DNA of 64,000 nt from Clostridiales bacterium (GCA_009782505.1 WRIW01000002.1:57360-121359); one strand, 5' to 3'. Shown: positions 1 to 64,000, numbered from the stretch's first letter. Made by a program: numbers and translations. Notes: generated from the sequence alone by a model not told the origin.

Positions 1-160
1 TTATGCGGTGGCGCGGCTTATGGCAGCGTGAATAGATTCCCAGGATTTCTTAATCAGCAGAAACCCACTTGTTATCATGCCTGGCAATAATAACAGCGAA
101 TATAAGCAGTTCATCCGCTGCCTGTTCTTGATCATGGAATCGTACTTCAACATTGCTCAT
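1..160 (-). pseudogene. NUDIX hydrolase remnant (frameshifted, internally deleted paralog of the 3026..3457 gene)
   Basis: Own minus-strand translation from ATG at 160 gives MSNVEVRFHDQEQAADELLIFAVIIARHDNKWVSAD, stopping at 50. This parallels the N-terminus of the intact NUDIX at 3026..3457 (MSDIIVKFHEHEQVADELLVFAVIMTRHNNKWIF). A shifted frame continues ..SWESIHAAISRATA-stop (pos 1-3), resembling GESIDDAAKREL, so the GGHxE part of the Nudix box is missing. The ATG overlaps the upstream GNAT stop (ATGA). Confidence 0.55.
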
Positions 161-609
161 AACCACTTCACAAACCCCGTTTTATCATCCTTATTGAAGC
201 CGCAGTTCTCGTAGAAATTCAATGTGCTTTCCTTTTTTGAGCCGGTCATCAGCATGATTTTATAACAGTTATGTTCTTTTGCTAGCGCACTCGCTTTATT
301 CATCAGTTCAGTCGCGTAAAACTTACCGCGATGATCGGCATGGGTGACCACGTTCTCAATCACTGAGTATGGGCGCACATTATGGGTGAGATTCTCAATC
401 ACGATCAGTGTCGCCGAGGAGAGTACCAGGCCATCGACTTCACCCACAAGCAAATGATAAAATGGGTCGATTTCAAAACGATCGAGCTTCTCCCTCCAAA
501 TGGCCATATCTTGTGGTTCTTCCGGCGGATTCGAAGTCAAATGGTTGTGATACAGATCATGCAGTGATTCGGCGTCTGCTGCCGTTGCTGTCCTGATCGT
601 TAGCATCAT
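157..609 (-). CDS. GNAT family N-acetyltransferase
   Basis: ORF track 157..624. GNAT core pattern is present (VVTHADHRGKFYATELMNKA ... FYENCGF). The likely start is ATG 609, preceded by GGAGGGAGGA and overlapping the upstream stop (ATGA). Confidence 0.8.
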   Translation of the reverse strand: MMLTIRTATAADAESLHDLYHNHLTSNPPEEPQDMAIWREKLDRFEIDPFYHLLVGEVDGLVLSSATLIVIENLTHNVRPYSVIENVVTHADHRGKFYATELMNKASALAKEHNCYKIMLMTGSKKESTLNFYENCGFNKDDKTGFVKWL

Positions 610-2333
610 GCATCCTCCCTCCATTCATTCATCAGCTGCCTAATCGACTGCTGCCGTTGGTTGCGGTCGTCGCTGACGGCTTTTTTCGCTATATCATACA
701 GGCGCTTGTTGAGTGACCACGCTTCCGGCGAGCGGTCGCCATATGCGAACAAGGCGAACGCCGTCGCGCCCATTGTATAGACGTTCGTTATTTCATCCAT
801 CACAGCGTCCGGCACACACTCCTCCGGGGAAACATATCTTGCTGAACCCACGATCCCTAAGTTTCCGATGTTATGAAAGGGCGATTTTTGGTAAAGATCT
901 ATGTCGCATATAACGACTTTGTTTTTTTCGTAATCATATAGAATACTGCCGTCATAAAAATCAAGAGCGACATAACCTCTCGCGGCGACATGGGCGTGGA
1001 ACTCCATGATTTCCTCATATGCTTGTATTTTCTTTTCTGTCGGCATTTGCATGAATTTCATGTAATCGGGAGAGCCTTTCGGCTCTATGCCAATCGCGTC
1101 AGTCCATTCAAATACAGCCGCATATCCGCCGCCGATTTGTTCGGCTTCGATAAACTTTATCAAAGTCTGGTGGGCCAAATCGGTATAAATCCGAACCGCC
1201 TTTTTCAAGAGCGAAATCGCGCTTACGGAGTCAATCGCTCCGGTATCGCGGTTTGCGATGAAGTTTTTTCTTGGAGCGCCCGCGAACTTGACGAAGTACC
1301 GTTTGCCATCACCAGCGGTCACTCCGAAACAGATGTTGCCGGAACCTTGTTCGTCAAACACCTTGAACACCTTGCCATACTTACTGATGAAAGAAAAATC
1401 AAACGGTGCTTCGAGATGATAGGATACGCCGTCAATCCACTGGATGTAGAAGTCTTTGAGATACCACGATGGTACGGGGCTGTTCATGTTGTCGAACCAA
1501 AGCAGGACGTCCTGTGACTGCTTCATCATGGTATCAAGGTCAGACTGCCCGAACGGGATCGCCCAATATATCGAGGAAAGCGTGTTGCTGGCTATGTAAA
1601 ACGCGAGCAGTTTGAAGAACTCTATCGGCGGCTCGCCGCCAAAGTAGCCACGAAGCTGCCCGGTAGCGAAGTGAGGGCTTACCGCCGCGCTCCATACGAT
1701 GCGGTTGAATTCTTCCCACGGATCACCGAAATCGTAGCGGTCGAAGTCGATGATTTTTATTTCGCCGTTTTCAATCATCATATTACCCACATGATAATCG
1801 CCGTGTTGGAAGCATTGCGGACGGTTCTTCAGTAAATCACGGTTTTCCTCAATATAGGCGAGGACATGTTCGTCGCCGTCAAAACGCAGCCCGCACTCAT
1901 GGTATTTCTGTATTTTTATATTCGTCTTGCGGTTAAAGCGGGTTCCCCATTCTCCCTGTGCCTCCGGCGTAGGGATGGAGTGCATCTTGCGTATGATCTC
2001 ACCGGATTTTATCCCCAATACATACTGCTCCGTTTCCGGCAACAGTGGCAATACGGCTTTTAAATCCTCCCCCTCAATCCAGCTTTGGAGCGAATACACC
2101 CCGTCATCACAAGTGCCGAACTCCATAGGCTTGCACATAGGTATGCCGAGAGCTGCTACCCGCTCCATCACTTCAAACAGGGCTTTCCGCGTCTCATAAC
2201 GGGAAAAGGGCGTTATTCGGAGCAGATACTTCGTCCCGTCGGTTCCGGCGACGCAATATTTTTTGTCCTCCGACCAGCCTTTGGCGATTGGTTCGATATT
2301 TGTAAATCTATCGAGCAGATTTAGTTCAGTCAT
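606..2333 (-). CDS. Fusion protein: aminoglycoside/choline-kinase-type phosphotransferase (APH) domain plus a second protein-kinase-like domain
   Basis: 575 aa ORF. The N-terminal half has APH motifs QHGDYHVGNMMI and IIDFD. The C-terminal half has kinase-like blocks YFVKFAG, ALDFYDGSILYD, VICDIDL and GSARYVSPEE. It overlaps both flanking GNAT genes. Confidence 0.75.
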   Translation of the reverse strand: MTELNLLDRFTNIEPIAKGWSEDKKYCVAGTDGTKYLLRITPFSRYETRKALFEVMERVAALGIPMCKPMEFGTCDDGVYSLQSWIEGEDLKAVLPLLPETEQYVLGIKSGEIIRKMHSIPTPEAQGEWGTRFNRKTNIKIQKYHECGLRFDGDEHVLAYIEENRDLLKNRPQCFQHGDYHVGNMMIENGEIKIIDFDRYDFGDPWEEFNRIVWSAAVSPHFATGQLRGYFGGEPPIEFFKLLAFYIASNTLSSIYWAIPFGQSDLDTMMKQSQDVLLWFDNMNSPVPSWYLKDFYIQWIDGVSYHLEAPFDFSFISKYGKVFKVFDEQGSGNICFGVTAGDGKRYFVKFAGAPRKNFIANRDTGAIDSVSAISLLKKAVRIYTDLAHQTLIKFIEAEQIGGGYAAVFEWTDAIGIEPKGSPDYMKFMQMPTEKKIQAYEEIMEFHAHVAARGYVALDFYDGSILYDYEKNKVVICDIDLYQKSPFHNIGNLGIVGSARYVSPEECVPDAVMDEITNVYTMGATAFALFAYGDRSPEAWSLNKRLYDIAKKAVSDDRNQRQQSIRQLMNEWREDA

Positions 2334-2796
2334 TCACGGCCTCATTTATTCTCATTGTCATATAGCCTTCCGAATATTCGAATCCAGCTTTTTGATATAT
2401 GGATTTTCCGTACTCTGATGTATGAAGCCGGGCAACAGTATATCCAAGAGCTTTTGCCTCGTTTAGCAGTGAATCCAGTAGCTCAGTGGCTATTCCCCTG
2501 CGGCGATACTCATCTTTGGTGTACATATTCGTAATGTATGCGTTCATGCCTGTCGGATTCGAGAACGATGGCGGTAGCGAATAGAAGCACAATCCGCTGG
2601 TTGCTATTATCTCGCCGTCGTCCTCCATTACCCATGAGATGAATGATTCATCTGAAATTGAGGATTCAAAGTAATCAGTAGTCTGATTGATAAAGTCTGA
2701 AGCGGCTGGCAGCTTCTCGCCTTCGTCAATCAACTGCTTTTTCCGAAGTTCGACTAGAATTGGAACATCGCTTAAATCAGCTTTTCTCTTAATCAT
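2326..2796 (-). CDS. GNAT family N-acetyltransferase
   Basis: 156 aa ORF with a GNAT acetyl-CoA pocket pattern (YRRRGIATELLDSLLNEAKALGY ... YQKAGF). It overlaps the start of the APH/kinase gene by 8 nt. Confidence 0.8.
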   Translation of the reverse strand: MIKRKADLSDVPILVELRKKQLIDEGEKLPAASDFINQTTDYFESSISDESFISWVMEDDGEIIATSGLCFYSLPPSFSNPTGMNAYITNMYTKDEYRRRGIATELLDSLLNEAKALGYTVARLHTSEYGKSIYQKAGFEYSEGYMTMRINEAVND

Positions 2797-2833
2797 ATCT
2801 TACTTCGGCCTCCTCAGATGATTCTCGTTGTAC

Positions 2834-3004
2834 TCATATTAAGGATAGTTCAAACTCAAATTCATGCGCTATTGGTAAAATGTCTTCACCTGTCAGTGGA
2901 ATCTGCGGTTTCAACTTGCGCGCTTGTAGTAGCAATTTGCCGTCTTGATGAACGAATACACATGCGCCAACATATAATATCCTTTCGCTCTTTCTAATAA
3001 CCAT
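2834..3004 (-). pseudogene. Possible NUDIX-like N-terminal remnant (56 codons, below the ORF-track cutoff)
   Basis: Own translation: MVIRKSERILYVGACVFVHQDGKLLLQARKLKPQIPLTGEDILPIAHEFEFELSLI-stop. The segment VGACVFVHQDGKLLLQARK looks like the first strand region of MutT/NUDIX proteins, but no Nudix box follows. The SD is weak. Confidence 0.3.
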
Positions 3005-3025
3005 TTGTATCTATTCTCTCGTTGA

Positions 3026-3457
3026 TTACCTATTAAACCACATCAACGTATTTTGATATAAGACCGATTGAATTAGGGGGTACGTCAGTTTTTCTGGAAG
3101 TGAATCAAAGTGATATATTTCGGCTATTTCTGATTCAGATGACAACAAGCCCAAATCAAAGATTTCAGCAAAATACAGCTTTCCATATGTTGTTATACCA
3201 TCAATCGTTACAGAGTAGGCGCTGATAGGCAAAGTCTTATACTTTAATGCGCCGGTTTCTTCTGTAAGTTCGCGCTTTGCAGCATCATCAATGCTTTCCC
3301 CGGCTTCCCTATGCCCTCCGGGGATTTCGTATGTATCGCGTTCTTTGTGTCGGCAGAAAATCCATTTATTATTATGCCTTGTCATGATAACGGCAAATAC
3401 CAGAAGCTCATCAGCTACTTGCTCATGCTCATGGAATTTAACAATAATGTCGCTCAT
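3026..3457 (-). CDS. NUDIX hydrolase
   Basis: 143 aa ORF with a full Nudix box GGHREAGESIDDAAKRELTEETG. The start overlaps the stop of the upstream HAD gene (ATGA). Confidence 0.85.
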   Translation of the reverse strand: MSDIIVKFHEHEQVADELLVFAVIMTRHNNKWIFCRHKERDTYEIPGGHREAGESIDDAAKRELTEETGALKYKTLPISAYSVTIDGITTYGKLYFAEIFDLGLLSSESEIAEIYHFDSLPEKLTYPLIQSVLYQNTLMWFNR

Positions 3458-4119
3458 TTTGGTTTTTCTCCGATAATCAGACTGTACAGCTCATCTATTG
3501 TATCGACGATACGGGTTGCACCGGCTATTTCAAGCTCTCTGCGAGAGCCGTAGCCCCATGTGTTGCCGATGCTGTCGATTCCGTTCTCATTTGCGGCGAT
3601 GATATCATGCTCTCGGTCGCCAATCATTACAACCGATATCTGCCGTTTGGGATCAAGGGTTTCAATCGCAATACGCACGATATCCCTTTTGCCGTTCTTC
3701 GTCAGGCTGCCGTCCATTTGGTCGCCGGACACATAGGCAAAGAAGCCGTCGAGCTTGAAGTGTTCAAGAATTCGGTTCGTATAAACTGTCGTCTTGCTTG
3801 TGGCGACAGCAAGCATTTTACCGTTGAGTTTTAGCTTGCGCAAGGTTTCCGGTATACCGGGGTAGACAGCATTCTCGTAGAGTCCTGTTTCCGAGAAATA
3901 CTCTCGATATTTAGCGACAGCCAGTTCTGTGTCAGAATCCGAAAAGCCATATGTGTCCCGAAATGATTCACGCAATGGCGGACCGATGAACTTTGTCAGG
4001 CTATCGAGTTCTTCGTTAATTCCGAATGAAGATAACGTATATTGAAATGACTTAGTGATACCGAGCTTCGGGTCGGTCAGCGTTCCGTCAAGGTCAAATA
4101 AGCAAATATCGTAAGGCAC
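3454..4119 (-). CDS. HAD-IA family phosphatase (phosphoglycolate phosphatase / nucleotidase-like)
   Basis: HAD motifs FDLDGTLTD, VATSK and GDREHD. I place the start at GTG 4119 (VPYDICLFDLDG), 9 nt after GAGGTGG, rather than at the longer track ORF start (4182). Confidence 0.8.
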   Translation of the reverse strand: MPYDICLFDLDGTLTDPKLGITKSFQYTLSSFGINEELDSLTKFIGPPLRESFRDTYGFSDSDTELAVAKYREYFSETGLYENAVYPGIPETLRKLKLNGKMLAVATSKTTVYTNRILEHFKLDGFFAYVSGDQMDGSLTKNGKRDIVRIAIETLDPKRQISVVMIGDREHDIIAANENGIDSIGNTWGYGSRRELEIAGATRIVDTIDELYSLIIGEKPK

Positions 4120-4123
4120 TTTA

Positions 4124-4222
4124 TTAATCCACCTCGCTTTCGGCGCGATCCCACGCCAGAATAAAAACCCGCTCGGTATCAAACATAGTGCCGTCCATAT
4201 CGAAGATGATTGCTTTTATCAT
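4124..4222 (-). pseudogene. HAD phosphatase N-terminal fragment (32 codons)
   Basis: MIKAIIFDMDGTMFDTERVFILAWDRAESEVD-stop. It has its own SD (GGGAG) and HAD motif I (DMDGT), but terminates just before the intact HAD gene. Confidence 0.5.
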
Positions 4223-4241
4223 AATTAACTCCCTATCTATT

Positions 4242-4451
4242 CTACTCCGACAGGTAATCGAGAAGAACCATCTGTAAGCCTGCTGCATTATCAAGCCATA
4301 TATAATGTGAAGCATCCTTGATCGTGATACATCGTGCGTTTGGCATCAGGTTTGCAAACTGCTCAGCCGGCCAGCTTGGGCGTATATCATTTTCAGCTAT
4401 GACAAACAGCGCAGGCATATTCATTCTACCATAAACCCCAAAGTGATTCAC
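4242..4451 (-). pseudogene. Alpha/beta hydrolase C-terminal fragment
   Basis: The ORF-track peptide ..PALFVIAENDIRPSWPAEQFANLMPNARCITIKDASHYIWLD.. resembles the last strand and catalytic-His region of alpha/beta hydrolases. No N-terminal nucleophile-elbow region is found upstream in any frame. Confidence 0.45.
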
Positions 4452-4688
4452 TAAGGAATGTTAATATATAGCAGTTCTCTCGCAACAACTCCGTTTAACC
4501 AAAACTCAAACGGCGGTTGAATTTCTAGGAAATTCAAATACGAAGTTATTGTTTGCCGTCAGAGCTTAGGGTATGATGAATCCGAAGAAGGAAGAAAACT
4601 CTTTTCACTGGAAATCCGGGCAGCTTTTCGCCTTTTTTCAGGAGGTGCTACGCCGCTGTCAACGACGGTGTAGTTGTTTGAAAGACGC

Positions 4689-5108
4689 TCAGTTGAGCTG
4701 GTTCGTATCCGCGCCTGCGGCGATGAGGTCGATCAACCCCATCTGCTCCCTGCCCAGTATGGTCTGCCTGCCGAATGGGTTGATGGCGATGCCGCACAGT
4801 TCCGGGAAGCAGGCTATAACGTGCCTCAACGTCAGGTAGGGGAAGATTGCGGTTTCCGCGCCATCGAATCTTTCCCGCCTGTACTCGCCCTCCGCGCTGA
4901 AAACCGGGATGTACATCCCCTGCCTATCTTTGTCGCCGATCAGGAACGGCCTCTTGTCCTCGCTGTCCACCGGGACGATGAATTGCGCCGCCCATAGGTC
5001 GAGATAGAAAAGCATGATTTTCTCCTGGGTAGGCATACTCTGGTAAAGATAAAGGGTATGCTCGACGCCTGATAGGAAACCGTGTTGGCTTGTGTTGTGC
5101 ATCGTCAT
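4689..5108 (-). CDS. SseB-like family protein (function unknown)
   Basis: Track ORF 4689..5267. The conserved part begins at MTMHNTS (ATG 5108). The pattern FIVPV...MYIPVFSAEGEY...GIAINPFG is typical of SseB-type domains as I recall them. Confidence 0.5.
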   Translation of the reverse strand: MTMHNTSQHGFLSGVEHTLYLYQSMPTQEKIMLFYLDLWAAQFIVPVDSEDKRPFLIGDKDRQGMYIPVFSAEGEYRRERFDGAETAIFPYLTLRHVIACFPELCGIAINPFGRQTILGREQMGLIDLIAAGADTNQLN

Positions 5109-5510
5109 TCCGCCTGTTGCTCCTGCTCTGCTTTCTTCGCCTGTTTCCTCTGCGCCTTGATCTGGGAGCCCACAGGCGATTTTCTTCAATCTCTCTCGCG
5201 AGAGATTTTCGAAAAAATGCTTGTCGGAGCAAGCCCCGAACCCCCTAAACCGCCCGCTACCGCGCACGATTTATTAAGCCGCTTTCGCGTCTGCTACGTC
5301 CTTCGGACTTTGGAAAAATTGAAAACGTCGCTGCCATCATGCAATAAAAAGTCGACATGCAGACTGGCGACGTTGATGACAAAGCTGACGTCGCAAAACA
5401 CAACGGCAGCCTCAACGCACCAAAGAATAGGGTGTTGATATCGAGACCGCGCGACCGCAGTTGATTGGAGCAAAAAAACACAAATAGCACTATCATTAAT
5501 TTCCATATTT

Positions 5511-5519
5511 TGATATAAT
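5511..5519 (+). promoter_or_regulatory. Extended -10 promoter (TGaTATAAT) giving a probable leaderless mRNA for the 5526 gene
   Basis: TATAAT lies at 5514-5519 with TG two nt upstream. The ATG at 5526 lies 7 nt downstream of the -10, and no SD lies between them. Confidence 0.45.
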
Positions 5520-5525
5520 ACGTCT

Positions 5526-5942
5526 ATGGCGAGAAAAAAGAGAAAGCAGCAGAATCCTGGTAAGGTCATCATTCCCGTAGGTCACCCAAACCCTCCGGAA
5601 CCACATGAAGTGGACGCTGCAATGGTATTGGCGCGTCATTACCAGACAACAGTAGAGTTCCTCGTACCTGTGGATGACTATAAGCGGAAATCTGCCGACA
5701 TTGTTATGCTAGGTGTGGAGTGGGAGATAAAGTGTCCGATTGGTAAGTCAAGGTATACAATTCAGGAACAGTTCCGAAGGGCATCGAAACAGTCCAAGTA
5801 CATTATTATTGATTCTCGCCGTACCAAGCTCAATGATGATGATATTGAAAAGAGCATACTCCATGAAATAAGAAAGCGACCTTCCATAAAAAGGGTTTTA
5901 CTAGTAGACAAACTTGAAAAAGTAGTTGAAATCGAAGCATAA
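5526..5942 (+). CDS. Small PD-(D/E)xK (restriction-endonuclease-fold) nuclease-like protein, toxin-domain-like
   Basis: 138 aa with a basic N-terminus (MARKKRKQQ). The motif order is E(PHEVD)...SADIVM...EWEIK, matching E-D-ExK. The exact family is not recognised with certainty. Confidence 0.5.
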   Translation: MARKKRKQQNPGKVIIPVGHPNPPEPHEVDAAMVLARHYQTTVEFLVPVDDYKRKSADIVMLGVEWEIKCPIGKSRYTIQEQFRRASKQSKYIIIDSRRTKLNDDDIEKSILHEIRKRPSIKRVLLVDKLEKVVEIEA

Positions 5943-6019
5943 GCATGGTACAATCATCTGTGTGGGAAGACCGGGCAGTCCTGATTGGGCAGTCAAAGGA
6001 GTATCCTGCGCATGAAAGT

Positions 6020-6054
6020 AAAACATCTGCCAGTATATATGGCAGATGTTTTCT
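6020..6054 (+). terminator. Rho-independent terminator downstream of the nuclease-like gene
   Basis: Perfect 12-bp stem AAAACATCTGCC / GGCAGATGTTTT with loop AGTATATAT. The T-run is part of and follows the 3' arm, and an A-run on the 5' side makes it potentially bidirectional. Confidence 0.7.
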
Positions 6055-6191
6055 TCGCTATCGCCCCTCTCTGGCTGACCCGCCTCAAACTGCTACGGAT
6101 GGGGTGGCTGCCTGTCTGTATTTGCGACATTTTGGACATGTCACCTTATCAGATAGCCCGTCCGCTCCTTATCGCTTGTGATCGGTACGGC

Positions 6192-6662
6192 ATGAAGACC
6201 GCATCAGAGTATGGCGGCAGGCATTATTCGAATTTTGTTGTTTCCGATATGTGGGAGTACATCACATATTTTGACGTCGTCGATTTCTCAGCTCACGAAC
6301 TGGATGCGGAAAAACTGTACATGGTTGTAGAAAAGCCGGAAGATGTGCCGTTTATTGAAAAGAACATTTCTGAAGGGCTCTACTTGAAGGTAAGCAGCGA
6401 TAACCTTGCGATGGTTATGCACAAGGACGCAACAAAGGCGAAAGCTGTCGCCGAGCTTGCAAGACAGTGGGGTATCCCACAATCAAGAATTGTTTCCTTT
6501 GGCGACGACTCGAACGATCTTGACATGCTTGAATACTCTGGTATCGGCGTTGCTATGGGGAACGCCCTTGACGAAGTGAAGTCCGTCGCTGACTTCACCT
6601 GCACGAGCAACGATGAAGATGGACTTGCTGAATGGATAATGTCTAATGTTAATCTCGTATGA
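6192..6662 (+). pseudogene. Cof-type HAD-IIB phosphatase, C-terminal part only
   Basis: The C-terminal ~155 aa match the Cof/YbjI pattern (KAKAVAELARQWGI..IVSFGDDSNDLDMLEYSGIGVAMGNA). The N-terminal DxD motif region is absent. The upstream part of track ORF 5985..6662 crosses the terminator and has no HAD features. Confidence 0.55.
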
Positions 6663-6711
6663 GAGAACCCAATATCAATAAGTAAACAAACCAAAAAACC
6701 GGGGGGACGGC

Positions 6712-6741
6712 TTGACAAACATTTTACCGGATAGATATAAT
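6712..6741 (+). promoter_or_regulatory. Sigma-70-type promoter of the tungstate/Moco operon
   Basis: TTGACA (6712-6717), 18-nt spacer, TATAAT (6736-6741). Confidence 0.6.
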
Positions 6742-6809
6742 CAACATGCGCAAAAGAAACGCCATGGGTCATTGACCATATTCTCGTGAATTCATTATGC
6801 TGCTGAAGC

Positions 6810-6960
6810 CTGCTTGCCTAAGGGTCTATCCTATGGCAGAGGGCCAACGGGTGCCTTTGGAAACGAAAGCATCTCCCGTACTTGGAAAGGCTGCAAATCT
6901 CCGCCGGAGCCATACTGCCGCCCGACACGCATAACGAATGCATCGGCGGTGTTTTTTTTG
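6810..6960 (+). promoter_or_regulatory. Candidate molybdenum/tungsten cofactor (Moco/Tuco) riboswitch with terminator expression platform
   Basis: The block GCAUCUCCCGUACUUGGAAAGGCUGC (6869-6894) closely resembles the conserved CUCCCGUAUCUGGAAAGG block I recall from the E. coli moaA Moco motif. A P1-like pairing GGCAGAGG/UCUCCGCC flanks it. It is followed by the stem CCGCCCGA..UCGGCGG and a T8 run (6952-6959), directly upstream of tupABC-moeA. Confidence 0.6.
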
Positions 6961-7038
6961 GCTTGACGTCACGGAGCGCCAGGGTCGGCGCTTCGACGCG
7001 CCCGGCAATACGAGCCGTAACGAAAAGGAGGATTTCAC

Positions 7039-8232
7039 GTGAAAAAAATCATCGCATTGGCCCTGGTCTCAATCATGGTCATGGCGGCCCCTCTGGCAGC
7101 CATGGCAGCCGCCCCCGTCAATCTTCAGACAAAAGGCGCTCCAGTAGTCTTTGGCGCCAAAGCCGCGCCGTACATCACCGACGCCGGAGACACGATGGTG
7201 CCCTTGTCCTATCTGGACTCCCTGGGGATATGGACCGGATGGAACGCCCAGACAGGTACCGCGACACTGATCAACGGCAAGCTGGTCACCGCGACCGCGA
7301 CCTCAACCGCTGTGGACGGCGCCGCCACTGCTTTTAACCTTAACCTAACTGTGACAGATAACATCCCCTTTATCAAGCTGAGGAGCGTGAGCAATATCTT
7401 CAACCTCAGCCTGGCGTGGAACGGGGATACGCGTACGGTCAACGTGACCAATACCCTGTCGAAGCCCGTAGCGGCAAAAAAGGAGCTCATCCTGGCGACC
7501 ACCACAAGCACACAGGACAGCGGTCTCCTCGATTTCCTTCTGCCCGAGTTTGAGAAGGATACGGGTATCGTGGTGAAAACCGTATCCGTTGGCTCCGGCG
7601 CGGCGATCAAGATGGGCTCCGACGGGGAGGCCGACCTTATGCTGGTACACTCCAAGAGCCAGGAACTTGACGCCATGAAAGCGGGAGACGCCGTGTCCCG
7701 GCACGAGCTGATGTACAACGACTTCATCATCGTAGGGCCCGAGGGCGACCCGGCGGGGGTGAGAGCGGCGGAGGGCGACGCCCTAAAGGCGTTTAAAGCT
7801 ATATACGATTCCGGCCTGCCTTTCGTGTCCCGGGGCGACAAGTCCGGCACGGATACTTTAGAGAAGTCCCTTTGGGTCGCGGCGGGCGTCACCCCCGACC
7901 CGAAGAATTATCTGGAAGCCGCCACAGGCATGCTGGCCACCCTGACCATAGCCGAGCAGAGGAACGGATATACCGTCACGGACAGGGCCACTTATCTGAA
8001 GAATCAGGACAAGCTGAGCTTGCCCATCTTATGCGAAGGCGACTCGCTGCTGTTGAATCAGTACAGCGTCATGGTCGTGAACCCAAATAAGAACAATATG
8101 ATCAATGTCCTGTCAGCCTTGCAGTTTTCCGACTGGCTGATTTCCGCGAAAGGGCAGGAGCTGATCAACGCCTATGGCGTGGAGGAATATGGCAAACCTT
8201 TGTTTTTCGCGAACTTCAAGCCGGCGTATTAG
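7039..8232 (+). CDS. tupA: Tungstate ABC transporter substrate-binding protein TupA with N-terminal copper-amine-oxidase-like (stalk) domain
   Basis: GTG start after AAAAGGAGG. Signal peptide without a lipobox Cys. Residues ~30-135 follow the Cu_amine_oxidN1-like pattern (MVPLSYLDSLGIWTGWNAQTGTATL; IKLRSVSNIFNLSLAWNGDTRTVNV). These are followed by a TupA-type PBP with ATTTSTQDSGLLDFLLPEFEK. Confidence 0.8.
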   Translation: MKKIIALALVSIMVMAAPLAAMAAAPVNLQTKGAPVVFGAKAAPYITDAGDTMVPLSYLDSLGIWTGWNAQTGTATLINGKLVTATATSTAVDGAATAFNLNLTVTDNIPFIKLRSVSNIFNLSLAWNGDTRTVNVTNTLSKPVAAKKELILATTTSTQDSGLLDFLLPEFEKDTGIVVKTVSVGSGAAIKMGSDGEADLMLVHSKSQELDAMKAGDAVSRHELMYNDFIIVGPEGDPAGVRAAEGDALKAFKAIYDSGLPFVSRGDKSGTDTLEKSLWVAAGVTPDPKNYLEAATGMLATLTIAEQRNGYTVTDRATYLKNQDKLSLPILCEGDSLLLNQYSVMVVNPNKNNMINVLSALQFSDWLISAKGQELINAYGVEEYGKPLFFANFKPAY

Positions 8233-8250
8233 GATCAGGTCTCGCTGAGA

Positions 8251-8955
8251 ATGGGATATATCGCGGAAGGTTTTAAAAGCGCCGTCGAAATCATTCTTCG
8301 CTTTGACAGCGAATTCATTGAAGTCGTGCTGCGTTCGCTCTTCGTATCGGTCACGGCGACGATAGTCGCGTCGGCGGTCGCTATTCCGTTTTTCATGTTC
8401 CTTGGGCTGCGGAGGTTCAGGGGCGAGAGTATCATCTCTCGCCTCCTGAATACTTTCATGAGTACGCCTACCGTAGTTGTCGGGCTGGTGGTCATGTTGC
8501 TTCTGGCCAGGCGCGGGCCCTTTGGCGGCCTGAATCTGCTTTTCACGGTCAAGGCGATGATCATTGCCCAAATCATCCTGATTTTCCCGTTGGTATCGGC
8601 TATGACCTATGAGCTGGCGAAGCAGTCGGGGCGTACGATACAGCTTCTGGGGCGTACCCTGGGCGCCGGCGCCTTCCGGTCCGCGGCGCTGGCCATCATG
8701 GAACTGAAGGATGTCTTGTTCGTTTTTCTGATCACTACGTTTTCCCGGGCCATATCGGAAGTGGGCGCGGTGATGATGGTGGGCGGCAATATCAAAGGGC
8801 AGACGAATGTGATGACGACGACGATCTCGCGTTACAACTCGATGGGGGAGTATGAGTTGGCTATCGCCCTGGGCATCATTCTGCTGCTCACGTCCTGCGT
8901 GATCAACTGGATAGCCTATTCCCTCAAGGGAAAGAGCGTGAAGCATGGAAATTAG
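8251..8955 (+). CDS. tupB: Tungstate ABC transporter permease
   Basis: 234 aa polytopic membrane protein of the ABC type-1 permease family, located between tupA and the ATPase gene. Confidence 0.8.
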   Translation: MGYIAEGFKSAVEIILRFDSEFIEVVLRSLFVSVTATIVASAVAIPFFMFLGLRRFRGESIISRLLNTFMSTPTVVVGLVVMLLLARRGPFGGLNLLFTVKAMIIAQIILIFPLVSAMTYELAKQSGRTIQLLGRTLGAGAFRSAALAIMELKDVLFVFLITTFSRAISEVGAVMMVGGNIKGQTNVMTTTISRYNSMGEYELAIALGIILLLTSCVINWIAYSLKGKSVKHGN

Positions 8956-9553
8956 CGTACGTGATTTGAAGAAAACCTATGACGGCTTCAAGCTGGAGGC
9001 GCCGTCGGTGGTATTCCCTTCCGGCAGTGTCACCGCCCTTACCGGGCCAAACGGGAAAGGCAAAACGACCTTTCTGCGGATACTCGCGGGCCTGGACAGG
9101 TCTTATACAGGAGAGGTCGCATACGACGGGAAGCCCTTGAATGGGCAGGTGCGCCGCAGGATGACCATGACCTTTCAGACGCCTATGCCCCTTAACCGTT
9201 CGGTATACGCGAATATTGAGTACCCCTTGAAAATCCGCGGTATAGCCCGGCCTGCCCGCAAGGCGCGGGTGGAGCTGCTCATGGCTACGCTGTCCATCAG
9301 CCACCTGGCGAAGAAGAACGCCGCGAAGTTGTCCGGCGGGGAAAGCCAGAAAGCCGCCTTAGCCAGGGGGCTTTCCCTGGAGCCGCGGATACTGCTGCTG
9401 GACGAGCCTTTTTCCGCTATTGACCAGCAGTCCATCGATGATATGATAGGTTGTATAGCGGAGTATAACGTCGCGACGGGGGCTACGGTCATCCTGGTCA
9501 GCCACGACAATACCCACATCGGGAGGCTGTGCAACCGCATCGTGGAAATATAG
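8945..9553 (+). CDS. tupC: Tungstate ABC transporter ATP-binding protein
   Basis: Walker A GPNGKGKTT, signature LSGGESQK, Walker B ILLLDEP. It overlaps the tupB end. Confidence 0.8.
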   Translation: MEISVRDLKKTYDGFKLEAPSVVFPSGSVTALTGPNGKGKTTFLRILAGLDRSYTGEVAYDGKPLNGQVRRRMTMTFQTPMPLNRSVYANIEYPLKIRGIARPARKARVELLMATLSISHLAKKNAAKLSGGESQKAALARGLSLEPRILLLDEPFSAIDQQSIDDMIGCIAEYNVATGATVILVSHDNTHIGRLCNRIVEI

Positions 9554-9659
9554 GGCAAGGTAAGCGACGATATATGGAAGGAGTGTACTGTAGGTGGTAC
9601 ATGACTGACAATATAGAGGAAGCGGACGCGGCAAGAAGCGGAAAGGACAAGCGAGGATG
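9554..9659 (+). repeat. Copy A of a ~105-nt conserved leader element (partner at 50414..50518)
   Basis: My hand alignment to copy B is ungapped at roughly 70 percent identity. The shared core is GGAGTGTACT-N6-TGGTACATGAC, followed by a purine-rich tail that ends at the moeA ATG (9657). Confidence 0.7.
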
Positions 9660-10886
9660 GAGTTTTTGAAAGTTGATACCGTAGCTGCCGCCCGGCGGAA
9701 GCTGCTGGACAGCGCCAAGGGCTGGCTGGGCGCGGCGGAGCTGCTGCCCATCGAAGAAGCCCCGGGCAGGATACTGGCGGAGGACGTCTACGCCCCCGAG
9801 GATATACCTTCCTTCCGCCGCTCCACCGTGGACGGCTATGCCGTCGTATCCGGGGATACCGCCGCCGCTGGGGAAAGCATGCCGGTTTTCCTCAATGTGA
9901 AGGGCAGCGTAGAGATGGGTAAGACGGCCGCTTTTTCCATCAGCCGGGGCGAGTGCGGCGAGGTCCCTACGGGGGGCATGCTGCCGGAGGGGGCGGACGC
10001 CGTGGTGATGGTAGAGTACACCGAAGCCTTTGGCGGCGAGGGGGTGGCCATGTACCAAAGCGCGGCTTATGGGGAAAATGTCGTGCAGACCGGCGAGGAC
10101 GCCGGGGCGGGCGACCGGCTACTGCCAAAAGGGAAAACGCTCCTGCCCCAGGACATAGGCGCCCTGGCCGCCGCCGGCGTGGTGGAGGTATCCGTTTACA
10201 AAAAACCGCGGATCACCATACTATCCACCGGGGATGAGCTCATATCCCCCGCCGCCTATCCGGCGCCCGGGCAGATACGGGATATCAACACCTACGCCCT
10301 GGCGGCCCTGGCTGAGAAGAATGGCTACCTGGTCGTGGGCAAGTCCGTGCTGCCCGACGACGAAGGCGCCCTGGAGCGGACCATACGCGAGGGGATGAAG
10401 ACCAGCGACGTGGTAGCCGTATCCGGCGGCAGCTCCCAGGGTAAGAAGGACCTGACGAGGGAGATCATCGACCGGGCGTCTTCTCCGGGGGTTTACACCC
10501 ACGGCATGGCTATCAAGCCGGGCAAGCCGACGATCCTCGGCTACGATGATGCTTCCCATACGCTGCTGAGCGGGCTGCCGGGGCATCCCGTATCGGCGAT
10601 GATGGTCTTTGAGCTGCTCTTCGGCTGGCTGCTCCGGGAGATCACAGGAGGCGGACAGGCGCCTTTCATCCCGGCACGGATATCCTCCAATGTCCCCACC
10701 TCCCCGGGCAGGCTCACCTGCTGGCCGGTGAGGCTGGAGTGGGCCGAAGGCGGGATGACTGCCGATCCTGTATTTGGGAAGTCCGGCCTCATCACTACCC
10801 TGACGAAAGCCGGGGGCTACTTCGTCGTCGACCGGGATACGGAAGGCCTGAAAGCTGGGGAGACGGTGAAAGTATACTTGTTTTAG
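9657..10886 (+). CDS. moeA: Molybdopterin molybdenum/tungsten transferase MoeA
   Basis: 409 aa with a MoeA N/MoCF/C domain pattern (SFRRSTVDGYAV ... ILSTGDEL ... VSGGSSQGKKD). Confidence 0.85.
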   Translation: MEFLKVDTVAAARRKLLDSAKGWLGAAELLPIEEAPGRILAEDVYAPEDIPSFRRSTVDGYAVVSGDTAAAGESMPVFLNVKGSVEMGKTAAFSISRGECGEVPTGGMLPEGADAVVMVEYTEAFGGEGVAMYQSAAYGENVVQTGEDAGAGDRLLPKGKTLLPQDIGALAAAGVVEVSVYKKPRITILSTGDELISPAAYPAPGQIRDINTYALAALAEKNGYLVVGKSVLPDDEGALERTIREGMKTSDVVAVSGGSSQGKKDLTREIIDRASSPGVYTHGMAIKPGKPTILGYDDASHTLLSGLPGHPVSAMMVFELLFGWLLREITGGGQAPFIPARISSNVPTSPGRLTCWPVRLEWAEGGMTADPVFGKSGLITTLTKAGGYFVVDRDTEGLKAGETVKVYLF

Positions 10887-10941
10887 CGAGCCATGCGCTC
10901 AGTGCGTGGCGGGCGGATATCATGAAATCGGAGGGGTTCAA

Positions 10942-12855
10942 ATGGCGGAGCGTAACCTATATTTAACTAACCTGCCGGTGGAAGAAGCGTTGGGGCTCTT
11001 TACGAAGGCGCTGGAGCCTTACCGGAAGACGGATACCGAGACGGTTGAGGTGATCCATTCCTTAGGCCGGGTGACGGCGGAGGCAGTATACGCCTTGAAG
11101 AACTCGCCCTTATATGACAGCGCCGCTATGGACGGCGTCGCCGTGGTCAGCGCCCGGACGAAGGGTGCGGGGGAAAGCGCCCCCCTCACATTGAGGCAGG
11201 GGGAGGATTTCATCCCCGTGGATACCGGAGACCCGGTACGCCCCCCCTACGATGCGGTCATTATGGCGGAGGATATACAGGACGCCGGGGAAGGCGCCAT
11301 TCTGATACGGGCGGCGGCTGCGCCCTGGCAGGACATACGGCCGGTGGGGGAGGATATCGTCCAGGGGGAGATGATACTCCCTGGGGGACATAAGATACGG
11401 CCCATGGACGTCGGGGTGCTGCTTTCCGGCGGGATCACGGCCATCGAAGCGCGCAGGCGCCCGGAAGTGGCCATCATCCCTACGGGCACCGAGATGATCG
11501 AGCCGGGGGACGAGATCAGGGAAGATAGCATCATCGAGTCCAATTCCCGCATGCTGGAGGGGCTGGTGGCCCAGGGCGGCGGCGTCCCGGTCAGATTCGC
11601 CCCCGTGCCGGACGAGTATGATTTGATCAAGGGGCGCTTAATGGAGGCTGCGCAGCGCTACGACATGGTGCTCATCTGCGCGGGTACAAGCGCTGGCAGG
11701 GAGGACTATACGGTACATGCCTTGCGGGAGCTTGGGGAGGTGGCCGTACATGGGGTAGCCGTCAAGCCGGGGAAACCGGTGATCCTGGCTGTGGTAAGCG
11801 GCAAACCTGTAGTGGGCGTGCCGGGGTATCCCGTGTCGGCTTTCCTGGCGTATGATAACTTCGCGGCGCCTGTCCTGGAAGCCATGACGGGGCTTCGGAA
11901 GACCTCGGCGCCCGTGGTAAAAGCGGCGCTGACCCGCAGGCTCGTATCATCGCTCAAGCACAGGGAATACGTGCGCGTCAAAGTAGGCCGTATCGGAGAG
12001 CGCCTTGTGGCTTCGCCCCTCGCCCGGGGCGCCGGCGCCGCCATGTCCCTGGTCAGGGCGGACGGCTTCTGCATCATCGGCCAGGACGTGGAAGGCCTTG
12101 AGGCCGGGAGCGAGGTGGATGTGGCGCTTTACCGGGGGCTGGATGAGCTTGAAGGCGCCCTGGTCAGCATAGGCAGCCACGACCTGATCCTGGACGTCGT
12201 CGCGGACCTGACGCCCAGGCGCTTTCCCGGGATAAATGTATCCAGCACCCATGTCGGCAGCATGGGCGGCTTGCTTGCGCTGAAGAGCGGCGAGGCCCAC
12301 ATCGCGCCCACCCACCTCCTGGACGGGGAGACCGGCGAGTATAACATCCCTGCCATCAAGGAGCTATTTGCCGGACGGCAAATGGCCCTGATCAAAGGCG
12401 TAGGCCGCATCCAAGGAATCATGGTAGCGAAAGGGAACCCTCTGGGCGTAAGCGGCATAGGCGACTTGCCCCGCTGCCGGTATGTGAACCGCCAGCGGGG
12501 AGCGGGCACCCGCCTTCTGCTGGATTACCGCCTGAAAGCGGAAGGCATAGAGTCGTCCGCTATAGCGGGCTACGAACGTGAAGCGGCTACCCATATGGCG
12601 GTGGCGGCGGCTGTGGCGAGCGGCAGCGCGGACGCCGGGCTGGGGGTCCTCTCCGCGGCGAAGGCGATGGAACTGGACTTTGTCCCCGTCGGGAATGAAG
12701 AATACGACTTCGCCCTGCCCGCGGAGTACTTGGAACTGGAACAAGTCAAGGCGTTCATCCAGATACTGAAGAGCGGCGAGTTCCGTGATAAGCTGGAAGA
12801 GCTGGGCGGCTACAGCGCAGAGCGCTGCGGCGAGGTCATTCTCGTCGGCGGCTGA
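10942..12855 (+). CDS. MoeA paralog fused to a C-terminal periplasmic-binding-protein-like (oxyanion-binding type) domain
   Basis: Start placed at ATG 10942 after GGAGGGG. The MoeA core (SAAMDGVAV ... IIPTGTEM ... CAGTSAGREDY) is followed by ~230 aa of PBP-like fold (SIGSHDLILDVVADL ... YVNRQRGAGTRLLLD). Confidence 0.8.
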   Translation: MAERNLYLTNLPVEEALGLFTKALEPYRKTDTETVEVIHSLGRVTAEAVYALKNSPLYDSAAMDGVAVVSARTKGAGESAPLTLRQGEDFIPVDTGDPVRPPYDAVIMAEDIQDAGEGAILIRAAAAPWQDIRPVGEDIVQGEMILPGGHKIRPMDVGVLLSGGITAIEARRRPEVAIIPTGTEMIEPGDEIREDSIIESNSRMLEGLVAQGGGVPVRFAPVPDEYDLIKGRLMEAAQRYDMVLICAGTSAGREDYTVHALRELGEVAVHGVAVKPGKPVILAVVSGKPVVGVPGYPVSAFLAYDNFAAPVLEAMTGLRKTSAPVVKAALTRRLVSSLKHREYVRVKVGRIGERLVASPLARGAGAAMSLVRADGFCIIGQDVEGLEAGSEVDVALYRGLDELEGALVSIGSHDLILDVVADLTPRRFPGINVSSTHVGSMGGLLALKSGEAHIAPTHLLDGETGEYNIPAIKELFAGRQMALIKGVGRIQGIMVAKGNPLGVSGIGDLPRCRYVNRQRGAGTRLLLDYRLKAEGIESSAIAGYEREAATHMAVAAAVASGSADAGLGVLSAAKAMELDFVPVGNEEYDFALPAEYLELEQVKAFIQILKSGEFRDKLEELGGYSAERCGEVILVGG

Positions 12856-12874
12856 GGGGCGCTTTCGTTTTTCC

Positions 12875-12903
12875 TTGACAAACACAAACGCCATGGATAT
12901 AAT
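12875..12903 (+). promoter_or_regulatory. Consensus sigma-70-type promoter of greA
   Basis: TTGACA (12875-12880), 17-nt spacer, TATAAT (12898-12903). Confidence 0.65.
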
Positions 12904-12944
12904 TATCGAAAGATTTCGGAAGATTAAGATTCCATATGAAGTTT

Positions 12945-12970
12945 GGCACTGGCCTCCAGTGCTTTGTTCA
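12945..12970 (+). promoter_or_regulatory. Terminator-like hairpin in the greA 5' leader
   Basis: GGCACTGG-CCT-CCAGTGCT followed by TTGTTCATT, ~40 nt downstream of the predicted TSS and 30 nt before the greA ATG. Confidence 0.4.
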
Positions 12971-13000
12971 TTAATGACAGAAAACGGGGTGTAAACAGAA

Positions 13001-13477
13001 ATGATGAAAGAGAAAGAAGTAGTCCTGACCAGGGAAGGGCTGCGAAAGCTGGAAGAGGAGCATGAAAACCTGAAGGCGGTCAAGCGCCGGGAAGTCGCCG
13101 AGCGCATCAAGCAGGCGATAGAGTTCGGCGATATCAGCGAAAACTCGGAGTTTGAGGACGCGAAAAACGAACAGGCTTTCATCGAGGGACGCATCCTCAC
13201 TTTGGATAAAATGCTGCGCAACGTCAAGGTCATCGAGGACACGGGCGAAGCGCAAAACCAGGTGACCCTGGGCTCCACGGTGATCCTGAAGGATTTAGAG
13301 TTCAATGAGACATTGGAGTACACCATCGTCGGGGCGGCGGAGGCCAACCCCATGAAAAACCGCATCTCTTACGAGAGCCCCGTGGGGGCGGCGGCCATGG
13401 GCCATGCCCAGGGGGACGAGCTGGAGGTACATGCTCCGGCCGGCGTCATGAAGTATATATTGGAAGAAATACGCTGA
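13001..13477 (+). CDS. greA: Transcription elongation factor GreA
   Basis: 158 aa with an N-terminal coiled coil (LTREGLRKLEEEHENLK...FGDISENSEFEDAK) and a C-terminal FKBP-like domain. Confidence 0.95.
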   Translation: MMKEKEVVLTREGLRKLEEEHENLKAVKRREVAERIKQAIEFGDISENSEFEDAKNEQAFIEGRILTLDKMLRNVKVIEDTGEAQNQVTLGSTVILKDLEFNETLEYTIVGAAEANPMKNRISYESPVGAAAMGHAQGDELEVHAPAGVMKYILEEIR

Positions 13478-13516
13478 ACACGCGAAGGAAAAGAGATAAA
13501 GGCATAAGGGTAGAGT

Positions 13517-15061
13517 ATGGCGAATGAGAATCAGCAGGATTTGTTAAGCGGCGGGCCTGAGGACGGGGAAGAGCAGATCAGGGAAGTCGGCGAGCAGCAG
13601 CGGATCCGGCAGGAGAAGCTGGAAGAGCTGCGCGCGGGGGGCATAGAGCCCTTCGGCGGGCGGTATGAGCAGACCCATCACGCGGCCGAGATCGTCGCCG
13701 GGTATGCGCGGTTGGAAAACCAAACCGTAGCCGTCGCCGGCAGGATGATGGCGAAAAGGGCTATGGGCAAGGCTTCTTTCGCCCATATACAGGACTTGAG
13801 CGGGCAGATACAGGTATACATCCGCCGGGACGACGTAGGGGAAGAAGCCTACGATTTATTTAAATCCCTCGACCTGGGCGATATCATCGGCGTGAAAGGC
13901 AAAGTCTTCACCACGAAGACGGGGGAGATATCCATACACGGGGAAGAACTATTGCTATTAAGCAAAGCCCTCCGCCCCCTTCCGGAGAAATGGCACGGCT
14001 TGAAGGACGTGGAGATCCGCTACCGGCAGCGCCATGTGGACCTGATCGCTAACCCGGAAGTGAAGGACGTATTCATCACCCGGAGCCGCGTCATCCAGGA
14101 GACCAGGAGTTACCTGACGGCAAAAGGCTTTCTTGAGGTGGAGACGCCTACGCTGCACAGTGTGGCGGCGGGGGCGGCGGCAAAACCTTTCGTCACCCAT
14201 CACAATGCCCTGGACATCGACTTGTATATGCGGATAGCCCTGGAGCTGCACTTAAAGCGTCTCATCGTAGGGGGGCTGGAGCGGGTATTCGAGATCGGGC
14301 GCGTATTCCGCAACGAAGGCATGGACACCAGGCACAATCCTGAGTTTACCTTGATGGAGCTGTATCAGGCCTACGCGGATTACAACGATATCATGGATCT
14401 CACGGAAGACCTGATCCGGACTGTTTGTCAAAAGGTGAAGGGCACGGCGAGGCTGACCTACCAGGGTGAGGATGTGGATCTGGAGACCCCTTGGCGGCGG
14501 GCTACCATGATCGAGCTGGTGAAGGAGTTTACCGGCGCCGATTACGACGAATGGGCGGACGTGGCCCAGGCGCGGCAAGCCGCGGCGGAGCTGGGTGTGA
14601 CCTTGAAGAAGGGCGATAGCCGGGGGCGGGTATTGCTGGAGATATTTGAGGAGAAGGTCGAGGATAAGCTCGTGCAGCCGGTGTTCGTCACGGGGCATCC
14701 GGTAGACGTATCTCCCCTGGCGGTGACATTGAAGGACAATCCCCAGCTTGCGGCGCGCTTCGAGCTTTTCATCACCGGGCGGGAGTTTGCCAACGCGTAC
14801 TCGGAGCTAAACGACCCGGTGGAGCAGAGGAGGCGCTTCCTCCGCCAGGCGGAGCAGATGGCCGGAGGGGACGACGACGCTCAGGCGGTAGACGATGATT
14901 ATGTCGCCGCTATGGAGCAGGGCATGCCGCCCACAGGGGGGCTGGGGATCGGCATGGACAGGCTGGTCATGCTGATTACGGATATGGCTTCCATCCGGGA
15001 CGTCATCCTCTTCCCCACCATGCGGCCTTTGATACCCCGCGACGCCGTACTGGGAGGATAA
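13517..15061 (+). CDS. lysS: Lysine--tRNA ligase (class II)
   Basis: 514 aa with an OB anticodon-binding domain and a class II core (RVFRNEGMDTRHNPEFT ... GGLGIGMDRLVM). Confidence 0.95.
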   Translation: MANENQQDLLSGGPEDGEEQIREVGEQQRIRQEKLEELRAGGIEPFGGRYEQTHHAAEIVAGYARLENQTVAVAGRMMAKRAMGKASFAHIQDLSGQIQVYIRRDDVGEEAYDLFKSLDLGDIIGVKGKVFTTKTGEISIHGEELLLLSKALRPLPEKWHGLKDVEIRYRQRHVDLIANPEVKDVFITRSRVIQETRSYLTAKGFLEVETPTLHSVAAGAAAKPFVTHHNALDIDLYMRIALELHLKRLIVGGLERVFEIGRVFRNEGMDTRHNPEFTLMELYQAYADYNDIMDLTEDLIRTVCQKVKGTARLTYQGEDVDLETPWRRATMIELVKEFTGADYDEWADVAQARQAAAELGVTLKKGDSRGRVLLEIFEEKVEDKLVQPVFVTGHPVDVSPLAVTLKDNPQLAARFELFITGREFANAYSELNDPVEQRRRFLRQAEQMAGGDDDAQAVDDDYVAAMEQGMPPTGGLGIGMDRLVMLITDMASIRDVILFPTMRPLIPRDAVLGG

Positions 15062-15062
15062 C

Positions 15063-17123
15063 ATGAGCGCAAAGGGAAAGAATGCCAATACGCCGATATC
15101 GGGTAAATTGCTTTCCGGCATGAGGTGGCTGGGGGTGATCGCGCTAGCGGCGTCTTTCGTCTGCGCGTCATGGGTCAACTTCGGCCTCAGGGCGCCGGTG
15201 GAAGCCCGGGACGATACCGTAGGCTTGCTGGTGGACTACGACGAGCTGAAGCGCCTGGCGGACGGCAGCCAGGATGTGACCTTCGCGGATATGGCGAGGA
15301 AGGCCGCCAAGGCGGGCGCTACCGGGCTTGTGGTAAGGGAACGTATACTGGCGGACTGGGAAAGCGCCGGGGATGTGCTGGTTCTGACCGGAGGGCAGCT
15401 GGAATTCTACCTGCGGTCCCAAAGCGCCGCCGATATAGGCGGGGGGCCCGCCCCTGAGGCCGACGGGACATATATATTGACGAAAGACCCTCTCGTTTAT
15501 GAGCAGATATTCTCCATGCTGGAAGCGAAGAGGCGGTATCCCCTGCCCTACGAATGCCCGGGGTATATGGCGATAGCCACCCATCTCCACTCGTCGGAGC
15601 GGGCGACTCTGGGGCTGGGCTTCCCCTTGAAGCAACTGGAAGAAGCCGCGGAGGAAGGGCTTCAGGTCATAGCCAGGATACGGAACTGGGAGCCCGTGCG
15701 GGAAGACAGCCTGGCGGAGGTCTTCCGCTGGACGGGGATGATACCGAACCTGGCGGGCGTCGGATTCAACGACATGTCCGTGCCCGGGGGCGGTGCGAAC
15801 GCCGTGCTCCAGGATCATCTGGCGGCGGCGATCCTACCTTTAGGCAAGCCGTTGATATCCTTTGAGTTCTATGACCAGGCAGGCCTCCCCGGCTTAGCCG
15901 CAAGGCTGGATCATCATGTGCTCCGGGCCCATGCCATCGCGGAAAACGAGCTGCGGAAGTACGCTAACGTGCGGGACGCCCTGGATAGGTATAACCTGGC
16001 GGCTACGGAGCGGAATATACGATACATCTATCTGAGGTTCTACGGGCTGGAAAACCCCGCCGCCTCCCTCATCAGCAATACAGATCTGATCAGCGAGGTG
16101 CGGGAAAGCCTGGCCGGCGAAGGGCTTCGCGTGGGAGATCCCACCGCCATACCGGATTTCCGGATATCTGTCCCGTTGCTGTACATAATGGGCCTGGGCG
16201 TCATCGCCGCCGGGGGCTGGCTCCTGGCGCTGGGGGCGGCGCCCTTTGCCGGGAAGAGGCTGTGTCTGCCGTACTTCGCCCTTCTGTGCGCGGGTTGCCT
16301 GGCTTGGGCCTTCCTCTTGATGAAGGCGCCGACGTTGTCCCGGAAGCTTTTTGCCCTGGCGGCGGCGGTGTTCTTCCCCAGCTTGGGCGTCGCGCTGGTA
16401 CTTAAAGGCGAAAGGCCGGCTATGGCGGACAAATTCAGGGCGGGGCAGGCGCTTTACGCACTGAAGTCCTATCTGGTCATGTCCGTATTTACCCTCATCG
16501 GCGCCATGGTCATGTCCGCCCTGCTGGCTGAGCCGGCGTTCATGCTTAAGCTGGATGGCTTCGTCGGCGTCAAGCTTGCCCATCTGGTCCCGCTGGTTCT
16601 GGCGCCCTGCGTCCTCTGGCTGCGGGAAGAAGGCCGCTTCGGGCTCATGTCCGGCACAGTCAGGGGCAATGTCCGCTTCTGGCAGCTTGCGGCGGGCCTG
16701 GTCATGCTGGCCGGGTTGGCCATCTATATCCTCCGGACAGGGAATGAAAGCCTGGGTACGGTCTCCGAGCTGGAGATGCGGATACGGCAGATACTGGACA
16801 GGATACTCGGCGTGCGGCCCAGGACGAAAGAGTTCCTCATCGGGCATCCCGCCATGCTGATACTGCTCTACTTCGGCTGCCGATTTAAGATGCTGCCGGT
16901 ACTGATGGTAGGCATGATCGGGCAGGTTTCCCTCATCAATACCTACGCCCATATCCATACTCCCGTCCGCGTATCCCTAATCCGGAGCTTTCACGGCTTA
17001 TGGATCGGGGCTGTGCTGGGCCTGGCTGCCATAGCCGTGATCATTTGGCTTGCCCGCCTGGCGCGGCGCGTCGGCGCCGGGGAAGGTGAAGAGGAAGGGG
17101 GTGGCGCGCGTGGCTTTTCGTAG
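15063..17123 (+). CDS. Large polytopic membrane protein, DUF5693-like (CsaB-associated)
   Basis: 686 aa with an N-terminal extracytoplasmic domain and then ~10 TM helices. It lies immediately upstream of and overlaps csaB. The family assignment is from memory of csaB neighbourhoods. Confidence 0.6.
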   Translation: MSAKGKNANTPISGKLLSGMRWLGVIALAASFVCASWVNFGLRAPVEARDDTVGLLVDYDELKRLADGSQDVTFADMARKAAKAGATGLVVRERILADWESAGDVLVLTGGQLEFYLRSQSAADIGGGPAPEADGTYILTKDPLVYEQIFSMLEAKRRYPLPYECPGYMAIATHLHSSERATLGLGFPLKQLEEAAEEGLQVIARIRNWEPVREDSLAEVFRWTGMIPNLAGVGFNDMSVPGGGANAVLQDHLAAAILPLGKPLISFEFYDQAGLPGLAARLDHHVLRAHAIAENELRKYANVRDALDRYNLAATERNIRYIYLRFYGLENPAASLISNTDLISEVRESLAGEGLRVGDPTAIPDFRISVPLLYIMGLGVIAAGGWLLALGAAPFAGKRLCLPYFALLCAGCLAWAFLLMKAPTLSRKLFALAAAVFFPSLGVALVLKGERPAMADKFRAGQALYALKSYLVMSVFTLIGAMVMSALLAEPAFMLKLDGFVGVKLAHLVPLVLAPCVLWLREEGRFGLMSGTVRGNVRFWQLAAGLVMLAGLAIYILRTGNESLGTVSELEMRIRQILDRILGVRPRTKEFLIGHPAMLILLYFGCRFKMLPVLMVGMIGQVSLINTYAHIHTPVRVSLIRSFHGLWIGAVLGLAAIAVIIWLARLARRVGAGEGEEEGGGARGFS

Positions 17124-18231
17124 AAAAGGGCCAAAAATCGTCGTCAGCGGGTACTATGGCTTCGATAACTGCGGCGACGAAGCCTTGCTGCTGGCCATCA
17201 TCCACTGCCTGCGGAAACTCCGGCCCGACGCCAGGATCGTGGTCCTGTCCGGCAATCCGGCGAAAACCGCGGCTGTATACGGCGTCAGAGCGGTGGACCG
17301 GTGGAAACCCTTATCCGTAGCCATGGAGCTGCTGACCTGCCGGCTGCTGATCAGCGGCGGCGGTTCCCTGATCCAGGATGTGACGAGCGCCAGGAGCCCG
17401 AAGTACTATCTGGCGGTGATCCTGTCCGCCGCGCTCATGGGCAAAAAAGTCATGCTGTACGGGCAGGGCGTGGGGCCCCTCGCTGATCCGGGCAACCGGA
17501 AGTGGGCGGCAAGGATACTGAAGCGCTGCCATGAGATCGCCGTGCGGGACGCCAGGTCGGCGGAACTGCTAAAAGAGCTGGGCGTGGAGCGGGACATACA
17601 AGTGGCTTGCGACCCGGTGATGGCGCTGAGCTATGAGGACGTAAACCGGGAAGAGATACGAAAAGAGCTCCAGGAAATGAATATATTGGATGACAGCGGC
17701 AGGAAACGCAAACCGCTGCTCCTGGTGGCTATGAGAAGCTGGAAAGACAACAGGCACATGGCGCCGGTGGCGGAGCTGCTGGACGCCCAGGCCCGCATGG
17801 GCTGGGATGTGCTCCTTGTGCCGGCTTTTTTCCCCGCCGACATGGAGGCTGTAAATGAAATCGGCAATCGCATGACGGAGCGGTTGTACTGCCTGGGCCA
17901 GTGCCTGAGCGCCGGGCAGTTTCTCGCCTTGACCGCTTACGCCGACCGGGTGTTTTCCATGCGCCTCCACGGATTGATCTCCGCCATGGCCATGGGGGCG
18001 CCTATGCTGGGCCTTTCCTATGACCCCAAGGTCGACGCGTTTATGGAGCAAGCCGGCTTGGAAAGGTACTGCCTGTCCTATGAGGATTTTGACTGGGAGA
18101 CTGCGGTGTACCTGATGGAGGAGATGGAAGCCTCCCCGCTGGAATCCAGGCAGGAGCAGGAGCGGCGCCGCCTGGAGATGCAGGGACAAGCCTGGGATAT
18201 GGCGGAGCGCGCCGTAGGGCTGCTTTCGTGA
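17101..18231 (+). CDS. csaB: Polysaccharide pyruvyl transferase CsaB
   Basis: Conserved N-terminus IVVSGYYGFDNCGDEALL and the PS_pyruv_trans pattern. Start placed at GTG 17101 after GAAGAGGAAGGGG; the track ORF begins at 17050. Confidence 0.8.
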   Translation: MARVAFRRKGPKIVVSGYYGFDNCGDEALLLAIIHCLRKLRPDARIVVLSGNPAKTAAVYGVRAVDRWKPLSVAMELLTCRLLISGGGSLIQDVTSARSPKYYLAVILSAALMGKKVMLYGQGVGPLADPGNRKWAARILKRCHEIAVRDARSAELLKELGVERDIQVACDPVMALSYEDVNREEIRKELQEMNILDDSGRKRKPLLLVAMRSWKDNRHMAPVAELLDAQARMGWDVLLVPAFFPADMEAVNEIGNRMTERLYCLGQCLSAGQFLALTAYADRVFSMRLHGLISAMAMGAPMLGLSYDPKVDAFMEQAGLERYCLSYEDFDWETAVYLMEEMEASPLESRQEQERRRLEMQGQAWDMAERAVGLLS

Positions 18232-18310
18232 TCCACCGCTTTTCGATAGATATTGAGCACCGGACGCCAGGAGCCGCGCTCTTGCGCTGAAGGACACAAA
18301 GGATAGGGAT

Positions 18311-19861
18311 ATGCCAAAAAACTTTGCCGGCGCCGCCCTGGTGCTGATGATCATGAATACCCTCGCCCGGCTGCTGGGCTTCGTCCGGGAGACCGCCATG
18401 GCGGCTGTATTTGGCGCGGGCCGGTATACCGACGCCTATCAGGTGGCGTATACTATACCTTACTTCCTGCAAATGGTGCTTGGAGTGGCCCTGGTCTCCT
18501 CCATCGTGCCCGTCGTGGTGGGCTGCGTCGAAGAAGGCAGGGAGGAAGAAGGCCGGCGGGCCGCCTCCGTCACGATGAACCTGACTTTTCTGCTGATGGC
18601 GTGCCTTACGGTGCTGGGCGTAGCCGGCGCCGACCTGCTGATCCGCCTGACCGCCCCCGGCTTCGGCCCGGAGACCCGTATGCTCTCCGCCCGGATGACG
18701 GCGGTGATGTTCCCCTCGGTGATATTCATGAGCGTAGCCATGCTGGTCACCGGCGTACTCAACGCTTACCGCCGTTTCGCGGTAGCCGCCTTCGCCCCGG
18801 CGCTGTCGAGCCTGGTCATCGTAGCGGGCATACTGCTCTTTGGCGCGCGCTATACTTATGCCCTCCCCGCCGCCACCCTGGCCAGCTTTGTCTGCATGCT
18901 TCTTGTGCAGCTCCCCGCCCTCAGGCGTATAGGCTTTCGCCATACCTTTTCTTTCGACTTCCGAAACCCCCTGGTCAAAGGCGTCTTCGCCAATCTGGGC
19001 GCGGTCTTTCTCGGCACGGCGACCTATCAGATATACCTCGCCGTCAACCGCTTCTTCGCCTCCAGCCTGCCCGAGGGCAGCATATCCGCCCTGAACTACG
19101 CCGGGAAGCTGATGAACCTTCCCCTGGGCGTCTTTGTGACGGCGGTGTCGGTCAGCATCTTCCCCCTGCTTTCGGCTCAAGCCCTGGAGGAGGGCAAGGC
19201 GGAGATGTGGGCTACGGCATGCCGGGGGCTGAAGCTGGTGCTGCTGATCACCCTGCCGGCGGCGGCGGGCCTCATGGCCCTTGGGCAGCCCATCGTCAGG
19301 CTGCTCTTCCAGCGGGGGGCTTTCACCGCCGAAGACACAATCATGACCGCCCGGGCCCTATTCTGGTTCGGCCCCGGCATGGGCGCCATGGCGGCTACTC
19401 AGGTGCTGGTACGGGCGTTCTACGCTCTCAGGGATACGAAGACGCCCCTGTATGCCGGCCTGGCATCCATCGCGGTGAATATCGCCGCCAGCATGCTGCT
19501 GACAGGGAGCATGGGGCAGGGCGGGCTGGCCCTGGCAAACAGCTTAGCGAGCCTGTGTTACGCTTTGGGTATGTATGTCATCCTGCTGCGGCGCCTGCCC
19601 GGGGCGGATCGCAGGGTTCTGCCGGTCACCCTGGCGAAGGCGCTCGCCGGGTCGGCGGCGACGGCGGGGGCTGCCATACTGGTCTACGGGCCGACAGCCC
19701 GGGCTTTGTCCGGCGCGGGAAGCGTTGGCCAACTCGCCGCCGTGGGCGGGGCGATTTGCGCCGGCATTTTCAGTTTCGTAGTTGTAATCTTTTTGTTAAA
19801 AGAAAACGAAATTTTCCTGTTTGGCAAACAACTGGTAAGCCGGAAGGGAAAAAACAGCTGA
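18311..19861 (+). CDS. murJ: Lipid II / polysaccharide flippase MurJ (MviN) family
   Basis: 516 aa with 14-TM MOP superfamily features (GFVRETAMAAVFGAG..TDAY). Confidence 0.85.
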   Translation: MPKNFAGAALVLMIMNTLARLLGFVRETAMAAVFGAGRYTDAYQVAYTIPYFLQMVLGVALVSSIVPVVVGCVEEGREEEGRRAASVTMNLTFLLMACLTVLGVAGADLLIRLTAPGFGPETRMLSARMTAVMFPSVIFMSVAMLVTGVLNAYRRFAVAAFAPALSSLVIVAGILLFGARYTYALPAATLASFVCMLLVQLPALRRIGFRHTFSFDFRNPLVKGVFANLGAVFLGTATYQIYLAVNRFFASSLPEGSISALNYAGKLMNLPLGVFVTAVSVSIFPLLSAQALEEGKAEMWATACRGLKLVLLITLPAAAGLMALGQPIVRLLFQRGAFTAEDTIMTARALFWFGPGMGAMAATQVLVRAFYALRDTKTPLYAGLASIAVNIAASMLLTGSMGQGGLALANSLASLCYALGMYVILLRRLPGADRRVLPVTLAKALAGSAATAGAAILVYGPTARALSGAGSVGQLAAVGGAICAGIFSFVVVIFLLKENEIFLFGKQLVSRKGKNS

Positions 19862-20048
19862 AAAGCGTTGACGGATAAGGGTTTCCGCACAGCTTACGCG
19901 ACATGGGCGAAAATGGGAATTACGTTCCGCCGACCCGGAAAGCTTAGGCTGAAAGTTTGTTTTTTCAATCTATTGCTGCTATAATGATAACAAATTACAG
20001 ACGCGTTATGTTTGGTTTGACCGCATCATATGGGAGGCTGTTTTCCCC

Positions 20049-21119
20049 ATGAGTTTATTTTTACCTTTGGCAATGGCTATCGCCCTTACGCTGATTCTGT
20101 CGCCCCTCGTCCGGCTGCTGGCGATGAAGTCGGGGGTTGTGGATTTGCCTGACTACAGAAAGATACACACGGAAGCGATGCCTCTCCTTGGGGGGCTGGC
20201 CATCTATATCGGGTTTTGGGCCACTGTGTTGTGCACCCAGGCCGTGACGAAAGAGATACTCGCCTTTGGCGCAGGGAGCTTGCTGATCCTTATATCCGGC
20301 GTCTGGGATGACGCCAGGGGCCTCCGCCCGGCGGCTAAGCTGGCGTTTCAGCTGGCGGCGGCTTTTATCGTCGTGTTATACGGCGGTATACGCATTGACT
20401 TTGTGACCAGCCTCTACGGCGCGAACCCCATATCCCTGGGCTGGATGGCCTTTCCTCTGACCATAGGCTGGGTCGTGGGCCTGACCAACGCCATCAATCT
20501 GATGGACGGCCTGGACGGGTTGGCCGCCGGCGTCTCCGGCATAGCCGCCGTGACTATAGGCGTCGTGTCCCTGATGGAAGGTTTCTTCTCCGTGGGCGTC
20601 CTCGCCCTCATCCTGGGCTTATGTTCCCTGGCGTTTCTGCGCATCAACTTCCACCCGGCTAAGCTATTTATGGGGGACACGGGGGCATTGTTCCTGGGCT
20701 TCTCCCTGGCGGTACTGTCCATGATGGGCATGACCAAGATGGCTACCACAGTGTCCGTGTTTCTGCCCATACTGGTTCTGGGCGTACCGATATTCGACAC
20801 CCTTCTGGCTATCGTCCGCCGGCTGGTCAATAAGACGCCTATCTTCTCGCCGGACAAAGATCATCTGCACCACAGGCTGCTGGCTATGGGCCTGTCCCAC
20901 AAAAATGCCGTGTTAGCCGTCTATGGCGTAAGCGTATTCCTGAGCTTATCCGCCATAGGCATATCTTTGCTGCCTACCGGGCAGGCGATGATGGCTTTAT
21001 TCCTGGTCGCGCTGGCCGTGTTTTTTGGCGCCGACAGGCTCGGTGTCATCGGCCGCAAGTTCAGGGAAAACAGGGCGGAAGGCGAAAAGGCGTCCATCCA
21101 TAGAAAAAGCGAGGGTTGA
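20049..21119 (+). CDS. Glycosyltransferase family 4: undecaprenyl-phosphate HexNAc-1-phosphate transferase (TagO/WecA-like)
   Basis: 356 aa of the MraY/WecA family (NAINLMDGLDGLAAG ... MGDTGALFLGF). Confidence 0.8.
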   Translation: MSLFLPLAMAIALTLILSPLVRLLAMKSGVVDLPDYRKIHTEAMPLLGGLAIYIGFWATVLCTQAVTKEILAFGAGSLLILISGVWDDARGLRPAAKLAFQLAAAFIVVLYGGIRIDFVTSLYGANPISLGWMAFPLTIGWVVGLTNAINLMDGLDGLAAGVSGIAAVTIGVVSLMEGFFSVGVLALILGLCSLAFLRINFHPAKLFMGDTGALFLGFSLAVLSMMGMTKMATTVSVFLPILVLGVPIFDTLLAIVRRLVNKTPIFSPDKDHLHHRLLAMGLSHKNAVLAVYGVSVFLSLSAIGISLLPTGQAMMALFLVALAVFFGADRLGVIGRKFRENRAEGEKASIHRKSEG

Positions 21120-21121
21120 GT

Positions 21122-21700
21122 ATGAAGAGAATCGACTGGAAAGTATTTCTGCTTTTGGGGATAATCATATCGGTGGCTGTGGGCTTTCTGTACGGCACCG
21201 GCATCCTGGGCGGTTCTTCGCCAAGTGCCGGATCCAGGGAAGACCCTTTGGCTTCCGCGAGTTACGCCGACAGCGCCATCAACCAGAAGGTGCAGGAGAT
21301 GGATACCCGGATCAGGACCCTTGAGGCAAGGATACAAAGCCTTGAGAGCGAGCTTTCCGTATTTACCGGCGAGCCCATTGGCCAGGAGCCCGCAGACGGA
21401 TCCGGGGCTTCGGGCAGCGGCGGCGCAAGCACGCCGCCGGCAGGCTCAGGCTCAGGCTCGGGGGGCGGGGGCAGCGCCGAAAGCGGTTCGGCTTCCCAGG
21501 CAAATATTGGGAAGACCGCCAGCGTCAAATCCGACGTGGTCAATCTACGGGAATCTGCTTCCACATCTTCAAATATTTTGAAAAAACTGACTCCTACCGA
21601 TACATTTACCATAACCAAAGCGGATAAAGATTGGTATCAGGTGCAGCTGGGGGACGGCACGGTCGGATGGGTATTTTGGAATCTGGTCGTAGTCCGGTAG
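21122..21700 (+). CDS. Membrane-anchored SH3b domain protein
   Basis: ATG 21122 after GAGGG. It has an N-terminal TM helix, a coiled coil, a Gly/Ser-rich linker and a C-terminal SH3b pattern (VNLRESASTSSNILKKL..DWYQVQLGDGTVGWV). Confidence 0.65.
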   Translation: MKRIDWKVFLLLGIIISVAVGFLYGTGILGGSSPSAGSREDPLASASYADSAINQKVQEMDTRIRTLEARIQSLESELSVFTGEPIGQEPADGSGASGSGGASTPPAGSGSGSGGGGSAESGSASQANIGKTASVKSDVVNLRESASTSSNILKKLTPTDTFTITKADKDWYQVQLGDGTVGWVFWNLVVVR

Positions 21701-21757
21701 GCTGCGGCAGCGGCGAAAGCCGGCAGCCGGGCCGCGAAAAGCGAATAGAGATGAAAA

Positions 21758-21799
21758 GGCCTCCCGACGCTGTCTTCAGCGTCCCCCGAGGCCTTTTTT
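21758..21799 (+). terminator. Rho-independent terminator after the envelope gene cluster
   Basis: GGCCTCCCGACGCTG-loop-CAGCGTCCCCCGAGGCC followed by TTTTTT. Confidence 0.75.
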
Positions 21800-21990
21800 C
21801 GACCTGGTACTCCGTAACACCCAAAAGTTGCATTCTTTGCGGCCTTTTTCACTCGATACTGCGTTACTCCTCGGTCAAATACCACAGCGGGTATTATCCC
21901 TCATCGTGCCTTGTCTCGCGAGAAAAACTCTCGCAAATAATTGACAACTTTTAGGTGTTACGAAGTACTAATGTATTTAATGGGAAAGGG

Positions 21991-23877
21991 ATGGGCATGA
22001 AAAGACGCAAACCGGATATTCCTCTGATCCTGGTGGCTGTCTTTCTGGTTTTACTGACGGCCTTCGTCTATGTAGGGACGTACTTCTCCGTCTTTGGCTT
22101 CCTGGCGCAGCGGATACAGCATCTACCCGCCGTGCTTATGGCTTTACTGATGGCGTTTATTTTTACTTCGACCTGCATCGTCCTGATGCTGGAGCGCAGG
22201 GACCCGGGCCGCACGCTGCTCTGGCTCCTGATACTGCTTGCGTTCCCTGTGGTTGGATTTATCATCTATATGGTTTTTGGTCAGGGGCTGATACGCAGGC
22301 AGCGGGTGATACGGCGGCTGCGCGGGATACAAGGGCAGACGGATTTGCCGGGCATGTCCTTGCTGCCGAATGAGGATCATCCCCTCGCCCCGTCGGCCAA
22401 AAGCGGATCATTCCCGGTGGACGCGGTTCAGATGCAGATGAGCAGGCTTGTCTATAACAGCAGCGGCGCGCTGCTGACCTGGCCTAACTGGGTCGATGTG
22501 CTGAATGACGGCGCCGCCATATTCCCCGCTATGCTGGCCGCTATATCCGGCGCGGGTCATCACATCCATATGCAAAGCTACATCTTCCGGGACGACGATA
22601 TCGGCAAGGCTTTCTTCGCTAAGCTCGCAGAGAAAGCCGCCGTCGGCGTCCAGGTGAGGATCATCGTCGATGGCGTAGGTTCGCTGGGCTTGAGCCGCGC
22701 CCGGATGGAAGAGCTGGGGGCCCTTGGCATAGAGATCAAGGTGCATTTCCCTATACGGTTTTCTTTGTTCCGCAATCGGCTGAACTACCGCAACCACCGC
22801 AAGATACTTGTCGTAGACGGCAGGGTCGGCTTCGTGGGCGGGGCTAATGTCGGGAATGATTATCTGGGTCTGTATCCGGATATAGGCAACTGGCGGGATA
22901 CCCAGATCATGATCCACGGCCCTGCGGCAGCCGAGCTTCAGCGACTGTTTTTCCAGGACTGGATCACGGTGTCCGGGGAGCTCCCGGGAGATAACCCCGG
23001 CAGGTTTTTCCCCGGATTCGCTACGGACAATGAGTGGACTTCCGATACCGCCCTCCCGGCGCTTCCTTATTCGGCTGAGACGATAAGGCGGGTCATATCC
23101 GACGTGGGCGCGCGTTATACGGAGGCAGCCGCCCCGGGCGCGGGCGGCGTAGCTTCAGCCGCAGCTATCGCGGGCGCTGCCGGCGTTGCCCCGGGCGCGG
23201 TCGGCGTTGCTTCAGCCGCAGCTATCGTAGGCGCGGGCGGCGCAACTTCAGCCGCAGCTATCGCGGGCGCTGCCGGCTCCGCGGCTCGTCCCGGCGAGAT
23301 CGCCACCCCGAGCCTCGCCCCCGTATATGACAAAGCCGTCCAAATCGCCTCAAGCGGCCCAGACAGTCATTACGCCTCGATCATGCACGCATACCTCTTC
23401 GCCATATCTCAAGCGAAGGAGACCATCAACATCACTTCGCCGTATTTCATCCCCAATCAAAGCATACTAAACGCGCTGAAGACCGCTTCCCTGGCCGGCG
23501 TAGAAATCAACTTGCTGGTACCCAGGAATCCGGATAAGCAGATGGTCTATATGGCGGCGATGACGTATATCGAGGAGCTAATGGACGACGGCGTGAAAGT
23601 ATGGCTCTACGGCAAAGGTTTTCTCCACTCGAAGATCGTAACCGTGGACGACGCCATAGCCGTCGTCGGCACGGCAAATATGGATGAGCGCAGCTTCACG
23701 TTGAATTTCGAGGTCAGCGCCCTGATCTATGACAAAGATACAGTCGAGGAGCTGAACGCCGCTTTCCACAAGGATTTGGATGATTCGGCTTTGCTGGATA
23801 TAGCGGAATTCCGAAAGCGCCCCCTGCTCCGGCGGATACTGGAAGCCGGCTGCCGCCTGCTTTCCCCGCTGCTATAG
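21991..23877 (+). CDS. cls: Cardiolipin synthase with an Ala/Gly-rich insertion between the two PLD domains
   Basis: Two HKD motifs (HRKILVVDGRVGFVGGANV; HSKIVTVDDAIAVVGTANMD) and N-terminal TM helices. The start is probably ATG 21991 or 21997; the track ORF starts at GTG 21955. Confidence 0.85.
   Translation: MGMKRRKPDIPLILVAVFLVLLTAFVYVGTYFSVFGFLAQRIQHLPAVLMALLMAFIFTSTCIVLMLERRDPGRTLLWLLILLAFPVVGFIIYMVFGQGLIRRQRVIRRLRGIQGQTDLPGMSLLPNEDHPLAPSAKSGSFPVDAVQMQMSRLVYNSSGALLTWPNWVDVLNDGAAIFPAMLAAISGAGHHIHMQSYIFRDDDIGKAFFAKLAEKAAVGVQVRIIVDGVGSLGLSRARMEELGALGIEIKVHFPIRFSLFRNRLNYRNHRKILVVDGRVGFVGGANVGNDYLGLYPDIGNWRDTQIMIHGPAAAELQRLFFQDWITVSGELPGDNPGRFFPGFATDNEWTSDTALPALPYSAETIRRVISDVGARYTEAAAPGAGGVASAAAIAGAAGVAPGAVGVASAAAIVGAGGATSAAAIAGAAGSAARPGEIATPSLAPVYDKAVQIASSGPDSHYASIMHAYLFAISQAKETINITSPYFIPNQSILNALKTASLAGVEINLLVPRNPDKQMVYMAAMTYIEELMDDGVKVWLYGKGFLHSKIVTVDDAIAVVGTANMDERSFTLNFEVSALIYDKDTVEELNAAFHKDLDDSALLDIAEFRKRPLLRRILEAGCRLLSPLL
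23130..23300 (+). repeat. Imperfect in-frame tandem repeats inside cls
   Basis: CTTCAGCCGCAGCTATCG occurs at 23153, 23210 and 23246 (spacings 57 and 36 nt). It encodes (V/T)SAAAI(A/V)GA(A/G)G units. Confidence 0.8.
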
Positions 23878-23908
23878 GCAGATAACGATCCGGCAGGTTT
23901 TACGTCGG

Positions 23909-24201
23909 GCTAGAAGCGGGAAGTTTAGGGCGTGGCTATCTGCCGCGATGATTCACAACTTCGGCCAGATATAGCAATCGTTCAATGCAAAACCTAACGC
24001 CTTCAACGCGACGAACGTTACGCGCCCTTGTGCGTTTCGGTTAGCGGACTGGAGGTTCGTAGAACCTGTGTCGCGATTCCGTCTGGCGCGACGTCGTGTC
24101 GCGCCTACGGTTTTGCCAGGTATGCGATTGCTTATCCGGCAGGCGAAGCTGCTCAATCCATCGCGGCAGATAACCGCGCCCTAAGCTCTCTGCCCCTAGC
24201 C
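23909..24201. repeat. ~290-bp imperfect palindromic element (ERIC/MITE-like) in the cls / efflux-operon intergenic region
   Basis: Arms TTAGGGCGTGGCTATCTGCCGCGATG (23926-23951) and CATCGCGGCAGATAACCGCGCCCTAA (24159-24184) are reverse complements with 2 mismatches. By my hand alignment, the pairing continues imperfectly inward to the apex AGGTTC-GTA-GAACCT (24052-24066) and outward to GGGCTA/TAGCCC. Confidence 0.7.
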
Positions 24202-24238
24202 CAATATTAAAAAATCTCGTCCGCCGCCAGGTTTTCCT

Positions 24239-24267
24239 TTGACATCGGCTCCCGGAAAGAGTATGAT
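24239..24267 (+). promoter_or_regulatory. Sigma-70-type promoter of the RND efflux operon
   Basis: TTGACA (24239-24244), 17-nt spacer, TATGAT (24262-24267). Confidence 0.6.
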
Positions 24268-24276
24268 ACTCGTATT

Positions 24277-24288
24277 GACCGAACGGTC
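24277..24288 (+). promoter_or_regulatory. Palindromic candidate TetR operator
   Basis: GACCG-AA-CGGTC lies at the predicted transcription start, followed by CGGT repeats. The TetR gene is the last gene of the operon. Confidence 0.4.
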
Positions 24289-24318
24289 GGTCGGCTACTT
24301 CTCGATAAAGGAGCTTTG

Positions 24319-25581
24319 ATGAACATGCCCTACGCAACGAAAGCGCCCAACCCGCCGGTATCCGCGGAGTATTCCCCGGGCAATAAAAAGTATTTACGCC
24401 GCCTCATAGCTGCTGCCGCGTCTTGTATACTGGCGCTTAGCCTCGCCGGCTGCGCCGCCGTGGACTGGATCAACCAAAACAACAACGCGGTGACCTACGA
24501 CGACACGCGGGAGCAAGCGCCCCTGCCGGTAGCCGTCAGCCCCGCGACACGGGAGGATATGTCCAGGGCCCTTACCTTGGGCGGGCTGCTGAAACCTATG
24601 GAAGAAGTGGCTTTGATGGGGGGCGGCGCCGGCAGCAGGGTGCTGGAGGTGGCGGTAAGCGTGGGGGACTATGTGGAGAAGGGGCAGGTGATCCTGACCC
24701 AGGACATGCGCGACCTGCAGATACAGGAGCAAAACCTCCGCATCAGTAAAGGACAACTGCAGGAGAGCCTGGATATCCAGAAGCAGAATCTGGACTTAAG
24801 CAGGACCCAGCTTCAGGAGAGCTATGACAAAAGCCGGGCATTGTATGAAGTGGGCGCTGCCGCGGAAAGCCAGCTGACCGCGCTGGAAAACCAGATCCAG
24901 CAGTTGGACCTCCAGGCGGAAGGGCAGCTCACCGCTTTGGAAAACCAAATCAAGCAAATCGACCTTCAGCTGGAGACCCTGAGGATCAACCGGGATAAAA
25001 TGGCGGTGACATCCACTATAAACGGCGTCATAAGCGCCCTGCCTGTGGTGGAGGGGCAGATGGCCGCGGCATCCACGATGGTCGCCATGGTGGTCAATAT
25101 CGACAAGCTCCTGCTGGATGTGCAGGTAGGCGAATCCTATATCATGGGCGTACGTAAGGGGGACGAGATGGAGATACTCATCCCCTCCTTCGGTGAGCGT
25201 ACGGTGAAAGGCCGGGTAAGGAGCATCCCACCCAACATCAACCCCCAGACCAGGGCATACACAGTGACCCTGGAGGTGGACAATCCGGAGCGGCTCATCA
25301 AGGGCGGCATGTACGGGGAAACCAAGCTGGTCGTGGACAGGGTAGAAAACGTGCTGGTCATCCCCCAGTACGCAGTACTGAAGCTGGACGACGGCCTCGT
25401 TGTATTTGTGGAAGAAAACGGGATAGCCGTAAAGAAACCGGTCTCCCTTGGCCTGACCCTGGGCAATCAGGCACAGGTGCTTGAGGGCTTGAACGAAGGG
25501 GATAAAGTCATCGTCGAGGGGCAGTACGCGGTGACGGAAGGCCGGGAAGTCAGCGTGGTGGGCAGAGGTGCGGATCAGTGA
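24319..25581 (+). CDS. Efflux RND transporter periplasmic adaptor (MFP/HlyD family) lipoprotein
   Basis: ATG 24319 after AAGGAG. Lipobox LSLAGC, a long coiled-coil hairpin (LTALENQI repeated) and beta-barrel domains. Confidence 0.85.
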   Translation: MNMPYATKAPNPPVSAEYSPGNKKYLRRLIAAAASCILALSLAGCAAVDWINQNNNAVTYDDTREQAPLPVAVSPATREDMSRALTLGGLLKPMEEVALMGGGAGSRVLEVAVSVGDYVEKGQVILTQDMRDLQIQEQNLRISKGQLQESLDIQKQNLDLSRTQLQESYDKSRALYEVGAAAESQLTALENQIQQLDLQAEGQLTALENQIKQIDLQLETLRINRDKMAVTSTINGVISALPVVEGQMAAASTMVAMVVNIDKLLLDVQVGESYIMGVRKGDEMEILIPSFGERTVKGRVRSIPPNINPQTRAYTVTLEVDNPERLIKGGMYGETKLVVDRVENVLVIPQYAVLKLDDGLVVFVEENGIAVKKPVSLGLTLGNQAQVLEGLNEGDKVIVEGQYAVTEGREVSVVGRGADQ

Positions 25582-28500
25582 GAATATTTGATTTTTCCGT
25601 AAAACGACCCGTGGCCGTGACCATGATCGTGCTCATCGTCGTGATATTAGGCGTCGTGTCCTTAAGCCGCCTGGGTATGGATTTATTTCCGGCGATGGAG
25701 CTGCCCATGCTGCTTATCCAGACCAGATACAGCGGAGCCGGCCCCCAGGAGATAGAGGAGCAGGTCACCCGCCCCCTTGAGGCGGCGGTGGGCACGGTGG
25801 GCGGCGTACAAAACATCACCTCGTATTCCAGCCGGGGAAGCTCCATGCTCCTGGTGGAATTCGACTGGGGCGCGGATCTGAACTACGCTACCAACCAGAT
25901 GCGGGACCGCCTGGACATGTATAGCGCGGCGCTGCCTTCGGACGCGTCGAAGCCCACGATCATCAAGCTCGATCCAAGCTCCATGCCCATCATGCAGATA
26001 GGCATATCCGGCGCCGCCACCCTGGAAGAGCTGACGGACTACATGCAGACCAGGATACGGCCTTACCTGGAGCGCATAGACGGCGTCGCCTCAGTGAATG
26101 AATCCGGCACCGTTACCGAAGAGATACGAATCACCACCGACCCTCAGCGCCTGCAGGCATACGGCGTCAGTATGAACCTGATCATGGCGCTGCTCCGTCA
26201 GGAAAACGCCAACGTAAGCGCCGGCCGGGTAGAAGAAGGTATGATCGACCACGCCGTCCGGGTAGTAGGCGAGTTTACCGACGTCGAAGATATCCGGAAT
26301 CTCCAGATCCAAAGCGCTTACGGCGGCTATATACCCCTCCACAGCCTGGCTTCCATCGAGCGGACGGTGAAAGACCGCAACAGCTTCGTCTATATCAACG
26401 GCAAACCCGGGATAAACGTATCCCTGATGAAGCAAAGCGACGCCAATCTGGTCCAGACTTCCGCGCGGGTCAGGGAAACGATAACCCAGCTTACGGAAGA
26501 GCTGCCGTCCGGCTATGAGATGTTCGTCGCTTTCGACCAGGCGGACTATATCAATCTGTCGTTGAGCAATGTCGTGAGCAGCGCCCTACAGGGCTGCGTA
26601 CTGGCTGTATTGATCCTTATACTATTCCTGCGCAGCTGGCGCAGCACGCTGATCATCGCCATCTCCATACCGGTGTCCGTGATCGCCGCTTTCGCGATGA
26701 TGTATTTCACCGACGTCACATTAAATATGATTTCCCTGGGCGGGCTGGCCCTGGGCGTGGGCATGATGGTGGACAACTCCATCGTGATCCTGGAGAATAT
26801 CTTCCGCTTCCGTCAGGAGGAAGGGGCAAACAACCTGGAGGCGTCCATCAACGGCGGCAAAGAAGTGGCGGGGGCGGTCATGGCTTCCACCATTACTACC
26901 ATCGTCGTCTTTCTTCCCATCGTCTTTGTGGAGGGGCTGGCTTCCCAGATATTCCGCCAGATGGCCCTGACCATCACCTGTTCTCTGCTGGCGTCCCTGG
27001 GCGTATCTTTCATCGCGGTGCCCATGTTGTCCAACAAACTCCTGATCAAGGAAAGGAAGAAAAAGGAAAACGAGAAATTCATGCCCTGGATCAAAGGATG
27101 GTACAGCCGTTTCCTGGCATGGTCCCTCCGGCATAAGGGCGTAGTGGTTCTATTCTTTACCGCGGCGTTGGCCGGCTCTATCTTCCTCCTGCCTTATGTG
27201 GGGATGGAATTCATCCCCGCCCAGGATACGGGGGAGTACTCGGTGAGCGTTTCGCTGCCAAGGGGCGTCGCCCTGCGGGAGACACTCAGGGTAGCGGAGC
27301 AAGTGGAAGCCATCCTCCACGAGATACCGGAGAACGAACGGGTCATGAGCAATGTCGGCGGAGGGGGGGGCGTATTTGGCCTGGGCCTGGGCGGCGGGGG
27401 CAGCTCAAGCGCTTCCTTCACCGGCTCCCTAGTCCCCCTGAGCCAGCGAAACCGCTCCATCGATGAGATAATGGACGATATAAGGGAGCGCCTCAGCGTC
27501 ATACCCGGCATCGAGTACGAGGTGTCTTCGGCCGGGGGCATGATGATGATGATGGGCAGCGATATCGTCATCTATCTGCTGGGGGACGACTTGGAGCAGC
27601 TAAGGATCATCGCCGACGCGGTAGCCCGGCGCATAGAGCTCATCGACGGCGCCAGGGAAGTATCCACCTCCCTGGAGACAGGCAATCCCGAAATCAACGT
27701 ATACGTAGACCGCCAGAAGGCGTCTCAGTACGGTTTGAACTCTTCCACCGTAGCCGCTACCGTATCGGCCGCGGTGAGCGGCATATCCCCCACGAAGCTA
27801 CGGGAAGGGGGCAAGGAGATGGATGTGAGCCTGATCATGGACGCCCGCTACCGGCAAAACCTCAATGATTTGGAAGCCCTGACCATCGCTTCTCCCATCG
27901 GCAACCTGATTCCCCTGGGAAATATCGCGGCGCTGAGCATCGAAACCAGCCCGGTGAGCATCGTCCGGCAAAACCAGAGCCGGCAGATATCCGTATCCTG
28001 TACCGTGGCGGGCAGGAGCCTGGGGGATGTGGCCGCAGACGTCCAGAGGGTGCTGGACGGGATGAATATCCCGCCGGAGGTGCGCATAGACACGGGCGGC
28101 AGTAACAGGCAGATGACAGACGCCTTCAGCGATCTATACATGGCCCTGGCTTTAGCCGTCGTCCTGGTTTACATGGTCATGGCCTTCCAGTTTGAGCAGC
28201 TGCTATATCCCTTCGTCATCATGTTTGCCCTCCCGCCTACCTTTATCGGCGTCATCCTGTGCCTCTTCCTTACCGGGAGGACGTTGAACGTGGTCTCGCT
28301 GATCGGCGTCATCATGCTTGTCGGCATCGTGGTCAACAACGCTATCGTACTGGTGGACTATATCAACACTTTGCGCCGCACGAAAGGCAAAGGCAGAGAG
28401 GAAGCCATCGTCGAAGCGGGGATCACCCGGCTCAGGCCGATCATGATGACAAGCCTGACGACCATACTGGCCATGCTGCCCATCGCCATCGGTATCGGCG

Positions 28501-28676
28501 AAGGCCAGGAGATGATGGCGCCCCTGGGTACCGTCGTGGCGGGCGGGCTCACCTTCTCCACGTTCATCACGTTGATTTTCGTTCCCTGTATGTATGTCTA
28601 CGCCGAAGACGTAAGCAACGGTATACGGAAGCTGTTCCGAAGGAAGCGGACAGCGGCGGAGGGCGGGGATGAGTAA
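25578..28676 (+). CDS. RND efflux permease (AcrB/HAE family)
   Basis: 1032 aa with 12-TM AcrB architecture. The GTG start overlaps the adaptor stop. Confidence 0.9.
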   Translation: MRIFDFSVKRPVAVTMIVLIVVILGVVSLSRLGMDLFPAMELPMLLIQTRYSGAGPQEIEEQVTRPLEAAVGTVGGVQNITSYSSRGSSMLLVEFDWGADLNYATNQMRDRLDMYSAALPSDASKPTIIKLDPSSMPIMQIGISGAATLEELTDYMQTRIRPYLERIDGVASVNESGTVTEEIRITTDPQRLQAYGVSMNLIMALLRQENANVSAGRVEEGMIDHAVRVVGEFTDVEDIRNLQIQSAYGGYIPLHSLASIERTVKDRNSFVYINGKPGINVSLMKQSDANLVQTSARVRETITQLTEELPSGYEMFVAFDQADYINLSLSNVVSSALQGCVLAVLILILFLRSWRSTLIIAISIPVSVIAAFAMMYFTDVTLNMISLGGLALGVGMMVDNSIVILENIFRFRQEEGANNLEASINGGKEVAGAVMASTITTIVVFLPIVFVEGLASQIFRQMALTITCSLLASLGVSFIAVPMLSNKLLIKERKKKENEKFMPWIKGWYSRFLAWSLRHKGVVVLFFTAALAGSIFLLPYVGMEFIPAQDTGEYSVSVSLPRGVALRETLRVAEQVEAILHEIPENERVMSNVGGGGGVFGLGLGGGGSSSASFTGSLVPLSQRNRSIDEIMDDIRERLSVIPGIEYEVSSAGGMMMMMGSDIVIYLLGDDLEQLRIIADAVARRIELIDGAREVSTSLETGNPEINVYVDRQKASQYGLNSSTVAATVSAAVSGISPTKLREGGKEMDVSLIMDARYRQNLNDLEALTIASPIGNLIPLGNIAALSIETSPVSIVRQNQSRQISVSCTVAGRSLGDVAADVQRVLDGMNIPPEVRIDTGGSNRQMTDAFSDLYMALALAVVLVYMVMAFQFEQLLYPFVIMFALPPTFIGVILCLFLTGRTLNVVSLIGVIMLVGIVVNNAIVLVDYINTLRRTKGKGREEAIVEAGITRLRPIMMTSLTTILAMLPIAIGIGEGQEMMAPLGTVVAGGLTFSTFITLIFVPCMYVYAEDVSNGIRKLFRRKRTAAEGGDE

Positions 28677-29262
28677 AGAGAAAGCCCAGAAGGGCCGCCG
28701 GGAAGAGATCATTCGCGCCGCCTTAGCTGCGTATGGCGAGAAAGGCATATACAATACGAGGATAGAAGAAGTAGCCGCCGCCGCCGGCATAGGGAAAGGC
28801 ACAGTCTACGAATACTTCCGCAGCAAGGAAGAGCTGCTGTCCGCCGCCATCCGCTTCGAGATGGAGGAGTCCGCCGGGCAGGTCAGGGAGAACGCCGCCA
28901 AGGAATCCACGGTGAGAGGCAAGCTGAAAGCCATCGTAGAGACGGTGATGCTCCGGCGCCGGGAGAACTGCTATCAGACGCTGGACATGAGCCTGGTGAA
29001 TATGGGGGGCAGCATGAAAGACCTCCAGAGCCTGGTCGTCGAGCAGAATGCCCTTTGGCAAGGCTGGCTGGAGGAGATCATCGATATGGGCGTGACCCGC
29101 GGCGAGATACGCCGGGTAGACGCCCGCGTATGCTTAGGCGCCGTTATGGGCGCTATCCTCTACCTGGTCCAGCCCTTGGGGAATTCGCCCTGGGACGATT
29201 TGTCGCCGGGTGAAGCCGCCCAGAGGGTCACCGACTTCTTCTTTGAGGGCATCGGGAAGTAA
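28669..29262 (+). CDS. TetR/AcrR family transcriptional regulator
   Basis: N-terminal HTH TRIEEVAAAAGIGKGTVYEYFRSKEEL. It overlaps the RND gene end by 8 nt. Confidence 0.9.
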   Translation: MSKEKAQKGRREEIIRAALAAYGEKGIYNTRIEEVAAAAGIGKGTVYEYFRSKEELLSAAIRFEMEESAGQVRENAAKESTVRGKLKAIVETVMLRRRENCYQTLDMSLVNMGGSMKDLQSLVVEQNALWQGWLEEIIDMGVTRGEIRRVDARVCLGAVMGAILYLVQPLGNSPWDDLSPGEAAQRVTDFFFEGIGK

Positions 29263-29275
29263 GAAACACAGCGGG

Positions 29276-29347
29276 GACGAACACAGTGGGGACGGTTCTT
29301 TTGTGTTTCTGCAAAAACACAAAAGAACCGTCCCCACTGTGTTCGTC
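29276..29347. repeat. Perfect 33-bp inverted repeat (72-nt hairpin) between convergent genes
   Basis: GACGAACACAGTGGGGACGGTTCTTTTGTGTTT (29276-29308), 6-nt loop, exact reverse complement at 29315-29347. The 3' arm overlaps the stop codon of the 29346..31286 gene. The left arm is preceded by a tandem partial copy, ACACAGCGGGGACGA. Confidence 0.85.
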
Positions 29348-31286
29348 AATAGCCTTCAAACGCTGAACTATACGGATCTTTCTTCGGGTCGTAGGATTTG
29401 CTGTCCGGATCCCTTGTCGCGTCGTAACGGGGGTTGCGGGGATCGACATAGGGGTCGTAGAAGGGGCTGTCCGGGTCTTTTCTCGCGTTATACAGCTCGC
29501 TGTCCGGGTCCACGACGGGGTCATACTCGGGGCTGTTTGGATCCTTCCGCGGGTTGTATCGGTAATATGGATTCACATTATAGATAGCCACAAGCTGCTG
29601 CTCCGCGTCGTACTCGGTCATCATCTCGAAGGATTCCGCGATGGCTCTGAGGGGCAGTACCGTCCGCCCGTCCCTGATCATAGAAGGGACGTCGCTGACG
29701 TATTGCTTCGGTTGTACATACCGCTCTGTGCGGTCGATGTATATGCTGCCGATTTTCGTCGATACGGTATAGTTCCGGCTTGTGATATAGAAGCTGGCGG
29801 TCTGGGTATCCTGATTCCAGTTGCTGACGGCGCCGACGGTATCGGCTATGGGCCGGGCGGTGAGCATGGTTCTGCCATTCTGGATGAAAGGGGCTACGTC
29901 CAGGTCTACGGAGTATCCGTTGATGGTAGCCTTTGTGTCGTCGATGGCGCAGAGCATGTACTTGTTCCAGTCGCGGCTGATGAAGGAGAAAGTACCCGCC
30001 TTAAGCAGCCGGCAAGCCGCCGCGCTGATACGGCCTTCCACATAAGCCTTCAGTTGCTCCTCCGTGCCTAACCCTACGGCATAACGCCCCATGCAGACGT
30101 TCCGCGAACTGAGGCTGAAGGAAAAGGCGCCGCCGCTGCTGGTGGTGAGGGTAGTGGTTTTATCCAGAGCGCCGGCGGTGACGTAAGCATGTACCAGATG
30201 CTGCTGCCGTATAGGTTCGCCCTCGGCGGACATGGCTATGCCGCTGATGATGATCTTGTCCCTGCCGGCCTCCGCCGTGGATATACCGAACCGGGCATTG
30301 CTGCCGTATTCGTAACCGATGGGCTTGGATAGGGACACGATGGTATGCTCCAGGCTGATGACGGGGGGCGGCTCTTCATCGTCTTCGTCGTCCCAATCAT
30401 CCCAGTCGTCGTCCCCGCCCAAGTCGAAGACATTTTCCGCCAGGTCGATGATGATGTTTTCGCTGAACTCCTGCCCGTCCACATTGCAGACGATCTCGGC
30501 GTCGCCCAGCGTATATCCGCGCACCACGAAGGAAACCGAACCGTTGCGGTCTGTGGTAAGGGTGATGGAGGAGCCGCGCCCATAGTTGCCCTCGGAAGTC
30601 CTGTTGGGGTAGAGCATGATGCCCGGGGCGTTGGAGTATACCGTTACCCGCTGGTTTGCTACCGGCTGGTCGATAGAGGTGCGGAGCCATATGGTGCCGA
30701 TGGCGTTGTCGCTGAAGCGGTCGTCCATGACGGCGATGGTATCCTTGTCAAACTCCATCTCGCAGTACTCCACGTCCAGGGCGCCGGATATGAAATACAC
30801 AGTAAAGATATCCTGGCCTTTGTCCGTCTGGATGATCCTGGCCTCGTCTTCGCCCAGCTCCCCCCTGAGGTACTTCGCCGCGGCGTCCCGGGAAGCGAGG
30901 GAGATGGCGATCTGGGACGCCCCCGGGCTGGAGCTGGTGATCTTCACGTCGTAGTATCCGCCTTCGTTGCGCCCCACTGAAATGTTGTCGTCCGGCCGGG
31001 AGGAAGCGCCAAATAAGGAAGCGCTGGTCACCGGGCCTTCCCCGGAAGAGTAGACCATGACCTCCAGCTCCACAGCGTCCCGGCGATCCGCCAGGGCCGT
31101 ATCCACGATGACATAGACCACGGAATTGTAGTGCTCCGGGGCAGCCTGGGCGGGTAAAGGCAGAAGCCCGCCGGATATGGCGACGAGAAAGGCGGTAAGC
31201 AGGGTGAGGCAGAGGGCGGAGACGGGCATAGCGCCGCGTCCCGGGAAATGGCCCGCTATCTTTTTTGCTGGGCTATATCTGCTCAT
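29346..31286 (-). CDS. Secreted/cell-surface protein: signal anchor, Ig-like region, acidic linker, two copper-amine-oxidase-like stalk domains and a C-terminal DP-repeat tail
   Basis: 646 aa with an N-terminal hydrophobic segment ending PAQAAP. An acidic linker DDDWDDWDDEDDEEPPP follows. The Cu_amine_oxidN1-like pattern occurs twice (NGRTMLTARPIADTVGAVSNWN; DGRTVLPLRAIAESFEMMTEYD). The tail has three ~22-aa (R/K)DP(D/N)SxxYDP units. Confidence 0.65.
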   Translation of the reverse strand: MSRYSPAKKIAGHFPGRGAMPVSALCLTLLTAFLVAISGGLLPLPAQAAPEHYNSVVYVIVDTALADRRDAVELEVMVYSSGEGPVTSASLFGASSRPDDNISVGRNEGGYYDVKITSSSPGASQIAISLASRDAAAKYLRGELGEDEARIIQTDKGQDIFTVYFISGALDVEYCEMEFDKDTIAVMDDRFSDNAIGTIWLRTSIDQPVANQRVTVYSNAPGIMLYPNRTSEGNYGRGSSITLTTDRNGSVSFVVRGYTLGDAEIVCNVDGQEFSENIIIDLAENVFDLGGDDDWDDWDDEDDEEPPPVISLEHTIVSLSKPIGYEYGSNARFGISTAEAGRDKIIISGIAMSAEGEPIRQQHLVHAYVTAGALDKTTTLTTSSGGAFSFSLSSRNVCMGRYAVGLGTEEQLKAYVEGRISAAACRLLKAGTFSFISRDWNKYMLCAIDDTKATINGYSVDLDVAPFIQNGRTMLTARPIADTVGAVSNWNQDTQTASFYITSRNYTVSTKIGSIYIDRTERYVQPKQYVSDVPSMIRDGRTVLPLRAIAESFEMMTEYDAEQQLVAIYNVNPYYRYNPRKDPNSPEYDPVVDPDSELYNARKDPDSPFYDPYVDPRNPRYDATRDPDSKSYDPKKDPYSSAFEGY

Positions 31287-31452
31287 ATGATGTGTACTCC
31301 TTCAACGAAATGCGCATACGGGCGGTTACCATAATTATATCGGTTCATGGCGGGAAATGCTATAGAATATCGAAAACCGGGCTTGCATTACTCCCGGGGC
31401 ATATATTAAGATGGGAACAGCGGCGAGAACTGCGATAAGAGAGGATAATCCC

Positions 31453-33297
<1,845 letters not shown>

Positions 33298-33350
33298 CGT
33301 ATTATGCCGGGCGCAAGGCGCCTATACCATAAGCCGGACGGGGGAAGCGT

Positions 33351-33701
33351 ATGGAACCGCGATATATCGATAAGTATTATATCGATGTGGACGCGTATGA
33401 TATGATCTATGGATATCGGGCAGATGATTCCTACCTGGCGATCGCAAAACAGTTTGCCCGGGGCGAAGTGGGCCTCAATATACTGGAACGATTACTGACT
33501 CTCGGATCCTTTGGCGTGCAGGTTTGCCTGAAGTCTCAACAAGCTTATACGCGACTGCGGTTCATTAACGTATATGAAGTAGATTACAAACTGTTTCATA
33601 CACCGTTTATGGAAAGGGACGCCGAAGCGCGGCGGCGTATGAAGGAGTTAGTCAATTCACCGGACAATGATTTAAGCCAAACGATAGAATCCATCATTTG
33701 A
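33351..33701 (+). CDS. Hypothetical protein; resembles only the C-terminal half of DUF3990-type proteins
   Basis: 116 aa. The YDMIYGYRADDSYLAIAKQF segment matches my recollection of the (Y/D)DxxxGPxADD block of DUF3990, and the N-terminal half seems absent. This is a low-certainty family call. Confidence 0.35.
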   Translation: MEPRYIDKYYIDVDAYDMIYGYRADDSYLAIAKQFARGEVGLNILERLLTLGSFGVQVCLKSQQAYTRLRFINVYEVDYKLFHTPFMERDAEARRRMKELVNSPDNDLSQTIESII

Positions 33702-34177
33702 GGCGATATATGAGCGATTATTTTAAAAATGACGGAAGACAACACCCGTATTCCTGGGTTTATTTAGATGAGGTATGCGAGACCCAGGAAGAATTGTTCA
33801 TGTCCATCAGAGACGAAATGCCGGGGATCGACGAAAAATGGTTCATCGATGCTTATCTGCGGTCGAAAACGAGGCTGCTCCTCGATAGCGGCAATCCGAT
33901 ACTGGCGAACCGCTCGGCAAGGGAATTGGCTTATACGTTTATCCATGAAGAAACGGGAGGAGAATACGCGCGGGGAAGCCAATGGGGAGGATTCCTTCCC
34001 GGATGGACCGGCTATATGTATGCGCTTTATCAATGGCTATATGCGACGCCCAGCGCGAGGGTGATCGAATTGTTCCCCCTCGGCGTGATGGAGACCCTTT
34101 GGGTTCCGTATCATACGATTGCCTACGAGGCGGCTGTAGAAAAAATGCATGAAAGGGTGAAGGATACAGCAATATGA
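33698..34177 (+). CDS. Hypothetical protein (possibly DUF3791-related C-terminus)
   Basis: 159 aa. The start overlaps the upstream stop (ATGA/TGA coupling). The family call is tentative and rests only on the usual pairing with DUF3990-type genes and the C-terminal ..YHTIAYEAAVEKM.. segment. Confidence 0.3.
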   Translation: MRRYMSDYFKNDGRQHPYSWVYLDEVCETQEELFMSIRDEMPGIDEKWFIDAYLRSKTRLLLDSGNPILANRSARELAYTFIHEETGGEYARGSQWGGFLPGWTGYMYALYQWLYATPSARVIELFPLGVMETLWVPYHTIAYEAAVEKMHERVKDTAI

Positions 34178-34710
34178 TGGATTTAAGCGACAAACTCAGA
34201 AACGCGGGCGTGTACGAATATGGTATCGTCGATTCCCGCGACGTGGAGTACCGCACCGACGTCCGCGCCATGTGCGAGGAGGACAAATGCCACAGGTACG
34301 CTAAATCGTGGGCGTGTCCGCCGGCAATCGGCACGGTGGACGAATGCCGCGACCGCGCTTGGAGTTACGACAAAATGCTCGTATTCTCACGCAAGTTCGA
34401 CCTGGAGGATTCCTACGACTTCGAGGGGATACGCGAGGCGATGAAAGGCTTCAAAGGTCTCGCCGAAAAGCTCGACGAGGAGTTGCGGTCCGTCTTCAAA
34501 GAGTATCTGATTCTATCGAACGAAGGCTGCGGCAAATGCGAAAGCTGCACATACCCCGACGCGCCCTGCCGCTTCCCGGACAAAGTGCACGGCTCGATAG
34601 AGGGCTACGGTATACTGGTCAGCGACCTCGCGAAGCTGGCGGGGGTGAAGTACTACAATGGCAAGGACACAGTGACATTTTTCGGGGCGGTATTGTTTAG
34701 TGAGAACTGA
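34174..34710 (+). CDS. DUF2284-type predicted metal-binding (Cys-rich) protein
   Basis: 178 aa with Cys clusters CEEDKCHRYAKSWACPP and CGKCESCTYPDAPCRFP, typical of this family as I recall it. It overlaps the upstream stop. Confidence 0.55.
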   Translation: MMDLSDKLRNAGVYEYGIVDSRDVEYRTDVRAMCEEDKCHRYAKSWACPPAIGTVDECRDRAWSYDKMLVFSRKFDLEDSYDFEGIREAMKGFKGLAEKLDEELRSVFKEYLILSNEGCGKCESCTYPDAPCRFPDKVHGSIEGYGILVSDLAKLAGVKYYNGKDTVTFFGAVLFSEN

Positions 34711-34726
34711 ACCGACTCTCCCCGCC

Positions 34727-35767
34727 TTATCTATTCTTTTTCATTTGCCTGCTCCATTTGGCGATAGCTTTGTTCTTCGCCCATTTGTCATGCAGGGCGG
34801 CAGTCTTGTCAACAGCGTATAACGCCTCGCGCTGGAGGTTGGTATAGTTGACCCATCTATCCGTAGACAGTTCTCCGCTGTCAATGGCTTTAAGAATAGC
34901 GCAGCCAGGCTCAGTTTCATGGCGGCAATCCGAAAAGCGGCAGGTACCCAACAACGCCTCCACATCGGCGAAAGTTTCACTGACGCCTTCACCCGCATCC
35001 CACATACCCAGGCTTCGCATACCCGGCGTATCAATTACCATCGCGCCGGATGGCAGCATAAACAGCTGGCGATGCGTTGTCGTGTGCCTGCCCCGGCTAT
35101 CGTCCGCGCGGATTTCATTTACCGCCATAACATCCTCGCCCATCAAAGCGTTAATCATTGACGATTTGCCTACGCCGGACATCCCGAGGAATACAACGGT
35201 CACGCCGGGCAAAAGATAGTCGCATAATTTATCGAAACCTACGCCGCAAACTACGCTTACGGGGACAATGTCCGTTTCGCCTGCGATTTTCTGCAAGGAG
35301 GCAACCTGCGTTTCATAGTTATCTATCAAGTCTGCTTTAGTCAGCACAATCACTGGAACTGCGCCGCTTTGGCGGGCAAGTACAAGATACCTTTCAACAC
35401 GATTGATATTGAAGTCCCGATTGAGCGACGTCATAATGAACACATAGTCGATATTAGCGGCGACAGCCTGATTACCTACATATGGGTCGCGGCGGATGAA
35501 CTGGCTTTTTCGTTGCAGCGTCCTGACGATCTGGCCATCGCCGCCGGCGCCTTCACGGAACCAAACAAAGTCCCCCACTGTAGGAAATGTTTCACTACCG
35601 TCGCCGTAGTATACTCCGGTTTTCAATCGGCTAAACCGGGAACCAAACGGCGTCATCAGTTCGTAGCGTTCTCTATGGACCGACGTGACCCTGCCGGGGC
35701 TTATACCCTCAGGCGGCGTTTCTATTTCAAAATAACCATATTTTTCTAAGTCTATCATTTGCTTCAA
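34727..35767 (-). CDS. rsgA: Ribosome small-subunit-dependent GTPase A (RsgA/YjeQ family)
   Basis: 346 aa with a circularly permuted GTPase (LTKADL ... GMSGVGKSS ... DTPG) and a C-terminal zinc knuckle CRFSDCRHETEPGC. Confidence 0.9.
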   Translation of the reverse strand: MKQMIDLEKYGYFEIETPPEGISPGRVTSVHRERYELMTPFGSRFSRLKTGVYYGDGSETFPTVGDFVWFREGAGGDGQIVRTLQRKSQFIRRDPYVGNQAVAANIDYVFIMTSLNRDFNINRVERYLVLARQSGAVPVIVLTKADLIDNYETQVASLQKIAGETDIVPVSVVCGVGFDKLCDYLLPGVTVVFLGMSGVGKSSMINALMGEDVMAVNEIRADDSRGRHTTTHRQLFMLPSGAMVIDTPGMRSLGMWDAGEGVSETFADVEALLGTCRFSDCRHETEPGCAILKAIDSGELSTDRWVNYTNLQREALYAVDKTAALHDKWAKNKAIAKWSRQMKKNR

Positions 35768-35861
35768 ATCTCTCCTGTATCGTTTTAGTTATAAGAATAC
35801 CGCGAAAACGCAGCCTCGTTTGAAGCTGCTGTTTCACGGTACAATGCCAACAATCTGGCTG

Positions 35862-35894
35862 ACGAAAAACGGGATACGACCTTCATCGTATCCC
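35862..35894 (-). terminator. Rho-independent terminator/attenuator ~100 nt upstream of rsgA
   Basis: Minus strand: GGGATACGA-TGAAGG-TCGTATCCC followed by GTTTTTCG. Confidence 0.7.
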
Positions 35895-36014
35895 GCTGAC
35901 AGCAGTATTCACGAAAGGTTACTATTGACGGCACAGCAAAACACTTGGGGGACGCCTTGTTATCTCCACGATAACGTACCCCGTTTGTTTGACGATGCTA
36001 TGCCAAATATCCAA

Positions 36015-36044
36015 TTATTCTAAAATCACCATAATAACCGACAT
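36015..36044 (-). other. Candidate 9-codon leader mini-ORF (MSVIMVILE) with strong SD
   Basis: Minus strand: AAAGGAG (36054-36060), 9-nt spacer, then ATG TCG GTT ATT ATG GTG ATT TTA GAA TAA. It lies between the 36093-36121 promoter and the 35862-35894 terminator. Confidence 0.35.
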
Positions 36045-36092
36045 TCAAAACAACTCCTTTCGGGATGGGATATCTCTGTACGAGATGAGCAT

Positions 36093-36121
36093 ATTGTAAA
36101 GCAGCAGCCAGGGATTGTCAA
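36093..36121 (-). promoter_or_regulatory. Near-consensus sigma-70-type promoter (minus strand) for the rsgA leader or a small RNA
   Basis: Minus strand: TTGACA (36116-36121), 17-nt spacer, TACAAT (36093-36098). Confidence 0.55.
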
Positions 36122-36130
36122 TGCGTACGT

Positions 36131-36260
36131 GATAATGCTGTGTGGCGATAATACTGTGGTTGTTGGCAAAGCTCTTCTAGGCTCTTCATTCAAGATATGC
36201 AATAATCATACTCGTAAGTTGCAATCTTATGAGTGGCTTGGCTATTGGCTTGGCTATTGG
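36131..36260. repeat. Cluster of three different short tandem direct repeats between divergent promoters
   Basis: GATAATGCTGTGTGG / GATAATACTGTGGTT (36131, 36147); GCTCTTC x2 (36171, 36181); perfect CTTGGCTATTGG x2 (36237-36260). Confidence 0.7.
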
Positions 36261-36272
36261 AAAATGATTCCA

Positions 36273-36301
36273 TTGACGCGTTTGCCCGGCTATGCTATAG
36301 T
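36273..36301 (+). promoter_or_regulatory. Sigma-70-type promoter for the CDF transporter gene
   Basis: TTGACG (36273-36278), 17-nt spacer, TATAGT (36296-36301). It predicts a ~270-nt 5' UTR. Confidence 0.5.
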
Positions 36302-36354
36302 AGCGGAAACCTCTTTGCACTGTATCACGTTCCGCTGCCGGGACGACATCACCA

Positions 36355-36515
36355 GTACAAACTGAGCAGACCGGGGCCGGGTATCGATCCTTGGATGATA
36401 GCCGGGCTTGGAGTCGGGCCGCTGAAGGCGGCAGCAGATCACGCGCAAGTACCTTGCAAAGCATGTCTGTGGGACAGTCATATGTTCCCCTGGACGTGCT
36501 TTTTTCTGTCCGGCT
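36355..36515 (+). promoter_or_regulatory. Structured 5' leader of the CDF gene; possible NiCo (czcD-type) metal riboswitch
   Basis: Hairpins GCCGGGC..GUCGGGC, CCGC-UGAAG-GCGG, CAGAU..(GCAAG-UAC-CUUGC)..GUCUG, then UGGGACAGUC (36470-36479). CGGCAGCAG and GGGACAG resemble junction blocks I recall for czcD motifs. A T6 run lies at 36500-36505. Not verified. Confidence 0.3.
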
Positions 36516-36575
36516 GGAACGAGAAGGATACACAGGCGCCGGAGGAAATACGCGAACAGATTGAGGCCGCATAAC

Positions 36576-37526
36576 ATGAAAGAAAAAGTGGAGTTAACAA
36601 CAGCACGAAAAACAGTACAAAAAACGGAGCAAACCGTAGAAGCACCGGCGGATAAATCGAACGAGCAACTGGCCATCCGGGTATCCCGGGAAACCATCAT
36701 CGGAAACGTATTCCTGTCCGCGTTCAAACTACTGGCCGGTATCCTGGGGCATTCCGCCGCGATGGTGTCGGACGCGGTTCATTCATTATCGGATGTATTC
36801 TGCACGTTTATCGTGATCATCGGGGTAAAGATCGCCAATAAGACAGCCGACGGGGATCATCCTTACGGGCATGAGCGCTTTGAGTGCGTAGCCGCCCTCA
36901 TCCTGTCGATCATCCTATTCGCGGTGGGCGCGGGGATCGGATACCGCGGTATACTGACTATCGTTGGCGGAAACAAAGGAGCCATCGCCATACCCGGCTT
37001 GCTGGCGCTCATCGCGGCTTTCGTGTCTATCGCCATGAAAGAAGCCATGTACTGGTATACGAGGGCGGCGGCGAAGAAGATCAATTCCGGCGCTCTCATG
37101 GCCGAAGCCTGGCATCATCGCTCCGACGCTTTATCCTCTGTAGGCAGCTTTATCGGTATACTGGGCGCCCGTATAGGATACCCTATCCTCGACCCCGCCG
37201 CTTGCCTGGTCATCTGCCTATTTATCGCAAAAGTCGCCGTTGATATATTCAAAGACGCGGTCAATAAAATGATCGACAAGACCTGCGACGAAGAGACCGT
37301 CGAGGCGATCCGTTCCATCATACTTAAGCAGGAGAATGTACAGGGCATAGACCTTCTGCAGACCCGCTTGTTCGGCGATAAGATTTATGTGGACGTAGAA
37401 ATTCGGATGGACGGGGACATGCCCCTGCATATGAGCCACGACGTCGCACATATCGTGCACGACGCCATCGAAAGCGGTATCGGGAATATCAAGCACTGTA
37501 TGGTCCATGTGAATCCTGGCTCCTGA
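36576..37526 (+). CDS. Cation diffusion facilitator (CDF) family metal efflux transporter
   Basis: ATG 36576. Metal-site motifs AVHSLSDVF and AWHHRSDAL, six TM helices and a C-terminal cytoplasmic domain. Confidence 0.85.
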   Translation: MKEKVELTTARKTVQKTEQTVEAPADKSNEQLAIRVSRETIIGNVFLSAFKLLAGILGHSAAMVSDAVHSLSDVFCTFIVIIGVKIANKTADGDHPYGHERFECVAALILSIILFAVGAGIGYRGILTIVGGNKGAIAIPGLLALIAAFVSIAMKEAMYWYTRAAAKKINSGALMAEAWHHRSDALSSVGSFIGILGARIGYPILDPAACLVICLFIAKVAVDIFKDAVNKMIDKTCDEETVEAIRSIILKQENVQGIDLLQTRLFGDKIYVDVEIRMDGDMPLHMSHDVAHIVHDAIESGIGNIKHCMVHVNPGS

Positions 37527-37532
37527 CCTGGA

Positions 37533-37561
37533 TTGTAATTTCGCTATAGCCAAGTTATAAT
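37533..37561 (+). promoter_or_regulatory. Promoter for ybaB-recR
   Basis: TTGTAA (37533-37538), 17-nt spacer, TATAAT (37556-37561). Confidence 0.5.
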
Positions 37562-37602
37562 TGACATAACGAATGTGTGAAATGAAGCGAGGGGGACGGA
37601 AC

Positions 37603-37920
37603 ATGAGCTTTGCTAATCAGCAGAAGATGATGAAACAAGTTCAAAAAATGCAGGCGGATATGGCCCGGCTGCAGGACGAGCTGGGCGAGATGACCGTGGA
37701 AGCCACTGCCGGCGGCGGCGTCGTACGCTGCGTGATGAGCTGTAAGCAGGAGGTAAAGGAGCTTTCCATCGATCCTGAGCTGATCGACCCGGAAGACATC
37801 GAGATGCTTCAGGACCTTTTGATCGCCGCTTTTAATGAAGCCGCGCGCTTGTCTCAAGAGAAGGCCGCCGCGGAGATGACGAAGATCACCGGCAATGTGA
37901 AGATCCCGGGCCTGATGTAG
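37603..37920 (+). CDS. ybaB: Nucleoid-associated protein YbaB/EbfC
   Basis: ATG 37603 after GAGGGGGA. The sequence MSFANQQKMMKQVQKMQADMARLQDEL.. is typical of YbaB. Confidence 0.9.
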   Translation: MSFANQQKMMKQVQKMQADMARLQDELGEMTVEATAGGGVVRCVMSCKQEVKELSIDPELIDPEDIEMLQDLLIAAFNEAARLSQEKAAAEMTKITGNVKIPGLM

Positions 37921-38537
37921 TGGCGGGCTATATCCACGCCCCTGTCATGCAGGAGTTGATGAAGCAATTTGGCAAGCTTCCCGGGATTGGGCCTAAAACC
38001 GCCCAAAGGCTTGCTTTTTTTGTATTGTCTTTGCCGCGGGAAGAGGTCAGGGCTTTTAGCGAAGCCATGGTCGGCGCGAAAGAGACGATGACGCTATGCC
38101 CTGTGTGTTTTTCCATGACGGACGTCACGCCCTGCCAGGTCTGCCGGGATGAGACAAGGGACAGGCAGGTGATCTGCGTGGTGGAGGAGACAGCGGATGT
38201 GTTTTCCATAGAGAGGGCCCGGGAGTACCGGGGGCTCTATCATGTATTGCATGGGTCTATCTCTCCGATGGAAAACCGCCAGCCTGAGGATCTCAAGATA
38301 AAGGAGCTGCTCCCACGCTTGGAAGGCGAAGGGGAAAGGCGGGTACAGGAAGTCATACTGGCTACGAATCCCGATGTGGAAGGCGAGACGACAGCCTTGT
38401 ATCTGGCCCGCCTGCTTAAGCCGCTGGGAATCAGGGCGACAAGGATCGCCCACGGTATACCGGTGGGCAGCAATCTGGAGCATGCCGACGCCGCTACTTT
38501 GGCTCAGGCTCTGGAAGGGCGGCGGGTGATCGATTGA
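37920..38537 (+). CDS. recR: Recombination protein RecR
   Basis: HhH motif KLPGIGPKTAQRLAFF, zinc finger CPVCFSMTDVTPCQVC, and Toprim domain. Confidence 0.95.
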   Translation: MAGYIHAPVMQELMKQFGKLPGIGPKTAQRLAFFVLSLPREEVRAFSEAMVGAKETMTLCPVCFSMTDVTPCQVCRDETRDRQVICVVEETADVFSIERAREYRGLYHVLHGSISPMENRQPEDLKIKELLPRLEGEGERRVQEVILATNPDVEGETTALYLARLLKPLGIRATRIAHGIPVGSNLEHADAATLAQALEGRRVID

Positions 38538-40066
38538 CAGCCGCGCCGCTTCTGGATGCCATGACGAATTATGCCGAAGGCGGAAGGCTGGGCTTCCATA
38601 CACCCGGGCATCACCGGGGAAAAGGCTTTCCGGCTGGTTTCGCGCGGCTTGTGGAGAAGTATGGGCCAGCCCTCGATCTCACGGAGCTGCCCGGGCTGGA
38701 CAATCTCGCCGCCCCTGCCGGATGCATAGAAGAAAGCCAGCGGGAGACGGCGCGCCTGACCGGGGCGGGATCGACGTACTATCTGGTCAACGGCGCCACC
38801 GCCGGATTGGAAGCGGCGATGCTGGCCATGAGCGGGCCAGACATGACGACGATATTGCCGGCGCATTGCCATACAGCAATACACCGGGGACTAGTCCTGA
38901 CCGGAAGCATGCCGATCATCCTGCCCTGCCGGATGGACAGCGAATGGGGTCTGCCGCTTGGGGTGGATATAAAGGCGGCGGAGGTTTGGCTGAAAGCGGA
39001 AGTCTCCGGGCGGCTGCCTGACAAAGCCCTTTGGATATCCGTCAACCCCACCTATCACGGGCTGATGGCGGATCTGGCTTGGGAGAAGAACATTGCTAAA
39101 GCGAGGCCGGATTGGCGCTGGCTTGCGGACGAAGCCCACGGCGCGCATTTGCCGTTTGTCAACGCCGGTGGCGCTGGGGGGAGGGCTCCCGGCGCCCTGG
39201 CTTTCGGCGCCGACGCGGTCGTGCACAGCGTCCATAAAATGGGGACGGGCATGACCCAGACCGGGCTTCTTCATAGCAGCCGGGCCGATCTGGCCGGTAG
39301 GTTGAGGCAAAGCGTCAATATCATGCAGTCCACCAGCCCGTCTTATCTGCTGATGGCTTCCCTGGACGCGTGGCAGGCTTTTCTACAGAATGGCGGAGTA
39401 AGCGAATTACGGCGGGCGGATGAGTTGGCGCGCTCGCTGGCCGACGGGATAAAGGCTATCGGCGGCTATAGGCTTTGGCAGGATGAGCTGCCGGCCAGCA
39501 TGAAAACCGATCCCCGGAAGATCACGTTGTCTTCCCGGGAGCTGGGTATAGACGGGATTTCCCTTGCGGAGGTTTTACGGCACGACTATGCTATCGACGT
39601 GGAGCTGGCAACGAATGAACATATATTGTTGATCGTAGGCTTGGGCCACGACGAGGCGGATGTATGCCGAATGGTAAAAGCGTTGGCGTCCATCGGTAAG
39701 GCCGCGTTGGCGAAAGGCAGCAAGGGCAGCTCGGAAAGAAACCGAGTCATAGACAAAATGTATGAAAGAGGGCAAAAACCATGGAGCCCGGCTATATCGC
39801 CCCGGGAGGCTTTTTTCAGCCCAAGGGAGAAGGTCAAGCTGGAAGCTTCACCGGGCAGGTTGGCAGCGGTCACGGTAGCGCCTTATCCGCCGGGAGTGCC
39901 TGTCATATTCCCCGGCATGGAAATCAGCAAGGAAGCCATAGAAAAAATCATCAGCATAGAAGGATCGGGCATACGCTGCGCCGGGCTGACGAGAGCAGGG
40001 GGAGCGGTGTTCGTGGATGTGGTTGGCGAAACATATTCGGTTTCGAAGCAAGGAGTAAGCCCTTGA
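38534..40066 (+). CDS. PLP-dependent Orn/Lys/Arg decarboxylase family protein (YaaO-like)
   Basis: 510 aa with FHTPGHHRGKG and the PLP lysine in SVHKMGTG. The TTG start overlaps the recR stop (TTGA). Confidence 0.8.
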   Translation: MTAAPLLDAMTNYAEGGRLGFHTPGHHRGKGFPAGFARLVEKYGPALDLTELPGLDNLAAPAGCIEESQRETARLTGAGSTYYLVNGATAGLEAAMLAMSGPDMTTILPAHCHTAIHRGLVLTGSMPIILPCRMDSEWGLPLGVDIKAAEVWLKAEVSGRLPDKALWISVNPTYHGLMADLAWEKNIAKARPDWRWLADEAHGAHLPFVNAGGAGGRAPGALAFGADAVVHSVHKMGTGMTQTGLLHSSRADLAGRLRQSVNIMQSTSPSYLLMASLDAWQAFLQNGGVSELRRADELARSLADGIKAIGGYRLWQDELPASMKTDPRKITLSSRELGIDGISLAEVLRHDYAIDVELATNEHILLIVGLGHDEADVCRMVKALASIGKAALAKGSKGSSERNRVIDKMYERGQKPWSPAISPREAFFSPREKVKLEASPGRLAAVTVAPYPPGVPVIFPGMEISKEAIEKIISIEGSGIRCAGLTRAGGAVFVDVVGETYSVSKQGVSP

Positions 40067-40899
40067 ACATCGTTGTTTGTATAAAACAAGTACCCGGTAC
40101 AACAAACGCAGAGATGGACCCGGAGACGGGCGTCCTAAAGCGCGACAATATCCCGGCTAAACTGAATCCTTATGACCTGTTTGCCCTGGAGGCGGCATTT
40201 CGGATAAGGGAGCAGGCGGGAGGCCGCGTCGCCGCCATTACGATGGGCCCGCCCGCGGCGGAGGCTGCTTTGCTTGAAGCAGTCTACATGGGGGCCGACG
40301 AAGGCGTTCTTCTCACCGACAGACGCTTCGCCGGGGCGGATGTGATGGCGACCAGCTATACCTTGTCCCAGGGCATCCGGGCGCTGGGGGCTTTCGACCT
40401 GGTACTCTGCGGAAAGCAGACCACAGACGGGGACACCGCCCAGGTAGGGCCGGAAATCGCCGAGTTTCTGGGTTTACCCCATTGCGCCAATGTAGTAGAG
40501 CTGCCGATTGTAGAATTGCAGGGCGCTGAACTGCCAGGCGCGGAATTGCAGGGCGCGGCCTTCGCTTCATCCGTCATCGTGAAGACGGCGATGGAGACGG
40601 TAGTCCAGACGCAACGGATACAACTACCCTGCCTTCTCGGTATGGACAGGGATATCTTTACGCCCCGGCTGCCGTCGTATCTGCGCAAGAAGCGGATGAC
40701 CGGCGCCCTTGTGCGGACGCTGACCCTGGACGACTTGGAAGATCAGGACCCGGAGCGCTACGGCCTGTCCGGCTCGCCAACGCAGGTTGAGCGGATATAT
40801 CCGCCCGAATCTGACGCCGAACAGCATGTCGTCGGGGGGACGGCGGAAGAGTTGTCGGCGGAGCTGCTACAGGTGCTGGACCGCTTCCGGCTGGTTTAG
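40063..40899 (+). CDS. etfB: Electron transfer flavoprotein beta subunit (LctB-like)
   Basis: TTG 40063 after AAGGAG, overlapping the decarboxylase stop. The N-terminus NIVVCIKQVPG... and GKQTTDGDTAQVGP follow. A short duplicated ELQGA insert is present. Confidence 0.85.
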   Translation: MNIVVCIKQVPGTTNAEMDPETGVLKRDNIPAKLNPYDLFALEAAFRIREQAGGRVAAITMGPPAAEAALLEAVYMGADEGVLLTDRRFAGADVMATSYTLSQGIRALGAFDLVLCGKQTTDGDTAQVGPEIAEFLGLPHCANVVELPIVELQGAELPGAELQGAAFASSVIVKTAMETVVQTQRIQLPCLLGMDRDIFTPRLPSYLRKKRMTGALVRTLTLDDLEDQDPERYGLSGSPTQVERIYPPESDAEQHVVGGTAEELSAELLQVLDRFRLV

Positions 40900-40909
40900 A
40901 GGTAGATGA

Positions 40910-42229
40910 ATGAAAAGAATCGTCGTTTATCAGGATCGGATAACGCCGGCTTTCGCAGAGAGGCTGAAGCGCTTATGCCCTTTTGGCGCTATAGAAGGAG
41001 AAAACGACGCTCTCCGGGTCAATGCCGCCTGCAAGCTCTGCGGGCTTTGCGCCAAAGGCGACCCGCCCGGGTTGCCCCCGGGCTTGATCGCGATAGCCGA
41101 AGACCGGGAAACCGAAGCGGACAAGGCAGCTTGGCGGGGCGTGTGCGTATTTATCGACTTTACGGAGGGCAGGCTTCACCCTGTATCCCTGGAGCTTCTG
41201 GGTAAAGCCCGGGAGCTTGCAAGCGGGATAGGGCATCCGGTCTACGGCGTGCTCGTGGGATGCGGCGTGGAGGAAGCGGCGCGGGATATGCTCCGCTATG
41301 GGGCGGACGAAGTGTTCTGCTACGACGACGAACAGTTCCGGCTCTTCCTGGCTGAGCGTTATACCGCCGCCGTCGAGCATTTTGTACGGGAGGTACGGCC
41401 CTCAGTGATACTCTTCGGCGCGACCAATGCCGGGCGCTCCCTGGCGCCTCGGTTAGCCGCTCGCCTGCGCACGGGGCTGACTGCCGACTGCACCGCCCTT
41501 GAGATGAAAGAGAGCAGCGACCTGGTACAGATACGCCCTGCCTTCGGCGGCAATATCATGGCGCGTATCCTCACGGCAAGGCGTCGGCCGCAGATGTGTA
41601 CGGTGCGGTACAAGATATTCGATCCCCCGGCTCCGGCGCCGGTGGAAGAGGCTGACGGGGGTCGCGATATCGGCGCCTCCCGCGCAGGGGACGGCGGCGT
41701 CGGCGTCTTGCGCGCCGGGGATAGCGACTCCGGCGCCTCCCGCGCGGCAAGCCGGCAAAGGATACGCCAAATGCGGATAGGCAAGATATACAGCCGCGCC
41801 GAAGTACTGGAGCAGACGCGGAAACCTCCGCAGACAGACATATCCGAGGCGGAGTTGATCCTGGCTCTGGGCAGAGGCGTGGCGGATAAAAGGGACTTCG
41901 CGGCATATGAGGAATTCGCCGCTTCCATCGGCGCCAAGATCGCCTGCACGCGGCCGGTGGCCGAGTCGGGCTTGCTGGACCCGCGCCTGCAGATCGGCCT
42001 GAGCGGGCGTACTGTCAAACCAAAGCTGATGATCTGCGCGGGTATATCGGGCAGCGTACAGTTTGCCGCCGGGATGAGCGGAGCAGGTTATATCGTGGCG
42101 ATCAATACGGACCCCGCCGCCCCAATATTTAAAATCGCCCATCTGGGCTTGGTTGGCGACGCCCGTGAAGTATTACCCATGGCGATGGAGTCGCTCCTGT
42201 CGCGCAGAGAGGATAAGGCAGCCATATGA
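40910..42229 (+). CDS. etfA: Electron transfer flavoprotein alpha subunit with N-terminal ferredoxin-like Cys cluster (LctC-like)
   Basis: N-terminal CPFGAI..CKLCGLC, then the EtfA core and FAD-binding C-terminus ([12 protein letters not shown]). It contains a Gly/Ala/Arg-rich insert. Confidence 0.85.
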
Positions 42230-43614
42230 ATCGGTTGACGAAAAAAGATATAGCAGTACTTAAAGGCCTCGTACCTGAAGGCTGCCTATATACCGGCAAG
42301 CAAATCAGCGAGGATTACGCCCACGACGAACTGAGCGCCGGATCGTATAAACCCCAGGCGCTCATTAAGGCTGAAGATGAGAAACAGATTTCCGCGGTGA
42401 TGAAGTATGCCAATACCCGGCGTTTCCCCGTGGTCGCCAGAGGGGCGGGCACCGGGCTGGTGGGGGGCGCCGTGGCCCTTTACGGGGGAATCATGATCGA
42501 CCTGAGCGGTATGGATCGGATACTGGAGTTGGATAGTGAGAACCTCACCGTGACCGTCCAGCCCGGCGTGCTGCTGATGGATCTGCAGAAGTATGCCGAC
42601 GACCGCGAACTGATGTACCCTCCCGACCCCGGGGAGAAGGCGGCCACCGTAGGCGGCAATATCAGCACGAATGCCGGCGGCATGCGGGCGGTGAAGTACG
42701 GCGTGACCCGGGATTACGTGATGGGGCTGACCGTCGTCCTGCCCGACGGGGAAATCGTGGAGATGGGCGGCAAGGTTGCGAAAAACAGCTCGGGATACTC
42801 CCTGATGGATTTGTTCATCGGCTCGGAGGGAACCTTGGGTATAATCACATCTGCCGTACTCAGGCTGATCCCTAAGCCGGCCAGCTCGGTGAGCCTCCTG
42901 ATCCCCTTCCCCGGTATGGAGACGGCTCTGAGCCTGATCCCCCGCATCATCCTATCGAAAACCGACCCCACTGCCGTAGAGTATATGGAGCGGGACATCA
43001 TCCTGATGGCCGAAGCGTATCTGGGAAAAAAGTTTCCGGATTCCGCCAGCGGATGTTATCTGCTGCTGACATTCGACGGGCAGTCGGTGGCCGAGGTGGA
43101 AACGCGGTACGAAGCCGTGGCGGATCTGTGCCTGGCCAATGGCGCTACGGACGCCTGGATCGTGGATACGGACGAACGCCACACATCGGTATGGGGCGCC
43201 CGGGGGGCGTTCCTTGAGGCGATCAAGGCCTCCACGCCGGGCATCGACGAGTGCGATGTGGTGCTGCCGCGCAATAAGGTCTGCGACTTCATTCTGTACA
43301 CCCACGAGCTGGCGGAGGAGCTTCAGGTCCGCATCCCTTACTTTGGGCATGCCGGGGACGGCAACCTCCATGTGTATGTGTGCCGCGACCGGATGGACAA
43401 AGAGCGCTGGGACGAGGTGCTGGCGGAAGCCTTCGGGAGGATGTACAAAAAAGCCGCCGAATTCGGCGGCCAGGTATCGGGAGAGCACGGCATAGGCTTT
43501 GCTAAGCGGGAATATCTTCACGCGTTGCTTGGCGAGGCACAGATGCGTCTTATGCGCGGGATAAAAAAGGCTTTCGATCCGAATGGCATACTCAACCCCG
43601 GCAAGATCGTATGA
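42226..43614 (+). CDS. FAD-binding oxidase, GlcD / D-lactate dehydrogenase family (LctD-like)
   Basis: 462 aa with the FAD_binding_4 pattern [15 protein letters not shown] and a C-terminal GEHGIG. It overlaps the etfA stop. Confidence 0.85.
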
Positions 43615-43681
43615 CGTCCCGGGCCAACGGGCGCAAACGCGGCGGCACGAAGAAGTGAAGGGGCGGGCGGCGCCGTGCGGC

Positions 43682-45052
43682 TTAGCCGAATATGCCGATA
43701 TAGCCGAACACAAATACAAACAGGATGATGATGGGCATAGCGATCATACAGTAGTACTTGAGCCAGGCGGGGAAAGCCGCGCCTGTGCCTTCGTTTGCCT
43801 CAGCCAGGAATTTATCCCAGCCCCAACCGACTTTCGTGCAGCAAAACAGCACATAAATCAAAGCGCCCAGAGGCAGCAGATTGTTTGACACAATGAAATC
43901 GAGGAGATCCAGGACGACCCAGCCTTCGCGTATAGGGTTGAATCCGCTCCAAAGGTTGAAGCCCAGAGCGCAAGGCAGGGACAGGATAATGAGGGCGACG
44001 AAATTGATCAGGCAGGCCTTCTTCCTGGACATGCCCTTGACGTCGATGGCAAAGGATACGATATTCTCAAATACGGCAACCACTGTGGACAGGGCGGCGA
44101 AGGTCATGAAGATAAAGAACAGGATGGCCCAGAGCTGAGGGAAGGGCATCATATTGAAAATATTTGGCAGGGTAATGAAGATGAGCGACGGGCCCGCTCC
44201 GGGCGAAACCCCGAAGGCCATGCAGGTGGGGAAGATGATGAGCCCCGCCATAAGGGCGACGCAGGTATCGAGGACGGTGACGTTGATGGCTTCGCCCATG
44301 AGTCGGCGCTCTTTGCCGATGTAGCTGCCGAATATGGCCATGCTGCCTATGCCCAGGGACAAGGTGAAGAATGCCTGGCCCATAGCGGCGAACAGCACTT
44401 CGAAGAAGCCGAACTCCCGTATGCCGTCAAGGCTGGGGATGAGGTAAAATTTCAGGCCTTCCGCGGCGCCGGGAAGAGTCACTGCCCGGATGATAAGGAT
44501 AAGCATAACGACAAAGAGGGCGGACATCATGACTTTCGTGATTTTTTCGACGCCCTTCTGGAGCCCCATAGCGCAGATCCCGAAGCCAAGTATGCTGATA
44601 ATGATCATCCAGATAATACAAGCTGAAGGAGAAGAAACCAACCCGCCAAAGACATTGCCAATGGCGTCGGCGTCCAAGCCGATGAAATCGCCCCTGACGA
44701 CGAAGAAGAGATAAGACAGTATCCAGCCTGCTACCGTGGTGTAAAACATCATCAGCATGTAGTTGCCCGCCATGCCGAACCAGCTGTAGATGTGCCACTT
44801 GGAGCCTTCCGGCTCTATCTCATGAAACGAACGGGCGATACTTCGCTGGCTCGCCCTGCCTACGGCAAACTCCATGGTCATGACCGGTACGCCGAGGAGT
44901 ACAAGGCAAATCAGGTAGATGAGCACAAAGAGCGCCCCGCCGTATATGCCTGTGATAAACGGGAAACGCCAGACGTTACCCAGGCCGATGGCGCAGCCGG
45001 CGGATAGCAGGATAAAGCCGATCCGGGATGACAGTTTTTCTCGATTGTCCAT
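43682..45052 (-). CDS. Sodium-dependent transporter, neurotransmitter:sodium symporter (SNF) family
   Basis: Hallmark GLGNVWRFPF. ATG 45052 after AAGGGGG; the track ORF extends to 45115. Confidence 0.85.
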   Translation of the reverse strand: MDNREKLSSRIGFILLSAGCAIGLGNVWRFPFITGIYGGALFVLIYLICLVLLGVPVMTMEFAVGRASQRSIARSFHEIEPEGSKWHIYSWFGMAGNYMLMMFYTTVAGWILSYLFFVVRGDFIGLDADAIGNVFGGLVSSPSACIIWMIIISILGFGICAMGLQKGVEKITKVMMSALFVVMLILIIRAVTLPGAAEGLKFYLIPSLDGIREFGFFEVLFAAMGQAFFTLSLGIGSMAIFGSYIGKERRLMGEAINVTVLDTCVALMAGLIIFPTCMAFGVSPGAGPSLIFITLPNIFNMMPFPQLWAILFFIFMTFAALSTVVAVFENIVSFAIDVKGMSRKKACLINFVALIILSLPCALGFNLWSGFNPIREGWVVLDLLDFIVSNNLLPLGALIYVLFCCTKVGWGWDKFLAEANEGTGAAFPAWLKYYCMIAMPIIILFVFVFGYIGIFG

Positions 45053-45232
45053 TTTATTACCCCCTTGTTTAAATATGGCAATAGTATAATCGAATGACTG
45101 AGGAAAAGCAATCACCGCGGAGTGTTTGCCGACACAGGAAACGGCTATAGCGGGAAACGGCGACTTATGATAGAATAAGGTGGATCGCTACAGGATATGG
45201 GGCAAAGCCCTATTTAAAGGAGGTAAGATACG

Positions 45233-45559
45233 ATGAAAATGGTCATGTGCGTCGTCGACGACATCGATGCGTATTCTTTATTGGACGCTTTATCGGAAGG
45301 CGGTTTTATGGCGACGAAGCTTGCCAGCAGCGGCGGCTTCCTCCGCAGGGGCAATACGACATTGCTCATCGGCGTGGAAGACGAGAAGAAGGACGAACTC
45401 CTTGAGCTCGTTCGAAAGATATGCAAGCCCAGGAAGCAAATGGTTCCCGTATCCCCCGTGTTTGCCATGGAGGAAAGCGTCATTCCCACGGACGTTGAGA
45501 TCAAGATGGGCGGCGCCGTTGTCTTCGTGCTGGACGTGGTGGAAAACTTCAAGATTTAG
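45233..45559 (+). CDS. darA: Cyclic-di-AMP receptor, PII-like protein DarA (YaaQ/DUF970)
   Basis: 108 aa. The pattern ATKLASSGGFLRRGNTTLLIGVEDEK matches the YaaQ pattern. SD is AAAGGAGG. The syntenic position is before holB. Confidence 0.8.
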   Translation: MKMVMCVVDDIDAYSLLDALSEGGFMATKLASSGGFLRRGNTTLLIGVEDEKKDELLELVRKICKPRKQMVPVSPVFAMEESVIPTDVEIKMGGAVVFVLDVVENFKI

Positions 45560-45571
45560 GCGTCGCTCAGG

Positions 45572-46390
45572 ATGGATGACTTGGGCCACAGTTATTCGGT
45601 TATTCTGAAAGGTGACGACGGCGAATCCCTCCTGGCCGAAGCGCGGCGCATGGCTTCGGCGCTCGTCTGCCGGGAGACGGAGCCAGCCCGCAGGCCCTGC
45701 GGGTCGTGCCCGGGCTGCCGGCAGGTCGCGGCAGGGGCGTATCCTTATCTCTTTGAGATCGCTCCCCAGGGCGCGGCCAATCGGATACGCATCAGCCAGA
45801 TCCGCGAGCTGCAGGCCATGCTGGCTAGCAAGGCAGGCGAGGGGCAGGCCCGGGTAGCGGTATTTCTCGACGCGCACCGCATGGGGGAGGAAAGCCAAAA
45901 CTGTTTGCTGAAGACCCTGGAGGAACCGCCGCCGGATACCTTGCTTCTCCTGCTCACGGGTAAGCCCGAGGAGCTGCTGCCTACGGTACGTTCCCGTTGC
46001 CAGGTCATCGATCTGGGAAGCGCGGGGCGCGCGCCGGACGTCTCAGACCGGGAGCTGGTCATAGACGTACTGAAGGACGTCGCCGCCCGGGGGTATGCCG
46101 CTGTGTTTGACAAAGCCCTTTTTGTGGAGGAAAGCAGGAAAAAAGCGGCGCCGGCGTTTTTGGGCGCTTTCGAGTATCTGATGCGAAACGCCACGGTCGC
46201 GGCCATGGGGGGACCGGCCGGCAAGGAAGCATACCGGCTTACCGCCGACGGAGAGACTTTTTTAAAAGCGCTGAAGCACATATGGAAAGCGGGGTATCTG
46301 CTGGAACGAAATGTTAACCCCTTGCTGGTTTTGGAAAACTTGTTTCTCCAGATAAAAAAACTAAATATCCGGGTTGAGGAAAGGGATTGA
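45572..46390 (+). CDS. holB: DNA polymerase III subunit delta prime
   Basis: CGSCPGCRQV zinc module, LLKTLEEPP, SRC sensor motif (VRSRCQVI). Confidence 0.85.
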   Translation: MDDLGHSYSVILKGDDGESLLAEARRMASALVCRETEPARRPCGSCPGCRQVAAGAYPYLFEIAPQGAANRIRISQIRELQAMLASKAGEGQARVAVFLDAHRMGEESQNCLLKTLEEPPPDTLLLLLTGKPEELLPTVRSRCQVIDLGSAGRAPDVSDRELVIDVLKDVAARGYAAVFDKALFVEESRKKAAPAFLGAFEYLMRNATVAAMGGPAGKEAYRLTADGETFLKALKHIWKAGYLLERNVNPLLVLENLFLQIKKLNIRVEERD

Positions 46391-47195
46391 TTATTTGACA
46401 GAAGTAGTAGGCGTTCGATTTAAATCACTGGGGAAAATATACTATTTCGACCCCGAGGACAATACGATCCCCGCCGGTACGGACGTAGTGGTGGAGACGG
46501 CCCGGGGCCTGGAGTACGGCAAAGCCGTGATCGGCAACCGGGAGGTAGAGGAGAGGACCGTCGTACAGCCCCTGAGGAAGGTGACCAGGGTGGCGACGGA
46601 CGAGGATAAAGACAAGATGCTGGCTGTGCGGGAGAAGGAAGAGCAGGCGCGCGCCGTCTGCCTGGAGAAGATCGCCCAAAGGGAGCTGCCCATGAAGCTG
46701 GTGGAAGTGGAGTATTCCTTTGACGGCAGCAAGGTCTTATTTTATTTCACCGCGGAGGGCAGGGTCGACTTCAGGGAGCTGGTCAAGGATCTGGCTTCCG
46801 TGTTTAAAACGAGGATAGAGCTGCGGCAGATCGGCGTCAGAGACGAAGCGAAGATGCTGGGCGGCCTGGGATCCTGCGGCAGGGAGCTTTGCTGCGCGTC
46901 GTTTCTCAGCGACTTTGAGCCCGTCTCCATCCGCATGGCGAAGGAGCAGAACCTTTCCCTGAACCCCAGCAAGATATCCGGCATATGCGGCCGGCTGATG
47001 TGCTGCCTGAAGTACGAAAGCCAAGGTTATGAGAATACCAAAAAGAACAAGGCGGACAAGAACCAGGAAAAAGCAGCCGCCCCTGCCGAAGACAGCCCCA
47101 TGGAAGGGGTGTACGACGTGGAATTCCTGACGGAGGAAGACCTTAAAGATTTCCCTGAGCTGCGTGAGGTCATGAAGGAAGATGAGGGGCAGTAG
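46374..47195 (+). CDS. ricT: PSP1-domain protein RicT (YaaT)
   Basis: The pattern VVGVRFKSLGKIYYFDP... and the Cys-rich CGRELCCASF..CGRLMCCL follow. The start is ATG 46374 or TTG 46395. Confidence 0.85.
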   Translation: MRKGIDYLTEVVGVRFKSLGKIYYFDPEDNTIPAGTDVVVETARGLEYGKAVIGNREVEERTVVQPLRKVTRVATDEDKDKMLAVREKEEQARAVCLEKIAQRELPMKLVEVEYSFDGSKVLFYFTAEGRVDFRELVKDLASVFKTRIELRQIGVRDEAKMLGGLGSCGRELCCASFLSDFEPVSIRMAKEQNLSLNPSKISGICGRLMCCLKYESQGYENTKKNKADKNQEKAAAPAEDSPMEGVYDVEFLTEEDLKDFPELREVMKEDEGQ

Positions 47196-47198
47196 CCG

Positions 47199-47501
47199 AT
47201 GAACCTTAGCGAGAGGCTCGACCATATAGAAAAAGGCCAGCGCGCGCTGCAGGAGGAGATACAGCAGGTCAGGCGGGAAGCGGGGCTGTTGGAAGAGGAA
47301 AACCAACGGCTAAGGCGCCAGCTTTGCCAGGTCGGTGACGGCGATTATCAGCAGGTGACCGCCAACGGGGTCAGGATACAGCAAACCGCCAGGGAGAATC
47401 TTGAGAAGCTTTACCTGGAGGATTTCCATATATGCCACCTTTTCTTTGGGCAGGAAAGGAAAGGCGAGTGCCTGTTTTGCCGGGGATTTCTGGAGAAGTG
47501 A
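47199..47501 (+). CDS. yabA: DNA replication initiation control protein YabA
   Basis: 100 aa with an N-terminal coiled coil and a C-terminal Zn-binding CHLFFG..CLFC. Confidence 0.8.
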
Positions 47502-48397
47502 AGGATTTTAGCGATATATGGGGCTTTCTGCGGGAAGAGGCGCTGCCGCCCGGGGTACTTCATATCGTAGCGACGCCCATCGGCAATCTTGAGGATATCA
47601 CGCTGAGGGCTCTGCGGGTGCTGGCGGGCGCGGAGCTGATAGCGGCGGAGGATACGCGGCGGACGGGGTTGCTGCTCAAGGCTTATGGCTTGAAGAAGCC
47701 CATGGTGAGCTGCTTTGCCCACAATGAAGAGGCCCAAAGCCGACGTATCGTATCGGCGCTGGCGGAAGGTAAGGCCGTAGCCCTGGTCAGCGACGCGGGC
47801 TTGCCCGGCATATCCGACCCCGGCGCCAGGCTGGTCAGGCAGGCGCTGCAAGCCGGGATAGAGATTTCGGTGATCCCGGGCCCCTCGGCGGGGCTGACGG
47901 CTCTGGCCGCCTCGGGCCTGGATACGGAAGCCTTTGCCTTTGGCGGCTTCATCCCCCGGGACGGCAAAGGCCGTAAAGCCTGGCTTGAGCGCTTTGGCAG
48001 CTTTGCCGGGACGCTGATCGTATACGAAAGCCCAAGAAGGCTGGAAGCGACCTTACTGATGCTGATGGAAGCCTGGGGCGACCGGAAGTGCTGTGTAGCC
48101 AGGGAGCTGACCAAGCGCTATGAGGAATTCATCCGGGGCAGCTTGTCGGAGGTACACGGCAGACTGAGCGGAGCCGGCGGGGTCAAAGGCGAGATCGTCC
48201 TCATCCTGGAAGGCAGGCCCTTTCCCGATAGGGAAAAGCTCAGCCGGGAGGAAGCCTCCGCCCGTGGAGAAGAGCTGGTAGCGGAAGGGCTGGGCATAAA
48301 AGAAGCCAGCCGGCGGCTGGCGGAGGAAAGCGGGATATCCGCGAAGGAATGTTACGCCATGCTGACGAAAGCGTCTGAAGATGCTAAAATGTCTTGA
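47498..48397 (+). CDS. rsmI: 16S rRNA (cytidine1402-2'-O)-methyltransferase RsmI
   Basis: The GTG 47498 start overlaps the yabA stop (GTGA). The sequence [19 protein letters not shown] is typical. The upstream part of the track ORF (from 47432) overlaps yabA. Confidence 0.85.
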
Positions 48398-48629
48398 TCA
48401 GGCTCTCGGCGCATGACTTACAAACCAGTTTGTTTTGGAAGTGCTGGACATTATTCGCGCTGCCGCAGAATATGCAAGCCGGTTCGTACTTCTTAAGGAT
48501 GATTTTTTCCTCGTCAACATAGATTTCAAGAGCGTCTTTTAAGTCAATCCCGAGTGTGCGCCTTAACTCGATCGGTATCACGACCCGGCCTAACTCATCA
48601 ACTTTTCTTACGATTCCTGTAGACTTCAT
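48384..48629 (-). CDS. abrB: AbrB/SpoVT-family transition-state regulator with C-terminal CxxC..CxxC
   Basis: MKSTGIVRKVDELGRVVIPIELRRTLGI swapped-hairpin domain, with a C-terminal CIFCG...CKSC. Confidence 0.85.
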   Translation of the reverse strand: MKSTGIVRKVDELGRVVIPIELRRTLGIDLKDALEIYVDEEKIILKKYEPACIFCGSANNVQHFQNKLVCKSCAESLIKTF

Positions 48630-48789
48630 TGGATGGACCCCTTTCTAATCCGAAATATAAAGACCTTCCAGTAAAGAATAACAGTACTTCCAATTAAAGT
48701 CAACACTAAAACGGCATTTTTTTTAAAAAAATTGTAAATTTCGACAAAATATTAAATATTACCAATTATGTAATATACAGGAGGATACA

Positions 48790-50331
48790 ATGGACAGGGA
48801 GAGGTTCTACATCACAACGCCGATTTACTACCCCAGCGCCAACGCCCATATCGGGCACGGCCTTACTACGGTGCTGGCGGACGCCATGACCCGGTATAAG
48901 AAAATGAGGGGCTTTGAGACCTGCTTCCTCACGGGCATGGATGAGCATGGGCAAAAGATAGCCAAGGCAGCCGCCCTGGCCGGGAAAACGCCCCAGCGCC
49001 ATGTGGATGATATGGCTGAGATGTGGCAAAACCTCTGGAAAAAACTCAAAATCGAGAATGATATCTTTATCCGCACAACCGAAGAGCGGCACATGGCCGG
49101 CGTGGAGAAGATATTCAATACGATATACGAAAAAGGCGACGTCTACCTCTCCCGTTACCAGGGCTGGTACTGCGTCTCCTGCGAGGCTTACTATACCGAG
49201 CGGCAAGTGGGCAAGGAGCGCATATGCCCCGACTGCGGGAAGGCAGTGGAGGTCATCGAGGAGGAGAGCTATTTCTTCAGGATGTCGAAATATCAGGACG
49301 TTTTACTCAAGCATATCGAGGAGAATCCGGACTTCATACAGCCGGCAAGCCGCCGCAATGAGATGGTCAACTTTGTGAAGAGCGGCCTCGAGGATCTTTG
49401 TATCTCCAGGACTTCTTTTGACTGGGGCATCCCGGTGCCGGTAAACGGGAAGCATGTGATATACGTATGGTTCGACGCCCTGAGCAACTATGTCACAGCC
49501 CTGGGATACGGCTCGGGCGACCTGTCGCTGTACGACGCGTTCTGGCCGGCGGACGTGCATCTGATGGCGAAGGACATCATCCGGTTCCACGCGGTCATCT
49601 GGCCCGTCATCCTGATGGCGGCGGATATCCCTTTGCCGAAAAAGGTCTTCGGCCACGGCTGGGTGATGCTGGACTCCGGCAAGATGTCAAAGTCCACGGG
49701 TAATGTAGTAGACCCTTTGGTATTGATCGAAAAATACGGCGTAGCCGCGGTCCGCTACTTCCTGCTCAGGGACATTCCCAGCGGGCAGGACGGCTACTAT
49801 AGCGAAGACGCGCTGATCCAGCGGATCAACTCGGATCTGGCGAACGACTACGGCAACCTGGTCTCCAGGACAGTGGCTATGGTGGAGAAGTATTTCGACG
49901 GCGAGGCGCCAACCTGTGGGGACGCGCCGCTGCCGGAGCCGGATATGGAGCTGCGCGCGCTGGCGGAAAGCGTAACCGACGAAGCGGCGGAGTATATGGA
50001 GAAACTGGACTTCGCCAATGCGATGACGGCTGTATTCAAGCTGATCAGCAGGGCGAATAAATACATCGACGAGACTGCCCCATGGGTGCTGGCGAAGGAT
50101 CCGGCGATGCGGGATAGGCTTGGCAAGGTGTTGTATCACCTGCTGGAAGCCGTGCGCATCGCCACGCTGCTGCTGGCGCCCGCCATGCCAAATATACCGG
50201 AGCTGGTCTGGGCCCAGATTGGGTACTGGCCGGAGGGCGGGCTGAGCTGGGATCTGCTTGCCTGGGGCGGCACGAAGCAGGGGCAGCGCGTGAGCAAGGG
50301 CGCGGCTCTCTTTCCGCGAATAGACGCTTAG
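48790..50331 (+). CDS. metG: Methionine--tRNA ligase (short form, no C-terminal tRNA-binding domain)
   Basis: HIGH motif (ANAHIGHG), zinc knuckles CVSCEAY..CPDCG, and KMSKS. Confidence 0.95.
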   Translation: MDRERFYITTPIYYPSANAHIGHGLTTVLADAMTRYKKMRGFETCFLTGMDEHGQKIAKAAALAGKTPQRHVDDMAEMWQNLWKKLKIENDIFIRTTEERHMAGVEKIFNTIYEKGDVYLSRYQGWYCVSCEAYYTERQVGKERICPDCGKAVEVIEEESYFFRMSKYQDVLLKHIEENPDFIQPASRRNEMVNFVKSGLEDLCISRTSFDWGIPVPVNGKHVIYVWFDALSNYVTALGYGSGDLSLYDAFWPADVHLMAKDIIRFHAVIWPVILMAADIPLPKKVFGHGWVMLDSGKMSKSTGNVVDPLVLIEKYGVAAVRYFLLRDIPSGQDGYYSEDALIQRINSDLANDYGNLVSRTVAMVEKYFDGEAPTCGDAPLPEPDMELRALAESVTDEAAEYMEKLDFANAMTAVFKLISRANKYIDETAPWVLAKDPAMRDRLGKVLYHLLEAVRIATLLLAPAMPNIPELVWAQIGYWPEGGLSWDLLAWGGTKQGQRVSKGAALFPRIDA

Positions 50332-50413
50332 CAAGCAACGAAGAATAGGCACGCATAGAGGGCAGCCTATAGCAGGCAGCCTGTGACTGGCAAGGCGGCA
50401 TTGCGACGCGGTC

Positions 50414-50518
50414 GCCAAGACAAGCGACGAAATCGCGAGGGAGTGTACTTCTGATGGTACATGACCGAGTAGATTGAGGAAATGGGCGAAGTCAGAAAGG
50501 AAAAAGACAAGTCAGATG
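50414..50518 (+). repeat. Copy B of the ~105-nt conserved leader element (partner at 9554..9659)
   Basis: It has the same GGAGTGTACT-N6-TGGTACATGAC core (50440-50465) with identical spacing, and a purine-rich tail ending at the tatD ATG (50516). Confidence 0.7.
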
Positions 50519-51286
50519 TGGTTTGATACGCATGCTCATGTAGATAGCAAAGACTTTGACGAAGACCGGGCTGAAGTGATTGAAAGGGCGAAGCAAGCGG
50601 GCGTGACCCGTTTCGTCAATGTTGGCTGCAGCCGCGGTTCGGCTAAGCGCACGATGGAGCTGGTGGAGCGGTACGACTTTATCTACGGTACGGTAGGCCT
50701 CCACCCCCATGACGCAAAATCCATGACCGACGAACTTTTGGAAGAGATCAAGGGCTGGGCCGCCCATCCGAAGATCCTTGCCATCGGCGAGATCGGGCTG
50801 GACTTCCACTATGATTATTCCCCCAGGGAAGTCCAGCGGGAGGTCTACCGGCGCCAGATCCGCCTGGCGCTGGACTTGGCTATGCCGGTGGCGATACATG
50901 ACCGGGAAGCCCACAGGGAGTGCTTCGACATCCTGACGGAAGAGGGAGGCTGGGCCAACGGCGGCATCTATCATTGCTACTCCGGAAGCGCCGAAATGGC
51001 GGCGGATATCCTGAAAAATGGCTTTTATATCTCCTTCTCCGGGACGGTGACCTTCAAAAACGCCGATAAGCTCCGCCGCGCCGCCATGGCCGTACCCCTC
51101 GACCGGCTGCTCATCGAGACGGATTGCCCCTATCTCTCGCCCCAGCCGTACCGGGGCAAGCGCAATGAGCCCGCCCATGTGGCGGCTACCGGCAGGGCGC
51201 TGGCGGAGCTGCGAGGCATAAGCCATGAAGAATTCGCGAAGCTCACCTGGGAAAACGCTTGCCGGGCCTACCGGATACAGCAGTAG
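50516..51286 (+). CDS. tatD: TatD family metal-dependent DNase/hydrolase
   Basis: MWFDTHAH start motif. ATG 50516; the track ORF begins at an upstream TTG. Confidence 0.9.
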   Translation: MWFDTHAHVDSKDFDEDRAEVIERAKQAGVTRFVNVGCSRGSAKRTMELVERYDFIYGTVGLHPHDAKSMTDELLEEIKGWAAHPKILAIGEIGLDFHYDYSPREVQREVYRRQIRLALDLAMPVAIHDREAHRECFDILTEEGGWANGGIYHCYSGSAEMAADILKNGFYISFSGTVTFKNADKLRRAAMAVPLDRLLIETDCPYLSPQPYRGKRNEPAHVAATGRALAELRGISHEEFAKLTWENACRAYRIQQ

Positions 51287-51293
51287 GAGCGAT

Positions 51294-51896
51294 ATGGACG
51301 CGGACGCCGGTATATATACAAAGGCGAATAAGGACGACATGCCGATGATACGGGAAGTCGTTGTCGTCGAAGGCAAGGACGACGTGGCTGCGGTAAAGCG
51401 GGCTTGCAAGGCGCAGACTCTAGTCACAAGCGGGCTGGGCATTTCCCGGGAAATGCTCGATGAGATCAGGATGGCGAAAGAGCGTTGCGGCGTCATCGTG
51501 CTGACGGACCCGGACGCCCCGGGCGCGAAGATCCGCCATATCATCGAAGGGGCCGTACCGGGCTGTAAGCACGCGTACCTGTACAGGGATCGCCGGGATA
51601 GGAGCCGGGGGGTGGGGGTGGAGTACGCTTCCCCGGCTGAGATACTTGCGGCGCTCCAGGCGGCGAAAGCCACGCTGGTTGCCAAACGGCAAGAGCTGTT
51701 CACCCAGGCGGACATGCTCGAACTTGGGCTATCCGGAGGATTGGGCGCCCGGGCAAAGAGAGACAGGCTGGCCAGGCGGCTGGGCCTGGGGCAGACCAAC
51801 GGGAAGCAGTTCTTACGCCGGCTCAATGCTTACGGCATAAGCCGGCAGGAGGTATTCACGGCTATACGGGAGATGACCGGCGACGATGACGAATAA
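51294..51896 (+). CDS. rnmV: Ribonuclease M5 (5S rRNA maturase)
   Basis: Toprim N-terminus IREVVVVEGKDDVAAVKRA. The start is ATG 51294 (after AGGAG), or alternatively 51339/51345. Confidence 0.85.
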   Translation: MDADAGIYTKANKDDMPMIREVVVVEGKDDVAAVKRACKAQTLVTSGLGISREMLDEIRMAKERCGVIVLTDPDAPGAKIRHIIEGAVPGCKHAYLYRDRRDRSRGVGVEYASPAEILAALQAAKATLVAKRQELFTQADMLELGLSGGLGARAKRDRLARRLGLGQTNGKQFLRRLNAYGISRQEVFTAIREMTGDDDE

Positions 51897-52758
51897 AGAG
51901 AATACGGCGCTGACGGCTCTGGCCCGTCAGGGCTTCCGTTTTAAAAAGGAATTAGGGCAGAACTTCATATTCAACGCCTTTGTGCTGGAGCAAATGGCCG
52001 ACGCGGCGGGGATAGAGCCGGGCGATACGGTCATCGAAGCCGGGGCGGGGGCGGGAAGCCTGACGGCGGTGCTGGCGGAGAGAGGCGCCAAAGTCATGGC
52101 GATCGAGCTGGACAGGGCCCTCATCCCCTATCTACGGGACAGATTCCGCGATGAACCCTGCGTAGAGATCATACAAGGGGACGTCATGAAGCTGGATTTG
52201 GACGCCCTGGCGGCTACAGGCTCCGGGGCGCCTGGCGGCGCGGCGGCAGCTTATAAAATCTGCGCCAACTTGCCGTACAATATATCCTCCGCGTTTGTCA
52301 CCATGGTCTTCCGGCGTTTGAGAGGGGCCGAAGGGGGCGCCGTCATGCTGCAAAAAGAAGTGGCAGGTAAAGTCACCGCCCAGCCGGGGCAGGATGACTA
52401 CGGGCTGCTGGCCCTGGCCGCCGCCTGGTACGGCGAGGCGAAGCAGGTTATGGTACTTGAGCCGGCTTACTTTACGCCACCGCCCCCCGTGGACTCGGCG
52501 GTGGTCGCCTTTCGCCGCCGGCGCCTGGAGCTGGGCGCGGAAGAAAACGCGTTGTGGCTGGTGATCCGGGGCCTTTTCAACCAGCGGAGGAAAAACCTCT
52601 TAAATGGCTTAAAGTCCCTGGGCGCCTTTACTCCCGCCAATGGCAGGAGTTGGGCCGAGGTCCTGGAGTCGGCCGGTATCGACCACAGACGCAGGCCGGA
52701 AGCGCTGTCCCTGGAAGAATTCGCCGCTATCGCCGCCGCCGCCGGTTATGTCGCTTGA
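51886..52758 (+). CDS. rsmA: 16S rRNA (adenine1518/1519-N6)-dimethyltransferase RsmA/KsgA
   Basis: FKKELGQNFI and the SAM motif VIEAGAGAGSLT. Confidence 0.95.
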   Translation: MTNKENTALTALARQGFRFKKELGQNFIFNAFVLEQMADAAGIEPGDTVIEAGAGAGSLTAVLAERGAKVMAIELDRALIPYLRDRFRDEPCVEIIQGDVMKLDLDALAATGSGAPGGAAAAYKICANLPYNISSAFVTMVFRRLRGAEGGAVMLQKEVAGKVTAQPGQDDYGLLALAAAWYGEAKQVMVLEPAYFTPPPPVDSAVVAFRRRRLELGAEENALWLVIRGLFNQRRKNLLNGLKSLGAFTPANGRSWAEVLESAGIDHRRRPEALSLEEFAAIAAAAGYVA

Positions 52759-52843
52759 TTTGGCGACATTGCGGCGGCATTATATTAATAGTATAATACA
52801 AAGGTTAATAGTCACCGTTCGATGACCGCAAAAGGAGACCTGC

Positions 52844-55831
52844 TTGAAGATCGGCCTGGACATAGGCTCCACCACCGTCAAGTGCGTGGTGCTGGACGCC
52901 ATGGAAGAAATCATATACGAATCCTATGAGCGGCATTATTCGCGGATCACCGGCTGCACAGCGGACCTGCTGAGGCGGCTGACGAAGGAGATGCCGGATC
53001 TCAGGCGCGCCCGGCTGGCTATCTCCGGCTCCGCCGGCATGGGCCTTGCGGAAAGCTGCGCGGTGCCTTTTGTCCAGGAAGTGTTTGGCGCCCGTATAGC
53101 CGCGGGCAAGCTTCTGCCGGCAGCGGATGTGATCATCGAGCTTGGCGGGGAGGACGCGAAGATACTCTTCCTCACCGGCGGGCTGGAAGTCAGGATGAAC
53201 GGCACCTGCGCGGGAGGGACGGGGGCGTTTCTCGACCAGATGGCTACGCTGCTGGAAATCAGCCTGGAAGAAATGAACGAGATGGCGGGCAGGGCGGAAA
53301 GGGAGTACGCCATAGCTTCCCGCTGCGGCGTATTCGCGAAGTCGGATATCCAGCCGCTGCTCAATCAGGGCGCCCTGAAGGAAGACGTGTCGGCAAGTAT
53401 CTTCGCGGCAGTGGTAAGCCAGACTATCACCGGGCTGGCCCAGGGGCGGCCCATCAAGGGGCAGGTCGTCTATCTGGGAGGGCCCCTGACCTTCCTGTCC
53501 CGGCTGCGGGCAAGCTTCGACAAAAGCCTGGAGACGACAGGCATATGCCCCGAGGGATCCCTGTACTATGTGGCCTTGGGGGCGGCGTACTCGGCCGATC
53601 AGCCTCTTGATCTGGCTGAGGTAGCCCGGGCATTGGAGGATTATGGAAACCGCGGGCAGTATGCCTTCATGGCGCCATTGTTCCGCGACGAGGGGGAGTA
53701 CGAAGACTTCCGCAGACGGCACGGGAAGGCGTCGGTAGCCTTCAAGAAGCCGGGGCCGGATACAAAACGCGCGTATTTTGGCGTGGACGCCGGTTCGACG
53801 ACCATCAAAATGGTGATGGCCGACGGGGAAGACAGGATACTCGCAAGCAGCTATCAGACCAACAATGGAAACCCGGTCCAGACGGTACGCGCGTTTCTCC
53901 AGGAGTTCTATGAAGCCTGGCCTCATGTGGAGATCGCCGGCAGCGCGGTCACGGGATACGGGGAAGATATCGTACGCCATGCCTTCCGCGTGGATCACGG
54001 CGTCGTGGAGACGGTGGCGCACTACAAGGCGGCGGCCCTTTTTATGCCGGATGTGGATATCATCATCGACATCGGCGGCCAGGATATCAAATGCTTTAAA
54101 ATCCGAAACGGCGCCATCGACAATATCTTTCTGAATGAGGCCTGCTCTTCCGGCTGCGGCTCTTTTCTCCAGACTTTCGCCAACGCTCTTGGTTATGAAA
54201 CGGAAGAATTCGCACGGCTTGGCCTCTTTGGCCCACGCCCTGTGGATCTGGGCTCCCGGTGTACGGTATTTATGAATTCATTGGTGAAGCAAGCCCAGAA
54301 GGACGGCGCCGACGTCGAGAACATATCCGCGGGGCTGTCCATCAGCGTAGTGAAAAACGCCTTGTATAAAGTGATCCGCCCCGACGCCTCCGAACCATTA
54401 GGCAAGCGCATCGTCGTACAGGGCGGTACCTTCCTGAACGACGGCGTGCTCCGGGCTTTCGAGCAGGAGCTGGATCTGCAGGTGATCCGGCCGGAGATAG
54501 CCGGATTGATGGGCGCGTACGGCGCCGCAATATTTGCCAAAGAGCAAAGATCTGAAAAAGATAAGGGGATACGGGAGGCGTTTGGTACTGCCGACAGGCG
54601 GAGAGGATTGCTGGACCGGGACGAGCTGAAGGGGTTCAAACACGAGACGACGTCGGCCAACTGCGGCATGTGCAGCAACAATTGCCAATTGACAATAAAT
54701 GCTTTCGGGGGAAATCGGCGTTACATCAGCGGAAACCGCTGCTCCCGCCCGGTGACGAATAAGACGAACGACCAAAGCCTCAACCTCTATGCATATAAAC
54801 AGCAGAGGATAGAAGCCTGCCGCGAAGAAGGGCTTAAGCCCGGGGGAGAGGGGAAGGCATATGGCCGCAAGAGGGTAGGCATACCCCTGGGCCTTAATCT
54901 ATATGAGCTTTTGCCATTCTGGCAGGCCTTCTTCAATGCCCTCGGATTCCCCGTCGTCGTATCTCCGCCCTCAAGCAGGGAGCTATATCTGGCGGGGCAA
55001 GCTTCGATACCTTCCGACACCATCTGCTACCCCGCGAAGCTCATGCACGGCCACATACGCTATCTCCTTGAGCAAGGGGCCGACGCGATATTTTACCCCT
55101 GCATGACCTATAACCTCGACGAAGGCCTGGGAGATAACCATTACAATTGCCCGGTGGTGGCGTATTATCCGGAGGTGATCGCCGCCAACGAGCCGGCGGT
55201 GAAAGGGAAGGTATTCCTATATGACTACCTCGGCTTACACAGGCCTAAGGAGTTTGGCGCTGCTATGCGGCGGATACTGGAGGATAAGCTTGGGGAGCGG
55301 TTCAGCCTCCGGCAGGTCGGAGCCGCCCGCGAAAGCGCTTATGCCGCCCTCGGCGCCTATCGGAGGAAGGTAGAGGACAAGGGAATGGAAATCATCGCCA
55401 GGGCGCGTTCGGAGGGACGCCAGATCATCGTCCTGTCGGGGCGGCCCTACCACGTAGACGGCGAGATCAACCACGGCATCGATCGATTGATCGCCGACTT
55501 CGGCGCTGCGGTGGTCACAGAAGACGCGCTGAGCCCCTTGGTAGAGAAAGCGCCCGGCACGGTGCTTAATCAGTGGACTTACCATAGCCGCCTGTACGCG
55601 GCGGCCCACTACGTCGGGACCCAGGAAGATATGAACCTGGTGCAGCTGGTTTCTTTCGGCTGCGGCGTAGACGCTATCACAACAGATGAAGTCCGTGATA
55701 TACTGGAAGAAAGAAATAAGATATATACCCAAATCAAGATCGACGAGATCGCCAACCTGGGCGCGGTGAGGATCAGGCTGAGGAGCCTGCTGGCGGCTAT
55801 CGGAGGAGAAAGAACGGATGAGCAGGACTAG
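52844..55831 (+). CDS. Double BcrAD/BadFG-type activase ATPase fused to a 2-hydroxyacyl-CoA-dehydratase-like N-terminal module
   Basis: TTG start after AGGAG. Two ASKHA ATPase modules (IGLDIGSTTVK; FGVDAGSTTIK), each with cluster-helix Cys residues. A Cys-rich CGMCSNNCQL segment and an HgdB-like domain follow. Confidence 0.75.
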   Translation: MKIGLDIGSTTVKCVVLDAMEEIIYESYERHYSRITGCTADLLRRLTKEMPDLRRARLAISGSAGMGLAESCAVPFVQEVFGARIAAGKLLPAADVIIELGGEDAKILFLTGGLEVRMNGTCAGGTGAFLDQMATLLEISLEEMNEMAGRAEREYAIASRCGVFAKSDIQPLLNQGALKEDVSASIFAAVVSQTITGLAQGRPIKGQVVYLGGPLTFLSRLRASFDKSLETTGICPEGSLYYVALGAAYSADQPLDLAEVARALEDYGNRGQYAFMAPLFRDEGEYEDFRRRHGKASVAFKKPGPDTKRAYFGVDAGSTTIKMVMADGEDRILASSYQTNNGNPVQTVRAFLQEFYEAWPHVEIAGSAVTGYGEDIVRHAFRVDHGVVETVAHYKAAALFMPDVDIIIDIGGQDIKCFKIRNGAIDNIFLNEACSSGCGSFLQTFANALGYETEEFARLGLFGPRPVDLGSRCTVFMNSLVKQAQKDGADVENISAGLSISVVKNALYKVIRPDASEPLGKRIVVQGGTFLNDGVLRAFEQELDLQVIRPEIAGLMGAYGAAIFAKEQRSEKDKGIREAFGTADRRRGLLDRDELKGFKHETTSANCGMCSNNCQLTINAFGGNRRYISGNRCSRPVTNKTNDQSLNLYAYKQQRIEACREEGLKPGGEGKAYGRKRVGIPLGLNLYELLPFWQAFFNALGFPVVVSPPSSRELYLAGQASIPSDTICYPAKLMHGHIRYLLEQGADAIFYPCMTYNLDEGLGDNHYNCPVVAYYPEVIAANEPAVKGKVFLYDYLGLHRPKEFGAAMRRILEDKLGERFSLRQVGAARESAYAALGAYRRKVEDKGMEIIARARSEGRQIIVLSGRPYHVDGEINHGIDRLIADFGAAVVTEDALSPLVEKAPGTVLNQWTYHSRLYAAAHYVGTQEDMNLVQLVSFGCGVDAITTDEVRDILEERNKIYTQIKIDEIANLGAVRIRLRSLLAAIGGERTDEQD

Positions 55832-57230
55832 GAGAGGTACCGTGGGGATGGCTGCCGCGCAGACACTGGGCAGCGGGCGCATACCGAGGGTGCCATTTAC
55901 GAAAGAGATGAAAGACGAGTATACGATACTGGCGCCCATTATGGCGCCCATACACTTTGCTTTCATCAAGAATATTTTTACGAACGCCGGCTACCGGGTG
56001 GAGCTGCTGGATAACTGCGGCCAAAACGTGGTGGAGGAAGGCCTGAAGTATGTACACAACGATACATGTTATCCCGCCCTGCTGGTCATCGGCCAGATGC
56101 TGGACGCGCTGAGGAGCGGGAAGTACGATTTGAGCAAAACGGCTTTGCTGATGTCCCAGACCGGCGGCGGCTGCCGGGCGTCGAATTATATCTTTTTGCT
56201 GCGCAGGGCACTAAAGAAGGCTGGCTTCGATGAGATACCCGTCATATCCTTTAACCTGTCGGGGCTGGAGAAGAACAGCGGCTTCCGGCTCACCCTGCCC
56301 CTGATCTATCAGATGCTGGCGGGGCTGGTCTATGGCGACGGCCTCATGGCCCTGAGCAACCAGGTGAAGCCCTACGAAAGGGAAAAAGGCGCCGCCGCTT
56401 CGCTGGTGGAAGCCTGGATCGCCCGTATCACCGGGCAGTTCAACCGGAAAAAGGGCTACTCCATGAAAGAGATGGGGGATAACTTCAGCCGGATGGCGGC
56501 GGACTTCGACGCCGTCCCCCGGGATCACGTACCGAAAGTGAAAGTGGGCATCGTCGGCGAGATCTATGTCAAGTACGCCAGCCTGGGCAATAATAATCTC
56601 GAAGATTTCCTGGCGAGCCAGGATTGCGAGGTCATGGTTCCCGGATTGCTTGATTTTATGCTGTATACCCTTGACGGAAAGGTGGAAAACCATAAGCTGT
56701 ACGGCGGCGGCGGCGCCGACGCCAGGATCCGGGCTGCCATCGGGAAGTATATCATGAGAATGCAGGACGTCATGATCAACGCCATAGCCGCTTACCCGGA
56801 TTTTGTCCCCCCGTCCCGTTTTTCCCACACAAAGTCCCTGGCTGAGGGCGTGATCGGCGCCGGCTGCCAGATGGGCGAGGGCTGGCTCCTGACGGCGGAG
56901 ATGGTGGAGTTGGTGGAAAAAGGATACGGCAATATCGTATGCACCCAGCCCTTCGGCTGCCTGCCAAATCATATCTGCGGCAAAGGGATGATACGGAAGA
57001 TCAGGGAAACAGAGCCCAGCGCAAATATCGTGCCCATAGACTACGACCCCAGCGCCACCAGGGTGAATCAGGAAAACAGGATCAAGCTGATGTTGGCTGT
57101 GGCCCGGGAAAATATGGATAAGGGGCAGGGGACGCCAAAGAAACAGAAGCCGGGGGACTCCGTCCCGGGTCGCCTTGACCGCAGCGACCCGCGCCGGAGA
57201 TGGTGGAGCCGGCTGCCTTCCCATGCATAA
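55818..57230 (+). CDS. 2-hydroxyacyl-CoA-dehydratase-like / DUF2229-type partner subunit
   Basis: 470 aa, overlapping the upstream gene by 14 nt. Conserved Cys residues sit in HNDTCYPA and TQPFGCLPNHICGKG. The two ORFs together resemble single ~1400-aa 'CoA-substrate-specific enzyme activase' proteins. Confidence 0.65.
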   Translation: MSRTRRGTVGMAAAQTLGSGRIPRVPFTKEMKDEYTILAPIMAPIHFAFIKNIFTNAGYRVELLDNCGQNVVEEGLKYVHNDTCYPALLVIGQMLDALRSGKYDLSKTALLMSQTGGGCRASNYIFLLRRALKKAGFDEIPVISFNLSGLEKNSGFRLTLPLIYQMLAGLVYGDGLMALSNQVKPYEREKGAAASLVEAWIARITGQFNRKKGYSMKEMGDNFSRMAADFDAVPRDHVPKVKVGIVGEIYVKYASLGNNNLEDFLASQDCEVMVPGLLDFMLYTLDGKVENHKLYGGGGADARIRAAIGKYIMRMQDVMINAIAAYPDFVPPSRFSHTKSLAEGVIGAGCQMGEGWLLTAEMVELVEKGYGNIVCTQPFGCLPNHICGKGMIRKIRETEPSANIVPIDYDPSATRVNQENRIKLMLAVARENMDKGQGTPKKQKPGDSVPGRLDRSDPRRRWWSRLPSHA

Positions 57231-57270
57231 GCCCGTGCGCCGCGCCGCACCCGGCGAAAGGACAAAACTC

Positions 57271-58302
57271 ATGAAACTGCTTATCGCTTCATTGATATTG
57301 ATGCTATCCTTATCCGGCTGCGGCGCCGCCGATCCCGACGCCGGGGCGGAACAGGCTCCGGCAGAGCAGGCGGAGACAGTGATCGGCAAGGGGCACAGGG
57401 AGCCGGTGATACCTCCGCGCCCGATGCCGGCCATCGTACCGGACTTGCCCACCGGCATCCTTGTGATGATCGACAACTATGATCCTGCCAGGCCCCAGTC
57501 GGGGCTGGATAAGGCCGACGTGGTGTATGAGATCATCGCCGAGGGGGGGATCACCCGGTACATGGCGTTGTTCTACACACAAGCGGCAGCGGTGATAGGG
57601 CCGGTGCGAAGCGCGAGGTATTATTTTGTACAGCTGGCGAAGGGCATGGATCTGCCCTATGCCCATGTAGGCGGCGCGGAAGACGCCTTGGCCATGATCG
57701 GAAACCTGAGGATAAAGGATATCAACGAGATAAGCAACGCCCAGAAGTATTTCTGGCAGGATCCATCCCGGAGAAGGCCGCACAGCACATATACGAGTAC
57801 GGACAAGCTGGTGGAGGCGGTTACCAATAAGCAATATGCCTGCAAAGCGCCGGATCTCCCTCCCGTCGCTACCGAATTCGCCGGGCAAGCGCTGCCGGAC
57901 GGGCAGCTCGAGCTGACCTATGTATCCGGGCGGGGCGGGTATCAGGTGCAGTGGATATGGGACGGGGAGCTGGGGGAGGGCGGCCAATACCGGCGGTACA
58001 TCAATAATAAGGCCCAGTCTACGCTGGACGGAGCCCCGATGGCGGCGGATACGATCTATATCATTGCCGCCCAGAGCAAGGCGAGAAATACAGACCCCGT
58101 CACCTCGTCGGTAGATATCGTCGGCAGCGGCGACGCCTTATGCATCGTCGATAATAAAATCATCAAGGGGAGCTGGAAAAAAGAATCCGCGGAAAGGCCC
58201 CTGATCATAAGCGACGCCTCCAACTGGCCCATGACGCGAAAGCAGGGGCAGCTATGGATACAAGTGGTAGATAGTCTGGAGGCTGTGAGCTTTGGCAAAT
58301 GA
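57271..58302 (+). CDS. DUF3048-domain lipoprotein (YerB-like)
   Basis: ATG 57271. Lipobox LSLSGC and the pattern DNYDPARPQSGLDKADVVYEIIAEGGITRYMALF. Confidence 0.75.
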   Translation: MKLLIASLILMLSLSGCGAADPDAGAEQAPAEQAETVIGKGHREPVIPPRPMPAIVPDLPTGILVMIDNYDPARPQSGLDKADVVYEIIAEGGITRYMALFYTQAAAVIGPVRSARYYFVQLAKGMDLPYAHVGGAEDALAMIGNLRIKDINEISNAQKYFWQDPSRRRPHSTYTSTDKLVEAVTNKQYACKAPDLPPVATEFAGQALPDGQLELTYVSGRGGYQVQWIWDGELGEGGQYRRYINNKAQSTLDGAPMAADTIYIIAAQSKARNTDPVTSSVDIVGSGDALCIVDNKIIKGSWKKESAERPLIISDASNWPMTRKQGQLWIQVVDSLEAVSFGK

Positions 58303-58744
58303 TCTTAGCCCGGTGAAGATATATACGGACGGAGCCTGCAAAGGCAACCCCGGGCCGGGGGGATGGGGCGCCGTGCTCCTGTGGCGCGACGAGGAGAGAA
58401 GGCTTCAGGGGGGCGAGGACGATACGACCAACAACCGTATGGAGCTCACCGCCGCCATCATGGCCCTGGAGGCCCTCAAGAGGCCCTGCGCGGTGGAACT
58501 GTACAGCGACAGCGCCTATCTAGTCAACGCTTTTTCCCAAGAATGGATTGTCAAATGGCAAATCAATGGCTGGCGCAACGCAAGGAAGGAGCCGGTGGAG
58601 AACCGGGAGCTCTGGGAGAAGCTTCTGGATTTGAGCCGCGTCCATCAGATATCCTGGCGCAAGGTAAAGGGCCACAGCGACAACGATTATAATAATCTGT
58701 GCGACGCCATGGCGGTGGAGGAAGCAGGGAAGCGCGCCACTTAG
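58292..58744 (+). CDS. rnhA: Ribonuclease HI
   Basis: IYTDGACKGNPGPGGWG, NNRMEL, SDSAYL, KVKGHSD. The ATG overlaps the upstream stop (ATGA). Confidence 0.9.
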   Translation: MANDLSPVKIYTDGACKGNPGPGGWGAVLLWRDEERRLQGGEDDTTNNRMELTAAIMALEALKRPCAVELYSDSAYLVNAFSQEWIVKWQINGWRNARKEPVENRELWEKLLDLSRVHQISWRKVKGHSDNDYNNLCDAMAVEEAGKRAT

Positions 58745-59472
58745 AGGGATTTCTTACGGACGCCTTTTTCAAATACCCGGTGAGCGACGGAGTACATGGA
58801 GTCGTAGATAAGCAGGTCGGCGGCGCTGTAAGTCTTTAACGCCTGCCCGACGTAGTAAACGTCCGTGATCGATTCCTGGCCGGACGCCGTGTCCAGCTGA
58901 CGCGGGTGCTTTTTCACAGAAAGGCTGCCAAAGGCGTGGAGGCGGATCAGCTGAGAGAGGAAGGTATCCTCATGATAGTACACCATCATGGGGCGGTTCG
59001 CGAAATCCAGCTGCTTGAACCCCGAGTAGCCGCCGGACCAGAAGTTGAGAAAAAGAAGCCCGTCAGGCTTTAGCGCGGCGGCGGCGTTTCTGATCAACTC
59101 CGCCAGCTCGGCGGGCTTCAGATGGTAAGCGACAGAAGCGACGATTATGGCGTCAAAGGCGTTCTCCGGGTATGACGCCGTCCGTATATCCAGGCAGTGG
59201 AAGTCTCCTTTGGGCGCCCTTTTTCTTGCATGGCGGATCATGACTCTGCTGAGATCCAAGCCGGTGACCCTTATGTGGGGATAGCTGTTCATCACCAGTT
59301 CGGCGTTCATGCCGGGGCCGCAGCCCAGGTCAAGCACCCTGGCGCCGGGCTTAAGGAACCGAAGAAAACGGGAAAGCGCTTTTGATTGGATGTTGTTTTT
59401 CCCTCCGACGGGGCTTTTCAGATAAGCCTGAATGTTTTGATCATAGATTTGCCTGGCCTGATTACAATGCAT
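58741..59472 (-). CDS. Class I SAM-dependent methyltransferase
   Basis: SAM motif I VLDLGCGPG. SD is AAAGGGGGAAG. Confidence 0.75.
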   Translation of the reverse strand: MHCNQARQIYDQNIQAYLKSPVGGKNNIQSKALSRFLRFLKPGARVLDLGCGPGMNAELVMNSYPHIRVTGLDLSRVMIRHARKRAPKGDFHCLDIRTASYPENAFDAIIVASVAYHLKPAELAELIRNAAAALKPDGLLFLNFWSGGYSGFKQLDFANRPMMVYYHEDTFLSQLIRLHAFGSLSVKKHPRQLDTASGQESITDVYYVGQALKTYSAADLLIYDSMYSVAHRVFEKGVRKKSL

Positions 59473-59554
59473 GATCGCTTCCCCCTTTCATCAGCGTGAC
59501 GGACGGTCCGGGTATAGAAAAGCAATACAAATCACAGGATAATGAGGTGCAGGT

Positions 59555-60418
59555 ATGGATGAACTATTTGACGTCATAATCATCGGCGGCGGGCCGGCGG
59601 GATTGTCGGCCGCGATCAACAGCGCCATGCGCGGATGCAGCGTGCTGGTTCTGGATTCAGGGGCGTCCAGGCTTACCCGCGCGGAAAAAATAGACAACTA
59701 TCTGGGCATGCCGGGCGTGACAGGCCTTGAGATGATGAATCGCTTTACCAGACATGCCCGCAGACTTGGCGTATTCATCGAGAAAGGTAAAGCGACGAAT
59801 ATACTCCCTATGGGGGATCAGTTCCTGATAAGCGTGGGCGTACATGTCCTGTACGCGAAAGCCGTGGTGCTGGCGGTAGGCGCCATGAGGACAGGGGCCA
59901 TCGAAGGGGAGGAGAGGCTTCTGGGCCGGGGCGTAAGCTATTGCGCCACCTGCGACGGTATGTTGTACAAGGGGAAGAAAGCCATCGTCTACGGTATATC
60001 GGCAGACGCGCCGGATGAGGCGAACTATATGTCGGATATAGGCGTATCGGTGGTCTATGTCAACCCGGGCCCGCGGCCGGAGGGGCTTAAGCCGGACATC
60101 GTCTGCTACAGCGGCGAGATATCCGCCATACGGGGCGGAGAGACGGTACAAAGCATAGAGTTTGCCGGAGGTATACTGCCGGTGTTGGAGACCGACGGGG
60201 TGTTTCTGCTGCGGGACGCCATAGCCCCGCATACCCTGGTCAACGGGCTGGGCATAGAGGAAGGATATATCCATATAGAAGGCGACAAAAAGACCAATGT
60301 CCCCGGGATATTTGCCTGCGGCGACTGTACCGGCCCCCCTCTGCAAATATCGAAAGCCGCGGCGGAAGGGCTCTTTGCCGGGCAGGCAGCCGCCCGGTAT
60401 GTGGACAGCATAAAGTAG
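59555..60418 (+). CDS. Thioredoxin-reductase-like flavoprotein lacking canonical NADPH-binding motifs
   Basis: FAD motif IIIGGGPAG and redox CATCDG are present. The position of GGGNSA reads YGISADA, and no HRRxxxR motif is visible. Confidence 0.7.
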   Translation: MDELFDVIIIGGGPAGLSAAINSAMRGCSVLVLDSGASRLTRAEKIDNYLGMPGVTGLEMMNRFTRHARRLGVFIEKGKATNILPMGDQFLISVGVHVLYAKAVVLAVGAMRTGAIEGEERLLGRGVSYCATCDGMLYKGKKAIVYGISADAPDEANYMSDIGVSVVYVNPGPRPEGLKPDIVCYSGEISAIRGGETVQSIEFAGGILPVLETDGVFLLRDAIAPHTLVNGLGIEEGYIHIEGDKKTNVPGIFACGDCTGPPLQISKAAAEGLFAGQAAARYVDSIK

Positions 60419-60522
60419 ACAGGATCCGAAACGCCACGGCGGGAAAGCAGGGATTACTGGCGGGTTTATAGCACACTTCTTTGTGTATGATCAAGACAGA
60501 TCATATGCGAGGGGGCGTCTGT

Positions 60523-60678
60523 ATGAAGTATAAGCTGAGCTACGTCCACGGGCACGTCGAGGTATTCGACGAGACGGGGAGGTTCATGTTTTCCGCGGAC
60601 AATCACCGGGAAGCCATGGAAGAGATCGAAAAGCGCCAGGCTGCGTTTATGCTCAAAGAAAGAGACCCGGCCGCCTGA
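60523..60678 (+). CDS. Small hypothetical protein (51 aa)
   Basis: ATG 60523 lies 7 nt after GAGGGGG. I recognise no family. Confidence 0.35.
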   Translation: MKYKLSYVHGHVEVFDETGRFMFSADNHREAMEEIEKRQAAFMLKERDPAA

Positions 60679-60886
60679 CGCGGAATGTAGCCGCCTGGTA
60701 TATCTCTTGGAGCCGTACCAGGAACTATTCTTATTATAATATATAGTATAATAAAAGTCAAAAATGTCGGTGCGTGCATATAGCGGGCGATACAAGGAAC
60801 CACATACAGCGCGATGAGAGAAGGGCGCGACCAAAGCAGCGCAGACTACTGGTTAAGCCGCGCCGCTTTTGGGCTGCGGGCGCGGC

Positions 60887-61831
60887 TTACTTCAGGTAGT
60901 GGTCAAAATACGCCGCGATGACGTCGCTATTCTCTTTGGTATTAAAACCGTAGTCCGCGTGATTCCGATCCTCATATAGGACCAGCTTCACCTTGCTTTC
61001 CCCGCAGATACCGGCGATCTTCTCCGCGAGAAGAGTCGAATGCTGGTAGGCGACGACCCCGTCTTTCACGCCCTGGAGAATCAATGTGGGCGGGATATTT
61101 TTATGCACATAGCTGATCGGGCTGATCAATCCCAGCAGGCTTGCGGCGGTCGTGCCAAATACGGCGCCGAAAAACGCCGGCTCGCCGGGTTTCTCCCTGG
61201 ATAAGCGGGGGACGCCGGACTCCCGAAAGAGCTCGTCTCCGGATGCATCTAACATGGAGGGACCGTACATATCGCAGATCGCTTCCAACTCGTCGGAGAA
61301 TCCGGGCCAGCCGTACTTCTCACCGGCGTACTCGGGCCGGTTGGCGGTGAAGCCCATCATCAGGGTGATGTGCCCTCCCGCCGAGTCTCCCGCCATCCCG
61401 AAGCGGGAGGGGTCGAAGTTGTACGCGTGGGCATGGGCGCGGGCCCAGCGGACTGCGGTCTTCACGTCGAATATAAATTCGGGGAACACCGCTTTCGGCG
61501 CCAGGCGGTAGTCCACCGATATCACGGCGTAGCCGTGGTCAATCAGGCCGATGATACCGCCCAGGAACCCTTCCGTCTTCGACCCCATGGTCCATCCGCC
61601 GCCGTGCACATAGAAGACCACGGGCAAGGGCCCTTCGGAGGCCTCCGGCATATAGACGTCCAGCAGCTGCTCCGGCAGCGACCCGTACTGTATATTTAGC
61701 GATTTGTTTTTGATCGCGGCGTGGTCGAAGGGGGAAGGCACGGCCATCTTTTGGAAGGCCCGGATCTCGTTCTCGGTCATATAGTAGCATCCGTCCTCCG
61801 CGACGGGGCGGTCCTTAATCGGTTTGGACAT
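60887..61831 (-). CDS. Alpha/beta hydrolase (esterase/lipase, HSL-like)
   Basis: ATG 61831 after GAGAGGAG. Oxyanion motif HGGGW and nucleophile elbow GDSAGG. Confidence 0.8.
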   Translation of the reverse strand: MSKPIKDRPVAEDGCYYMTENEIRAFQKMAVPSPFDHAAIKNKSLNIQYGSLPEQLLDVYMPEASEGPLPVVFYVHGGGWTMGSKTEGFLGGIIGLIDHGYAVISVDYRLAPKAVFPEFIFDVKTAVRWARAHAHAYNFDPSRFGMAGDSAGGHITLMMGFTANRPEYAGEKYGWPGFSDELEAICDMYGPSMLDASGDELFRESGVPRLSREKPGEPAFFGAVFGTTAASLLGLISPISYVHKNIPPTLILQGVKDGVVAYQHSTLLAEKIAGICGESKVKLVLYEDRNHADYGFNTKENSDVIAAYFDHYLK

Positions 61832-61862
61832 GGCAATCAGCTCCTCTCTGCTTCCTGTCAAC

Positions 61863-62222
61863 TCATACGATCCTCGCGCCGAATGGCATGAGGGCGAGTT
61901 TCGCCATCTTGAAGCATTGCAATCCAAATGGGATCCCAATAATGGTACAACACAGTATCAAGCCGTTTGCCGCGGCGCATATCGCCAAGGGGACGCCGCC
62001 GAAGACGATCCAGAAGATGTTAGCGATAAGCGACGGCGCACCGCCGCCGTACTGCACTTCCTTTCCGAATGGGGCAAACGCAAGGGAGGCGAACTTGAAG
62101 CATTGCCGTCCGATGGGTATCCCGACAATCGTGACGCACCACAGCAGCCCTACGAGGCACCATGCTAAGGCTTGCCATATCCCGCCACAGAGGATCCATA
62201 CAATATTACCCAAGCAGCCCAT
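61863..62222 (-). CDS. yccF: YccF-domain inner membrane protein
   Basis: 119 aa with the duplicated pattern TIVGIPIGRQCFKFA / TIIGIPFGLQCFKMA. Confidence 0.8.
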   Translation of the reverse strand: MGCLGNIVWILCGGIWQALAWCLVGLLWCVTIVGIPIGRQCFKFASLAFAPFGKEVQYGGGAPSLIANIFWIVFGGVPLAICAAANGLILCCTIIGIPFGLQCFKMAKLALMPFGARIV

Positions 62223-62395
62223 CTATTGCCCCCCTGTCCCTTTTTTTATCAGTATACCATTGACCACTATTACGTACAATAAACATCGTTGCGAACGTTT
62301 GTTTATTATTGATTTTGTATCTTGCTTATTTACTTTGGCGCATTGCCAAGCGTATCAGCCGTATCAGACTTTTTACAATTACCTGAAAATTCCCA

Positions 62396-62447
62396 TTGAC
62401 TTCATAGACTACACATGTTAGACTGGTCATAGTCTATTGATTGTAGT
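62396..62447 (+). promoter_or_regulatory. blaI/blaR1-type promoter with overlapping TACA/TGTA-type dyads (candidate BlaI operators)
   Basis: TTGACT (62396-62401), 17 nt, TAGACT (62419-62424). Inverted pairs ATAGACTA (62404-62411)/TAGTCTAT (62430-62437) and ACTACA (62408-62413)/TGTAGT (62442-62447). Central ACATGT. Confidence 0.5.
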
Positions 62448-62461
62448 TTGGAGGAATCCCT

Positions 62462-62830
62462 ATGGCTAAAGGCTTGCAACTAACCGCAGCGGAGGAAAAA
62501 CTCGCGGCGTTGATATGGCGCGGCGCGCCGCTGACCTCGCCGGAATTGGTCGCTATTGCGGAGCGGGAGCTGGATTGGAAAAAATCCACTACCTACACCA
62601 TTTTGAAAAGGCTGTGTGACAAAGGCGTTTTCAAGAACGAAAACGCGAATGTGTCAGTTTTGCTTACTCTCGACGAGTTGAGGGCGTGTCAGAGCCGCCA
62701 TTTCGTAGAGGATACATTTGGCGGGTCGCTGCCGAAGTTCATCACTTCTTTTGCCGGGGGCAAAAAACTGACAGCGGAACAAGTGGCGGAGTTAAAACGT
62801 CTTATCGAAGAACACGCGGAGGATGATTAA
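62462..62830 (+). CDS. blaI: BlaI/MecI/CopY family transcriptional repressor
   Basis: 122 aa winged helix (WKKSTTYTILKRLCDKGV). Confidence 0.85.
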   Translation: MAKGLQLTAAEEKLAALIWRGAPLTSPELVAIAERELDWKKSTTYTILKRLCDKGVFKNENANVSVLLTLDELRACQSRHFVEDTFGGSLPKFITSFAGGKKLTAEQVAELKRLIEEHAEDD

Positions 62831-62884
62831 CGTGACATATCCTAAGTTCGCTACAGAAATGGAAAGCGGATACGTTTGGAGGTC

Positions 62885-64000
62885 ATGATGGAAAAACTGT
62901 TTCTCATTGTTTTGAACATGAGCATCACCGGGGCGTTCGTCATCGCGGCGATTTGCCTTGCCCGTCTGCCGCTGAAAAAAGCCCCGAAGATAATATCTTA
63001 CGCGCTGTGGGCGGTGGCGGGATTCCGGCTTGTGTTCCCGTTTTCCATAGAGAGCGTGTTCAGCTTGCTCCCGTTTAAAGCGCAGCCAATACCGCCGGAC
63101 ATCGCCATGCAACCGATACCACGCATTGATAGCGGCATACCGTTTGTGAATAACGCGGTCAGTAGTGTTTTGCCTGCCGCCGCGCCCATTGACAGCGTTA
63201 ATCCGCTTCAAGTCTGGACGTTCATCGGTTCATGGATCTGGATTATCGGCATCGCCTTTATGCTCATATATGGCGTTGCGTCGTTTATTATCCTAAAACG
63301 AAAAATGCGGAGCTCCGCCCATGTCGAGGCAAATATCTATGAAGCTGCCTGTATCCAGTCGCCGTTCGTGCTTGGCGTATTCGCTCCAAAAATCTATCTG
63401 CCTGTCGGTCTGTCCGAGCATGAGCGCGGATATATTCTTTTGCATGAGCAGACGCACGTCCGGCGCTGTGACCATATCGTAAAATTCGCGGCGTATTTTG
63501 TGCTGTGCCTGCATTGGTTCAATCCGCTTGCGTGGGTAGCATTTATGCTGATGGGCGTTGACATGGAGATGTCATGCGATGAGCGAGTGCTAAAAGAAAT
63601 GGGCAGCAATACGAAAAAGGATTATTCGCTGTCGCTGTTGTCCTTATCGACTGAACGTAGAATGATCGGCGGCAGCCCGCTTGCGTTCGGCGAAGGTGGA
63701 GTGAAGGAGCGGGTGAAGCGGGTATTGCATTTCAAAAAGCCGTCGCGGGTGGTTGTCGTCGCGGCGATAGTTTTGGTTGCTGTGTTGAGCACGGGATTTG
63801 CTGTGAACAGGGCTGTTAGCGAACCGCTCATCGAAATGAAGATGATTTATGAAGAAAATCCGGCGTTCTTTTCGCGGGATATGAAACTGCTTTGGGGCGA
63901 TACCGTCTATCATTTTGTCCATATTGCGAACGGAAAACCCGGTAAAAAAATCGGATATGCTACCGACGAATACGACGGTTGGCATATTTTCGAGCTTAAA
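62885..64000 (+). CDS. blaR1: BlaR1/MecR1-type M56 peptidase signal transducer (3' end cut by window edge)
   Basis: Not in the ORF track because it has no stop within the window. Own translation from ATG 62885: MMEKLFLIVLNMSITGAFVIAAICLARLPLKKAPKIISYALWAVAGFRLVFPF..., later LLHEQTHVRRCDH (HExxH) and NPLAWVAF. It is open through 64000. Confidence 0.8.
   Translation, partial: MMEKLFLIVLNMSITGAFVIAAICLARLPLKKAPKIISYALWAVAGFRLVFPFSIESVFSLLPFKAQPIPPDIAMQPIPRIDSGIPFVNNAVSSVLPAAAPIDSVNPLQVWTFIGSWIWIIGIAFMLIYGVASFIILKRKMRSSAHVEANIYEAACIQSPFVLGVFAPKIYLPVGLSEHERGYILLHEQTHVRRCDHIVKFAAYFVLCLHWFNPLAWVAFMLMGVDMEMSCDERVLKEMGSNTKKDYSLSLLSLSTERRMIGGSPLAFGEGGVKERVKRVLHFKKPSRVVVVAAIVLVAVLSTGFAVNRAVSEPLIEMKMIYEENPAFFSRDMKLLWGDTVYHFVHIANGKPGKKIGYATDEYDGWHIFELK

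Follow-up and report, generated by a model that had tools for sequence, protein, structure and literature searches.

The two look-alike elements that precede moeA and tatD in the window (the whole stretch of DNA that was analysed, 64,000 nt in length) are best read as worn copies, A and B, of an uncatalogued multi-copy hairpin element that has no role as a gene-specific leader shared by these two genes. Together with a third and more diverged copy, C, they belong to a family of structured intergenic repeats, which is best read as REP/ERIC-like and as forming a stable intercistronic RNA rod here, a reading to which we assign a probability of about 0.55. The preliminary description of this DNA dealt with the A/B pair. 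The tandem G.A steps and the outer helix, the truncation and rearrangement of A and B, copy C and the existence of a multi-copy family are additions to it.

Results

Three copies in the window

According to a repeat finder and an alignment of the 64-kb window, positions 9556-9651 and 50416-50511 match over 96 nt at 72% identity and without gaps, in agreement with the roughly 70% that had been counted by hand. This is the longest dispersed pair in the window, all the other pairs returned by the repeat finder being at most 46 nt long. The similarity does extend, as had been noticed, to two start codons, the ATG at 9657 of a gene with MoeA domains and the ATG at 50516 of a gene with a TatD_DNase domain. 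The core GGAGTGTACT-N6-GGTACATGAC has two exact matches in the window against 0.00 expected from 100 shuffles. The invariant core of the preliminary description stands in this form, present in both copies, and its spacing has to be corrected: N6 followed by TGGTACATGAC gives no match in the window even with three mismatches, T being the last base of the loop, so that the spacing as written was off by one. The 7-bp pairing of GUGUACU with GGUACAU, including two G-U pairs and closing 6-nt loops that differ between the copies (GTAGGT and TCTGAT), is as described, and so is the ATG at the foot of the stem, which starts a frame of 22 codons in copy A and of 3 in copy B.

Copy A (9554-9656, plus strand; covariance-model match of 67.3 bits, E=1e-20) is an element truncated at its 5' end. 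It starts directly after the stop codon of an ABC-ATPase gene (TAG, 9551-9553), stops at the moeA ATG (9657) and is devoid of the head, which forms the 5' side of the basal helix and is still present in the orthologous copies of two other loci (L037 and L038). Its 53-nt core (9567-9619, plus strand) has a fold z-score of -4.6. In the structure obtained from covariation and RNAalifold, this core consists of an outer helix (9571-9574/9612-9615, with a bulged A at 9611), followed inward by the pairs UG/CA, by G9577A9578 opposite G9607A9608, by the pairs AG/CU and by G9581A9582 opposite G9603A9604, and closed by the apical stem (9583-9589/9596-9602) with its loop (9590-9595). The purine-rich 3' tail (9617-9656, plus strand) contains the ribosome-binding region of moeA as well as GCAAGAAGCGGAAAG (9631-9645), the 3' side of the basal helix left without its partner. 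In L037 this tail forms 14-15 bp with the head, TTTTCGTTTCTTGC.

Copy B (50387-50515, plus strand; covariance-model match of 74 bits, E=5.5e-23) is a rearranged element. The head is missing, the 5' arm begins at CTGGCAAGG (50387), and this arm is split by a 25-nt insertion (50396-50420) that is itself a small hairpin. The core (50427-50479, plus strand) reads GCGAGGGA-GUGUACU-UCUGAU-GGUACAU-GACCGAGU, with the apical stem at 50443-50449/50456-50462, the loop at 50450-50455 and AAUC/GAUU as the outer helix. It is followed, up to the tatD start, by a purine-rich tail (50480-50515, plus strand) that can be aligned to the tails of L009, L028, L035 and others.

Copy C (21814-21961, minus strand) is a complete, diverged rod of 148 nt, with a fold of -53.1 kcal/mol (z=-5.5) and a core (21862-21911) that matches the covariance model at 17 bits (E=0.003). 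Its outer stem is made of GUAACACCUAAAAGUUG and CAACUUUUGGGUGUUAC, and it has AGACAAGG and ACGCAGTAT in common with the copies found in rRNA spacers and in Endomicrobium. In its apical hairpin, UAAUACC-CGCUGU-GGUAUUU (21877-21896, minus strand), flanked by GAGGGA and GACCGAG, the sequence of the stem is unlike that of A and B and the pairing is retained. Fragments of the window that resemble the head alone or the tail alone, namely the matches at 2250 and 63854 and some tail-like ones, were rejected, as they lie in coding DNA and are no more frequent than chance.

The genes around the copies were assigned with Pfam, and the riboswitch with Rfam. A transporter (PBP, permease and ATPase, 7039-9553) located behind a Moco riboswitch (6789-6908) precedes copy A, after which come moeA (9657-10886) and a moeA-PBP fusion gene; at the second locus the order is metG (48790-50331), copy B, tatD (50516-51286), rnmV and ksgA. 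Copy C lies between an SH3-domain gene with its terminator and the start (ATG 21989) of a PLD/cardiolipin-synthase-like gene, and is antisense to both. No terminator was found at copies A and B, and no sigma-70-like promoter overlapping copy B. A promoter-like site is present at 9420-9447, upstream of copy A, and from this putative promoter copy A could alternatively be the 5'UTR of moeA. An exact look-up of the MoeA sequence of the window returned no record, and the TatD sequence is present on metagenome contigs.

A one-strand fold kept by compensatory changes

The 7-bp stem is the tip only of a longer helix, 5'-GC GA GG GA-[GUGUACU]...[GGUACAU]-GA CC GA GC-3', in which two tandem G.A/A.G steps, each bracketed by two Watson-Crick pairs, are followed by a bulged A and by a helix of 4-6 bp. 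The sequence of this outer helix is different in each copy and its pairing is kept: UAUA/UAUA in copy A, AAUC/GAUU in copy B, CAAUCG/CGAUUG in L035, UGUC/GACA in L028, CGCC/GGCG in L027 and AGCC/GGCU in L034. With the alignment as its sole input, RNAalifold gives exactly the fold that we had proposed. The paired cells amount to 92.1% in an alignment of 11 copies, against 24-49% when the partners are slid, and to 91.7% in one of 23 copies, the slid controls ranging overall from 24 to 51%, and seven of the eight pairs that the search pattern had left free display compensatory changes in the 11-copy alignment. The covariation reaches 0.371 with 11 copies (0.136 when shuffled) and 0.388 with 23 copies (0.150 when shuffled), values attained by none of 500 shuffles in either case; the 23-copy alignment was made to the model and leans toward it, and the copies are related to one another. 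In four copies of this larger alignment the apical U-A pair has become C-G. The element is thus a structured RNA in the generic sense, its common fold being kept by compensatory changes beyond the shuffled controls. The suggestion that the hairpin is under selection, and that covariation in the stem would reveal it, is borne out by these alignments and by the compensatory changes between orthologous copies reported below.

In the 23 copies GUAC/GUAC never varies and the G.A positions hardly do, with neighbouring pairs that covary freely, and this invariance is partly a matter of ascertainment since the collection scans demanded the exact core. A full element is composed of a U-rich head, a purine-rich 5' arm, an apical module and a purine-rich 3' arm with its tail. 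The apical stem has 6-7 bp, usually GYGUAC(U)/(G)GUACRU, and the loop 5-8 nt. Complete rods are about 90-170 nt long, with fold z-scores from -5.5 to -11; over most of their length 1-2 Watson-Crick pairs alternate with 2x2 purine-purine loops, and their base is a 14-15-bp helix formed by the U-rich head and the first 14-15 nt of the purine-rich tail. The fold is confined to one strand because it needs G.A and G-U pairs: the G.A strand is more stable than its complement by 7-18 kcal/mol in 14 of 14 copies. At five loci the head of the full element has two equal pairing partners, at about -18 kcal/mol each. An upstream copy of the tail, potentially as good a partner for the head as the downstream tail, is present in about one full element out of two and is absent from both A and B.

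A multi-copy intergenic family

About 28 copies with extended similarity, all of them intergenic, were gathered by metagenome and genome scans and by a covariance model, so that the search proposed in the preliminary description did lead to further copies. Their hosts are uncultured Clostridia, Endomicrobium including E. proavitum, and, with single copies, Bacteroidales, alphaproteobacterial and Rickettsiales MAGs; the core recurs in Bacillota, Elusimicrobiota, Bacteroidota and Alphaproteobacteria. E. proavitum, whose record is a single 1.59-Mb contig, is a cultured organism.

Both collection scans required the exact core sequence. The scan of the genome collection gave six matches, three within ORFs, which are due to chance, and three intergenic ones, which are members of the family (Bacteroidales L001, alphaproteobacterial L003 and Rickettsiales L004). 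These three have the G.A flanks and the outer helices in common, and the reading of all six as chance matches was dropped. The metagenome scan yielded 20 loci, about half of which are true members by their long flanking similarity. The covariance model R1, built on 11 cores, found in those loci further copies with other apical stems, plus copy C. This model is too tied to GUGUAC and missed the E. proavitum copy, so that the copy counts are underestimates. A sequence-agnostic descriptor allowing at most one defect gave 24 matches, nearly all of them known copies, against 0.2 per shuffled replicate; with two defects, the 45 matches against 19.6 per shuffled replicate are mostly noise. Beyond the loci that were picked for a copy, the density is modest, with one extra copy in the 64-kb window, one in 23 kb of E. 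proavitum and none in about 100 kb of flanks of tatD loci. A scan of viral contigs gave no match, by which a phage origin was ruled out.

Two loci, L024 and L030, are rRNA spacers of uncultured Clostridia with three copies apiece, all on the rRNA strand, in the order copy, tRNA-Ile, tRNA-Ala, copy, copy, 23S; on our own reading, the first copy comes after the putative 3' end of 16S. About 40 nt after the middle copy stands GATCTTTGAAAACTG, which we take to be boxA-like. A low-GC subfamily (L020, L021, L031 and L032) belongs to Endomicrobium, its AcrB-like neighbour being 72% identical to that of E. proavitum.

The orientation of the copies was deduced from gene calls and an ORF scan. The element is sense to both neighbours at the moeA and tatD loci, at L027, L028-1, L035 and L020 and in all six rRNA-spacer copies. 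It is antisense to both at about 8 of some 20 independent loci, as seen for copy C, L028-2, both L032 copies, L031, L003, L004 and L001, and Endomicrobium species share one antisense copy that shows compensatory changes. The neighbours are co-directional wherever both could be called. Co-directional neighbours combined with a mixed orientation fit repeats of the REP/ERIC type, unlike a leader; the leader common to two genes that had been implied at the outset gives way to a repeat that is dispersed, in both orientations, among the spacers of rRNA and tRNA genes and sites preceding unrelated genes. A consistent orientation relative to replication was also considered; the single placed copy, that of E. 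proavitum, would not fit a simple lagging-strand-template model if the origin lies near the start of the record.

Gain, loss and decay

The moeA locus keeps a full element in L037 (MoeA 84% identical) and in L038 (80%), with head, basal helix and an extra upstream copy of the tail. Over the 53-nt core, copy A and L037 differ by five substitutions, of which four constitute two compensatory doubles (A-U to G-C and U-A to C-G), and the loop is identical. At the other locus, the metG-tatD spacer measures 184 nt in the window and 33, 40 and 1 nt in relatives whose TatD is 80%, 74% and 69% identical; the element is absent from the tatD locus of L011, L013 and L015. The apical module and tail are present in L009 (TatD 86% identical). 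L010, which has the same TatD as L009 and a DNA 99-99.8% identical to it, is short of exactly 39 nt of hairpin between GAGGAAGTG direct repeats. L038 also has a remnant site, where the head and the upstream tail are left and the rod is deleted. Comparison of these sites shows an erosion of the element by deletion between short direct repeats.

E. proavitum and a metagenomic Endomicrobium contig have in common the synteny yacP ... acrB, tRNA-Arg, tRNA-His. The copy of the acrB/tRNA-Arg spacer is absent in E. proavitum. In the E. proavitum copy located between tRNA-Arg and tRNA-His (L040, about 13600-13700), the outer stem is identical and the apical GUGUAC/GUACAU is replaced by GUUUGC/GCAAAU. 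The direct repeats that flank elements vary from 21 to 39 nt and are copies of the element's own tail.

Discussion

In the model that we favour, new sites between co-directional genes, as well as the spacers of rRNA and tRNA genes, would be colonised by the family irrespective of orientation. The operons that contain copies A and B carry them on the sense strand, no terminator was found at either copy, and the transcript should therefore contain the rod, which is predicted to form just before the downstream cistron. The unpaired purine-rich tail that follows the rod would carry the ribosome-binding region of that cistron. The rod would then act as a processing point or as a barrier to decay, thereby uncoupling the stability of the flanking cistrons or the read-through between them. 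Such an uncoupling is expected by analogy with the REPs of E. coli and in particular with REP325, which is reported to act inside an operon as a partial terminator and to stabilise the upstream mRNA. The sequences show the membership of the family, its architecture, its one-strand fold with covariation, its distribution, and the gain, loss and decay of copies; that the rod is transcribed, that it affects the mRNA and the way in which it is copied are what we infer.

Antisense copies keep the strand-specific fold, and a role confined to mRNA leaves them unaccounted for. Nor does the favoured model give a reason for the upstream tail copies. Also, the near-invariance of the G.A steps and of the GUAC core across phyla, in part a matter of ascertainment, hints at a sequence-specific recognition that goes beyond a passive stable hairpin. 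A possible, though rather doubtful, alternative is that the rod serves as a recognition module for a specific trans-acting factor, either a protein or an RNA-protein machine, involved in rRNA/tRNA processing, in ribosome biogenesis, in transcription processivity or in the propagation of the element itself. The tandem G.A steps and the GUAC stem would provide the binding surface, the mRNA copies would recruit or titrate the factor, and the antisense copies would be transcribed on their own strand or read as single-stranded DNA. The invariance of GUAC/GUAC next to covarying pairs in the 23 copies would suit such a module, as would its recurrence in four bacterial groups, from Bacillota and Elusimicrobiota to Bacteroidota and Alphaproteobacteria, the strand-specific features kept in copies antisense to their neighbours and the fixed positions of three copies in two rRNA spacers, one of these copies being followed by the putatively boxA-like GATCTTTGAAAACTG. 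Yet no candidate partner gene is linked to the element, whose neighbours are functionally diverse; the change from GUAC to UUGC/GCAA in E. proavitum implies that the sequence of the stem is not strictly required; the invariance is inflated by the exact-core scans; and the gain and loss among close relatives, like the existence of truncated copies such as A and B, make it less likely that the site is essential wherever it occurs. Pursued further, this line of thought leads to the tentative and rather improbable proposal that the rod represents a new class of strand-specific nucleic-acid module, made of periodic G.A steps and a GUAC-type hairpin and read by a conserved machine. The reader may be an enzyme that propagates the element by acting on an intermediate of RNA or single-stranded DNA, in which case we would have a bacterial SINE-like or hairpin-templated mobile element passing between phyla, or it may be an RNA-processing or processivity factor common to rRNA, tRNA and mRNA transcripts. 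If true, it would explain the cross-phylum core, the strand-specific features of antisense copies, the 5'-truncated copies, the flanking repeats, which are long and variable, and the constant placing of copies in rRNA spacers.

A gene-specific cis-regulatory leader, riboswitch-like or dependent on a protein, controlling the translation of moeA and tatD or the read-through into them by an alternative head-tail pairing, is unlikely. The copies A and B do end at start codons, with a ribosome-binding region in the tail, the two equal partners of the head at five loci have the geometry of a switch, and three relatives retain the element at the moeA locus. However, the downstream genes are unrelated (moeA, tatD, an NYN/YacP gene, transporters, 23S rRNA and, on our reading of the translation, a mini-RNase-III-like gene), and many copies are antisense or sit in tRNA/rRNA spacers. 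Moreover, the putative switch is inoperable in the window, where A and B are without a head, the upstream tail copy exists in just about half of the full elements, the tatD of relatives at 69-80% identity is free of the element, and Rfam offers no riboswitch or leader match. Still less can be said for the dyad protein site that had been put forward beside the hairpin, in which TGTAC-N8-GTACA would be a double-stranded DNA operator for a dimeric transcription factor at both promoters. The exact dyad occurs twice, and once more with one mismatch, against 0.44 expected, but the distance between the half-sites varies with a loop of 5, 6 or 8 nt (5-8 nt over the family), and both halves change together with their complementarity kept (GCGTAC/GTACGT, TAATACC/GGTATTT, GTTTGC/GCAAAT). 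In addition, the conservation reaches the non-palindromic G.A positions, where strand-specific G.A and G-U pairs prolong the helix, the folding of the two strands is unequal, no sigma-70-like promoter covers copy B, and copies are found inside rRNA/tRNA spacers, all of which makes an operator very improbable. The lowest probability of all goes to a small upstream ORF or leader peptide, in which the SD-like GGAG, the hairpin and the AUG would ensure translational coupling through an overlap of stop and start. The peptide of copy A, MTDNIEEADAARSGKDKRGWSF, resembles that of L009, MTEQIEEVGVARKEKDKSDVV, and both stop codons overlap the downstream ATG. Against this, the foot codon, ATG in copy A, has become GTG in L037 and GCG in L038 after compensatory changes in the stem, the frame closes after 3 codons in copy B and after 5 in L028, its length ranges from 3 to more than 70 codons, it is also found in rRNA-spacer copies, and its codons 5-6 track the covarying helix. 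The preliminary judgement that a conserved peptide is unlikely was sound in this respect.

If the REP/ERIC-like family holds, it constitutes a structured element with strong covariation that is absent from current RNA catalogues, and stretches of this kind are not to be annotated as gene-specific leaders or riboswitches. A portable intercistronic rod, gained and lost among relatives, is a likely source of regulatory differences between strains. Furthermore, it is unusual for a helix of regularly repeated tandem G.A steps to be kept across phyla, a hint that a dedicated reader may exist. The occurrence of a copy in the cultured E. proavitum makes the expressed strand, the cleavage of the rod and its binder directly testable.

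Comparison with known systems

Searched against Rfam 15, copies A and B have no meaningful match even at E<=10, which agrees with the earlier statement that no named riboswitch or leader is recognisable in them. In the whole window, Rfam 15 finds just the Moco and NiCo riboswitches, both away from the copies, and in 14 plus 5 further loci rRNA and tRNA matches only; the best score overlapping copy C is 22.4 bits against a cutoff of 249. That the element might be a known dispersed repeat had been foreseen as a possible outcome. A dispersed repeat it is; literature searches with sequence strings and keywords found no description of it. Readings as a hammerhead or other ribozyme, a T-box, a CsrA site, a sigma-54 or sporulation promoter, a CIRCE, LexA or ModE operator, and an SRP/6S-like or SECIS-like RNA were all rejected, the defining motif being missing by eye and Rfam being negative. 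A minus-strand ORF (MYH.. YTPS) was also dropped: it is a by-product of the search pattern, and in E. proavitum the copy lacks an ATG at this place.

The tandem sheared-type G.A/A.G steps beside Watson-Crick helices recall kink-turns and box C/D RNAs, and the sole Rfam model scoring over the E. proavitum copy, which is also its best overlap, belongs to an archaeal C/D-box family and reaches 15.5 bits where the cutoff is 55. A K-turn requires a 3-nt asymmetric bulge beside its G.A pairs. In this element the steps form symmetric 2x2 loops that recur every 4 nt and the sole bulge is a single A two pairs off, and the canonical K-turn was rejected. With the hairpins of rRNA spacers, such as boxB-boxA units and RNase III stalks, the element has in common the six copies located in such spacers on the rRNA sense strand. 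It differs from these units in its presence before protein genes and, in antisense, in tRNA spacers, and its rods are local hairpins whereas processing stalks result from the long-range pairing of 5' and 3' sequences. No boxA-like sequence was seen beside copies A, B and C. A boxB-boxA antitermination unit was rejected as a general reading, the combination of hairpin and boxA holding just for the middle rRNA-spacer copy in L024 and L030.

REPs are G+C-rich sequences of about 35-40 nt, species-specific and carrying a GTAG or CGTC tag. Our element resembles REPs and BIMEs (REPINs) in being multi-copy, extragenic and hairpin-forming, in occurring in both orientations at positions that vary between strains, and in lying often within operons or between co-directional genes. 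It differs from these short, G+C-rich repeats by its purine-rich rod of 90-170 nt with periodic G.A steps, and the GTAG tag is absent from the foot of its hairpin, which is GA/GA. BIMEs have been proposed to be non-autonomous elements, and REPs are reported to be obligately linked to a rayt gene with REP flanks, which encodes an IS200/IS605-like Y1 tyrosine transposase. No transposase domain was detected among the neighbouring genes scanned, and neither a fixed-length target duplication nor a conserved terminal inverted repeat was found, so that the word mobile refers here to the distribution of the element alone. A classical MITE was rejected, the outer stems of our element being unconserved and its flanking repeats being copies of its tail of 21-39 nt.

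The long palindromic repeats, ERIC/IRU, Correia (CREE), YPAL, bcr1 and the Rickettsia palindromic elements, are imperfect palindromes of about 100-170 nt located in transcribed intergenic regions in either orientation. Repeats of the ERIC/Correia type form long RNA hairpins, some of which, as targets of RNase E or RNase III, modify how stable the flanking cistrons are. They are nearly ordinary inverted repeats, both strands of which fold about equally, with conserved termini and, for Correia, a fixed TA duplication, and each family is confined to one genus or family. Set against these descriptions, our element is distinguished by G.A mismatches on one strand, by variable outer stems, which differ even on a single contig (L032, 8277 and 8825) and within the window (A/B and C), and by a core that crosses phyla. 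The family differs from both REP/BIME-RAYT and ERIC/Correia, the closest kinds, in its periodic G.A architecture with the asymmetry of the strands, in its variable outer stems, in the copies that it has in the spacers of rRNA and tRNA genes and in its cross-phylum core.

Deletion and retention of the element among relatives

The integrity of the element, the dispersed intergenic rod hairpin with a U-rich head and a purine-rich tail, differs between relatives. In two metagenome contigs carrying the tatD locus, L009 and L010, the encoded TatD proteins are identical and the DNA identity is 99-99.8%; at L009 9920-9965, compared with the same position of L010, the apical hairpin has been removed by a clean 39-nt deletion between GAGGAAGTG direct repeats. 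The difference is a deletion caught within a population. A second case of loss is found in a relative with the orthologous moeA locus (L038, 10940-11190), where a remnant downstream of moeA has kept the upstream tail and the head while the rod is gone, the junction lying at AAGCGAGG, immediately ahead of the ATG of the next gene.

Elsewhere the element accompanies stable RNA genes. Three copies are present per rRNA spacer in L024 (1-630) and L030 (266-1207, minus strand), the middle one being followed in both by GATCTTTGAAAACTG, which we take to be boxA-like. The cultured organism Endomicrobium proavitum, whose record CP009498.1 is a single 1.59-Mb contig, holds an orthologous copy at about 13600-13700 (minus strand), between tRNA-Arg and tRNA-His and on the strand opposite to both. 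A 51-codon gene is called across this copy (13605-13760), and we suspect that the call is spurious. Four other loci matched by the core-pattern scan (L025, L026, L029 and L033) are not the element but members of a family of short tandem repeats unrelated to it (…GGTACTGTGTAAGG…CAATCACA…), and their match to the search pattern is coincidental.

Transcriptional context of the window copies

Copy A, which precedes moeA, lies within a riboswitch-controlled transcription unit, since a Moco (molybdenum/tungsten cofactor) riboswitch (6789-6908, plus strand, 52.8 bits) heads the operon of transporter, moeA and moeA-PBP that contains it. A promoter-like site on the plus strand (9420-9447; TTGACC-16 nt-TATGAT with TG upstream, 10/12 matches) is located in the 3'-terminal part of the ABC-ATPase gene and precedes copy A by about 110 nt; from this predicted site a separate moeA transcript could arise, of which copy A would form the 5'UTR. 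Between copy C and the SH3-domain gene lies a symmetric terminator-like hairpin (AAAAGGCCTC...GAGGCCTTTT, 21753-21799), a form that would permit termination on either strand.

Other features of the window

Tandem repeats occur at 23131-23278 (unit 55-57 nt, within the long ORF 21955-23877), 24862-24969 (unit 54 nt) and 32544-32635 (unit 48 nt). In a NiCo (nickel/cobalt) riboswitch aptamer (36352-36479, plus strand, 58.7 bits), one of the hairpins contains an insertion of 20 nt. A small gene (48384-48629, minus strand) whose product has a MazE/SpoVT-AbrB-type domain sits between the rsmI-like methylase and metG genes, on the strand opposite to these neighbours, and is kept in every relative examined; its location corresponds to that of abrB in Bacillus.
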